Positions 1 through 64,000 of a DNA stretch of 64,000 bases are shown piece after piece; the first letter of the stretch is position 1, and each line of letters starts with the position of its first letter. Below the pieces are notes generated by a model. It made no database searches. It had not been told where the DNA came from and worked only from the letters and a program-made list of their open reading frames with translations. Origin of the DNA: Lama glama (Eukaryota); the NCBI GenBank assembly GCA_028534125.1, contig CM052827.1, forward strand, positions 34,410,001-34,474,000, in the 5' to 3' direction. Made by a program: the position numbers and the translations under genes.

Positions 1-164
1 GTATTTGATTATCATTATCATAGATAGGGTAATTTTAAAAACTCAAACTGATCTGACTTTGGAATCCTGGCACTTCTGCCTCATTGATTTTAAAATCAAT
101 TAAAGCAGGCCTGACCCAAAGAAGAGTTAGCAGGGTCCTAAAAGAGTACTTTATGTATGTCATT

Positions 165-285
165 CTGTATAATCCTCAGTACATGTCCCCTTTAAAGATC
201 AGGAAACTGAGAGTTGGGGGAAGAAAACAGTAACTTGTCTAAGTCATAGCTGATAAGTAGCAGAGGCAATTTTGAGTTCTGCCCC
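165..285. mobile_element. MIR SINE fragment (approximate limits)
   Basis: MIR-core-like text 'aggaaactgag...gtaacttgtctaagtcatagctgataagtagcagag'. Confidence 0.55.
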
Positions 286-871
286 TGAAGGCTGTGGCAG
301 GGACGATCTGGAGGAGGGGGCGTGAAGTTAGCAAGAAACTTGTTGATGGTAGGGAAGGTCCCAGGCTAGGCCTTGAAAGGCCTTGTCAGCCTTCATCCCT
401 CCCTGACCCCATGGGAAGGGCCTTATGGAACTCAGCCTGGGCTCTAGAGATGGTGATAAACATAGGATTTTCCAAGTAATTTCTGATGGCTTTTCTGGGA
501 CTGGTACTGACTGACTACACAGCAGGATGGCTTTTGGCTGAGCCCCAGCCATACATAACCAGCCTGGAGCTCATACATACTGAAGGCCACTTGACTTCTT
601 GAATAAAAACCAGGAAATGAACTTATTCATTACTAAGTTTTTATTTTGTTACGTAGTCTTTCAGAGCTTGGGCTCTGCGATGATAGAGTATAATTAAAGA
701 AATTGTGAATTGTGTAAAATTTGGAAACTACCCTTGGTTCCCTTCTTTACAGACAGGGAAACTAACACATGGACTCATTTCCCCAGGCAAGACCTTTTTC
801 AGGGTCCTTTCAGGGCCTCAGGGATATTCCTTGTGCTCTGAGGCTCTGACCCCACGTTTCCTGGTTTTCAG

Positions 872-2640
872 ATTGATGCGTCATGCCTTACGTGGGAAGG
901 ACAGCAATTCCAGGGGAAAGCTGCCATTGTGGAGAAATTGTCTGTAAGTAAGGGGCAGGGCTGGGCTGCTGGTAGCTCCTTCCCCACCTTGCTGGCCTCA
1001 GCCCACACCCACTCTTTCTCTTACAGAGCCTTCCGTTCCAGAAAATCCAGCACAGCATCACAGCGCAGGACCATCAGCCCACACCAGATAGCTGTATCAT
1101 CAGCATGGTTGTGGGCCAGCTCAAGGTAATAGTGCTGCTTGCCTATGATGTGACCTGCTTATCAAGGGACACCCAGGCAAAGTGATGCCTAGAGCTGCGT
1201 AGCTCAGTGCAATCAATAGCCATCAGCCACATGTGGTGATTTTTAAATTACATTAACTAAGAAGAAATAAAATTAAAATGTAGTTTCTCGGTTGCATTAG
1301 TCATATTTCAAGTGCTCATAGTCAATCACTTGTGGCTGCCTATTGGACAATGCAAACATAGAACATTTCTGTTATTGCAGCAAGTTTTCTTGGAGGGCAC
1401 TGGTTTAGAGCCTTTTGGAAAAGGGACAAGAGGTTTAGGAGCAGGATGGGGCTGTGAAGCCACAGGGCCTTTGTACTGCCCCACGGTGTATGTGGGCTTT
1501 CTGCAGGCAGCTGACCCTGAATGAGCCAGCTGGATGCTAAGTAGCAGTTCCCTACTGGACTCCATACCACCACTCCCTGAGCTGGCTGCTGGCTTCTCCA
1601 TCTGCTGAGCAAAGCAGATTCCTGGAACTCCTGCTTCTCTCTGCATTTTCTCTTCCCCTTCTCAAGACCTGTTCCCTTCAAAGCTTTCATCTGGTCCCTC
1701 AGCACCCCAGGAACTCCTACCTGTTAAGCTTTAGCTGACTGACCTCAGACTCTTGGTTTCTAAAAAGCCTCTCCTCCTTCTCAAAGCTGGACAAATGAGC
1801 TGCCCCTTAATCAGGTTCCAATCTCCTGGGCCTGTGTCATGCTGGGGCCCAGAATAATAGGCCCACATGCATTGTCCTTAGACTAGGCAGGGCTTCCTGA
1901 GTCCAATAGGAGGGTGGAGGGAGGTGGGGCTCCCTAGGCCTCTGCAGTAGTTTATCCAACTCTAAAGCCCCCAAAGGACTTATTTGCCTCCTTGCTGGTT
2001 ATAATTACTGGAAAGACCAGTGATGGTAGGAATAGTGCTGGTTAGTGGGCCCCTGCCTCAACTAGGCCTTACCCGAGTCTTCAGCAGTTTGACTGGAGAT
2101 CTCTTGCCTTTCTGTTTTCATTGCAAATGTTATATGTTACATGACAAGAAACAGACCACCTGATAGTGATGCTTCATTTTTCCCCCAGAGAGCTGTCATC
2201 ACAGTGTGAGCTTGGTTTTGAGCCTTTTCTCATGTACTTGGCCATAGTCAGTATAAGCAGTAGTTTCTCCTCCTTGGACTAACTGGCATAATCAGACACT
2301 AAGACTGTTTCGTTTTTAAATACTGTAAGTTACATGGAAACACTGTGGAACTCTCAAATTGATCACTTTGCCCAAAAACGTGGGCTCAGAGGCACATATG
2401 TTCTCCGCTCTGTTGTTGTAGCTAACTGGTGAGTTGTTTTGCAGTTTGTGTATATAGCAGTGTGAGCTGGCATCTATAGGCCTCTGTGGGCCCAGTTTAG
2501 TGTTTTATACATTATGTCCATTCATCACAAGTACCCCTTAGCTATCCTAGGATTTGAGTCCTGGGGTCTTATCTCCTGCTACTGAATTCCCTTCCTGTTC
2601 CTTGGCCACCTTACTGAACCATTTTCTCTCTTCTCACAGG
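872..2640 (+). CDS. NUTF2: Nuclear transport factor 2, partial: two internal coding exons plus the first base of the last exon (rest in N gap; 5' exons upstream of the window)
   Basis: AG/GT-bounded exons 872-943 ([24 protein letters not shown]) and 1027-1125 ([33 protein letters not shown]) match NTF2. Acceptor ttttctctcttctcacag|g at 2640 lies directly before the gap. Confidence 0.95.
1195..1402 (-). mobile_element. MER3-like non-autonomous hAT-Charlie DNA transposon
   Basis: 'agccacatgtgg...atttcaagtgctca...tattggaca...tagaacatttc' resembles reversed MER3. Degenerate 8-bp flanks gcctagag (1187-1194) and gtttagag (1403-1410). Confidence 0.7.
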
Positions 2641-3185
2641 NNNNNNNNNNNNNNNNNNNNNNNNNNNNNNNNNNNNNNNNNNNNNNNNNNNNNNNNNNNN
2701 NNNNNNNNNNNNNNNNNNNNNNNNNNNNNNNNNNNNNNNNNNNNNNNNNNNNNNNNNNNNNNNNNNNNNNNNNNNNNNNNNNNNNNNNNNNNNNNNNNNN
2801 NNNNNNNNNNNNNNNNNNNNNNNNNNNNNNNNNNNNNNNNNNNNNNNNNNNNNNNNNNNNNNNNNNNNTGGGCGCAGTGCGCTANNNNNNNNNNNNNNNN
2901 NNNNNNNNNNNNNNNNNNNNNNNNNNNNNNNNNNNNNNNNNNNNNNNNNNNNNNNNNNNNNNNNNNNNNNNNNNNNNNNNNNNNNNNNNNNNNNNNNNNN
3001 NNNNNNNNNNNNNNNNNNNNNNNNNNNNNNNNNNNNNNNNNNNNNNNNNNNNNNNNNNNNNNNNNNNNNNNNNNNNNNNNNNNNNNNNNNNNNNNNNNNN
3101 NNNNNNNNNNNNNNNNNNNNNNNNNNNNNNNNNNNNNNNNNNNNNNNNNNNNNNNNNNNNNNNNNNNNNNNNNNNNNNNNNNNNN
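2641..3185. other. Assembly gap (N run with a 16-nt island at 2869-2884) covering the NUTF2 last exon
   Basis: N runs 2641-2868 and 2885-3185. Confidence 0.98.
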
Positions 3186-4391
3186 GGGCATCAGTAACTA
3201 CACTGCCCCATTGGCTCTCTTATGTCTCACTCTCCCACTTCTACTCCAACTCAGCAATACCTGTTGCAAGGAGAAAATGCTGAAACAGTACTCTCAGCTA
3301 GCTTCTCTTGTAGGGCATAGTGTTCCCCTCTCCAGCCCACCTGGTATTGGGAAAGTGAGCTGCAGACAGGGAGAATTCAGGTCTAGCCTAAAGCTTCCCT
3401 TGCAATGAAGTCTCTACAGTCACTTCTGATACCTCCTGTTACCTCTCCACTGGGAAGAGTCAGGGCGCTAATGACATGTGAGATGCTCCATAATCCTATA
3501 GAAGATGGAGAAGCCTTGGCAAAAATGACCCATTAGGTTCATGCCTCCTAGACTGAGGGCTCAGCAAGACCTAGTATGAGCAGAGGTTTGAGGGAGAGGG
3601 GCCTCTTCTATCCACAGAAGGGTCAGGATCACATCCATTGTGTCCCACAAATGCCAAGCCAGCAGAGAGCAGCTCATTTCCTGTACCACCTGCAAAGGGG
3701 AGTGCCTCAAACAGCCAGCCTCCAGTGCCCACAGAGCCAAGCCCAGTTGGGTTGGAGTATAGATTTAGAAAGAAAGCAATCTGAGTTTGAGGGATTCAGG
3801 TTCTAGGATATCTTACCCCTGAGACCTCTGCAGGGCATCTCTAGAGCTCCTATTCCCTCCCTTGCCACACACACTCATACCTTCACACTGTCTTCAAATC
3901 CTGGGAAGTCTTAGGTGTTGGAGCAATTTCTCCTCAGTTTGGGGGACAGGCTTTGCCTAGTACAAATCTAGCCCTTTAGTTCTGAGGCCTTGGTAGTGTA
4001 AAACTGGTTGTAAAGTAGCATCCACGGGCTAGAACCAAACCCAGGACTTGGGCTGGTGCCCTGTTAAAGGTTTTAGGATTGGTGAGGACACCACAGCTTT
4101 GCCTGACCTTCTACACCCACTCCCCACCCTTCTCTCCTGCACTATGAACAGAAACCAAGGACTTCCTCAGACCGCCACAGGTTCCCTGGCTACACTGGGC
4201 ACAGGGCTGGATGATGTGCTGTTTGAAAGGACAGCATACTCAGGAGATTTCAGTGGGACTGATTTCTAGGCTGCAGTATTTTTGGAGGGGTGGAGGTTGG
4301 GGAGAGAGGTAGTTGTCTGCTGCCTCTTAAACCACCTTGTATAAAATCTGCAATGCAGCTTCTTCCATGTACCTGTGCCTGAAATGTCTGC

Positions 4392-4397
4392 AATAAA
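4392..4397 (+). terminator. Probable distal poly(A) signal of NUTF2
   Basis: AATAAA followed by a U/GU-rich tract (ctggtttctttctttctg). Confidence 0.55.
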
Positions 4398-4779
4398 GAG
4401 ATGTTTGTAAACTGGTTTCTTTCTTTCTGCCTGAGAGTGCCTGGTCGTGCAAGGGGGTGCTGGGGGACGTTGGGAAACAATGTATTTGTGGTGGGACCAC
4501 CTCCCCTGCCCTTGGATTTCTGGTCCCATGACTTTGCGGGTCCTCTTAAGCCTTGGATTACACCGACCCAATTCCCAAAGGGAAACCGAAGCTTCTGCCA
4601 ATTCAGCTTGTTTCTAGGGTATCTGAGGGATTCAGCCTGGGCAACCGAATTGACCCTGTCCTAGGCCCATCATGAGTCCATCCTCTGGGAATGGACATGA
4701 GTCCGGCGAGGTATCCTGACTTTGGGCGGTCCAGCAAGTGGACATTTGGTTTGCCTCAACTGGGGAACTTCCCCGACTC

Positions 4780-5400
4780 AGCCAACCCTGGAGAGGGACC
4801 GCGGTAGGGGCGGGCTCCATCAAGAGTGAAGCGTTCGCCCCCAGCCCGGAACCTTTCTTCTCCTCCCCGCGTAGGTTCCGGGAGCCGAGGCTCAGGCGGG
4901 CCGGAAGTGGAGGCGGTTGGTGGGGTTGGCGGGGCTCGGGGACGCGGCTCGGGCGGCGGTTTGCGAGCTTCGGGTGGACAGAGTGTAGTGACCGGCGTCC
5001 GGCTTTCAGGCCCTGCCGGGGCTGTGCGCGGCTGGACGGTGCGCGGCGGCAGTGAAACGAACGCGGCGCGAACAGGGCGCCCGCGGCTGGGCCCATGGCC
5101 TCCTCCTGCGCGAGCATCGACATCGAGGACGCCACGCAGCACCTGCGGGACATACTCAAGCTGGACCGGCCTGCGGGGGGTGAGCCAGGACAGTGGGAGT
5201 GGGTCCTTGGCGAACGAGCAGAAGGGTGGTTCGGGTTTGGACCACCCTCAAGGCTCTCGGGTCCCTCAGGACTGGTTCTGCATCATCCCGGCTGGCGAGG
5301 GCAGACAAGGGTCGGAGCGGCAAATCCCTGAGCTTGCTTCCCAAAGGGCTCAAACCCCTGGATGCGATTGTTCCCCATCCCGGGGTTGGGCCGTTCTGCC
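4780..5400 (+). promoter_or_regulatory. EDC4 CpG-island promoter and exon 1
   Basis: High CpG density; GC box (gggcggg) near 4808; ETS/GABPA motif CCGGAAGTG at 4901-4909. Confidence 0.8.
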
Positions 5401-8400
5401 TCGTCCTTCAGCATCTTGGCTGAAGGTGAGGCCCCTTCTCTGAATCCGCAGAGCCTCCCAGGTGTCCTGGCCCAAAGTCTCTAATGTTCCTAGGACTGGC
5501 CCAGGTTCCCCACCCTTTTGCCATAGTTGAGAGGCCCAGTCAGGGCTGTGTATGCCGTGTTCGGTGTCTAGACCTAGGCCTTTGCTGAGGAGCCGCAGAT
5601 CTCCCTTTGCAACTTGCCTTTCCTGCTTGAATACAGACTCCAGGCTTGCGATTCTGAAACCGATTTTCAGAAGGAAGGTGACCAACCCCAATTCCGTCTC
5701 CTCTCTGGGATTTAGGCAAATCACAGACTGCACAGTCCTGATTGGATTAGGCTGCAAACATCTGCAAGCCCTCATTTATTTCTATTCATTTAAACTTTAC
5801 TTGGGTTTGCAGTGGTACCTCAGAGCTGCTCCTGCCCTCAAGGAGCCCCCAGGACACAGAGAGCTAATGAGGTGTAATATAATGCTGTTGTCATTGAACA
5901 AGAGAAATTTTGGTACTGTAATGGGGATAGGGTAGGTGGGATAGGGGCTGGAGAGTGCCTGAGAACAGATCTAAGAGAAGAGACAATGTTTAGATTAGGT
6001 CTTGTAACATGAACAGGGTTTTGGGTGTCAGAAAAGACATTCTACAACAAAGAAATAGCACTTGTGAAGGTACCAAAGTTTCCTGGTAGGTACAAGGACC
6101 TGTGAAAACTTGTAATGATTGAGAGACTGGCTGGTGATGGTGGTGTAGGTGTGCAGAAACCAGAGTGTTTCTTCAGACCCTGTTCTTAAACCTTCTGGAA
6201 GGCCCAAACTGGTTCCTTTTGGAAGCAGGCACTGCTGCCCACTCTAAGGTTTAGCTACACTCTAGTCCCTGAGAAAATCCATCTGCTGCCTGAAACCACT
6301 GAGCCGTTTTCCCTAGGCCTGGACTGTGTGCTCCTTTTACTCATGAGCTTGGCTTGGACCTCTTATACTCATTAGCTGCTGTGCATACTAACCTTGGGTA
6401 GCTTATTTGTTTGTCCTCATAGTAGCCTGCTTGGGAGGGAGAGTGGTCAGCTTACCCCTGAGCAGCTAAGGAGATCTGTTACAAGTGAAGTGGCCTTTTG
6501 TCTTTCCTCTTAACTCCTTGTTTATTGATTGGTGCTTGATTCCCCTGTTTGCCAAGTAGCCCTTACTGGTCTCCTCTCACCAGAGGAGCATGTCAGACCC
6601 CAGACTGTTTTGTGACTCGAAACTCTGATGGTAAAGAACTGAAATGCTGTGTGTCCTGACTCCACACCCTACCCCATAATTTCTCTACACTTTATCCAAC
6701 TCCTTCATGTCCATTCCTCTTGCATTTACCTGCCCAGGGTGGCTGCTTCTGAGCCATTTCTGTGTGAGGCAGTCTTCTTCCTTTCTCTCTCTCTCGCTCT
6801 CTCTTTTTTTTTTTAATGGAGGTGCTGGTGATTGAACTCAGGAACTCATGCATGCTAAGCATATGCTCTACCAGTGAGCTAAACCCCCCCCCCATACTCC
6901 TATGTCTTTTCACACTCCTGTGTCTTACCATGTCTTTCTATGCCTTAGGAGCCTACCTTCTCTTCTCCAACCACTCCACTGCTTTGGGTCTAGGCTCTGG
7001 TGTCTCTTACCTGGATTCTTAACTATCCTGCATGCTACTTCTGAGCAGTCAACCCTCTGGCCATAGCAGACCATGTCACTTCCCCATTTAAAACTCTTGT
7101 GTGGCTCTCTACTACAGGGAAAACCTAAGCACTGCAGCCTCACACCTGAGATCTTTGCAGCCTTGTTTTCCCTCCATCCTTCCTATGTTTGTGTGTCCTA
7201 GCCACACTGGCTCTGATGGCACCTCCTCTGTGAAGTCTGACCACGCCCTCCTTCAAGTATGCAGAGTCCCCCTGTGCTAACCTGGGCCTGAATATTAATT
7301 AGCCTCAGAGGATCCTTGATGACATGTACCCCCACCCCCAGGTAGAGGAGCATCATGCTCATCCTTTGTTGGGTCCATCATCAGTTTTTATGAAATGAGA
7401 GTTGAACAAAGGGCCCTCTTCCCCACTGGCATGCCTCACTTAGAGTGCCTCATGTTTCTTGAATGAAGCTCTTCAGGAGGAGAGGCCAGTGGGCAGGTAG
7501 AACAACTTTATCAGAGTAGCGCTTTCTGTCCCCAGGCCCCAGTGCAGAGAGCCAGCGACCATCTAATGCCTACAATGGCGATCTCAATGGGCTCCTGGTC
7601 TCAGACCCCCTCTGCTCAGGTGATGGTACTTCAACAAACAAGCCTGGTCTCCGGGCCATGCCACCTATTAACCTGCAGGAAAAGCAAGTCATGTGAGTGT
7701 CTGGGAGAGAGCAGTGGTGGTGATGGGGTCTTTGAGGCATTTGCTAACTGAAGTCATAAGACTAGGGGAGAGGGTCCAGCAGCCTCTTCTGCTTCCCCAC
7801 TAGATGACCTGGGGTAGAGCATTTAATAACGCTGGGTTTGCACTAGGATGAGGGGCAAGGACAAGCTCAAGGGCTTAGCCTGGATCTGCAGTATGGGCTC
7901 CTGATTTAGCATGGAAGTAGGGCCATTCCCAAGGAGGGAGGTGAGCAAGGGGAACTGTGGGTTTGGGGACCAGTGGGCCAGGCAGAGCTGGGCATCTGGG
8001 ACTTGACACCTTCACCAGAGTGGCTGTATCCTCTCCCCCTCCTAACCCTGTGCATTGAGATTTTGGGTGAACAAGAGTCAAATTTGTGCACCCCTGCCCC
8101 AGATGCCTCTCAGGAGACGACAGCTCCACCTGCATCGGGATTTTGGCCAAGGAGGTGGAGATTGTGGCCAGCAGTGATTCTAGCATCTCAAGCAAGGCAC
8201 GGGGGAGCAACAAGGTGGGCACCAGGATGTCATGGCATGTATAATAGATGGGGGCACACTTGGGCTGTCCCTCCCGCACTCTATGCTGCCAGTTCCTATG
8301 GAGATTACCCTAACAGACCAGTAGTGTGCCCCAGTCTCAGGAAGCCAGGGTTGGCTGCCAAATCTCTGTGGGAATCTGGCCCCAAGATTTGTGAATGGGT

Positions 8401-11400
8401 GGCTGGGCTCACACATGTGGCGTCTACTGTCCCCAGGGATGCTGAGGACTACCTTAGCTCCAGGAATGCTGCCTCAGCCCCCAGCTTCTATGACCTTCTT
8501 CACCCTTGGTTCTCAGGTGAAAATCCAGCCCGTCGCCAAGTATGACTGGGAGCAGAAATACTACTATGGCAATCTGATTGCTGTGTCCAACTCCTTCTTG
8601 GCCTATGCCATTCGGGGTGAGTAGGAGCAGCGGGGAGGAGGTATTCTGCTAGAAGCCCCAGAGATGCAAATCCAGTGTCAGGCCATTCAGCTCACTCAGA
8701 CCTTAGTGGTGTAATGGAAGGCTTATCTGTGCTGTCCTCACCTCTGCCAGGCCTTCTGGAGCCAAGAGAGAAAACCAAGCTTAAGACTGGTAGTGGCAGA
8801 GAGACAGGCAAGGGCAGGGCTTCTCTGCTGCTGCCTGGGCCTGGATATTTATTCACGGTCTATGGCTCTCCTGATTCCAGCTGCCAACAACGGCTCAGCA
8901 ATGGTGCGGGTGATCAGTGTCAGCACTTCGGAGCGGACCCTGCTCAAAGGTTTCACAGGCAGTGTGGCTGATTTGGCCTTTGCACACGTCAATTCCCCAC
9001 AGCTGGCCTGTCTGGATGAGGCAGGCAACCTGTTCGTATGGCGCTTAGCTTTGGTTAATGGCAAAATTCAGTATCCTTTCCCAGGGTTGGGTGGGGGACT
9101 GAAGCAAGGTGGGCAGAACTCAATCTGCCAGACACACTTCATCATCAACCTGGCTAGCCCTTAACACCCTGTTCAGAGAAGAGATCTTAGTTCATATCCG
9201 ACAGCCAGAGGGCACGCCACTGAACCACTTTCGCAGGATCATCTGGTGCCCCTTCATCCCTGAAGAGAGTGAGGACTGCTGTGAGGAGGGCAGCCCAACG
9301 GTGGCCCTGTTACATGAGGACCGGGTGAGGGGGCTGGGCGTGGAGGAGAGGAAGGGATGGAACAGCCATGGTGTGGGCATGGGCTGAATACTCACCTCCT
9401 TGTACCTGCCAGGCTGAAGTATGGGACCTGGACATGCTCCGCTCCAGCCACAGCACCTGGCCTGTGGATGTCAGCCAAATCAAGCAGGGCTTCATCGTGG
9501 TAAAAGGCCACAGCACAGTAAGCCTGCAGCTGACTGCCTTTCTGCCCTCCTGTCCCAACCCCATTATGTCCCTCTTCTATTCCCTGTAGCCACAACTGCC
9601 TAGGCAGCTTTACTAGCACTCTGCCCTTGGGAACTCTGAGCACAAAGTGACCTTTTCTTATGGAGCTTGCACCTTACCTGGCTGCACCCCATGGGTCCAG
9701 GTCTTCTCTATAGCACTCCCACTCATTCAGTCTTTCACACAAACAGGCAGATCCACTATGGGTCAGCCTAGCTCACTACCATCCTCCCCTGAGAAAGGCT
9801 TGCTCCTACTTCTAGTCAGGTGGCAAAGCAAGCCTCTTTGGGTTCTTCCCAGTGCCTGAGTGAAGGGGCCCTCTCACCCGATGGGACTGTCCTGGCTACC
9901 GCAAGCCATGATGGCTTCGTTAAGTTTTGGCAGATCTACATTGAGGGGCAGGATGAGCCAAGGTAAGTCACGGCCTGAGGGACTGGGCCCCACCAGGTAG
10001 GGAATCAGATCACCCACTCAGGCCCCTCATATACCTGCCTACAGGTGTTTACACGAGTGGAAGCCTCATGATGGGCGGCCCCTCTCCTGCCTCCTGTTCT
10101 GTGACAACCACAAGAAACAGGACCCTGAGTGAGTGAGTGGGCAGGCAGGTGGATGGTGGGCTAGACCTTAAGCTCCCAGCAGGGGCCCAGCCAGCCACTC
10201 AGTGTCTTGTTGCTTTGCAGGGTCCCTTTCTGGAGGTTCCTCATTACTGGCGCTGACCAAAATCGGGAGCTGAAGATGTGGTGCACTGTGTCCTGGACCT
10301 GCCTGCAGACCATTCGGTAAGCAGGGGCTGGGGTCTGGGCAGGGGCAGGGTTGCAGATATGGGTTCTATCTACCCTCTCAGTCTCATTCCTTATGCCTTG
10401 TTGTCCGCCAGCTTCTCCCCAGATATCTTCAACTCAGTGAGTGTGCCTCCCAGCCTCAAGGTTTGCTTGGATCTCTCAGCAGAATACCTGATTCTCAGCG
10501 ATGTACAACGGAAGGTAGGTTGCACTCAGGGCACCCTGGGCAGAGCTGGTATTATCGGGGAGGGAAGGGTATGTGTGCCCCTGAGGTCAGCTGTGAATGC
10601 ACTGCCTATGCAGGTCCTCTACGTGATGGAACTGCTGCAGAATCAGGAGGAGGGCCGTGCCTGCTTCAGCTCCATCTCTGAGTTCCTGCTCACCCACCCT
10701 GTGCTGAGCTTCGGTATCCAGGTTGTAAGTCGCTGCCGGCTGAGGCACACTGAGGTGCTGCCTGCCGAGGAGGAGAATGACAGCCTAGGGGCTGGTGAGC
10801 TGCTCAGGATCAAGGATATGTGTTGGATATAGGGGAGTGCTGAGGCACAGAGCGCCAGGGCTTAGCTGTCCACACTGTCCTTGCAGATGGGACCCACGGA
10901 GCCGGTGCCATTGAGTCTGCAGCTGGTGTGCTCATCAAGCTCTTTTGTGTACACACTAAGTGAGTGTGTTGAGGAGGCCCACCTCTGCCCTGTCTGTGCC
11001 CTCCCCACCCTACTGACTCTACGACTCTTCTGTTCTCCCCTTGCTCTTCCTGCAGGGCATTGCAAGACGTGCAGATCCGCTTCCAGCCACAGCTGAACCC
11101 TGATGTGGTGGCCCCACTCCCCACACACCCTGCCCATGAGGACTTTGGTGAGTTGAAGGTGAGAGGGAAGCAAGTTCTCACCGGGGTCTGAGATCTGACT
11201 CAAGTGGCAGCTTTCCCCACAGCATTTGGAGAGTCTCAGCCTGAACTGGGCTCTGAGGGCCTAGGGTCGGCCACTCATGACTCCCAGCCTGACCTCCGAC
11301 GCATTGTGGAGCTACCTGCACCTGCTGACTTCCTCAGTCTGAGCAGTGAGACCAAACCCAAGCTGATGACACCTGACGCCTTCATGACGCCCAGCGCCTC

Positions 11401-14400
11401 CCTGCAGCAGGTGTGCTGGTGAAGGAGTGTGGGGCTAGGGCTGGGGGACTGGGAATGCCTCTCACAGACACGGCCCTTGTTCTCCCATCTCCCCAGATCA
11501 CTGCGTCTCCCAGTAGCAGTAGTAGCAGTAGCAGCAGCAGCAGCAGCAGCAGCAGCTCCTCTCTTACAGCTGTGTCTGCCATGGGCAGTACTTCGGCTGT
11601 GGACCCCTCCTTGTCCAGGTGAAGTGAGAGTCAGAGTTAGTGGGTAACAGGGGCTGGTGCCAGGTAGTGCCAAGGTCTGGCTGCTTACACCTCAGCCTTC
11701 CTGCCACCAGGCCACCTGAGGAACTGACCTTGAGCCCCAAGCTGCAGTTGGATGGTGGTCTGACAATGAGCAGCAGCAGCAACCTGCAGGCAAGCCCACG
11801 CAGCCTCCTGCCCAGCCTGCTCCCAGGTCCGGCCGACAAATTGACTCCCAAAGGGCCTGGGCAGGTGCGTGTGTGGGTGTGTGTGAAGTGCAGGTGTATG
11901 GCAGTGGGGAGATTGGCGGCAGTCTCCTCTGCTAGCCCTGCTCTGCCTCAGGTGGCCCATGTTTACCCTGACGTCATCTCAGCCTCCAGTGTTCCCTGGA
12001 GGGCAGATCCTCAGCCTCTCCATCCTCACCTCCTCTCCTCCTGGGTGCATCGCCCTTCACTGCTGTCCCACCTCTCATCACTACAGATACTAGTGCTTTG
12101 TCTCTGTACTCCCCTTGTCCCTACTTCCCACCGCCTAAGTTCTTATCTTCGGTCTACTTCAGGTGCCAACTGCCACCTCTACACTATCCCTGGAGCTGCA
12201 GGAAGTAGAGCCCCTGGGGCTGCCTCAGGCTTCCCCTAGCCGCACCCGCTCCCCCGATGTTATCTCCTCAGCTTCCACTGCCCTGTCCCAGGATATCCCT
12301 GAGATTGCATCTGAGGCACTGTCCCGTGGCTTTGGCTCCTCTGCTTCTGAGGGTCTAGAGCCAGACAGTATGGCCTCAGCTGCCTCGGCACTACACCTTC
12401 TGTCCCCACGGCCCCGGCCGGGGCCCGAGCTTGGCCCACAGCTTAACTTGGATGGAGGCCCTGGGGATGCGGATCGGCATAGTACCCCTTCCCTCCTGGA
12501 GGCAGCCTTGACCCAGGAGGCCACAGCCCCTGACAGTCAAGTCTGGCCTACAGCACCTGACATTACTCGTGAGACCTGTAGCAGCCTGGCAGAGAGGTGA
12601 GGAATTTAGGAGAGGGAAAGTGTGCTGATGGTAGGGTCTTCAGATAGAGTCATCCACTGCTGAGTTGGCCTGTCCCTCCAGCCCCAGGAATGGCCTCCAG
12701 GAAAAGCACAAGAGCCTGGCTTTCCACCGACCACCTTATCACCTGCTGCAGCAACATGACAGCCAGGACGCCAGCGCCGAGCAAAGGTAGGCACCACCTC
12801 ACACCATTCCTTTCACAGGGAGAGCTAGCAAGTGGGTAGGTGCCTAGCCCTCTCCCTCCCCTTCCCACAGTGACCACGATGATGAGGTGGCCAGCCTTGC
12901 CTCTGCTGCAGGGGGCTTTGGCACCAAAGTTCCCACTCCGCGTCTTCCTGCCAAGGACTGGAAGGCCAAGGGATCCCCTCGGGCCTCACCCAAGCTCAAG
13001 AGAAAGGGCAAAAAGGATGACGGGTAGGAGGGGTCCTGGGGCCAGGGAGCGGGATGATCTCCAGGCTGCCTGCTTGACATGGCCTGAGGTGCTTCTCATG
13101 TATGGCAGGGATTCATCAGTGGGATCCCGGCTCACAGAGCACCAGGTGAGTGAGCAACTTCCTGCTTCTGGCTCCTGCCTGTGAGGGTGGAGTGGGAATC
13201 TGGGCCATCCCCAGGTCTGGTCTGGTGTGTGGGGATGAGTAGGGCAGGCATCATGTGATGGTGGTGCTCCTGTCAGGTGGCAGAAATCCCTGAGGACTGG
13301 CCAGCGTTAATTTGGCAACAGCAGAGAGAGCTGGCGCAGCTGCGGCACAGCCAAGAGGAGCTGCTGCAGCGTCTGTGCACCCAGCTTGAAGGTCTGCAGA
13401 GCACTGTCACAGGCCATGTAGAACGTGCCCTAGAGTCACGGCATGAGCAGGAGCGTATCCTTGTGGGCAGTGGCACAGCATGGCATAGGGATGGGGCAAC
13501 AGCAGCATTCTTGGCTTAGGAAGGGTTGTGGGGCTTGCTCTAGGCCTATTCCTTAGCTACAAGGCAGAGCGGCGACTAGAGCGGGCACTGGCTGAAGGGC
13601 AGCAGCGAGGTGGGCAGCTGCAGGAGCAGCTGACGCAACAGTTGTCCCAAGCTCTGTCTTCAGCTGTGGCTGGACGGCTGGAGCGCAGCATACGGGATGA
13701 GATCAAGAAGACTGTGCCTCCATGTGAGTTTTGCATGGAGACTTCTGGGTGGGCCACATGGGAGTGGGGCCCCCTTCCTGTCAAGCTTCCTTTCATGGCT
13801 CTACCTCTCTATTCTCACCCTACCTCAGGTGTCTCTCGAAGCCTGGAGCCCATGGCAGGCCAGCTGAGCAACTCGGTGGCCACAAAGCTCACAGCTGTGG
13901 AGGGTAGCATGAAAGAGACCATCTCCAAACTGCTAAAGTCCAAGGTGCTATAGGGCCTAAGATGAGGGAGGTTGGTGGTTGGTGGGCCTGGGCTTGGGCT
14001 CAGGCTTTCAACTGAGTCCCTCCCTCCATGCCCAGAACTTGACAGATGCCATTGCCCGAGCAGCTGCAGACACATTACAGGGGCCAATGCAGGCCGCCTA
14101 CCGTGAAGCCTTCCAGAGCGTGGTGCTGCCCGCCTTCGAGAAGAGCTGCCAGGCCATGTTCCAGCAGATCAATGATAGCTTCCGACTGGGCACACAGGAA
14201 TGTGAGTGCGGTCATATGCCCCCAGCTGGGAGGTGTGTTTCTCCCCCACCAGCCATCTCATGATCCCATGGTCACTTGTCAGACTTGCAGCAGCTGGAGA
14301 GCCACATGAAGAGCCGAAAGGCACGTGAGCAGGAGGCGCGAGAGCCTGTGCTGGCCCAGCTGCGGAGCCTGGTCAGCACACTGCAGGGGGCCACTGAGCA

Positions 14401-15712
14401 AATGGCGGCGACCGTGTCCAGTAGTGTTCGGGCTGAGGTGCAGCACCAGCTGCATGTGGCTGTGGGCAGGTGTGTGGGCAGGGCACTGGGCAAGGTGGTG
14501 GGTTTGTAAAGGCCCAGACCAGACTCCCTGTTTACCTCATTTCCCTTCACTTGGCTTTGCAGCCTGCAGGAGTCAATTTTAGCACAAGTACAGCGCATTG
14601 TCAAGGGTGAGGTGAGTGTGGCACTCAAGGAGCAGCAGGCCGCCGTCACCTCTAGCATCATGCAGGCTATGCGCTCAGCTGCTGGCACACCCGTCCCTGC
14701 TGCCCACCTCGACTGCCAAGCCCAGCAAGCCCATATCCTGCAGCTGCTGCAGCAGGGCCACCTCAATCAGGCCTTCCAGCAGGTAAGCCAGGCACTAGGC
14801 ACAGGTCGGGTCAAGTGTCTCCTGACAAGGCCCAACCATGATACGTTCCACTCTACCCATTAGGCTTTGGGTGGTCAGGTCCCAGCTGACTCTTCTTGGT
14901 TCTCTTTTGCCTGCTTTTCTCTCTGCCTGGATGCTGGATCCCTTTCTTCCTCCTCAGCCCGCCTTGCTTCATAGCCACCCTTCTCAAGAAACCTTTCCTA
15001 ATCCCTTAGAGTAATAACAGCCCTACAGAGTCTCTCTGGGCTTCCCCCTCTGGATCCCCTAGAACTCTTCTCTTTGGTCATCTTCCCCCAGGCCACATAG
15101 CCAACAAGCAGGCATCTCATCCTGACATTAGCTGCTCTCTACTCAGGCTCTGACTGCTGCTGACTTGAACCTGGTGCTGTTCGTGTGTGAAACTGTAGAC
15201 CCAGGCCAGGTTTTTGGGCAGCCACCTTGCCCCCTCTCCCAGCCTGTACTCCTGTCACTCATCCAGCAGCTGGCCTCTGACCTTGGCACTCGAACTGACC
15301 TCAAGCTCAGGTGAGTGGGTGTAGTCAGGGACTAGGGCTCGGATCAAGGTGGGAGAGCAGTTCAGAGACTCCTACTCCTGCCTGACACCCCTCCCTGATT
15401 TTCTCCAGCAATCCCCTTTGCCCATCTCAGGCTTTGAGGCCTCCATTGCCTCATTGCCACCAGGGGGCGCTCCATCTGCTGGAGGCCACCTGCAGCCTGT
15501 CCCTTTCCTCCACCCCCAGCTACCTGGAAGAGGCTGTGATGCACCTGGACCACAGTGACCCCATCACTCGGGACCACATGGGCTCCGTCATGGCCCAGGT
15601 GCGCCAGAAGCTCTTCCAGTTCCTGCAGGCCGAGCCACACAACTCACTTGGCAAAGCGGCCCGGCGTCTCAGCCTCATGCTGCACGGCCTTATGACCCCT
15701 AGCCTCCCTTAG
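5095..15712 (+). CDS. EDC4: Enhancer of mRNA decapping 4 (Ge-1/Hedls), 29 coding exons, 4209 nt, 1402 aa
   Basis: Exons: 5095-5179, 7536-7692, 8103-8214, 8517-8616, 8881-9070, 9177-9324, 9413-9517, 9853-9962, 10045-10128, 10221-10316, 10412-10514, 10614-10794, 10887-10959, 11056-11147, 11223-11410, 11497-11618, 11711-11864, 12163-12596, 12682-12786, 12871-13023, 13109-13145, 13277-13454, 13568-13723, 13829-13944, 14036-14201, 14283-14469, 14563-14782, 15147-15310, 15520-15712. All introns GT-AG and the frame is continuous from MASSCASIDIEDATQHLRDILKLD to LMTPSLP*. WD40 region, Ser-rich linker and helical C-terminus. Confidence 0.97.
6804..6893 (-). mobile_element. tRNA-derived SINE (camelid Vic-1-like), antisense in EDC4 intron 1
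   Basis: Reverse complement reads ggggtttagctcactggtagagcatatgcttagcatgcatgagttcctgagttcaatcaccagcacctccattaaaaa: A and B boxes, A tail, adjacent (CT)n tract. Same family as 61449-61582. Confidence 0.85.
9071..9176 (+). other. U12-type (minor spliceosome) GT-AG intron, EDC4 intron 5
   Basis: 5'SS GTATCCTTT; branch point CCCTTAAC at 9158-9165, 11 nt before the 3' junction. Confidence 0.92.
11512..11562 (+). repeat. Coding (AGY)15 trinucleotide repeat, part of a 17-Ser tract in EDC4 exon 16
   Basis: 15 agt/agc codons followed by tcc tct. Confidence 0.95.
13455..13567 (+). other. U12-type GT-AG intron, EDC4 intron 22
   Basis: 5'SS GTATCCTTG; variant branch point TTCCTTAGC at 13549-13557; no polypyrimidine tract before CAG. 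Confidence 0.85.
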
Positions 15713-16046
15713 CTAAGCCTGCCTTACCCAGGGGTGGGATGGCACTGAAGGCCAGCAGAGAGGCCTAGGCCAAAGCAGGGTCATGTCTGCCTTTTACCTG
15801 CTCAGGCTCCCACCTCTTGGGTGTTTGACAAGGGTAGCACTGGCTATGGTCTATAGGTTGTGGTAGCCAGCAGGTTTAGGCTGGGCCCAGGGTGGGTATT
15901 GTGCCTTCTTGGGTTCTGCCATGCCTGGAGCATGACCCCCGAGATTGTGACATCACTTGTGTTAAATTTTCCATGTTCCTTTTTACCTCCAATTTGGATC
16001 TTTTTGTTTTTGAAAAACATTGAGAAATTCAATTAAATGCTTTTGG

Positions 16047-16052
16047 AATAAA
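16047..16052 (+). terminator. EDC4 poly(A) signal
   Basis: AATAAA about 335 nt after the stop codon, followed by GU-rich tgtgtgcttttcatgtgtcttt. Confidence 0.85.
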
Positions 16053-16455
16053 ATGGAGTACATGTGTGCTTTTCATGTGTCTTTGGAGTGACTTTGATAA
16101 CTGCCCTCTGTTACCTGCCCCCTCCCTTCTCCCATTGTGGAGCTTGGTCTCGCCCAACCCACCCCAGGGGCCTGGACACCCACACTCATCTGCACAGCTG
16201 TCTTCCCAGGCCTCCTGTCTCCATCTTTCAGGCAAGGGCCCTGGGATCAGCTCAGCACCACCTTGTGCCCCTGGGTTCTCCTCTCTGGAGTCCCTCTCTC
16301 CATCCCTTGCCTAGCTGGGAGCTGGGGGCGGGGCCGCCAGCTGTCTTTGGAGCCCTGCCCCCAACTCCCATCCAATCACAGTCCCTTCTTTCGGGGGCTG
16401 GGCCGAAGGGCTGTACTCCAAGCTGCTAGCTCTGGCACTAGGCTCCCAGCTGGGG

Positions 16456-17848
16456 ATGATGCGCTGTTGCTGCTGCCGCTGCTGCCCCTATCGCCACTGC
16501 CAGCAACCGCCCCGTGCCCTGGGGCTGTTGCTGTTGCTGCTGCTGCCGTCCTTTGGTGAGTGCCATTGTGCTGGACCCTGCCCGGGCTGCACATTCTCTC
16601 CCCAGACTGGGTATAGATTGTGTGGGAGCTGAGGCCCAGCCTTCCTGAGTGCTGAGAGCCAGGGTGGAGAGGAGGTGAGAGGGCTCCTGGGAGGGGATAA
16701 TGTGTGCCAGTGGCTTCAGGATATAAAGTGAGGGGTGTGAACTTAACCCTAGTTTTGGGGGAAGAACCCCTCATTTCTGCAGCCCTCATTCTGATAAAGG
16801 GAGACTTGGACTCTTGCAGGACTCCCAGACCAACCATGGGACCTCTGAGGTCCTCTGTTAGTGTCAGGCCTGGATCCCAGCACCCTCTATCCTTCCTTAC
16901 CCATCCAAAAACACTTGTCTTTGGGGGCGAGATGGAAAAGCCAAGCAAAGCTTTTCTAGGCTGCAGAGAAACAACGCTGCTGGGAGCCCTGCCCGCCTGA
17001 CCCCCTTCACTGTGACCTCCTTCATTTGGAACATTCCTACCACTCCTAGGGTCCAGGAGCTCGGAAGAAGAGCCAACCCCTAGGACATGACATCCACTTT
17101 CTCCACCCCCACCTATCCTGTCCAGTTCTGCCTAGAAGGGGGCTGAGGCAGGTGGTCCCCAGATATGCCTCTTAGTTCCCTGGGGCATCCCTTTCACGCT
17201 GAGTCACATCCCCGGAGAGCTCCCTGGTAAACAAGTCCCTGGGGGTTGCGGAGGGGAAAAGACGTTTTCGCTGGATCATTCTATCAACCATTCTCCATCC
17301 CTACCTGCAGTCCTTGTATCTCCCCTGGCAGCAGCCACTGTAGGCCCAGGCCGCTGTGACACCATATACCAGGGCTTTGCCGAATGTCTCATCCGCTTGG
17401 GGGACGGCATGGGCCGCGGAGGCGAGCTAGAGACCGTCTGCAGGTATGGGCAAGTGCGAGGGCAGTAGCCCAACCCTGCCACCCTTGGGGTCTGAACCTC
17501 TTTCTTCCCATTCCAAAGCCCCCTCACCCCACCTAATTCCCCTAACCCCACACCCTTAACAGGTCTTGGAATGACTTCCACACCTGTGCCTCTCGAGTCC
17601 TGTTGGGCTGCCCAGAAGAAGCAGCCGCTGTGTGGGAGTCACTACAGCAAGAAGCTCGCCGGGCCCCACACCCAGATAACTTGCACACCCTGTGTGGCAC
17701 CCCTGTGCGTGTTCAGGAGCGAGGCGCCGGCCCCGAGACCAACCAGGAGACGCTGCGGGCAGCTGCACCCGCACTCACCCCGGCCCCCTCGCCGGTGCTG
17801 CTGACTGCTGCTCTGGCGCTCGCCTGCCTCCTGGGACCCCTGGCCTAG
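16456..17848 (+). CDS. NRN1L: Neuritin-like protein (CPG15-2), GPI-anchored, 3 exons, 172 aa
   Basis: Exons 16456-16555 (MMRCCCCRCC...LLLLLLLPSF), 17311-17443 (...RCDTIYQGFAECLIRLGDGMGRGGELETVCR) and 17563-17848 (SWNDFHTCAS...WESLQQE...LHTLCG plus hydrophobic GPI signal); 519 nt in frame. Confidence 0.93.
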
Positions 17849-17938
17849 CCAGTCCAGTCTGGTCAGGTAGCAGCGCCCTTGCCCCCAGCCCTGCTCTAGT
17901 GGCTGCAGTTGGGGCTCTGCAGAGTGTGCTTGGCTTTC

Positions 17939-17944
17939 ATTAAA
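17939..17944 (+). terminator. NRN1L poly(A) signal (ATTAAA variant)
   Basis: ATTAAA 90 nt after the stop codon, followed by U-rich sequence. Confidence 0.7.
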
Positions 17945-20569
17945 GGTATTTATATTTGTATTAATCTCCTTCCTTTCTTTTGGCTGCGACCGCTTGGCTG
18001 GGGCAGAGAATATGATCCTCAGGAAGAGATGGGTGGGGCGGTAGGCAGCCACATGGGACTCAGTCTTACTCCTCACAAACACTCATTTCCCAGGGGTGGG
18101 GCAGAACTTTCCATCGCTAGCAGTTTCCATGAGTCCTGGTGGTGACCAGAGATGTGCAGGAATGCACATCTTTCTCTGTCCTCCTGGGTTGGCACTCCTA
18201 GCTCTGCCTGTTCCTCCTATCCTGGCCCCTGGTAGTGTCCCTCCCCTTATCCCCAGGTTCATACTATCATCCAGGCTCCTGGTCCTCTCACCTCCTCTTC
18301 CCTCTGCTGAACTACCACCTTAGCCTTCAAGACACAGTTCAGATTAAGTGCTCTTTCCTCTCCTTCTCTGGAGTCCTGGTCCATCTGAGGGTAGTCTGTC
18401 CCAGAAGGTGGGGAGACCCTGTTAGAGCCTACATTCAAGTCCCTGAGGTGAGCTGGAGCTGTAGAAATGGGTCACAATGAGGGTTCCTCTGTCCTTTGCT
18501 CTCCACAAGCTTGTTCTTTGAGCAGTATGAATTAAAAACAATCCCAGAAGACTTTCTATGAGCATGGAATGAGTGTGTGCTGTGTACAGAGCCCCTGTTC
18601 ATCCTGGTGGAGAAGAAGAGCAAAAATCAACATGGGCAAAATCCTGAGGGAAGGAGGAGGCCTCAGAGAAGATGAGACCCTCTCGATCATCCTCTACCAC
18701 CACTGCTGGGACCCTCTTCCGAGCCACTATGCCACGGCTTCTGTGGGCACTGCCATGACCTCCTAACTGGCTTCTACTCTCCCTTCTTCCTCTTTATTTT
18801 CTATTTTTGAAATTGACAAATTGATCCTGATATTAAGTTCCTTGTCATTGTCTACAAGACCCTACATAAGCCAGCTGTGTTTGTATGTAGGACAGTTTAT
18901 TCAGTCTATTCCTTCAACTCTTCTCTGTAGGAGCACAGAGGAATGATCTACCTACTCAGTCTTTGGGGTAAGGGGAGGCTTCAGAGAAGGAGGACAGTAG
19001 GTGGTGATAGGAGGTAAGGATGCAAGACTTACAAATGGTGGAGGAGAAGTGGGGCTGAGTTGAAGAGGACTTTATGAGAGGGGCCCAAGGGATCAGCTGG
19101 GAGGGGTTGAGCTAGTATAGAACTTGGCAGGCCAGGTTTACACTAAAGCCCATGCTGGGAGGCTGTTGCTCTCAGGACATAATCAGGCCTGATAGGACCA
19201 TTTCTTAGGCTCTAGGGTGACAGGTGCCTCCAGAGACTTCCAACCATATATGTGGGAGCCATACTTCATCAGTGCTTCCCAAACACTCTGCCATTCCGGT
19301 TAGCTAAGACACCTCAGTTAACTCACTCTCTGCCCTATTGTTGCTCCTGTGCTTCATTCACCTGTACTTTTATTCCCGCTTCTCTCTCCCAACCATTCAT
19401 TAACCATCTTCTCACATCACCTGAAGGAGAAAATTCAGGAAACAAACACTCACAGATCTGCCCCATTTGACCATCAGTATCTTCCAGAAGGGAAGGCCAG
19501 AGTTTTATTCCTCTAGATCTTTATATATTTATTTTCTGTACTCAGACTATCCTTCCCCATTTCTTCCTGGTGAACTCCTACTTCTTGTTTAATGTCCTCT
19601 CCTCCCTAACCTTGACTCCAAGCTGAATCAGAAGCCTCAGGTACACACAGCTCCAGGACTTTCTCCTGCCTCAGTACTGATAGCACTGGCTCACTGGCTT
19701 GTTACTGTCTGGGTCCAGGTCAGAATTCCCCACTGTGGATTCCCTGAGGGTCCTGTTTGTGTGTCTAGCACCCAAGCTAGGGCTGGATACAAAGAGTGCA
19801 CTTGTGGGAGTGTGTGGAATGAAAAATAGAACTTATTTTTATAGAAACTGTTACAGATAGCAAGAGCTTGGACTGAGAATGAGTTGGAGAACGTGTCTTC
19901 TTGGCGCGGCCCCCTTAACCTGGGCATATATTGTTGGGAGGGATGGTGCCACGGCTTCAAACGCCAAAAGTCTTCCCAGAGCCATTCTTGATGGATGGCC
20001 AGGAGCAGCCTGCTTCCAGGAGCAGGGGCCTGACTGCGTTGGCCAGCCATCAGGGAGATTACCATCCTTCTGCTGTGACCTACTTTCCCCTGGTTTTTGC
20101 TCCCTAAGTCCCTGCTCTTCCCTGGAAATGAGTGACCTGGAGTGTGTTTTGTGCATGGGGGTGGGGACAGAATCTGCTCTCTGGCCAGGGGCTTAAGAGC
20201 TTTGTCTGTTTTATCCCAGAGCTGGAGGAGAGGGTTGGGCTGACAGCCAAATGGACTGGGCCCTAGCTAAACACAGCTGCCCAGGCCAGAGTATCATGGT
20301 GATGGTTCTCACATTCACAGCTCTGTAGACATGGAATAGCTTATTGTTCAGGGGAGAGCCTGGGGGCTGGACGTCCTGAACCCAGTCCCTTCTGTATCAA
20401 TATACCTCTCCATCTTGGGGTCTGGTGTTCTTCACCAGAGCCCAGACCAGCACCTGCCCATAGCAAGGACTCAATAAATATTTCTTGAATTAATTTGCTG
20501 AATGTCAGTAAAGTAGAGGTGTTGTGTGGATTTCTAAGCCCCATCAACCCTGGATTCTATATTATTTTC

Positions 20570-20740
20570 AATCCTCACAATAACCGTGGGGTCAGAATTA
20601 CGATCCCCATTGTACAGATAAGAAACATGAGGCTTAAGGAGGGGAGATATCTTGCTTAAGTTCACATAACTATGGAAGTGTCAGAGTTGGGATATGATCC
20701 CAAGTTTGTTTGGCCCCTAAGTCCATTCCCTTAATCACTA
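20570..20740. mobile_element. MIR SINE (approximate limits)
   Basis: 'aatcctcacaataacc...ccccattgtacagataagaaacatgaggcttaag...cttgcttaagttcacata' MIR core. Confidence 0.7.
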
Positions 20741-21289
20741 GATATATGGAAGTAATTTTTAGTTTGTTTTTTTTTTAAATAAAATCTTTCCTGAAACCCT
20801 ACTGCATAAAACAGGTGGTGTTTTATTGGTGTTCATACATTTTTAGGGTTAAAATATAACATTATCTTATAGTCAGTTAAAGACAATTTCATATATGAAG
20901 TTCCCAATAAAGATTTTAATAGATGAACAGACTGAAATGAGGAAGATGGAATGGAGATTACAATCTCCTTATTTCTTGAGTCATCTATTCCCCTCCACTC
21001 TGCAATCTGGGCAAAGTAGTGAGATAATTATGAATCTAAAGCGGAATCGTTCATGGTAACAATTTTTCTTTAATCTACTTGCTTTGCAGTCTCAGGATGT
21101 ATTTAAATTTAGTAACAATAACAACCCTTAAAACAGACAAAAACCGTTACGCCAAAGCTGGCCCAAACTGATATCACCGATCCTCAAGCTTCAACACATC
21201 TGACTGTCTGAATTATTTTAATTGCAGTTTTAATAGATTGGTATTTTAAACCGATCCTTTGCGGAGTTTCAGAAACCTCTGTTGAAATG

Positions 21290-21950
21290 CACTACATCCC
21301 CCATTTGGCACTATAAAGCGCTCTCGCACCCTAATTTGAATCTAGAAACTTTCTCCCTACTACCCACAGTGTCTGCCTAAACCTAAGGTGGAAACATTTG
21401 GAGCAACACTGAACACTCTCTACTCCTGGAGAAAGCCCGGCCCCGCCCTGAAGGCGTTGATTGGCAAGCCACTCTCAGAGCGCCGCCAACCGGGCAGCCC
21501 GGATCTCCCGAGAGCCCGCCCCTGTTCCGCCCCGTGGGCGGCCCGGATTTGTTTTGGCGTCAAGCGCGCGCTGTGATGACGCCACGACGCTGACGCCTGA
21601 GGATGGCGGCGGCGGCGGCGGCGGCGGCCGTGGCTGCGACCCGAAGAGGGTCAGCACAGTCGCCCAGACGCCGAAGAGCCCGCCGTCCGCGCGAGGTGAG
21701 GCGGCCCTGCCCACGGCGACGGTCTGACGGGCAGGAGGGGCTGAGGAGAGGCCACGGTCACTTTCTGGAGCACCGGGCCCGTTCCTGCCCATACTTCGGC
21801 CCGTGCCCCGTGTTCCGGGGCCTACGGGACTGAGGAGCAGGCCAGGCGATTGCAGCTCGGGGTTCCCGGTGTCCAAGGGTTAATTGGCCTCGAAACGTGC
21901 TGCTGTGCTGGATAACCCGTCTCTGAGGCCGCAAGGGCCAGGTGGACGTG
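21290..21950 (+). promoter_or_regulatory. PSKH1 CpG-island promoter and non-coding exon 1 (donor after 21695)
   Basis: CpG-rich. ZNF143-like motifs (actacatccc 21291, tacccacagtg 21361), GC boxes, inverted CCAAT near 21460, three TGACG/CGTCA half-CREs (21557-21596), donor GAG|GTGAGG at 21695/6. Confidence 0.8.
21605..21628 (+). repeat. (GGC)8 repeat in the PSKH1 5' leader
   Basis: Eight perfect GGC units overlapping and following an ATG. Confidence 0.95.
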
Positions 21951-23139
21951 GTCAGCTGTCCTGCCTGATGTTCAGCAAGTCGGCATCGGTCAGGGTGAAC
22001 TAATCCGGTTGTCCTCACTGTCTTCTCTTGTCCGGCACCTACTCTACACCCTCTATGCGACTGAACGCCAGGGGTCAGTGGGGCAGCTGGTCGCTTCCTT
22101 GTTCAGGCGGGAAAAAAGCGGGCCTGAGTCCACCTGCTTCGCAAGCCAGTTATCCCTCTGCTTTGATAAGGGGCAGCCCAGCTCTCCACATTCACTCCCC
22201 TTCCACGAAGCGATAAATTGATCATTTCCACTTAAAAATCTGAATTAAGTCCTTCATTGTCTAAAACTGACTCCTTGCTACCTACAGGATAAAGGCCAAG
22301 CTTCATAGCAAGGCGTTCAGGGCTCTTCATAACTGGGTAGAAACATAGCCCGAAGTCAAAACCTGGGCACTTTTGTCTCCTGTTTACATAGTTTGTTGGG
22401 GATATGTGAATTTGCCTTTAGCTCTGTGTTTTAATACCTTTTTGCTTTAGATATGCAGTTTTCTCACTTTGTAATACTCTTTTATCCCCTACCTCCACCC
22501 ACCAGTATGGAAAATTTACATCTCTTCTTTAAAAAAATACCTTGGATTTCATTTCTTTAGAAAAGCCTCCCTTCACATGTAATCGCTGACTCCTTTGTAC
22601 TTTTATTCTTGCTACTACTTTGGAGTATATTGTGTTATCTCACCTGATAGTGGGTCTGGGGATTGTGTTATTTTTGTTTGCATCTGAGTGTCAGGCTCTG
22701 TGCCTGGCATAAAATAGGAGGTGAATCGGCTGGGATAGGTTGCTGGCTTAAGAATGGATACAGGCTCAACTATATTGTTGAGTACCTGTCATGGGCCAGG
22801 ACCTGAAATGAGCAGAGCAAGTGTGTATGTCCTGTTTGCACATGCACATGTATGTGTGTGGTAAGTGGTGCAGCCTTGTCAACTTTGATGGTCTAAATTC
22901 TCCTGGGGTGGTTTTTCAAAATACAAATTCAAGAGTCTCACTGTCTGAGATTTTGATTCAGAATATCTGGAATCTGGTAGAAATATGTATTTTTTTTAAA
23001 AACTCTCAGGTGACTTTACTGTGCTCCCTGGTTGAAGATCATTGCTCCAGAAAACTGTTGTGTCTTTGTCCGATGGGAAAGGCTGGCGATGCCCTGTGGC
23101 ACACAGCTGTTGCAGTCTCATTGCCCATACCTTGGGAAG

Positions 23140-23355
23140 GCAGTATGATTTGGTGGTTAGAAGTATGGGCTTTGGAGTTAGAAAGACTTAGATTCAGTTC
23201 TTGGCTTTTATGAGATCTTGAGGTTCTTTGAGTCCTAGTTTGCTCGTCCCATGATAGGAATAATCATGCCTACTTTATGTGGTTGCAGAGAGGAGTGAGA
23301 ATGCATATAAAACACTTAGTTGGAACTCAGGAAATGGAAGCCACTGTTATTACTA
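23140..23355. mobile_element. MIR SINE (approximate limits)
   Basis: 'gtggttagaagtatgggctttggagttagaaagacttagattc...aataatcatgcctac...gagaatgcatataaaacacttag'. Confidence 0.7.
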
Positions 23356-24787
23356 ATGGCCGTTCTTCCCACAGTGCATCCCTTGTCAAAAGCCTGCTCC
23401 CTCTTCAAACTGAACCTTGTGTAGGAAGCTACCTAATGTAATGTAATTTCCTTGAGGTAATTTCTAATCATCAGGGAAAGCTCTGACAAAACTATGCTTC
23501 TACTCAGGGCAGTTGCAGTTGGCTATTCTCCTAGAAGTTATGTGGATTGCTGACTCATTGGAGGGTGGGTTTGCTGTATTCAGCAAACATTGTCCAGGTC
23601 TAATTGCCATTCCTGTGCTTGTTAGGTTGTATAAATGAGCTAGAGAAAGTGCAGCTTTCAGGAAACCTCTTTGCCTTTTACACTGAGCTAGAGCTGTGCC
23701 TCACTTGGAATGGAATATCCCTGAAGATGCTAGTGACTGTGAAATCTGAACTAGATACTGGGATTTTCTGTCACTCACAAGTTCATAGCTAAATGAGTGA
23801 GACTTTGGTTTGGCCTTCTGTTTTACTTTGTAAGTATGAGCATGTTGTGTGAGCAAATTTGATCCTCTTCAGTGCTTCCTAGCTGTCTGATGTGAATTGG
23901 TTATAGGTGTGTTTAAGTGTTGACTCAAGCTTTCTGATAGCTGAGAACAGCTGTCTCCATTGATCCCAGGATACACAGAAAAATTTGAGAACAGCCCTGG
24001 AAGAAGGGAAACAATTCTGCTTGTTGAGAGCTGGAGAAAGACTTACTTATTTGAACTTTCTTTCCTTCCAAGAATCTTACTCAGTGAGTATTAAGCTGAT
24101 TTGTGTTGGCTAGGTCATCACTGAGCTAATTCTTGGTACAACCCCCTGTTGCCATGGCGTCCCATGTGATGCTGAAGTAAAAAAGAATGTGCTGTTTTCA
24201 TTTGCTGGGGGCTAATTATCTCAGTTGGACCCCTTCCAGACTGCCAGCCTTGAAGTAGCCTCACTTAGCATCATAAGAGAAATGGATCAGGGGACTCTCG
24301 GTGTAGAACCATCTGGTCTGTTAAGTTCCTTGAGAACAGAGATTATAACTGCTTTCTTTTTGTCTGTCACAGCCCCTGGCAGAGTTCCTGGCCCACAACA
24401 GGAGCTCAGTAAATTTATTTGTGGGTTGTACTTTGGGATTTTGGAAGGAGAACTTCAGGTACATTGCCAGAGTCTGTATTTCTGATTATGGAATGGGCTG
24501 TAGGTGGGATGTCTCAGATGGAGTTGGGATCAGGATAAAATGATGAGGACACAACAAACTTTTGAACTTCTCTCCCTCTCTCAGCTCTAAGGCAGAAGTC
24601 TGTGCTTACCAAATATTACCATGTAGAGCAGTGGTGCATAGTTGGAGCTCTTGAGAAGTAAGGTCTTGAGCTACTATATTCCAAAAAGAAGTCATAACAA
24701 TTTTTATTACAAAATAATATTATAAGTTAAAACATTACAGAAGTGAATAGTGCACCATGTCTTTAGACACAAACACTAATCATTTTT

Positions 24788-25343
24788 TTAATTGAAGTAT
24801 AGTTGATTTACAATGTTGTGTACAGCAAAATGATTCCGTTATACATATGTACATTCTTTTTCATATTCCTTTCCATTATGGTTTATTATACGATACTGAA
24901 TATAGTTCCCAGTGCTATACAGTGGGACCTTGTTGTTTATCTGTTTTATATGTAGTAGTTTGTATCTGCTAATCCCAGACTCCTAATGTATCCCTCCCCC
25001 AGCCCCCTTTCCCTTTGGTAACCATAAGTTTGTCTTCTATGTCTGTGAGTCTGTTTTGTAAATAAATTCATTTGTATCATATTTTAGATCCCATATATAA
25101 GTGGTATTGTATGATATTTGTCTTTCTCTGAGTTACTTCATTTAGTATAATCTCTAGGTCCATCTATGTTGCTGCAAATGATATTTCATTCTTTTTTATG
25201 GCTGAGTATTCTCTTGTATATATGATTGTATATATACCACATCTTTATCCATTCATCTGTCGATGGACACTTTGGTTGCTTTCATGTCTTGGCTGTTGTA
25301 AATAGTGCTGCTGTAATCATTGAGATGCAGGTATCTTTTCAAA
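24788..25343 (-). mobile_element. 5'-truncated L1 3' end (artiodactyl-type) with a target-site duplication, nested in older L1M-like sequence (~24690-26030)
   Basis: Antisense L1 3' end text (aattgaagtatagttgatttacaatgttgtg...atccattcatctgtcgatggacac). Flanking direct repeats acaaacactaatcattttt (24769-24787) and acaaacattaatcattttt (25350-25368). Confidence 0.85.
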
Positions 25344-28300
25344 TTAGAGACAAACATTAATCATTTTTAATAACTTGGTGTATATTCCTAAAATTTGGTG
25401 TAATAATTGGTGTGTATTCCTCTAGATTTTTTCTTATTGCATGTACTAGTCTATACATTTCTATACTATATATATTTTTAACTTCAAAAATGAAATATGT
25501 GGTGATGATTTAAAAATACAGCAGTGGCACAGAAGTGTGTAAAATGAGAAGTGAAAGTCCCCCTTCCTTCCTTCCTTCCACCTGTTCCCTCCACATTCCC
25601 ACACTGTAGAGGTAGTTACTGTCAACAATTTCTCTTCTACCTTACCAGGATATTTTTCTTCCATATATATGTCTATACCTTTTTTTAATCCCTCATTGGA
25701 CATATGCTTCACATACTATTTTAAAATACTTGCTACATCAGAAACATGGATCCCAGGACAAAGCTACTCAATAAACTTGACTGATACTTTTCTTTGTCAG
25801 TATATATGGATTTACCTCATTCATTTCAATAGCTGTAGAGCATTCCATTACATGAATATACCATAGTTTATTCAATTATTTCCTTACTGATGGATATTTG
25901 GATTGTTTCCACTTTCTTTTTATTATTATAAAGAATGTTTTCATGAACTTGCGTGTACAGATATATCTTTGCATACTTGTGGAAGTGGTTTTGTAGAATT
26001 ATTTCTGAAAATGAAATCGCTTTGTCTCATGTCAGTTTCCCTATTTCAGAAAGCAAAATCCCGCTGTTCCCCCTAAGGTTGCAGAGGTCCTTGTTTGAGG
26101 GTTTTGTCTAAAATGACAGACTTCTTTGCCCGTTTTCCTTACTTGCATTAGGTTGGTTAGAAGTGCTATTTTGCAGTTAATTATTTCTGGGATTCCTGAG
26201 CAATTACTGCCTACTTCATTTTGAAAGACAGTCTTTCAAAACACGGGAGCAGAATATAGAGGTCTTTGAAAACTAAAGGTTGTAAAGCTTTGCCGTAGAG
26301 AACAATCTTAGGAGGTGTTATTGGAGAGAGCCGAGTGCCTACTGGCACCCTGCCTGGCGACATCCACAGACTTCTGTGGCCAGGAAATTGTTTCAGGATC
26401 CATCCTGTGCCCTCTTTCCTGGGCCCCTGGCCTCCCTGCAGATGGATCTGGCAGCTTGTGGACAGACTTGCTTTGGAGTTCCGATAACAATGTGTAATGC
26501 CCAAAAGGCCCAAGAGCTCCAGCTTCCTTTGTGTTGCTCCGATTTAACCCCCAGCCTGGCCTCTTCCTGCCACTTGAAAATTTCTGAGGTTCTGGGATTG
26601 TTGCCCTGCAGCAAAAAAGAAATTCAAGAGCTAGCCAGACCACCTTTCATTCATTGTTAACAAACATTGAATGACTGCTCTGAGCTCAGCATTTTGCCGG
26701 GAGCTAGAGAGATCTAGAAACTTGAGAAGTGGCCCCTTCCCTCAAGAGGCTGACCGCTCTGGTGATCAAAAGCAGTCTAGATTATAGTAGTGAGCAGCGT
26801 GACCCGGACTGTGCTTGGAATGGAGGTTTCAGAAGACATGCCCTTCAGAAAAGATCCTCAGTAAAGTTTCATTAATTCACCAACTAAGTGTATGAGGAAG
26901 GATTGAGGCCTTTATCTGGTGAGGCTGAATTCTGCCAGGCTCCAGGCACTTCTGGAGCTCTGAATGGAGAACCAGGAGATTTGGGTTTGTGCTTGGCCAT
27001 CACTATCCGAGTGTCTTTGAACAAGTTTCTACCTTTTTGGCCTGTTGTTTCTACAGAATGTTAGGACAGAAGTGCTGAGTGCTCACACCCCGCTGCTGCA
27101 CTCTGTCTACCACATTTACCTTCTTTGAGGAGTGCTTTGGATCAGACTAGGAGTTGAGGGTGTGGAGGCTGACTCTAGAGAGCTCAGTACTTTCTGTAAG
27201 ATGCGGCAGAATTGGTGTGGTGAAATGGAATGGTGATTTGTCATAGCTGGCATAGCGTGACCCTCCTAGGAGGTCTCTTCCTGAGGCTTCCTCATTCATC
27301 CTCACCTACCCATACACCCACCCTGGTCACTCTGCTGGGACACACCCAGGAGAGCTGATGACAGGAAAACACGTTTCCTTTCTTCCCAGAAGGAGTTTTG
27401 CCAGCTGCCTCCCTTGTCTCTATGTTTGCTTTTTTACCTAACTGATGTGGAAAGAGATTTAACTGATATAATGGGAGTGTGGAGCAGCTATGATCACCTG
27501 GAGTTATCAGTTGTCTCTCCCTACCCCCCACCCCCCATCCCAAGCTGGCACCCTCTCTCCTCCACTCTCGGTCTGTAGTTGGGAAGGTGGAGTACCAGCT
27601 TCAGCCTGTCTTTGAAGAGTTTCTAACTGAAACAAATGTAAGAGAAACTGTGTCCCAGGTCAGAGAAGGGTAATCCTTGGTTCTCTTACTGCTGACTTGA
27701 GAACCTTGCTCAGGCTTTGTTTAAAGTGAGAGCTCAGGCCTTTTCTTTGTAAACCTTAGTTTTTCTCATCAGGACCAGACTAGGTATGCACATTGAAAGA
27801 AAAAGAGCCATTGAGTATACCTGGAGACATTTATTTTGTGGATCTAGGGTTCTGCCTTCTCACCAGGAAGAAGTGACATCTGAGTAGCTGTGCTGGGTCA
27901 CCCATGCAATTTGTCTTCTCTTTGAATCGTAGGCATTGCTTACAGTGTGGTCTTAGGGATCAGGGCCTTTGTTCTGCCTCAGGAAACCTGGCCCAAGAGC
28001 TGTATTTTTCCTGGGCTGCAGCCTTTTACCATATTGAGTGTTGTATTTTCCCTGAAAGAAGAGATGAGTCTGCAGAATTCCAAAGTCCACAGTTCTAATC
28101 TTTGGCCTCTGTGAAAAGGAACCTTGTTTCTAAATGCCGTTGTTTAAACATGATTTCCTAAGCTGCTGTGTGGGATCTCCTGAGCATTTGGGTGAGAACT
28201 GCGGCAAGTTCTGAAGAGCCTTGTGTTAGTGGAGGAATCTTTTCTTCTCATATAAAGAAAGATAAACCTCATCCTGCTGAGAGTCATGTTTACATACTGA

Positions 28301-28869
28301 TTAAAACCTAAGCCGTTAATCTTTGATCTTTTTATCTGATGGATTGGTAATCAAGGTCTTGTGTATGTTTCAGAGGTGAGCTTATTCCTTGGAAGAGTTG
28401 GCCACATTGGTCAGTTATTACCATCTTGAATTCAGGCTGTTGACTCCCTGGAATCTGAGGGTCTCTGTGTGGGTTCTCTGTGACCCTCAAGATGCCCTAG
28501 CAAAACCTCTTTGGGTCTCCCTCTGCTGCCTTTCATGGGATCTTTTGCTGGCTTTGCAAGGGGGTGGGGGTAGGAGTTGGTGTTGGTGTTGTCCCTTGGC
28601 CCCAAGTACCACCCTTGGGCAGCCATGGAATCTCTGACCAGCTCTTCTCAACCATTAGATTCTACAGTCGGCCACCCCACCACAATGCATCCAGAACTTA
28701 ACTTTCCCCATTGTTTACCAAACCTGTCCCTCCTGCTGCACTACTGACCCTCTGCCCAGGAACTTGAGCAAGGGACTGGAGTGCCGCTTTCTCCTCCCTT
28801 TCACCCCTTAGGTCATGCCTCCATTCCCTGGCAGTACATTCCCCAGCTGACCTCTCTTCATTCCCCCCT

Positions 28870-29450
28870 CCTCACTCACCCTGTCAGTTTTTGACCCTCA
28901 GCCTTGTACTTCTTTCTAAACACAGAATTGCCTCTCCTTATAAACCCTTTGGTAGCTTCCTGTCACTTCCTAGGAAGGTCCTGACTCCTCACCGTAACTT
29001 TGTGCTGCTCTCCACAACCTAGTTCCTACTGACTTTCCAACACTTCAGCCCCCAGTCCTGTCTTCGTATTGCCAAACTGCCCATTTGCAGGCACAGGGTG
29101 CTCCTCTGGGCCTTTGAGTGTGTTATTGTCTCTGCCTGAAATGCCATTCCACTTTTCCCCATCCGCTTATTCTTACTTCAAACTCAGCGTGGGAGTCCCC
29201 TCCTCCAGGAAGCTTTCCGTAATCCCTGCATCATTTTACACATTTACTCTTATTTTCTCAAGCCTAACACTTACCTTGCTATATTGCAATTACCTGTTTT
29301 TATGCTTTGCTCATCATTTAGATTATGAGTTTATTGACCATGTTTTGCCTGTTTTTTTGTGTATGTGTATGTTAAAACATAACCAGTACTGGATGTCTTA
29401 TTCATTCCTGTATCCCTAGTAGATGTTCAGTAAACGTTTGATCTGAATTA
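28870..29450. mobile_element. Degenerate L2 LINE fragment (approximate limits)
   Basis: L2-like 3' motifs (tctgcctgaaatgcc...cctcctccaggaagctttcc...gtagatgttcagtaaacgtttg). Confidence 0.5.
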
Positions 29451-30663
29451 CTTATTTTATCCCCATTTCTGTATGTCATAATAGGAAATTCTCAGCTCTC
29501 TTCTTTCACCCTTCGGGCCCTCAGATAGAGTTAGAGAAGGGCATCCTAGATAGAAATGACCTCTGGAAAGCAGTACTTCATCATGTCACCTTGTCCAGGG
29601 CTCCACCAGCCACAAGGTATTAATAGTCAGAACATCTTTGGGAAACAAATGGGGAAGGCCCCTGGATCCTCATCCCGAAGAAGCAGCATACCCCAATCCA
29701 CAGCATGAGTCTCATTTGGGTGAAGCTGCTTGTGTCCTTTCTGTGCTCAAGGCTCCCTCTGCCTCTTAAGTGAAGCCCAGGTTAGTTTGGTGGCTACCTG
29801 GTGGCAGCGTGCTAAGGCTTGTGGTCCCAAGTTCACTGGGATTGATTTTAGCCATTCTGGGATTTGTGTGGCATTTTAGTTATCTATGTGGTAAACTGGG
29901 TAAGTGGGAGACCCTGGAAAAGGGTGTTAAACTGCCAGGGTGAAGATGATGCCTTAGCAAAGTTAATGGGAGCCATCCAGAAAGAGTGAGGTTAGGGCAA
30001 AGACCCAGGGCAGTGTGTAGTGGTGATGGTTGTTGCAGGGGGAGCATCAACCCCTGCAGGAGGCCTAGAGGGCCAGGAAGATATCCATGAGCGGGGAAAC
30101 CTTGGAGAAGTGGCCTTCTGAGCCTTGGTGGGTGATAGTGTTGGAAATGCGCCTCTAACACTCCACACCTCCATTTCAGAAAAGATGAGTTAGAGTAATA
30201 AGAGGAATGATTTTAACCTTTAAAAAATACAGGACTTCAACTAGGATAAGGGACCCTGGCAGAGTAGGGAGGAGGGTGGGGATAGTGACAGCTGAGCATG
30301 GTGCATGTTCCTGCCCCTCTTCGGAGTTGAAGAGTAGCATGAAAGTCAGATCCAGGGAGACATGAATCAAAAGCCTGGAGCTCAGACCCAGTCTTTCATC
30401 TAGATCCTCCATGGTACCTGGACCCTAAGCCCTCAGAGGGGAAAGCCATTCTCCCTTACAGGGAACTATGTTAGAGGCAGGTCTTCAGGCTAGGTTTATC
30501 TAGGGGTAAGGGGTTGGGGTTGAGGAGGGTGGCTGGTATCCCTTCAGAAGTGTCCCTGGCATTGCTGAGTTGTCCTTTCTTCTGTCTGTATAGGTGTAGA
30601 TGGGGCACTGCCTGCAGAGCAGGTCCTGCCAGCCTCACTAGGAAGGATGCCTCCGTGTCCGTG

Positions 30664-33600
30664 ATGGGCTGTGGGACAAGCAAGGTCCTTCCTGAGCCGC
30701 CCAAGGATGTCCAGCTGGACCTGGTCAAGAAGGTGGAGCCCTTCAGTGGCACTAAGAGCGATGTATACAAGCACTTCATCACAGAGGTGGACAGTGTTGG
30801 CCCCCTCAAAGCTGGTTTCCCAGCAGCCAGTCAGTGTGCAAATCCATTCCCTAGTGTGCCCCCTACTGGCCACACAGAACCTCCCTCAGAACCACCACGC
30901 AGGGCTAGGGTAGCTAAGTACAGGGCCAAGTTTGACCCACGTGTGACAGCCAAGTATGACATCAAAGCCCTGATTGGCCGAGGCAGCTTCAGCCGAGTGG
31001 TACGTGTAGAGCACCGGGCAACCCGGCAGCCATATGCCATTAAGATGATTGAGACTAAGTACCGGGAGGGACGGGAGGTCTGTGAATCAGAGCTGCGTGT
31101 GCTGCGCCGGGTGCGCCACGCCAACATCATCCAGCTGGTGGAGGTGTTTGAGACACAGGAGCGCGTGTACATGGTGATGGAGTTGGCCACTGGTGGAGAG
31201 CTCTTTGACCGCATCATCGCCAAGGGTTCTTTCACTGAGCGTGATGCCACGCGGGTACTGCAGATGGTACTGGATGGCGTCCGATATCTGCATGCACTGG
31301 GCATCACACACCGAGACCTCAAGCCTGAGAATCTGCTCTACTACCACCCAGGCACTGACTCCAAGATCATCATCACCGACTTTGGTCTGGCCAGTGCCCG
31401 CAAGAAGGGTGATGACTGCCTGATGAAGACCACCTGTGGCACACCTGAGTACATTGCCCCTGAGGTCCTGGTCCGCAAGCCCTACACCAACTCAGTTGAC
31501 ATGTGGGCCCTGGGTGTTATTGCCTACATCCTGCTCAGTGGCACCATGCCCTTTGAGGATGACAACCGCACCCGGCTGTACCGGCAGATCCTCAGGGGCA
31601 AGTACAGTTACTCGGGGGAGGTGAGTCTGCCCGTCCCAGGATGCTGAGAGGCCCCTGTGTGTGTGTGTGGTGTGGGGGGTTCTATCCTGCAGCCTTCAAT
31701 CAGGGGGATGTGCTCTGAAGGCCATGTTCTTGGGACCAGGCAGATAATGTAAAAATGATGAAGTGAGACTAGTAGAGTATCTTAGTTTGGGTTCTCTCAA
31801 AAGTGAAGCCTGAGACAAGGACTCGGGACTAGATAGTTTAATTATGATTCCAGTAAGCATAAGTGAAGAGTGGGGAAAGTGAGACAGAAAAGGAGAAAGA
31901 CAATAAGGGGTATAAGAAGGAGTGGACTGCCACTGTGGGCCACTGGAACTCAGTCCCACTGGGGACCCTGTGAATAATCATGTGAAACATACCTCAGAAT
32001 CATACCACTGAGAGGCAGGAAAGTGGGTGGGCTTAATCTGGCTCTGGTATGAGTTGAGAATTTCTTTGAGGTGAGCGGGGTCATTAAATCCCTGGCACTT
32101 TTGGGCTGTGCTGAATGCCACCTAGTGCTGGAGAAAGTCCTCAGGCAAAGAGGCAGAGAGATGCAGCAGTGTGAAGCTGTCTGCTCGCACAGGAGCACTA
32201 CAACTGCAGGCGAGCTCAGAGGTGGGCTGAGAGGAAGTGGGGACAGGGAGCCCACAACATCTCCTCATGAGTGCTAGGGCAGGCTAGTGACGATGCCCTG
32301 TCTAAAGGAACAGTTGCTTCTCATCTCTGCCCAGTTTTGACACAGCAGAGAGGACTCCATGCACCCAGACATTCCAGTTTTTTAAAAAGAAGCCAGAAAA
32401 TCTGATACTAAAATATTGGAATATAATTCACATACTTAAGCAATATCTTGTACTTAACCCAACAAAATGCTTACCTGCGGGCCTAATTCAACCGGCAGGC
32501 CATCAGTTTGTGTCTTTGGATCCATTGATAGCCCTGATGCCTGAAAAGATCTGTTAGGTTTCAGCACTGCTGGGAGCCAAAGGAAGGTACAGAAAAAGTA
32601 AGAACTGGTTGGTTCTTAGCCAGGATGCTGACTGGGTTGGAGATGAGGCTAACTACAGAAATGGTAAGCACTGCAAGCTGGAATATAGTGGTGTGCTTGG
32701 GGAGGTTGTGAAGAAAGAATGGGTGACAGCTTTATGTGGGAGGTGAGGTGAGCTTTGCAGGATGACAGGATTCTGCCAAGACAGCAAGGGCCCCTCCCCA
32801 AGTGCCCCCTGCAGAGTGCTCCCCACAGTGTTCCTCTCAGGCCTGCTGTCCTTGCCTCCTGAACAGCCCATGCAGAGGAGAAGGAGCTTTGGGACTAGCT
32901 TACTTCTGCAACCCAGCTTTCCTCCCAGGGATTTTTGGGCTGGGCCCTCCCTGGCCTCAGCCAACTGGTCCAGAGCAGTGTTTCCTACAGCAAAGTCTCA
33001 TGAAGGCAAAGTACCTTTAGTGCTTGAGATCCTGTGCACCATCATCCTCCCTGTCAGTTTCAGGGCATGGTTATGTGGTCAGCCAAGGACTTCCCTCCCG
33101 TGGGGAAGGGGGCTGGCATCATGTGCCAGGTCATGCGCCTCAGGATGGTGTGAAGAAGGGAGGAAGCCTTCCTCTCCAGGCCAGCTCTGTGCTGAGACTA
33201 CAGGTGAAGGAGAACCTGGGACATTCTCCAGCTCTCCCCTAAAGGTTTTTATGTTTTCTTCCTTGCTCCAAATGGGATTCAATAAAACAAACACTGACTG
33301 GCTTAGATACCTGGGCTGTAATGGGATGGTCACAGAGGACACTGTCCTTCTCACCCTCTGGGCTGGGTTTCATCATGGTCAGAATTCACCTCACAGGCAG
33401 TTTTGTGCCAGGGCCCTGTGTGACTTGCCCTTGGAGCTATGTGTGGTGTAGCTTAGCTGTGGGAGGGAGGGAGGGAGGGAAGTTTCCCAAGAGATGCTGA
33501 CAAAGGAAGACTCTTTCCAAAAGTCTGTAGATTGGCTCACGAGTTCCCGATTCTGGCAATTGTTGATGAGGCAGTTTATCTAATTGGAACTTGTAGAGTC

Positions 33601-36600
33601 TTGCTAACTGGTTATTGATTATCTGAGGGTGAGAGAAAGACAAATGAATGGGATAGGGAATGGACTCAGGCTTCTTGCTCCTATTGTGGCCACAGACTGG
33701 GTCCTGAGATTCTGCTTCCTCCTCTGCTAGAATCATGTGGCATGAGTCTGGGGCTCCCAGTGTAGGGGATGGGCACTGCCCAGCCCAGCGTTTGGAGCCC
33801 ACTACCCTTCACTTGAAGTTGAAAACCTCAGTTCCCAGTCCCAGAGTCAAATCCCTGACCAGCACTGACGGCACCTGTCTGTTACCAGGAGCTTGGTTGA
33901 CCCCAAGAGCAGATTCTACCACCATCTGCAGAGAGCTCTGATTGGGAAGAGTTTATTTGGGGTGTTTCCTGGGTGAGGAGATATCATCATTAAATCAGGC
34001 TCTTTGAGCTGGAGACCAGGTGTCTGTCTTTCTGTTTTGCTGGTCATTGTCTACCTGTAAGTGCACCTGAGGAAATGCAGAGAGACATGAAGGCCTATTC
34101 CCAATCCCCATGAAACTTGAGATTGTCTGGGAGAAAGGACTAGGAATAGAAAATGGCCACAGAATGAACCCTTGTTGGCAGGCACATGCCAGCTCAGGCC
34201 TGGGTGATCTGGAACATGGGCCATGGGGCTTGGGGCAGGTGGCTGGACTGGCCCCCCTTCTTAGGGTTGGGCTCTGTCCCTCCCTCATCCAGCAATCTGT
34301 CTTCTACTGTGTGATGGTCATTTACCCTTATGAAAGCCATCTAAGTGAGCAAGGCCCTGCCAGAAAACCTATCTGAGAGCATGCTGGATTGCGGGGGCTG
34401 TTTCTGTCTAGTTTCTTGCGCAAAGTTTGTGCCAGCTTTGAGCTCATCAAGGTTTGGAGGTATGCATTCTTTACCAATAGTAAGTCCTCTGGCACTCAGT
34501 GCCTTTCTCATAGGCACCTTGCCCGCTTATAGTGGTGTCTCATATACACCAGGCCCTATCCAGCGTGCTTATTTCTCAAGGGTTCTGTCCATGTAGCCTT
34601 CTATGATTTCTGTGGACTTGAATGGAAGGCTTCCTGGAGGGGGTGGGCTTTGAGAAGGAGAAGGCTCAGAGAAGGCAACATCGCTAACTGTGCTCCAGAA
34701 TAAACAGATTGTTTGGGAGTAATGGAACAGAGGTTAATGAGGTTGGACCAGGCCTGGTGTTTGCTTCTGGGAGCTCTGTGGTGCCAGGGATTATTTGGGA
34801 AATCAAAGCATTAGGTGGGAGGGAGCCCTCTGGGTTCTTGATAGTGAAGGGGAAATGTAGCAGGAACTGTTGCGGAAGACTAGCGGGGGAAGGCTAACTG
34901 GGGGCTGTTGGAGTAATCCAATTTTAGGATGGAGGAGCCTGGTATCCTGGGGATGTTTGGGGCAGATGGGGAATTCCAGAGACTGAGCTCCACATGGTAC
35001 ATGTGAGCCACAGCTGAGGGAGAGACAGGGTGGGGCACAGAACGCTCTTGCAGCTCTGCAGGAGGAGCATCAGCTTATGAGGCAGATTGGGAGAGGACTT
35101 CAGGCTGCCCTCTGACCCAGAGAGTGTGTACGTCCTGCCTGATGTCCCTGCATGGGGACCAGCGGTGGAGGGAAGCACAGAAGTGGGCCCTCCTTCAGCA
35201 CCTGCCCTATAAGCACAACGTTCTAGATACTCTAACCCCTAGCTCTGGCCCCACACTCCACCCCATTCCCTACATACTGTAGGCCTGAGATGTTTGCTCC
35301 TTTCACTCCCCACTCTATGCTTTTGCTCAGGCTTTTCCCTCTGTTCCCAATGTCAGCCTTAGAAATTTGACCAGCTCTAAACCATCCAATTCAGTATTGC
35401 TTCCATTAAACATAATGCCAACCACTGCCATTGTGTAGTTCTACTGAGTACCAGGCACAGGTCTGAGGGTTCTACATCCAACATGTCTAATCTCTACAAT
35501 AATCTTCCCAGTGGGTGTAATCCCCCCATTTTACAGATGAGTAAACTGAGGCCAGTGAGGTTAAGTAACTTGTCCAGGGTCTCATAGAGAGGGAGGCAGG
35601 CCTGGGATTTGAATTCAGGCCATCTTGGCTTCAGAGTTCTTGGCCTTTCCATCCCCACAGTCTACTTTCCCTGACACACATTCCTCACTGTGTTGCTGGG
35701 GTCTGTTTCAGCACTTTGCCAGGCTATTGTCTGTGGACATAACTCTCCTCCCCAGCCTGTAAGTTCCTTGAGGACAGCATGTGTATCAATACATATACTC
35801 CCAGTACTTTCTCCTCCTTTTCCTAATTGAAGCACCAGTGGTTATTGGTGATGCCCTGGGAAGGACCCAGAAGTGAATAGCTGTCAAGCAGACAGGGCTG
35901 CTCCTGCTGGCTGGGAATGTTCTCTTCTGGGAGCTGGACTCCAAGAAGTGGGACGCCTGCTAGAGATGTACTTAGGGGCTGCTGGCCAGGCCTAGTTAGA
36001 AGGAAATGCAGGAATCTTGGAAGAGAAGAGAGTGCTGGAAAGGAGAAGGCTGTGACAAATGATTTTGAGAGGAGAAATCTGAAATTTTACCCAGTGACCA
36101 GAGGTGCTGGAGGGGAGAGAGCCAAGCTAGGGTCGTATTGGAAGTGATGGGGAGACACATGTTGGCCAGATGTGAGGAAGGCCTGTGTGAGTGTGAGAAC
36201 AATTTGTAGACACAGAGTCATCTTGAAAGAGGGCGCTTCCTGTCATAGGAGGCCCTGGGAGGTCTAGAGCAGCTGCTTCTAGAGGAATGACACAGGAGGT
36301 GAGTCACCATCTTTGTACCCTACTAGAGGACTGTTATGGTCCCATCAACTTGGAAATTCTGTGATTCACTTGACATGAAATGTGACGTTGTGGGCCTAAT
36401 GTCATTGCTTTTGTCAAGAGTTCTATTCCTAGAGGCAGGATGGATGAAGGGGCCCTTGTGGGATTGATGACAGAGTGATGCCATCAGTAGCTTTGCTGTC
36501 TGCCACGTTTAGCAATCTTTAATTGTCACCCTCCTCTGCTTGAGTAGTCTCTGAGCTGTGGGCGAGCCCAGGTGACTGTACCAGGAACAAGTGGGCTTGG

Positions 36601-39600
36601 GCAAAGGTTCTCACCAAACCTTATTCAGGAGAGTAAGTGCTGCTGGGCAGGGTACAGAATCCTGGTGGGAGAAGAAGCCAACCTGCAGGGCTGGTCTGCC
36701 ACTTCCCGGAGGATTGGGTTGGTGGGAGGTGGCTTTCCAGGAGTGGCTCTCCAGGCTGCAAGCTGACCATCCATCCATTTGGGCCAAGGGGCACTTGCTT
36801 GGGGCAGTGAGTTACACTGTCTGGTAGTTCTGATAGCCCTGCGATAGGATGATTGCCCAGAGCCAGAGTTGACATTCACATTCCCATCCCAGCTCTTCCC
36901 CAGTCCGTAAAGTGACTCTGACACTTGTTGAAGATAAAATGAGGTGCAGCGAGTGTAGTGTGTCCCAATGCTCTCCAGGTGAAGGGGGCCAGCACCTGTG
37001 GGGACTGGACGTGCAACCTTGTTCATGTACTCTGACAGGAGCAGCTGGGTGAGCAGGGATAGGACCTTGCCCCAGAGCCATGGGGACGAATACCCCATGG
37101 GTGTGGGAGAGCTGGAGACCGGATGTGTGCAGGCAGCAGAGTGGAATGCAGGGAGGCGGGTGGCATGTTTCCAGGCTCGTGCTTGGCTTCTGCCGGATGC
37201 CTTTAATTGTCTCATGTTCCCACCTCCAGTGTGGATGGGGGCTGTGGTGGACCATCAGCTCACCACTCTTCTCTTGCTGCCCACCCCCAGCAAGTCAGAG
37301 GATGGCTTTCCCGTATCTGTGTCAATAGCTGACAGCACAAGAAAACAGACTGATTTTAGAATTCTTTCCTATGAAGCTCTTCCTCCTTGCCTGTCTGCTG
37401 GTGGCTGCTAGGTGTCAAGTGCTGGATGGTAATGCTGGTTCTATGTGAGGATCCCAGGTGGCCAAGTAGATGCCCCCATAACTTGTCCAGGAAGGTTCCC
37501 TCTGGAACGGCCATTCTACCTCACCAAAGCTGGTACCCAGTGGATGTTCAACAAATAAGTCTCCCTCATTTACTGAGGGAGCAGACACCCTCAGTCCAGA
37601 TCCCTGACTGGTCACTGGGAGGTAGCATGGTTTGGTCCACTGGGTATGGGCAGTGGACCCTCACTGGTCACTGTGGTTGGAGACCTCTTGGAGGAAGGTG
37701 GGGTAGCTCTCTCTTCGTCGGGGCAGGAGGCAGGCTCTGAGTGGAGAGGGGCAGCAGCCCCCTCATGTGCCACCCTTGGGTCACCTCTTGGCTTCCTGGA
37801 GCCCTGTCCTATAGGCATCCCTCTGCTGTTGCTGTCCTGGTTGCAGAAACAGATGTCCACCTCCCCACATTGCTGCATTTAGCCATTTTTATCAAAGCAC
37901 CTTGCTCTGACTACCTACGGCATCTCGTTGACACAGGGTCAGAGCCTCCTTTCATCACTGCTATTTCCCAGCTCTGCTGAGGCCTCTCCAACAAAGTGGT
38001 GTATCGTGGGTTGTATTCAGGCGGCTCCCAGTGTCCCATCCGTCCCCTCCCTCTCGTACTCTTCTCATTGTCTGTCTCCACCTGGGTAGGTCTGCCCTTT
38101 CAGAGTTGCTTTTGCTTCTGTTGCGTCTAGGCCTTCAAGTTCCTCTGGGAGCTGCTGGGGCTGCTGTTTCTCCCACATTCCGACCTCTTTAAATCTGCTG
38201 CTGGCCTTCCACATTATCCCCCTCCTGTCCCCACTGAGATGGTTGAGGGTGACCTGATCCAACCACACCCCACCAGGTGTGTCTCTCTAGCCTCCTTCAC
38301 ACAAGGTCACCCTTCTTGTGCGTGTCTTCCTGGCCTCGGTTTCTCTGCCTCCCAGTGCAAGTGTAGTGCCCAGACCTGACTGTTGCTCCTGCATGGTTTG
38401 GCTGGCTTGGGGCACAAGGCTGAGTCACCTTCATTTCTTCATTCATCTTGCCATCCCATGGAGACCAAGTGCCTGTCCTGAGCTGAGTCCTGTACCAAGG
38501 GTTCCAGGAACACAGACCTCTGGGGACAGAGGCCACAGTATGGGTGACCTGCTAACAGCCACCAGGGATGCAAATTGTCTCAGAAATTAGAATGAGAGAA
38601 AGTTTAAAAAAAAAAGAGCCAGGTTGAGCCCTGGAAATCACCTCACTTCAGCAGAACCCTTGAATGGAGACAGAAAAGAACACCATGCAGCTGGCTCTGA
38701 AATCCAGAACCTTCTAGGGCTGCTCCAGGACATTGTTAAAGCAGACATTACTTGGTTGCTGGCATAGGTTGCCAACATCTCTGATTCCAAAGCAAGCACA
38801 CAGCATCCTTCCTGACTCTTGAGTTGTAACCCACTCCCTCATGTCCTTGTCCTTCACTTTGTGGACTCTGGGCAGGGACAGGTGGGGTGCAAGATTTCAT
38901 TTGGTTATTCACCTCAAGTTTTAGAATACAGGTCTACTAACCTTTAAGTTGTCGCACCTTTTCTCATTTTTATCTTCATTCTCTGCCTCTTTTACAAACT
39001 ATTATCTTCCTTCTTTTTCTCCTCTCATGCTCTCTCCCCCAACATCCTTTTCTTTTCTGCTGCTCAGACCCCCACCCATCCCCTGCCAGGTCCCAGGGTG
39101 GTGGATTCTGTCTGGTGTTAGAAGTCCAGACACCAGGAGGGTGAGTATCTTAACCAGAGGAGGGGATGCTGGCTCCACCAGCACACAGTGTCTAATTCTG
39201 CTTATTTTTTCAAAGCACTTTTCCTCATGGTCAACATCAGAGTGTGCTGTTCTTGTCATACTGATCATTCTGCTCTCCCGAGTAAACATGAAGCTCCATT
39301 TCCCAGAATTTCCTCTGTGCCCTTTTCTCTGCTCTCATTTAGGCCCACGTAAGTACAGGAAGGAAGCCTGTGAGGGTGGGAATGCTGGGTCTGAGAACAC
39401 ATCTTGAGACAAAGCTGAGGGAAGAACTGAGTCATGGGAGCAGAGTCCAGGCTTTTTTCCTCCCTTCCTTCTTCCAGCAGCTCTTTGCTGTGGCTTCCTT
39501 CTCTGCCAGAGAACCTTCGCCAGAATCATCATGGGCTGGAAAAGAATCCATAGAGGTCAAGAGGTCAAGTCAGCTGAAATGTTACGTGCTCCTCACATGC

Positions 39601-42600
39601 AGCCAAGTGAGGAAGAAAGATGGGGAACCATCTTTTTAGAATCCAGGACTTTAGAAACTAGAAGAGACTTAGAATTCATTGCATTAATATTAAAAGTGAG
39701 GAGGCTGTGATTTCTCTATGGTCAACAGAGAAGGTAGACCTAGAATGCAGGTCATTGGGCTTGCAGCCCAACACTTACTCTGTCACCCAGATGCCATCCA
39801 GAAGAAACACAATGCCTTTTTCTCCCCTCATTTGCAAGTGGTCAGGCCTGTCTAGGGCAAGCCCTGTGAGCTGAGTTTGCTGTTAGAAGGAGGCAGCTTC
39901 CTCCTCCCTCTGCAGCCTAGGCCAAGAGAGTTGGTTCCAGCCTTTGTTCCCTTAGCCCTTGGACTCAAGGCAGGACAATGGTAGTGACTTGAGTAATGTT
40001 ATTGCCAGGCCCTTATGCCATTAGAGCAAGTAAATGGGGCTGGGGCAGAAGGAAGTGTGTCCTCTGAGCTGGAATGGAAAGCCCCTTCTGGTCTGGTGCC
40101 TCCCTCTGAAGGGGGAGTTAGATTCTGCTGCGGAGGAATGACTAGTCCCACAGAAGCAGAGGGATAAAGAGGGTGAAGTTGATAAGAAAGTGCTCATGGT
40201 GGAGGTTCTTCCTCTACCCTGTTGGCCTCTCTGCTGTTACAGCATCAGAACTACATACCCAAAATGCAAGGACTCTAGGGGTTACAGGCTAGGGAGAAAG
40301 GCAGCCAGTTTGATGGTCAGAAACAGTGGGGAGGTGATACCCTTTCTCCCATAGCCTCTCTTGTCCTCCTCTTGGGGCAGAACCCAGCTGCTTACTCACA
40401 CAGCTCAGAGATTTGTGGCCAGGAGGGTATGGGCTGTCACCCTGGTTGTTGCAGCTGTCCTCTGATCACACAGCAGAGGGAGACCTGAGTGTCTGGAGGC
40501 AAGCAGTCTGACATTTTAACATTCCCTTCCATGTTCCATGCCAGCCCAGAAACAGGTGGAAGCCTCTGGGAGACCGGCCAGGTGGTACTTCGGGCCTGTC
40601 CCTTTTGTCAGCCACCTGTGATCCACATGTGTCCCTGATCTGGGCCCAAGTATACTGAGGCAAGTGTTCTGTCCTTTACCCACAGCCTGCAGTTAGGAGC
40701 CGAAGGACATGACAGTTGACCATTTTTCTTCTTCTCATACCTATTTTTTTTTCCTCACTTGGCTGCCTGTGAGGAACAGAAAGCTACCTGGCCAGTTAGT
40801 CATAGGCTCCCAGACATACTCTTGTGCTCTTGGTGGCTCCAGAGACCCGCATATGTTGGGGAAGGAAATGGGTTGGTCTGCAGGAGTTGACTGCTTTCTT
40901 AGGAGGTACTGAATGGACTTAGCCAGAATCAAGGCCATGGGTGAGTGTGGAAAGCCTTGTTTTTCCTTTTTGAGCCCTGTTCGAGGCCTCAGCTGGGCTC
41001 CCAGGGGCCACTGTTCTGGAGGTCAACATAAGTTCCTGCCCCGATGTCAGTGGGCTGACTTGAAGACCACCTTCCTATGTTCAGCCTGTTTGACTTCCTG
41101 CTGCAAGTCAGTGTGTTCCTCAGTGTGTGAGGGTGAGGCTGGGTACCATTGCACAGCCCGGTTCTCAGGTCAGGACGCTGAGTCACATTGGCTTAGGGGA
41201 CCCACCTGGTCTAGCTGCTCACAGCTCTTTAAACATGGGGAGATCTGGGGCCTGCCAGAGAGGAGGGTAGGCTGGCCCTCCAACTAATGAGCCCGTTGGC
41301 ATTCTGCACACAGCTGCAGGTACACAGTAATTGGAGAGGCGAATGTCTAGGGGAGGAGGAGGGGCAGATCAATCTGGCTCACTTTGGCGCTAATGGCAAC
41401 AAGCAGCAGGGGTTGATGCCTAGTGTGAGCCTGTGTCACTCTGGAGATGCAGATGCTTAAGCCGTGGTGCAAGTCTGGTGAGAGGCCCATCTAAGACTGC
41501 ACTGGAGCTGCAGGGGGCCTTGGTTTGGCTGGGTATGGATGTGAAGTGAGGATGCCTCTGATCCATCCATATTCAGGTTCCTGACTTGTGAGTCCAGCTT
41601 TGCCTCTATTTATTTTGTCATCTGCAGAGGAGTTGCCCCTCTTCTCTCTTGACTGGAGCAAGGGCCAGGAGCAGAATCCATGTCCCAGCCCTGTTTGGCT
41701 AGCCTGGGCTGCCAGCTCTGTTTGGAGCTGCCCCACCAACAGGCCAGGCTGAGCTGCAGTGTGCTCCCCAGTGATTTCTCCTTTTCTTGGAGACCATAAA
41801 AGCTGACAGGGCAGCACAGTATTCTCATGACCCAACCTGTTCCAGCTTTAGGTTTGCTGTGGCTATCAGTGGCCCCATTATGCCTGCTTCTTTCCATCTC
41901 TCAGATGAATGACAGGGGCCACAGTGAGTGTCTGTGGTCTAGGTTGGCTGGCCCCTCATAATGGCTCTTTGTGTTCAGGTGGCAGCAGCAAGCCATGGGT
42001 ACCAGCCAAAATCTACTATGTGCCTGTCCAATTCAGTCACCCTGCAGGTTGGCCTCATTACCAGAGCCCTGAGCTACACAGGCCTGCAGGGAAATATGAG
42101 TGAGTGTCCTTTACCCTGAGGACCTGAGATTCAGCCCGGTGACAAGCTGTGCAGGCTGAGGGCTGGAGGTGGATGGCTGCTTGGTGTGTGGCTGAGACAA
42201 AGCAGCTGTGGGTGCATGTAGTAGAGCAGGCTTTGATCAGCTCCTCTGTGAGGACAGCACATACTAAAATGAGGCTGGCACAGGGCACTGCCAGGAGCCA
42301 CTGTCTGGCTTAGAGATGTCATGCAGACTGGAGAAATGCCCTGAGAAGGGTCCTGGTCCCTGCCAGGGTCCCATGTCCCCCCTGCCCTCTCAGCAGATGG
42401 AGAAATCTAGTTGCCTTGAATTGTTTCCTTCTCTCCCCATGGCTGAGAGGCTGAGGCTGATGTAGAGAATGCAGTGGTCATTTTGACCACTTTGTCAGTT
42501 GGAAGGAGGGTGGACTTTGTCTTTAAGAACTAGGAAGTGGCTTGATATGGGCATTCAGGGGTGGGAGCTTAAGTCTGGCTCAAGATATGGTGGAAGGTTT

Positions 42601-43292
42601 GGACCATTCTCATTAAATTTCTCTGAGTTATACTGGTCCAAGGGTAGGTTGGGTGGTCTTGACAGGGGCCACTTTCCTGAGCCAGACTCTGAGTCCCGGG
42701 CACCTTAGAAGTTTGCTTCTTGGGGAGGGAGCAGGTCTTTCTCCCTTGTCAGACTCCTCACCCAGAGAGCAACCTCTGCTCAGCGGCCTGGGCCAGCATT
42801 GGCAGAAGGGGAAGCCTAGAACGTTCTACATGGGAGGAGCCAGGCAGCGCCTCTCTCTGGGAGGAGAATGCAGCAGGGCTGCTGGACAGGTCTGAGTGCT
42901 GTGGTGGTGACATCGTCAGGATGGGGAGGGCAGTGTTAAATGCACTCACTCTAATACTTGTCGTTGGCCTCTAGCCCTGGCCCAGCGTGTCCAACCTGGC
43001 CAAGGACTTCATTGACCGCCTGCTGACAGTGGACCCCGGCGCTCGAATGACTGCACTGCAGGCCCTGAGGCATCCATGGGTGGTGAGCATGGCAGCCTCT
43101 TCATCTATGAAGAATCTGCACCGCTCCATCTCCCAAAACCTCCTCAAACGTGCCTCGTCGCGCTGCCAGAGCACCAAATCTGCCCAGTCCACACGTTCCA
43201 GCCGCTCTACACGCTCCAACAAGTCACGCCGTGTGCGGGAGCGAGAGCTGCGGGAGCTTAACCTGCGCTACCAGCAGCAGTACAATGGCTGA
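30664..43292 (+). CDS. PSKH1: Serine/threonine protein kinase H1 (CAMK group), 2 coding exons, 424 aa
   Basis: Coding 30664-31620 (MGCGTSK acylation motif, [24 protein letters not shown]) plus 42975-43292 ([17 protein letters not shown]...YQQQYNG*). Exon 2 acceptor at 30593/4. Confidence 0.97.
31778..32266. mobile_element. Ancient ERVL-class solo LTR (LTR33/LTR41-like; subfamily uncertain)
   Basis: Begins tcttagtttgggttctc...cctgagacaaggactc...gtggggaaagtgagacag...ccactgtggg, typical of these old LTRs. Confidence 0.5.
35430..35660. mobile_element. MIR SINE (approximate limits)
   Basis: 'cccattttacagatgagtaaactgaggcc...ggttaagtaacttgtccagggtc...gggatttgaattcagg' canonical MIR core. Confidence 0.8.
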
Positions 43293-45240
43293 GCCACCTG
43301 GCTGGGCTGCAGACATGCCATGGTCCCAGCCTGGCCACACATTGCTGTGCCATCTGGGCCCAATGCCCTCTCTAGAGATGGGCTTGTATGGCCGGTGGTA
43401 GGTGAATGGCCCCAATCCCTTCTCTGTGCCTTCAGCAGCCCCCATCTTCACCCTGGGCCTGAGCCTGGTGAACTGGGAGCCTGGCTTGGCATGGATGCGA
43501 CTTTTGGTGGGCAACTACTCTGGTACCAGTTAGGGAAAGGGCAGGCCCTGGCCTTTGGTCTCACTTCTTGGCTCTTCCCCAGACCAGAGGAGCATGCAAT
43601 GCCAGGTAGACGGTGTCCTCTGGTCGCAGGACTCTTTGGGACAGTTACTTCTGGAACCCACCTTTCCTCCACCAGGCCTTCCTCCCTGACTCTTCCCCCT
43701 TGTCCACCCCCCCCCCCCATATTCCATGGCATCCTGATCCTCATGATTATGCTCTGGTGAGAGGCCCAGGGAGGCACACAGCTTGTGCCTTGGCTGGACT
43801 CTCAATCCCTGGCTAAGTCTAAACAGCCCTCCACCTCCCAGCCAAGACCTATCTTGCTTCATGGTGCCCCCAGGGACCCCTCCTCTGGCCCTAGGACTTG
43901 TCAGGCTCTCTGGTGGTAAGGCCATGGAATGGTTCTTGGCCCTCTGGACTGTGTGGCTGTGTTGATAGCAGGCTTGCTCCAGGCTCCAACCTCTCCGTCT
44001 ATGAGAGAGTTTCTGCCCACCAGCCTACTGCTCTCAGTGCCTGCTTTACAGAGCCTACCATCACCTCCCTCTACCCCTTGGATGCCCATTCTGTTCCCCA
44101 GGTGCCTCCTTCCCAACTGTGGGGAGACTAAAAGGAGCCCCACTGCTGCTACCTGGAGGGTGGGGGCACCTGGGGGTGGGGGCACCTGGGCCAAAGCAAA
44201 GGGCAGGGGCTTCACAGGGAGAGCCTCATCAGGATTCCAGTGTCAGCCCTGGTTTCACGCTTGGTATTGCCCACTGCCTCTCCCTTCAGCTCTGATGTTC
44301 TCTCTTCTGCAGCTGCATGAAGGTGCCATCTAGTGTCTGGCACAAGTATGGGCAGCCTAGGAATGACCACCTTGCTCACCTTTCATCCTCTAAGAGGAAG
44401 TGGGGAGGAAGGAGCTGCTGCACTGAGGGAGGGTCCCAGGGCTGCTCAGTTCTCTCCCCTTCTGCTGAGCTTCTGTGCGGCTTCCCCTGGAACTTAGCCA
44501 TACTGTGTGACCTGCCTCTGAACCCTGAGTGCCTGGGGCACTGGCCTTTTCACAGGTGGCCCTGCCTGGTCCAGCCTGTCCCCGCTTGTTTTCATAGCAT
44601 TACTCTTCCAGTCAGGGCCCTGCTGAATCTCAGACTGGAGGGAGCCCCTGCAAGAGGTGGGTGGAATTAGGTGGCCTCTTTCCCAGAGGCCTGAGCCAGA
44701 CCATCCCCCTATCAGCCACAGTGCCTCCTCCCACCACAAGCAGGGCTGGAACTCAAGCCCCCTCCCTCCACAGCTACTTTCTGTGGGTGGGAAGGAGCCA
44801 GGGCCCAGCTATAGCCTTAGCTGGATTGCAGGGCCCCTGCCAGCAGGGAGGGTTTAGCCCTCAGTTCCTCTCAGTGGGTACCCTTGAGGCAGGCCCTCCT
44901 CTTTTTGCATGTGCCATCTCCAGTGGGAAACCAAGCTAAAAGAGACCACTCTGGGCCAAGTCAACTGTGCCTTATATACCGCTTCCTTCTGTCCCCAGTG
45001 CTCCCAGCACCAGGCAGTGGAAAGCCAAAGCCCCATGGCCTCAGAATTCCTCCTATTTCCCAAAGTGCCTCTGGGGCCTAAAATCCTGGGGATTTATTTC
45101 CTCTCGGCCAGGGTGGACCTGGTCCTGAGGATAAGACAGAGGGAGTTTGGAGACTTGGGCCTTTATGCTACAGACTGTGGATGGAGAATGTGCAGTTATT
45201 TATTTTGTGTACTCAGTTTGTAAATGTATCCTCCGTACTC

Positions 45241-45246
45241 AATAAA
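45241..45246 (+). terminator. PSKH1 poly(A) signal ending a ~2-kb 3'UTR
   Basis: AATAAA preceded by U-rich/UGUA elements (ttatttattttgtgtac, tgtaaatgta). Confidence 0.85.
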
Positions 45247-45530
45247 CAGGCTGCCTTCCCCAGGGAAGGCTGCCCATTCATTCTGACAGCCCAGTCTCCT
45301 TGCTGTGGACCAAGGGGTTGCCAAGGAGGTGGGGGAGCCCAACCTGGTCTTGGCTAGTCTGGGAGGATCCTGACTCCTCAACACCTGCCATGCCAGAAGA
45401 CAAAGTCAGTGTGTGGAGTGGGACTCCCAAGAGCCTCTCCTTTTCCCTGAGCCAGGAAGACAGGAATATACAAGAGGACAGAGCCTGGGGTCTTTACTGG
45501 ACTGAGATGGGGAGAGGGCCTCTGGTGGGC

Positions 45531-47354
45531 TCAGTTGTAAGCTATGCCTGATTGACCCAGGTGCTGAACTTGCTAACCTGAGCGTACGTGGCAGGTGCAC
45601 ACACATTGCAGTCACTGGTGCCCCGGGAAACAATACTAGTAAGCACCCACACATTCCCATTCTGGCTGATAAGAGGACCTCTGGAGTCATTCCTGAGGGG
45701 AAGAAGGGCGAAGTCAGCGTGGGGGGTGCAGGGTGCCACAAGGTGCAGAGTACAGGATGGGGTGCTGTGCTCACCTGGCACAAGGAGGCCCTTGAAGCAC
45801 TTGCACAAATCATGGAGTTGGTGATGTGTGAGCCCCAGAACTGCTGGCATTGACTCACGGTGACCAGGGGCAGAACCACCTGCTGCAGGCATGCCGGAGT
45901 CACATTGTCTATGGGCCAAGAGGGGGTGGTTAGCCCCCAGATGACTTGTCCCCACCCTACACTCCCATCCAGATTTTTGATCCAAGTTCCTACTCATGCC
46001 ACTGAGGCGGCCCCAGCCAGTGGTGACACACGTGAGGCCTTCAGGCAGCACCTCATTTGAGGAAGCCAGGCAAACTGGTGAGATACATGTTGTGTACTGG
46101 GCTGGGGAGGCGAGCTTCAGTAGTGTAAGATCATTATTGATGGTGGTGGGTTCCAAGAGGGGTGCGTGATGGCCTGTGGAGCCAGGAAGGGGCCATGTAG
46201 GATGGGAGTGGGCACAGGCCCCCAGGTAATGGGTGCTGAGGAGGCTAGGCTAGGCATGTCCTGAATTCCTCATCCCCAGAGCCCACACACCTGCACCACC
46301 CACTCTTCCCTATCTGCAGCCCAGGGACTCACCCGAGAGATGGACAGAACCTGCAAAGTCTCAGCACTGGATGATGGGTTGTACTCGCCCAGGATGACAA
46401 AGTGGCTGCAGTAAGAGTGGGGTTGGGCAGCCGCAGGGAGGGCAGAGTGACAAGAGAGGGGCATCCAGGACAAAGGAGTTGAGGAGGTGTGGACTGGGGT
46501 GGGGCAGGTAGAGGGGAAGCACTCACACAACATTGCAGTAGGCAGCAATGACCATCCAGGCCTGGCTGCTGAGGGAACCACCGCAGAAGTGAAAGTCTTT
46601 GCTGTCCTGGGTTCAGGGGTCAGACATACGGTGCACTCAGGCTATGCCTAGGCATGAAGCACCTGGGATCTTGCCCCACCCGCAGGGTGCATGTACCTGC
46701 AGGGATACCTGGCAGGGCCAGGAGCCCAGCACTACCTTCTCCCCATTGACAGCCCTCTAGCTGAAGCTCAGCACCGGTTTGATGGCAGGAACACTGCAGC
46801 CTGCCATTGGGCTGGTGAGGACCTGTTTCCCACATCCCAGCCTACCTCTCACCTCCTCCTGGGTGTCCCCAGGGTAAGCCCCCTAGAGGGGTCCAAATCG
46901 AGAAGACTCATTACGCCTTCTCACCCTTAGCACCTCTGGGCCTGTAGCTATCTCAGCTGCCTGCATCCCTAGCCTCCAGGTTCTGTCCGTTCTCCCACAT
47001 CTCTCCAACCTACTCCCTACCATTTCTCAATTCCACCCCGACCCCCCAGCCCAGGCCATCTTTCTCCCTGATCCCTGGGATAGTCTCCTCCCTAGCCTCT
47101 CTACCCACTCCAGATTTCAATGATCCATACCTTGCATGCAGGTTAAGGGCTCTTCCTAAACTACAGGTCCAACCATTGCTTCTCAGCTTCCTAAACCCTC
47201 CCCCTGGGCCTGGCCAAGCTCCTGTCCCATTTGTGGGATTGCCTACCTCTTGCTTCCTCCCAGCCCTGGCACATCCTTTTTCCTCTGCCCATTCTGTCTA
47301 CCTGCTTTCCTTCAAGCCAGCTGAGGGGCCAAGGGTCAGTCTGAGCAGCAACAT
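45531..47354 (-). pseudogene. CTRL: Chymotrypsin-like protease CTRL, disabled unitary pseudogene (7 exon remnants)
   Basis: Exon remnants: ~47327-47354 (MLLLRLTLG, then similarity and donor lost), 46697-46800 (in-frame TAG at 46757-46759), 46527-46606 (AAHC changed to AAYC), 46333-46405, 45994-46173 (1-nt deletion near 46149), 45775-45908, 45531-45692 (extra nt at start; GDSGGP changed to xDSRGP; 1-nt deletion near the end). Confidence 0.9.
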
Positions 47355-48249
47355 TGTGATAGGCATGAGGCTGAGAACTGGGCCTGGCTTTATGGCATTC
47401 CTTGTCCTTGGGCCTAAGGCCAAGCCAGCTGTGTAGGTTCAGCCCCCTCCCATGCTCTAGTCAGGAGGAGGGTCTCTTTAGGCCGAGGTCCTTGACCCAG
47501 GCCCTGACTTACTGGAGTCCAGGTGTGAGGTTCCCATCTCCTTCACTCTCCTAAAGCCTGGCCTATGACTGGCTCCTAGAACCACCTCACATCCTAAGTA
47601 CTGAGCACCAGTTACCAAGGAATTAAGGTTAGACTTACAGTGACTACCTGGTGGCTGGGATCAGGAAAGTCTCCCAGGCTATCAGGGACACCAGACTCAG
47701 AGAAGCCTGCTGAGCACCCAGGGGTGTTCTGACTGGTGGAGGGAAACTCCAGCTGTTACCAGCTCCACTGTTGAGGGCCAGGGCCATGTGGCCAGGTCAG
47801 GGGTTCTGGCAGGTTGCATATCCTAACATATCATTTCAGTGATTCCTCATCAGTTTGGAACAGGAGTCACAGTTTGCTTAGAGATGGTGACTCTCCCACT
47901 ACAATGTTCATTTGGACCCAAACCTTTATCTGCCTTGCTCCGAAGCCCATACTCTTCGTGATGAGATGATACCTGGAAGGGGCCTGGTGTACAGGAGGGC
48001 AAGGTGTGATGCTCGACACTGGATGGGGGTCACAGGTGGAAGGGTGACAGCCGTCAAATCTTTGACAGCTTCCAGGCCTTGGGGTTCCCATGGACAAGCC
48101 CCTGCTATCTACAGCCCATTCATTGTAGAGCTCCAGGCTGAGCCTGAACTGAGGGAGAGAAGACGCTCCTGTGTACAAAGCTGCAATAGGTTAAGTTGGC
48201 TGGCCTCCTTCGAGGGGTATGAGGACTTTGAATGATTCAAGAACGTTAT

Positions 48250-48422
48250 CAGCCCCAAAAAATTAGTTAATTGTTGATTAGAGGAATGGATGGATAAATC
48301 AGTGATAAAAGAAATATAACAGCATACTAATTGTAAAGTCTGTGGTGGGTATAAAGGTGATCAATGTACAATTCTTTCAACCTTTATGTTTAAAAATCTT
48401 CGTAATAAAATACTGGAGAAAA
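48250..48422 (+). mobile_element. Old L1M (L1MC/ME-like) 3' end fragment
   Basis: 'gtggtgggtataaaggtgatcaatgtacaattctttcaacc...tcgtaataaaatactggagaaaaa'. Confidence 0.6.
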
Positions 48423-49232
48423 AGCACAGTCAGGATCCCAGAGATGTCCAGACTGGAGTAGACCCTCCCCAGAGGTTGGGAAGACTTTAACAGGTCCAAA
48501 GCTCCAGTGGAGCTCAGCCATTCTCTCCCAGGACAGGATGCTTCTGTCAGCACCGAGCATCTGGGATGGCACCCAGTGGATGCTGAACAAGTCTACTGGA
48601 TAAATGTGTCGTGTCATCTCTCCCCACATGAGCCTTGTGACCCCTGTCAGCACAGAAAACTTGGGAGTCAATTCCCCTATTCACAGCCCAGCGTGTGTAA
48701 ACAAGCCCAGTGTTGTGTTAGCACCTCCGGTGTGCCTAGTCATCTGAGGGGTTTCACAGATAAAGGCGTTGCAGGGGTGAGGAGTGTACCTGTGAGAACT
48801 TGCCCTTGGAGTCAGGAAGCAGCTCCTCCATCAGCATTTTAGCCATTCGCGGGGGCAGCGGGGCCCGACTGAGACGTGTGAGCTTTGTCCTGGGCCATTG
48901 ATGAGCCAGGTAAAGGCTTTGGTGGGGGCAGTACATAGGGCCTTTTGGGTTTTATAACAGTTCCCAGTGGACTAGAGGGCATGGGAGTGGGTGTGGAGAG
49001 TCATGAGGGGGCTTTACACCTTGAGTCTTCAGTGCTTGCCAGGGCTGGGATTCTGGAAAGGTAGATAGATGCCTTTGGTGATGGGTGAAGGGCACCTCTT
49101 AGGTCAGGCACTGAAGCCATAGGAGGGAGTGGTCCCTGGAGGGATACCTTAGCCACAGAGCCCTGCTGGCTGCTTGTCCCCCTCCACCCAAGAACGATAT
49201 AGCCATGTGTTTAGGTGTTTGTGTTCTTTGGG

Positions 49233-49238
49233 TTTATT
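49233..49238 (-). terminator. PSMB10 poly(A) signal
   Basis: AATAAA on the - strand about 35 nt after TGA. Confidence 0.85.
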
Positions 49239-49272
49239 CTTCCTTGTTCCAAGCTCTAAGCCTCTGCCAGCA

Positions 49273-51680
49273 TCACTCCACATCCATGGCCTGCACCGTT
49301 TCCTCCAAGAGCTCCAGGGTCAGTGGCATCACTGTTTCGGACAGGACGGCTGTGGTCCCAGGGACAAAGCGGTACTGGCTGGACCTGGGAAGGAGAAGGG
49401 ATGACCTCGCAACATGGGCCCATCACGTGGCCCATCCTCTCTTTGCAGCCCCCTATCTCCCTTGCTACCACCCCATCCTCCCCTGTGGTCCCCCGTCTCC
49501 ATGCTCCTACCTTTCTATGGGCTTTGTGGGAGAGCTCAGTGTTCTCAGCAGCTTGGCACCAGTCCCCGTGATCACACATGCATCCACACTGCCCCCAGAG
49601 CCCAGGTCACCCAGGATCCCTGCAGTGATGGCTTCCACTAGCAGCCCCTGTGCTGCCTCCAGCTGTAATGATGTGTGTGTATATGAAGCTGGGTGGACCC
49701 TTCTGGTATCACCCTCAGGCTACAACCTTGAGACTTTGTTAATCTTTAAGCCTGGACTACTTACCATTTGCTCACACCCAAACCCTTCTCTTCCCCTACA
49801 CCCCCGTCTCCACCCCAAGCTCCTCTTTCTTTGTTTTAGGTTTCCTTCTCTCCAGAGACCCTGTGTTCCCACTGCCCCCCATCTTCACAAACTACTCTGA
49901 GTCACAGATATGGCTCTTGCCTGTCCACCCACCCAAGGTGGTCTTAGCCCCCGGACCCCGGCTCACTGCCTTTTTCTTTCTGGGCCTTAGACAGCTTTGA
50001 AGCAACGTCTTCTGCTTCCATCCACCACAAACAAAATCCACCAGCCCCCACCTGCTAGTCCCTCCTCCCTCAGCTCCAAATGGTTCTCTCTGACTTTCGA
50101 CTTCTGGAGTGCAGTCCAAGCTTTGGCACTGACAGTGGTCTGCTGGAGTAGCACTTCTCCACCCTCACTCCACTGGCCCCTCAGTCTCCACTTAGTCGTC
50201 ACCTCCCAGAAGCCCTTCCCGACTTCCAGACTAGGCCGGGGTACCTCTACGTTTCCCCAGCTCCCGGGGGGACTTCCCACCAATGCACGCAGAGTGGGGG
50301 GCGGGTGTCGCTCACCGTCATGTTCGGCTGGAACCGGTCCTCCAGCACTGCCAGGGCTGCGTCTTGGCCGGAGCCTGCAGGCAGGAGGGGTGTCTGAGGT
50401 TAGCCTCGGCCGCCCCGTCGCGGGACAAACGTGAGGCCAGGGTCACATGGGCGGGGTTCGTGGGGAAGGGGCGCAAGTGCTTACCCAGGGCCGTGAAGGG
50501 CAGACGGCTGTAAGAGCCATGGGGGTGCACGCTGTAGAGCTGCGGCCCTGTGAAGTCTACGCCACCCACGATCAGCGAAGCCCCGACGTAGCCACGGTAC
50601 CTTTTCGCGGAGTGGGCGCAGTCAGCCGAACGCACACGGATCCAGGTCCCGCCTCTCCACTATTCCACCCCTGAACCGAGCCCCGCCCCTTCCCGTGGTC
50701 TTGCGCCCCATGACCAGCATCGCTTCTTCCTGTTGCTCTCTTAGCTCCTCTTAGGCCCGCCTCTTCCGGTCTCCCAGACCCTCGCAGCCTGGCCCTTTTT
50801 CCTGGTTTACCTCCTCAGCCCCGCCCTCCCCGCAACTGCCCCTCCCCAGAGTCATCTTAGTCCTGCCCCAATACCGGAAGAGCGTCTGGCGAAGGATGCG
50901 CGTGACCGTGGCCACTCGGGGCTCCCTGCCCGTGGACAGCGTGTGTAACTCTATGTTGGACGCCGCCATCCGCGTGGTCATCTCGGCGTCCGCGGCTACT
51001 CCAGCCCCACAGCAGCTGAGGGTGAAGGGAGGGTCAGTATGGGCGGGGCTAGGATGTGCGGGGACTCGGGATGGGAACGATGGGGTGGTTCTTGAGTGGG
51101 GGAACCAGGCCCGGGAATTCTCACTAGATTTTGGGGGCGATGAAGTGGATCTTTTCGCAGCTCTTGTCCGCCACGACTGAATCGTCAGTGGCCCGCGTAT
51201 CCGCGCCCAGTATGACCCCGTCCTGGGGAGAGGGGCGAAGAGGAGGAGCCGTTGGCTCAGTGCCCACCTCCCATTGCCGGCCGGCCCACTAAGCCGCACA
51301 GTCCAATTCCCTGCTCACTTGGAACACAAGGCCTGCGATGGTGGTCCCGGTCTTGCGTGCATGAGGGACCCGGAGCCCCGGGAGGGCGCGTTCCAAGGAT
51401 GCGTTTCTGAAAACAGAAGAGAGTGGCCCAGGTTTCAGTTCTTCTGGGACCCCATCACATCCCTCGACTCCTTCCTGGTCTCCCTCACCTGGGGAAGGCC
51501 TGGGAATCCAAGTCGTACAACACACGTACCCTCCCCCAAACTCGCCCCAGTAATTTTAAAGGCTCTGGGACTCTCACTCCCGGATGCCCTCACAGCATTC
51601 GGGACCAACCATCCCCTAACTGACCTCTGGCAGTTACCGAAGGAGAAGCCCCCTCGGGGCTCTAGCGCCTTCTTCTGCAT
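49273..51680 (-). CDS. PSMB10: Immunoproteasome subunit beta-2i (MECL-1), 8 exons, 273 aa
   Basis: Exons 51625-51680, 51319-51406, 51125-51222, 50875-51015, 50485-50600, 50316-50374, 49511-49662, 49273-49384 total 822 nt. Propeptide junction KTG|TTIAGLVF with catalytic Thr intact. Confidence 0.96.
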
Positions 51681-51796
51681 CTCCAGGTGGGCAGGGCAGT
51701 CCAAGGGGTTGGGGGTCGATGGTCAGACGAGTGGAATCAGCACCGAGCCGGGAAGGCGGCAGCCTTGTCCTCTGGGCTCTACGTCTGATGCTTCCC

Positions 51797-51861
51797 CTTT
51801 CGCTTTCACCTTTCCTCAAAGCATGCTGGCCCCTTTCTGCACCTTCTCTTTCACTTTCACC
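51797..51861 (-). promoter_or_regulatory. Two IRF-E/ISRE elements in the PSMB10 promoter
   Basis: - strand GGAAAGGTGAAAGCGAAAG (~51797-51815) and GGTGAAAGTGAAAGA (51847-51861). Consistent with the known IFN-gamma/IRF1 induction of PSMB10. Confidence 0.85.
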
Positions 51862-53172
51862 TCTGGTCCTCGGCAGCTTGGGCTGGAGAAGATGTTGTTT
51901 GCCTGGCTCTCCCTTCCCAGCCCCGTCTGAACAGAGGGACAAATCTCTCCCTTCTGGCCATTGTCCAGACTGAGCCTTGAGCTATGCGTACCCTGACACC
52001 AGTCCTAACCTCAAGTCTCAATGCCCTAAGGCTGTCACACTGACCAGGTCTCTGTTCTCATTGTTACTGGCCTTCAAACAGCATCAGGCATGGCTGCCTT
52101 TTGTCCTTTGTCACCCACCTCCTGACTCCTGTCTCTCTTTTGTTGCCTTTGCCTTCTCCCTGAAACCTCAAACACCAAAGCTCAATCCTCAGCCAAAGTG
52201 GTGCTGACCCTTCCATCTTCCTTGTCTCAGGTGCTGTCTTCCCTCTGTCAAGAGGGGAACTGTGGCTGTCCATCTGGTGGCCCGTAGGCATGCTGAGCTC
52301 TACCCATGGCCAAGCCTTATTTCACCTCCCAAGTGACCTTTTTTTTAATCCACATCTTTCTCATTACCCCTTGTCTCAGCTGGCATACTCTCTCCCCTGG
52401 ATATTGCACTGGCCTCCCTGGCTTTCCCACAACTTTTGCCTCACATCCCCCACCCCAGGCTACACTCTACCTTTCAGAGAGGCTTTTCTAGATTGAAAAT
52501 CTGGTCACACTTTCCCTGGTTAAACCCTTCAGCAGCTGCACACTGCTCTTAGGCTCAAACCAGTCTTTACAGAGGCCCATGTTACTCATTCTCCTGGTCT
52601 CAGCATAGGCACCGCCTCCTCTGGGGGAGCCTACCCTGACCCACAAGACCCACCTCCTTGTTGCTCCACAAACTCTGTTCTCAGACTACTTAGTTCCATC
52701 AATTAAAGTTAAACCTTCAGTAGTGAAATGACTTGTTTAGTGGCTGTCACCCTCCCAGATTCTAAGTTCTTGTGCTTCTGTCACCTACCTAGCACTCAAA
52801 AGGCCTATCTAGAGGTGGGGTCTCGCCTGCCCTTTTGGGAGCTAGGAGGGACAGCTCTGATCTTCCCCATCCTGCACCCTTGGCTCCATGTAAACCTATT
52901 CCACAGCTGTGTGTGCAGCTCCTCCAGTCCTCATGCCCCTAGCAGAGGCAGGCACAAGGCAGGCTGCCTAAACAACTCAACCAGGAGAGTGGGAAGCTGT
53001 ACTGTCAAGGTGCCCTGTTCAATCCCAGGCTTTAGGAAAGCCCACCTTGTCCTGTGCTCCACAAAGCACCAGACCTGCAGCTCCTGATGAATGAATCCTG
53101 GTGTGTGGCACCTAATGCCTCCCTCTCACCCCACAATACACATGTCAGGGCTTATAGCAGCAGAGGAAGTCT

Positions 53173-56527
<3,355 letters not shown>

Positions 56528-56601
56528 TCAGTTCCGCCTTCTTCCCTTGGCGCCAGGGGAAACAGAGCCGGGGCAGCAGGAGGCCCAGAAGTAAACAATG
56601 T

Positions 56602-56607
56602 TTTATT
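56602..56607 (-). terminator. SLC12A4 poly(A) signal
   Basis: AATAAA on the - strand about 460 nt after the SLC12A4 stop and about 245 nt upstream of the LCAT ATG. Confidence 0.8.
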
Positions 56608-57067
56608 GAAAAAAGTCAGGCTTCAGCTGGCTAGCTCCATTCAGCTCGGCTTGGCGGGGGGTCCCTGCCCACAGTAGCCTGAGCCAGATCTTCCTGCAGG
56701 CAGGCTGGGCCAGACCCCTCCTTTGTTGCCCTTTCCCTCCTCTCTGTTGGTGACATCCGAACAATAAATATGCAATAAATAGTGCTCCTGGTACAGCTGC
56801 CTTCAAACCCCACGTCAGCCCCCACCAGTCTTCTCCAGCCAGGGCCAGCCTCCTGGGGTGCTGAACAGGAAAGTCCCCAAACCTCTCAGGATCCTGTAGG
56901 ACCTTGGGTCCATCTCCATTGCTAGGCCTGGGCCCAGTCTCCAAGGAGACCTAGCAAATTTGGGCCCAGGGCAGGGCTGGGCAAAGCAGGGCTGGTGGGT
57001 GGATGCTGGAAGGGGGCTGTTTGTTACCCTGGACTTCTCCACTCTAGGCCACAAGTCTGTATTGGGC

Positions 57068-63542
<6,475 letters not shown>

Positions 63543-64000
63543 CTGTGGGGGCAGCAGCATCACCACTGTAGCCCCACCTACTTCCCAAGGATGTTTGGGG
63601 CGGCAAAGCCAGAGGCTACAAGGCTCTGGGGGTTCAGTGGGGCAACTTCAGCACAATGGCTATGGTGTCAGCCACAGGGCTGCCCTGGCCAGGGGGATGG
63701 AGCTCTTTGGTGAGAAGTCTGACAGGCAGAGATGGCTGAACCACCATCAGCCAGAGCCCCACCACTGCCTGCCTCCTAGACAAAGGCCCTTTATGGCTCC
63801 TATGAGAACAATCCCAGGCAGGGTCAGGGGATGGTGGCTGGGGAGAGAGGGGCTGCCAGAACTTTCTGGGGACTGCTGCGGGCCTGGGACATGGGCCAAA
63901 CAGGCTCCATTCACCCAAAACCTAGCTGCCAGGAGCCAGGCTGAGAGGACACTGCTGGGCCGGGAAGGCAGCCAGACCTGCCCCCCATTCCTGAGCTGGC

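Follow-up and report, generated by a model that had tools for sequence, protein, structure and literature searches.

In the mouse, the pancreatic chymotrypsin-like protease CTRL accounts for about 10% of chymotrypsinogen and cleaves trypsinogens; its knockout lowers chymotrypsin activation by about 25%, raises trypsin activation by 15% and is mild, pancreatitis being no worse (accessible text of PMC7366634). The full-text literature yielded published CTRL losses for no mammals other than vampire bats and the howler monkey. All vampire bats have lost the gene (bioRxiv 10.64898/2026.07.24.740446; also PMC8956264), with a Ka/Ks of 1.09 against 0.20 for the bat background. In the howler monkey, CTRL was lost together with six other pancreatic genes (PMC13651202, in part). 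Moreover, convergent losses of the pancreatic genes PNLIPRP1 and SYCN are described for herbivores (main points of PMC6386725).

Here we analyzed a 64,000-nucleotide stretch of the llama (Lama glama) genome, hereafter the window, in which a sequence-only reading had claimed that CTRL is dead. We found that camelid CTRL is a genuine and ancient pseudogene, most likely unitary, for which parallels are already known. Similar to vampire bats, in which Ka/Ks is near 1, the same gene is inactivated at the orthologous locus and a RefSeq coding model persists. By contrast, the bat loss goes with a blood diet and bat-specific lesions, whereas the camelid gene has likely been dead for most of a 39-44 My stem. 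The howler monkey is likewise a leaf-eating mammal, in which several pancreatic genes were lost, but a primate. The repeated independent loss of a diet-linked gene of the exocrine pancreas recalls PNLIPRP1 and SYCN, except that the losses of CTRL also include carnivorous whales and vampire bats. Compared to intact eutherian CTRL (CTRL-1, peptidase S1A, PF00089), the window copy shares the seven-exon layout and matches three intact CTRL proteins at 176, 171 and 177 of its 241 aligned codons, a resemblance that is not due to chance. It differs in lacking a signal peptide and an open frame, and in 6 of the 21 key residues.

CTRL lies between PSKH1 and PSMB10/LCAT on the same strand as PSMB10, which is the orthologous position. 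In human, the gene order around CTRL is PSKH1, CTRL, PSMB10/LCAT. CTRL, PSKH1 and LCAT also fall into one pig/human interval (PMC12447022, in part). Among the matches listed, the best named ones are mammalian CTRL models rather than CTRB or CTRC; a PDB search returned only chymotrypsin and other S1 proteases and no CTRL (best 60 of 260). Pfam confirmed the kinase, proteasome and LCAT families in the neighboring genes. The two flanking genes, claimed to be intact, indeed have open frames over ten exons without error, and slightly different splice choices also left the frames open.

Several other features of the neighborhood were observed. The 3' ends of PSKH1 and CTRL converge tightly: downstream of PSKH1, the sequence scanned has a single AATAAA, at 45241-45246 (+), ~250 bases from the CTRL hexamer. 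The hamster and panda models P0013, P0039 and P0049 join or label PSMB10 with CTRL, and P0013 and P0039 have both PF00227 and PF00089, which suggests read-through transcripts across this tight gene pair. The window has three assembly gaps (2641-2868, 2885-3185 and 55303-55442; 669 N in total), none of which is inside CTRL.

Table 1. Coordinates of CTRL and its flanking genes in the window.
Feature	Position	Strand	Description
PSKH1	30664..43292	+	two coding exons (30664-31620, 42975-43292), open 424-aa kinase
CTRL polyadenylation hexamer	45493..45498	-	AGTAAA; AATAAA inferred for baleen whales (3' read-through of P0004, P0048)
CTRL exon 7	45531..45692	-	+1 at start, Gly196Arg, Cys201Ser, Trp215Arg, -1 near 45547; all common to dromedary P0006
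CTRL exon 6	45775..45908	-	134 nt; frame intact, six amino-acid changes, five common to dromedary
CTRL exon 5	45994..46173	-	180 nt; -1 frameshift in C run 46150-46148, upstream of Asp102 codon
CTRL exon 4	46333..46405	-	73 nt; in-frame, three codons (9 nt) missing at start
CTRL exon 3	46527..46606	-	80 nt; catalytic His57Tyr, TAC at 46540-46538
CTRL exon 2	46697..46800	-	104 nt; nonsense TAG 46759-46757, Ile16Ala, Trp29Cys
CTRL exon 1 remnant	47298..47354	-	nine codons, rest of signal peptide and donor gone, in-frame TAG 47300-47298
Promoter remnant	47389..47452	-	TGGGAGG (47452), E-box CAGCTG (47431), TATA-like CATAAAG (47394); motif scan
PSMB10	49273..51680	-	eight exons, spliced to open 273-aa proteasome subunit

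To call the lesions, the minus strand of 45300-47700 was read, the exons were translated, and exons 2-7 were aligned to the three intact CTRL proteins by a script that tolerates frameshifts. Residues are numbered as in chymotrypsin. From the ATG at 47354, exon 1 reads MLLLRLTLG followed by non-homologous sequence up to the TAG; the lost half of the signal peptide was sought in three frames of 47400-46790 and is absent there (best score 14, compared to 51 for self). Ruminant models retain MLLLRLTLSLVLLGSSWG at this part of exon 1. The TAG of exon 2 replaces a Gln two codons upstream of the activation site, where IVNG has become AVNG. The start of exon 4 is three codons shorter than in all three intact orthologues, and the shifted frame of exon 5 runs into a stop at 46119-46117. 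Exon 7, with its acceptor AG at 45694-45693, begins with GAA TGA owing to the extra base (stop at 45689-45687), which puts the Ser195 codon out of frame; the ancestral stop is 45533-45531. In sum, exon 1 is truncated, exon 2 holds a stop, His57 is Tyr, 9 nt are deleted and the frame is shifted three times. All of these, including the IVNG change and the residue changes of exon 7, had been claimed before and were found again here, to which Trp29Cys and the AGTAAA hexamer are added.

The splice sites of exons 2-7 all still have AG/GT ends. A processed (retro) pseudogene was rejected, as the introns between exons 2-7 are retained with these ends. Upstream of exon 1, 14 bases separate TGGGAGG from CAGCTG in the promoter remnant, a putative decayed site that resembles the pancreatic PTF1 element.

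Examined as an S1A chymotrypsin, the window CTRL fails in its signal peptide and reading frame, in its catalytic triad (His57 is Tyr; the codons of Asp102 and Ser195 are present yet out of frame), and in the activation site Arg15-Ile16 and the conserved disulfides (Ile16Ala, Cys201Ser). It cannot yield a secreted active enzyme.

The lesions of exons 6-7 are also seen in the dromedary. The Camelus dromedarius model P0006 (131 aa) has both exon-7 frameshifts and the active-site changes of the window, and its opening peptide is encoded at window 47787, which places it at the same locus. Residues 1-10 of this "CTRL-1" equal window 47787-47757 (-) joined to exon 6, a join that is likely a gene-finder artefact. 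In addition, the open reading frame P0043 shows the same exon 6-7 lesions in another frame, with dromedary-like states at two sites. Over the 91 codons of exons 6-7, the part for which sharing among camelids was assessed from protein models, 14 changes are common to window and dromedary, three are found in the window only, one in the dromedary only, and one site differs in all three sequences; window and dromedary thereby differ at five of the 91 codons, which marks the window as camelid but probably not Camelus, as expected of a South American camelid. Inactivating lesions at the orthologous locus are hence shared in exons 6-7 by P0006 and P0043.

For a check against sequencing runs, 200 words were sampled from 45480-47400 (1921 bases) and 24 runs were listed. 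Fourteen of them, under four organism labels, contain 0.96-1.00 of the words, and ten of these fourteen were flagged as a possible source and set aside. The four non-flagged runs are X9 and X12 at 0.98 (study P5) and X13 and X14 at 0.96 (study P4, which also contains flagged rows). Fractions of 0.96-0.98 correspond to about 1-3 differences in 1921 bases, so that X9, X12, X13 and X14, judged from these words, must carry most of the lesions. Assembly or sequencing error might be suspected from the three gaps in the window and from one frameshift in a C run, but two other camelid-type sequences share the lesions of exons 6-7, the ten exons of the flanking genes are free of errors, and 14 of the 24 listed runs, including the four non-flagged ones, reach at least 0.96 of the words. 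We consider such error to be very unlikely. The claim that CTRL in this camelid is dead, and that its loss is old and real, was borne out by the lesions shared with P0006 and P0043, the open flanking genes and the four non-flagged runs.

Five RNA or possibly RNA runs (X15-X19) contain 0.33-0.35 of the words, which fits a relative at about 96.5% identity; X20 (0.06) and X21-X24 (0.00) were not counted as evidence. This fraction equals the expectation for the whole intron-containing stretch, which may stem from PSMB10 read-through or from DNA carry-over. Transcription of the locus may persist in a relative, and the RNA rows cannot separate it from DNA carry-over; none of the 24 listed runs was recognizable as pancreas.

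The main evidence against a loss comes from RefSeq. In Table S1 of PMC9210794, seen in part, CTRL mRNAs are listed for 4/4 camelids (alpaca and all three Camelus species), 11/11 cetaceans, 2/8 ruminants and 0/3 equids, with denominators taken from the CPB1 list of the same paper, and also for Desmodus. However, NCBI models are described as correcting nonsense and frameshift changes (accessible part of PMC12127551). The camelid models weigh little, because Desmodus, whose loss is published, is listed as well and because stops and frameshifts are corrected by NCBI. The coding entries of the four camelids would also suit a dead duplicate in the window, with a second, intact CTRL at another camelid locus. 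The window copy, however, retains introns and follows PSMB10 immediately in the same orientation, like the hamster and panda models. Three protein searches (120, 120 and 43 matches listed, cluster representatives only) showed no camelid-named full-length CTRL among the matches listed, which is a weak point against a duplicate. We regard a duplicate as highly improbable.

To assess the constraint on the gene, we compared residues that are otherwise invariant. Over exons 2-7, the window is changed at 24 of 142 such residues, compared to 0-7 of 144-151 in leave-one-out controls with 12 full-length eutherian models; the test is conservative, as the reference models of red colobus and bamboo lemur are possibly decaying. 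On the camelid branch there are 36 nonsynonymous changes in 543 sites (237 codons; dN 0.069) and four synonymous changes in 62.7 sites (94 codons; dS 0.067). The dN/dS is rough, as dS rests on only four changes and its third positions were inferred from off-frame protein models. Equal dN and dS point to an early loss. In exons 6-7, 15 changes fall on the stem and five in the crown, and the stem changes amount to 98 My of change at the crown rate (95% interval 34-344), compared to a stem length of 39-44 My. CpG sites decay fast early on, which would inflate the stem count. Both sets of counts are small; they fit a loss early on the camelid stem.

The accessible text of PMC12127551 puts the split of Old and New World camels at 16.3 Mya and the separation of camelids from other artiodactyls at 55-60 Mya. 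As the lesions are common to the window and the dromedary, the loss predates the Camelus/Lama split (16.3 Mya). The loss would thus lie before 16 Mya and probably much earlier still, and the gene likely died tens of millions of years ago.

Altogether, we propose, at a probability of roughly 86%, that CTRL stands at its normal place without encoding an active protease, having likely died on the camelid stem as a minor redundant chymotrypsin no longer under selection, and that it has likely evolved neutrally since. Weak selection on a redundant, tissue-restricted isoform would have lapsed, and lesions would then have built up by drift. Digestion and the control of trypsinogen would fall to other chymotrypsins (CTRB and CTRC, both putative in camelids). 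Ruminants and cetaceans, and probably hippos, would have undergone the same relaxation independently, while the pig kept its gene. Plant fermentation, once adopted, could plausibly have permitted the loss, at slightly less than even odds. Loss might instead have been adaptive, in that an animal without a trypsinogen-degrading enzyme would have a bigger trypsin pool for microbial protein, as the cleavage of trypsinogens and the ~15% gain in trypsin activation in mice would allow (PMC7366634, in part) and as has been proposed for vampire bats (bioRxiv 10.64898/2026.07.24.740446, in part). The mouse effect, however, is small and was measured in induced pancreatitis, and drift accounts for the data; we consider an adaptive loss quite unlikely.

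Comparison with other artiodactyls was made on automated protein models, not DNA, of three ruminants, seven cetaceans, hippo and pig. Of the 21 key residues, reindeer, muntjac and yak retain 14, 18 and 15, respectively. All three models have Ile16Thr and Pro198Leu, are broken at the Cys136 codon and go off frame at the end of exon 4. Gene lists of goat and cattle, as far as accessible, have PSKH1 followed by PSMB10 without CTRL (PMC11874128, PMC12171144). In six of the seven cetaceans (sperm, gray, blue and minke whales, narwhal and vaquita) the frame switches late in exon 5, a stretch that is skipped in the fin whale model. Exon 6, when read off-frame, agrees with the sperm, gray and fin whale models at 28-30 of 35 aligned residues, after which these models regain the frame. 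Judged from the cetacean models P0005, P0010, P0042, P0047, P0048, P0089 and P0202, whale CTRL appears to have a frameshift late in exon 5 and a compensating one in exon 6, which leave a long open frame with a scrambled segment of about 50 residues. Fin whale, narwhal and vaquita have Cys in place of Ser195. The hippo model is labelled LOW QUALITY PROTEIN and keeps 20 of the 21 key residues. Over the invariant sites of exons 4-7, hippo is changed at 12 of 101, the window at 15 of 100 and the pig at one of 101, the last inside the 0-7 range of the 12 references. By parsimony over the same exons, pig has 11 amino-acid changes against 22 for the camelid (P = 0.065), a weaker contrast than that of the invariant-residue test. 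Exons 2-3 of the pig model read off-frame without gaps against the window. The pig has likely kept CTRL.

Residue 16 (window 46753-46751) is Ala in the camelid, Thr in hippo and the three ruminants (P0024, P0194, P0197, P0198) and Ile in whales. A single loss shared by artiodactyls was rejected: no frame-breaking lesion is common to the camelid, ruminant and whale models, and the pig is clean. From this we infer at least three independent losses, in camelids, ruminants and cetaceans. The missing named CTRL of ruminants and horse in the profile search was rejected as evidence, as the human and horse representatives are missing too. The earlier description of the loss as lineage-specific was too narrow, since different lesions have broken or eroded the models of ruminants, cetaceans and hippo, and losses in vampire bat and howler monkey are published.

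These patterns raise the question of diet. Loss might be a specific effect of foregut fermentation in every artiodactyl with a multi-chambered stomach, through the flow of pre-digested microbial protein. In favor of this, breaks or decay mark the models of camelid, ruminants, cetaceans and hippo while exons 4-7 of the pig are clean, the cattle and goat gene lists described above are without CTRL between PSKH1 and PSMB10, and the red colobus model has two single-codon gaps; cetaceans also have multi-chambered stomachs (PMC5100049, in part). However, the pig is the only clean contrast among artiodactyls. CTRL is also lost in blood-feeding bats (PMC8956264; bioRxiv 10.64898/2026.07.24.740446) and the howler monkey (PMC13651202), and the 0/3 equids of the RefSeq list (PMC9210794), although an absence only, point in the same direction.

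Outside artiodactyls, 17 further models were inspected. The rabbit model is broken, Asp102Gly occurs in owl monkey and Gly196Arg in both siamang and bamboo lemur, all of which argue against a specific role of the foregut; the rabbit is a hindgut fermenter. Seven of the 17 are unchanged at all 21 key residues (red colobus, bilby, opossum, bank vole, sand rat, ground squirrel and dog), and the remaining six are gapped, partial or off-frame. The marmot and degu models keep 21/21. Signs of decay outside artiodactyls were noted in models P0055, P0020, P0019, P0135, P0035 and P0046. We find the foregut explanation doubtful. The link to herbivory or foregut fermentation suggested in the sequence-only reading is at most plausible: neither whales nor vampire bats are herbivores, the rabbit model is broken, and plant-eating rodents keep CTRL.

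Corrected models of a broken gene might also mislead tests of selection. Positive selection on CTRL is reported for five of six freshwater cetaceans, with no sites in common and with alignments that tolerate frameshifts (accessible part of PMC13433582, 2026). If the exon-5 shift is ancestral to whales, the signal in river dolphins is likely a pseudogene artefact, for which FFAR1 in vampire bat is a precedent (PMC8956264, in part). On balance we lean towards a broader picture in which CTRL is dead in essentially all artiodactyls other than the pig, through at least three independent events and likely a fourth in hippo, hidden by auto-corrected RefSeq models, with the dolphin signal an artefact. 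If true, CTRL would be a recurrently lost pancreatic gene missed by genome-wide diet screens.

In the full-text literature, excluding subscription papers and the TOGA/Zoonomia tables, we found no report of CTRL loss for camelids, ruminants or cetaceans. CTRL has no occurrence in the text and nine supplementary files of PMC6386725 and is absent from the supplements of PMC6760925 and PMC12127551. The TOGA/Zoonomia tables or subscription papers probably record these losses as data, and the artiodactyl-wide pattern, together with the annotation trap, is probably unreported so far. This trap consists in the use of broken CTRL models as functional, one dataset having four camelids and 11 cetaceans (PMC9210794, in part).

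The llama locus is one more instance, ancient and clearly marked, of pancreatic protease genes being lost again and again. Physiologically, only a modest amount is at stake, given that mouse CTRL is a minor isoform. The diet question becomes testable, with peccaries as the key contrast. Our findings suggest a natural CTRL knockout across most livestock (camelids, cattle, sheep, goats and deer), as against the intact pig.
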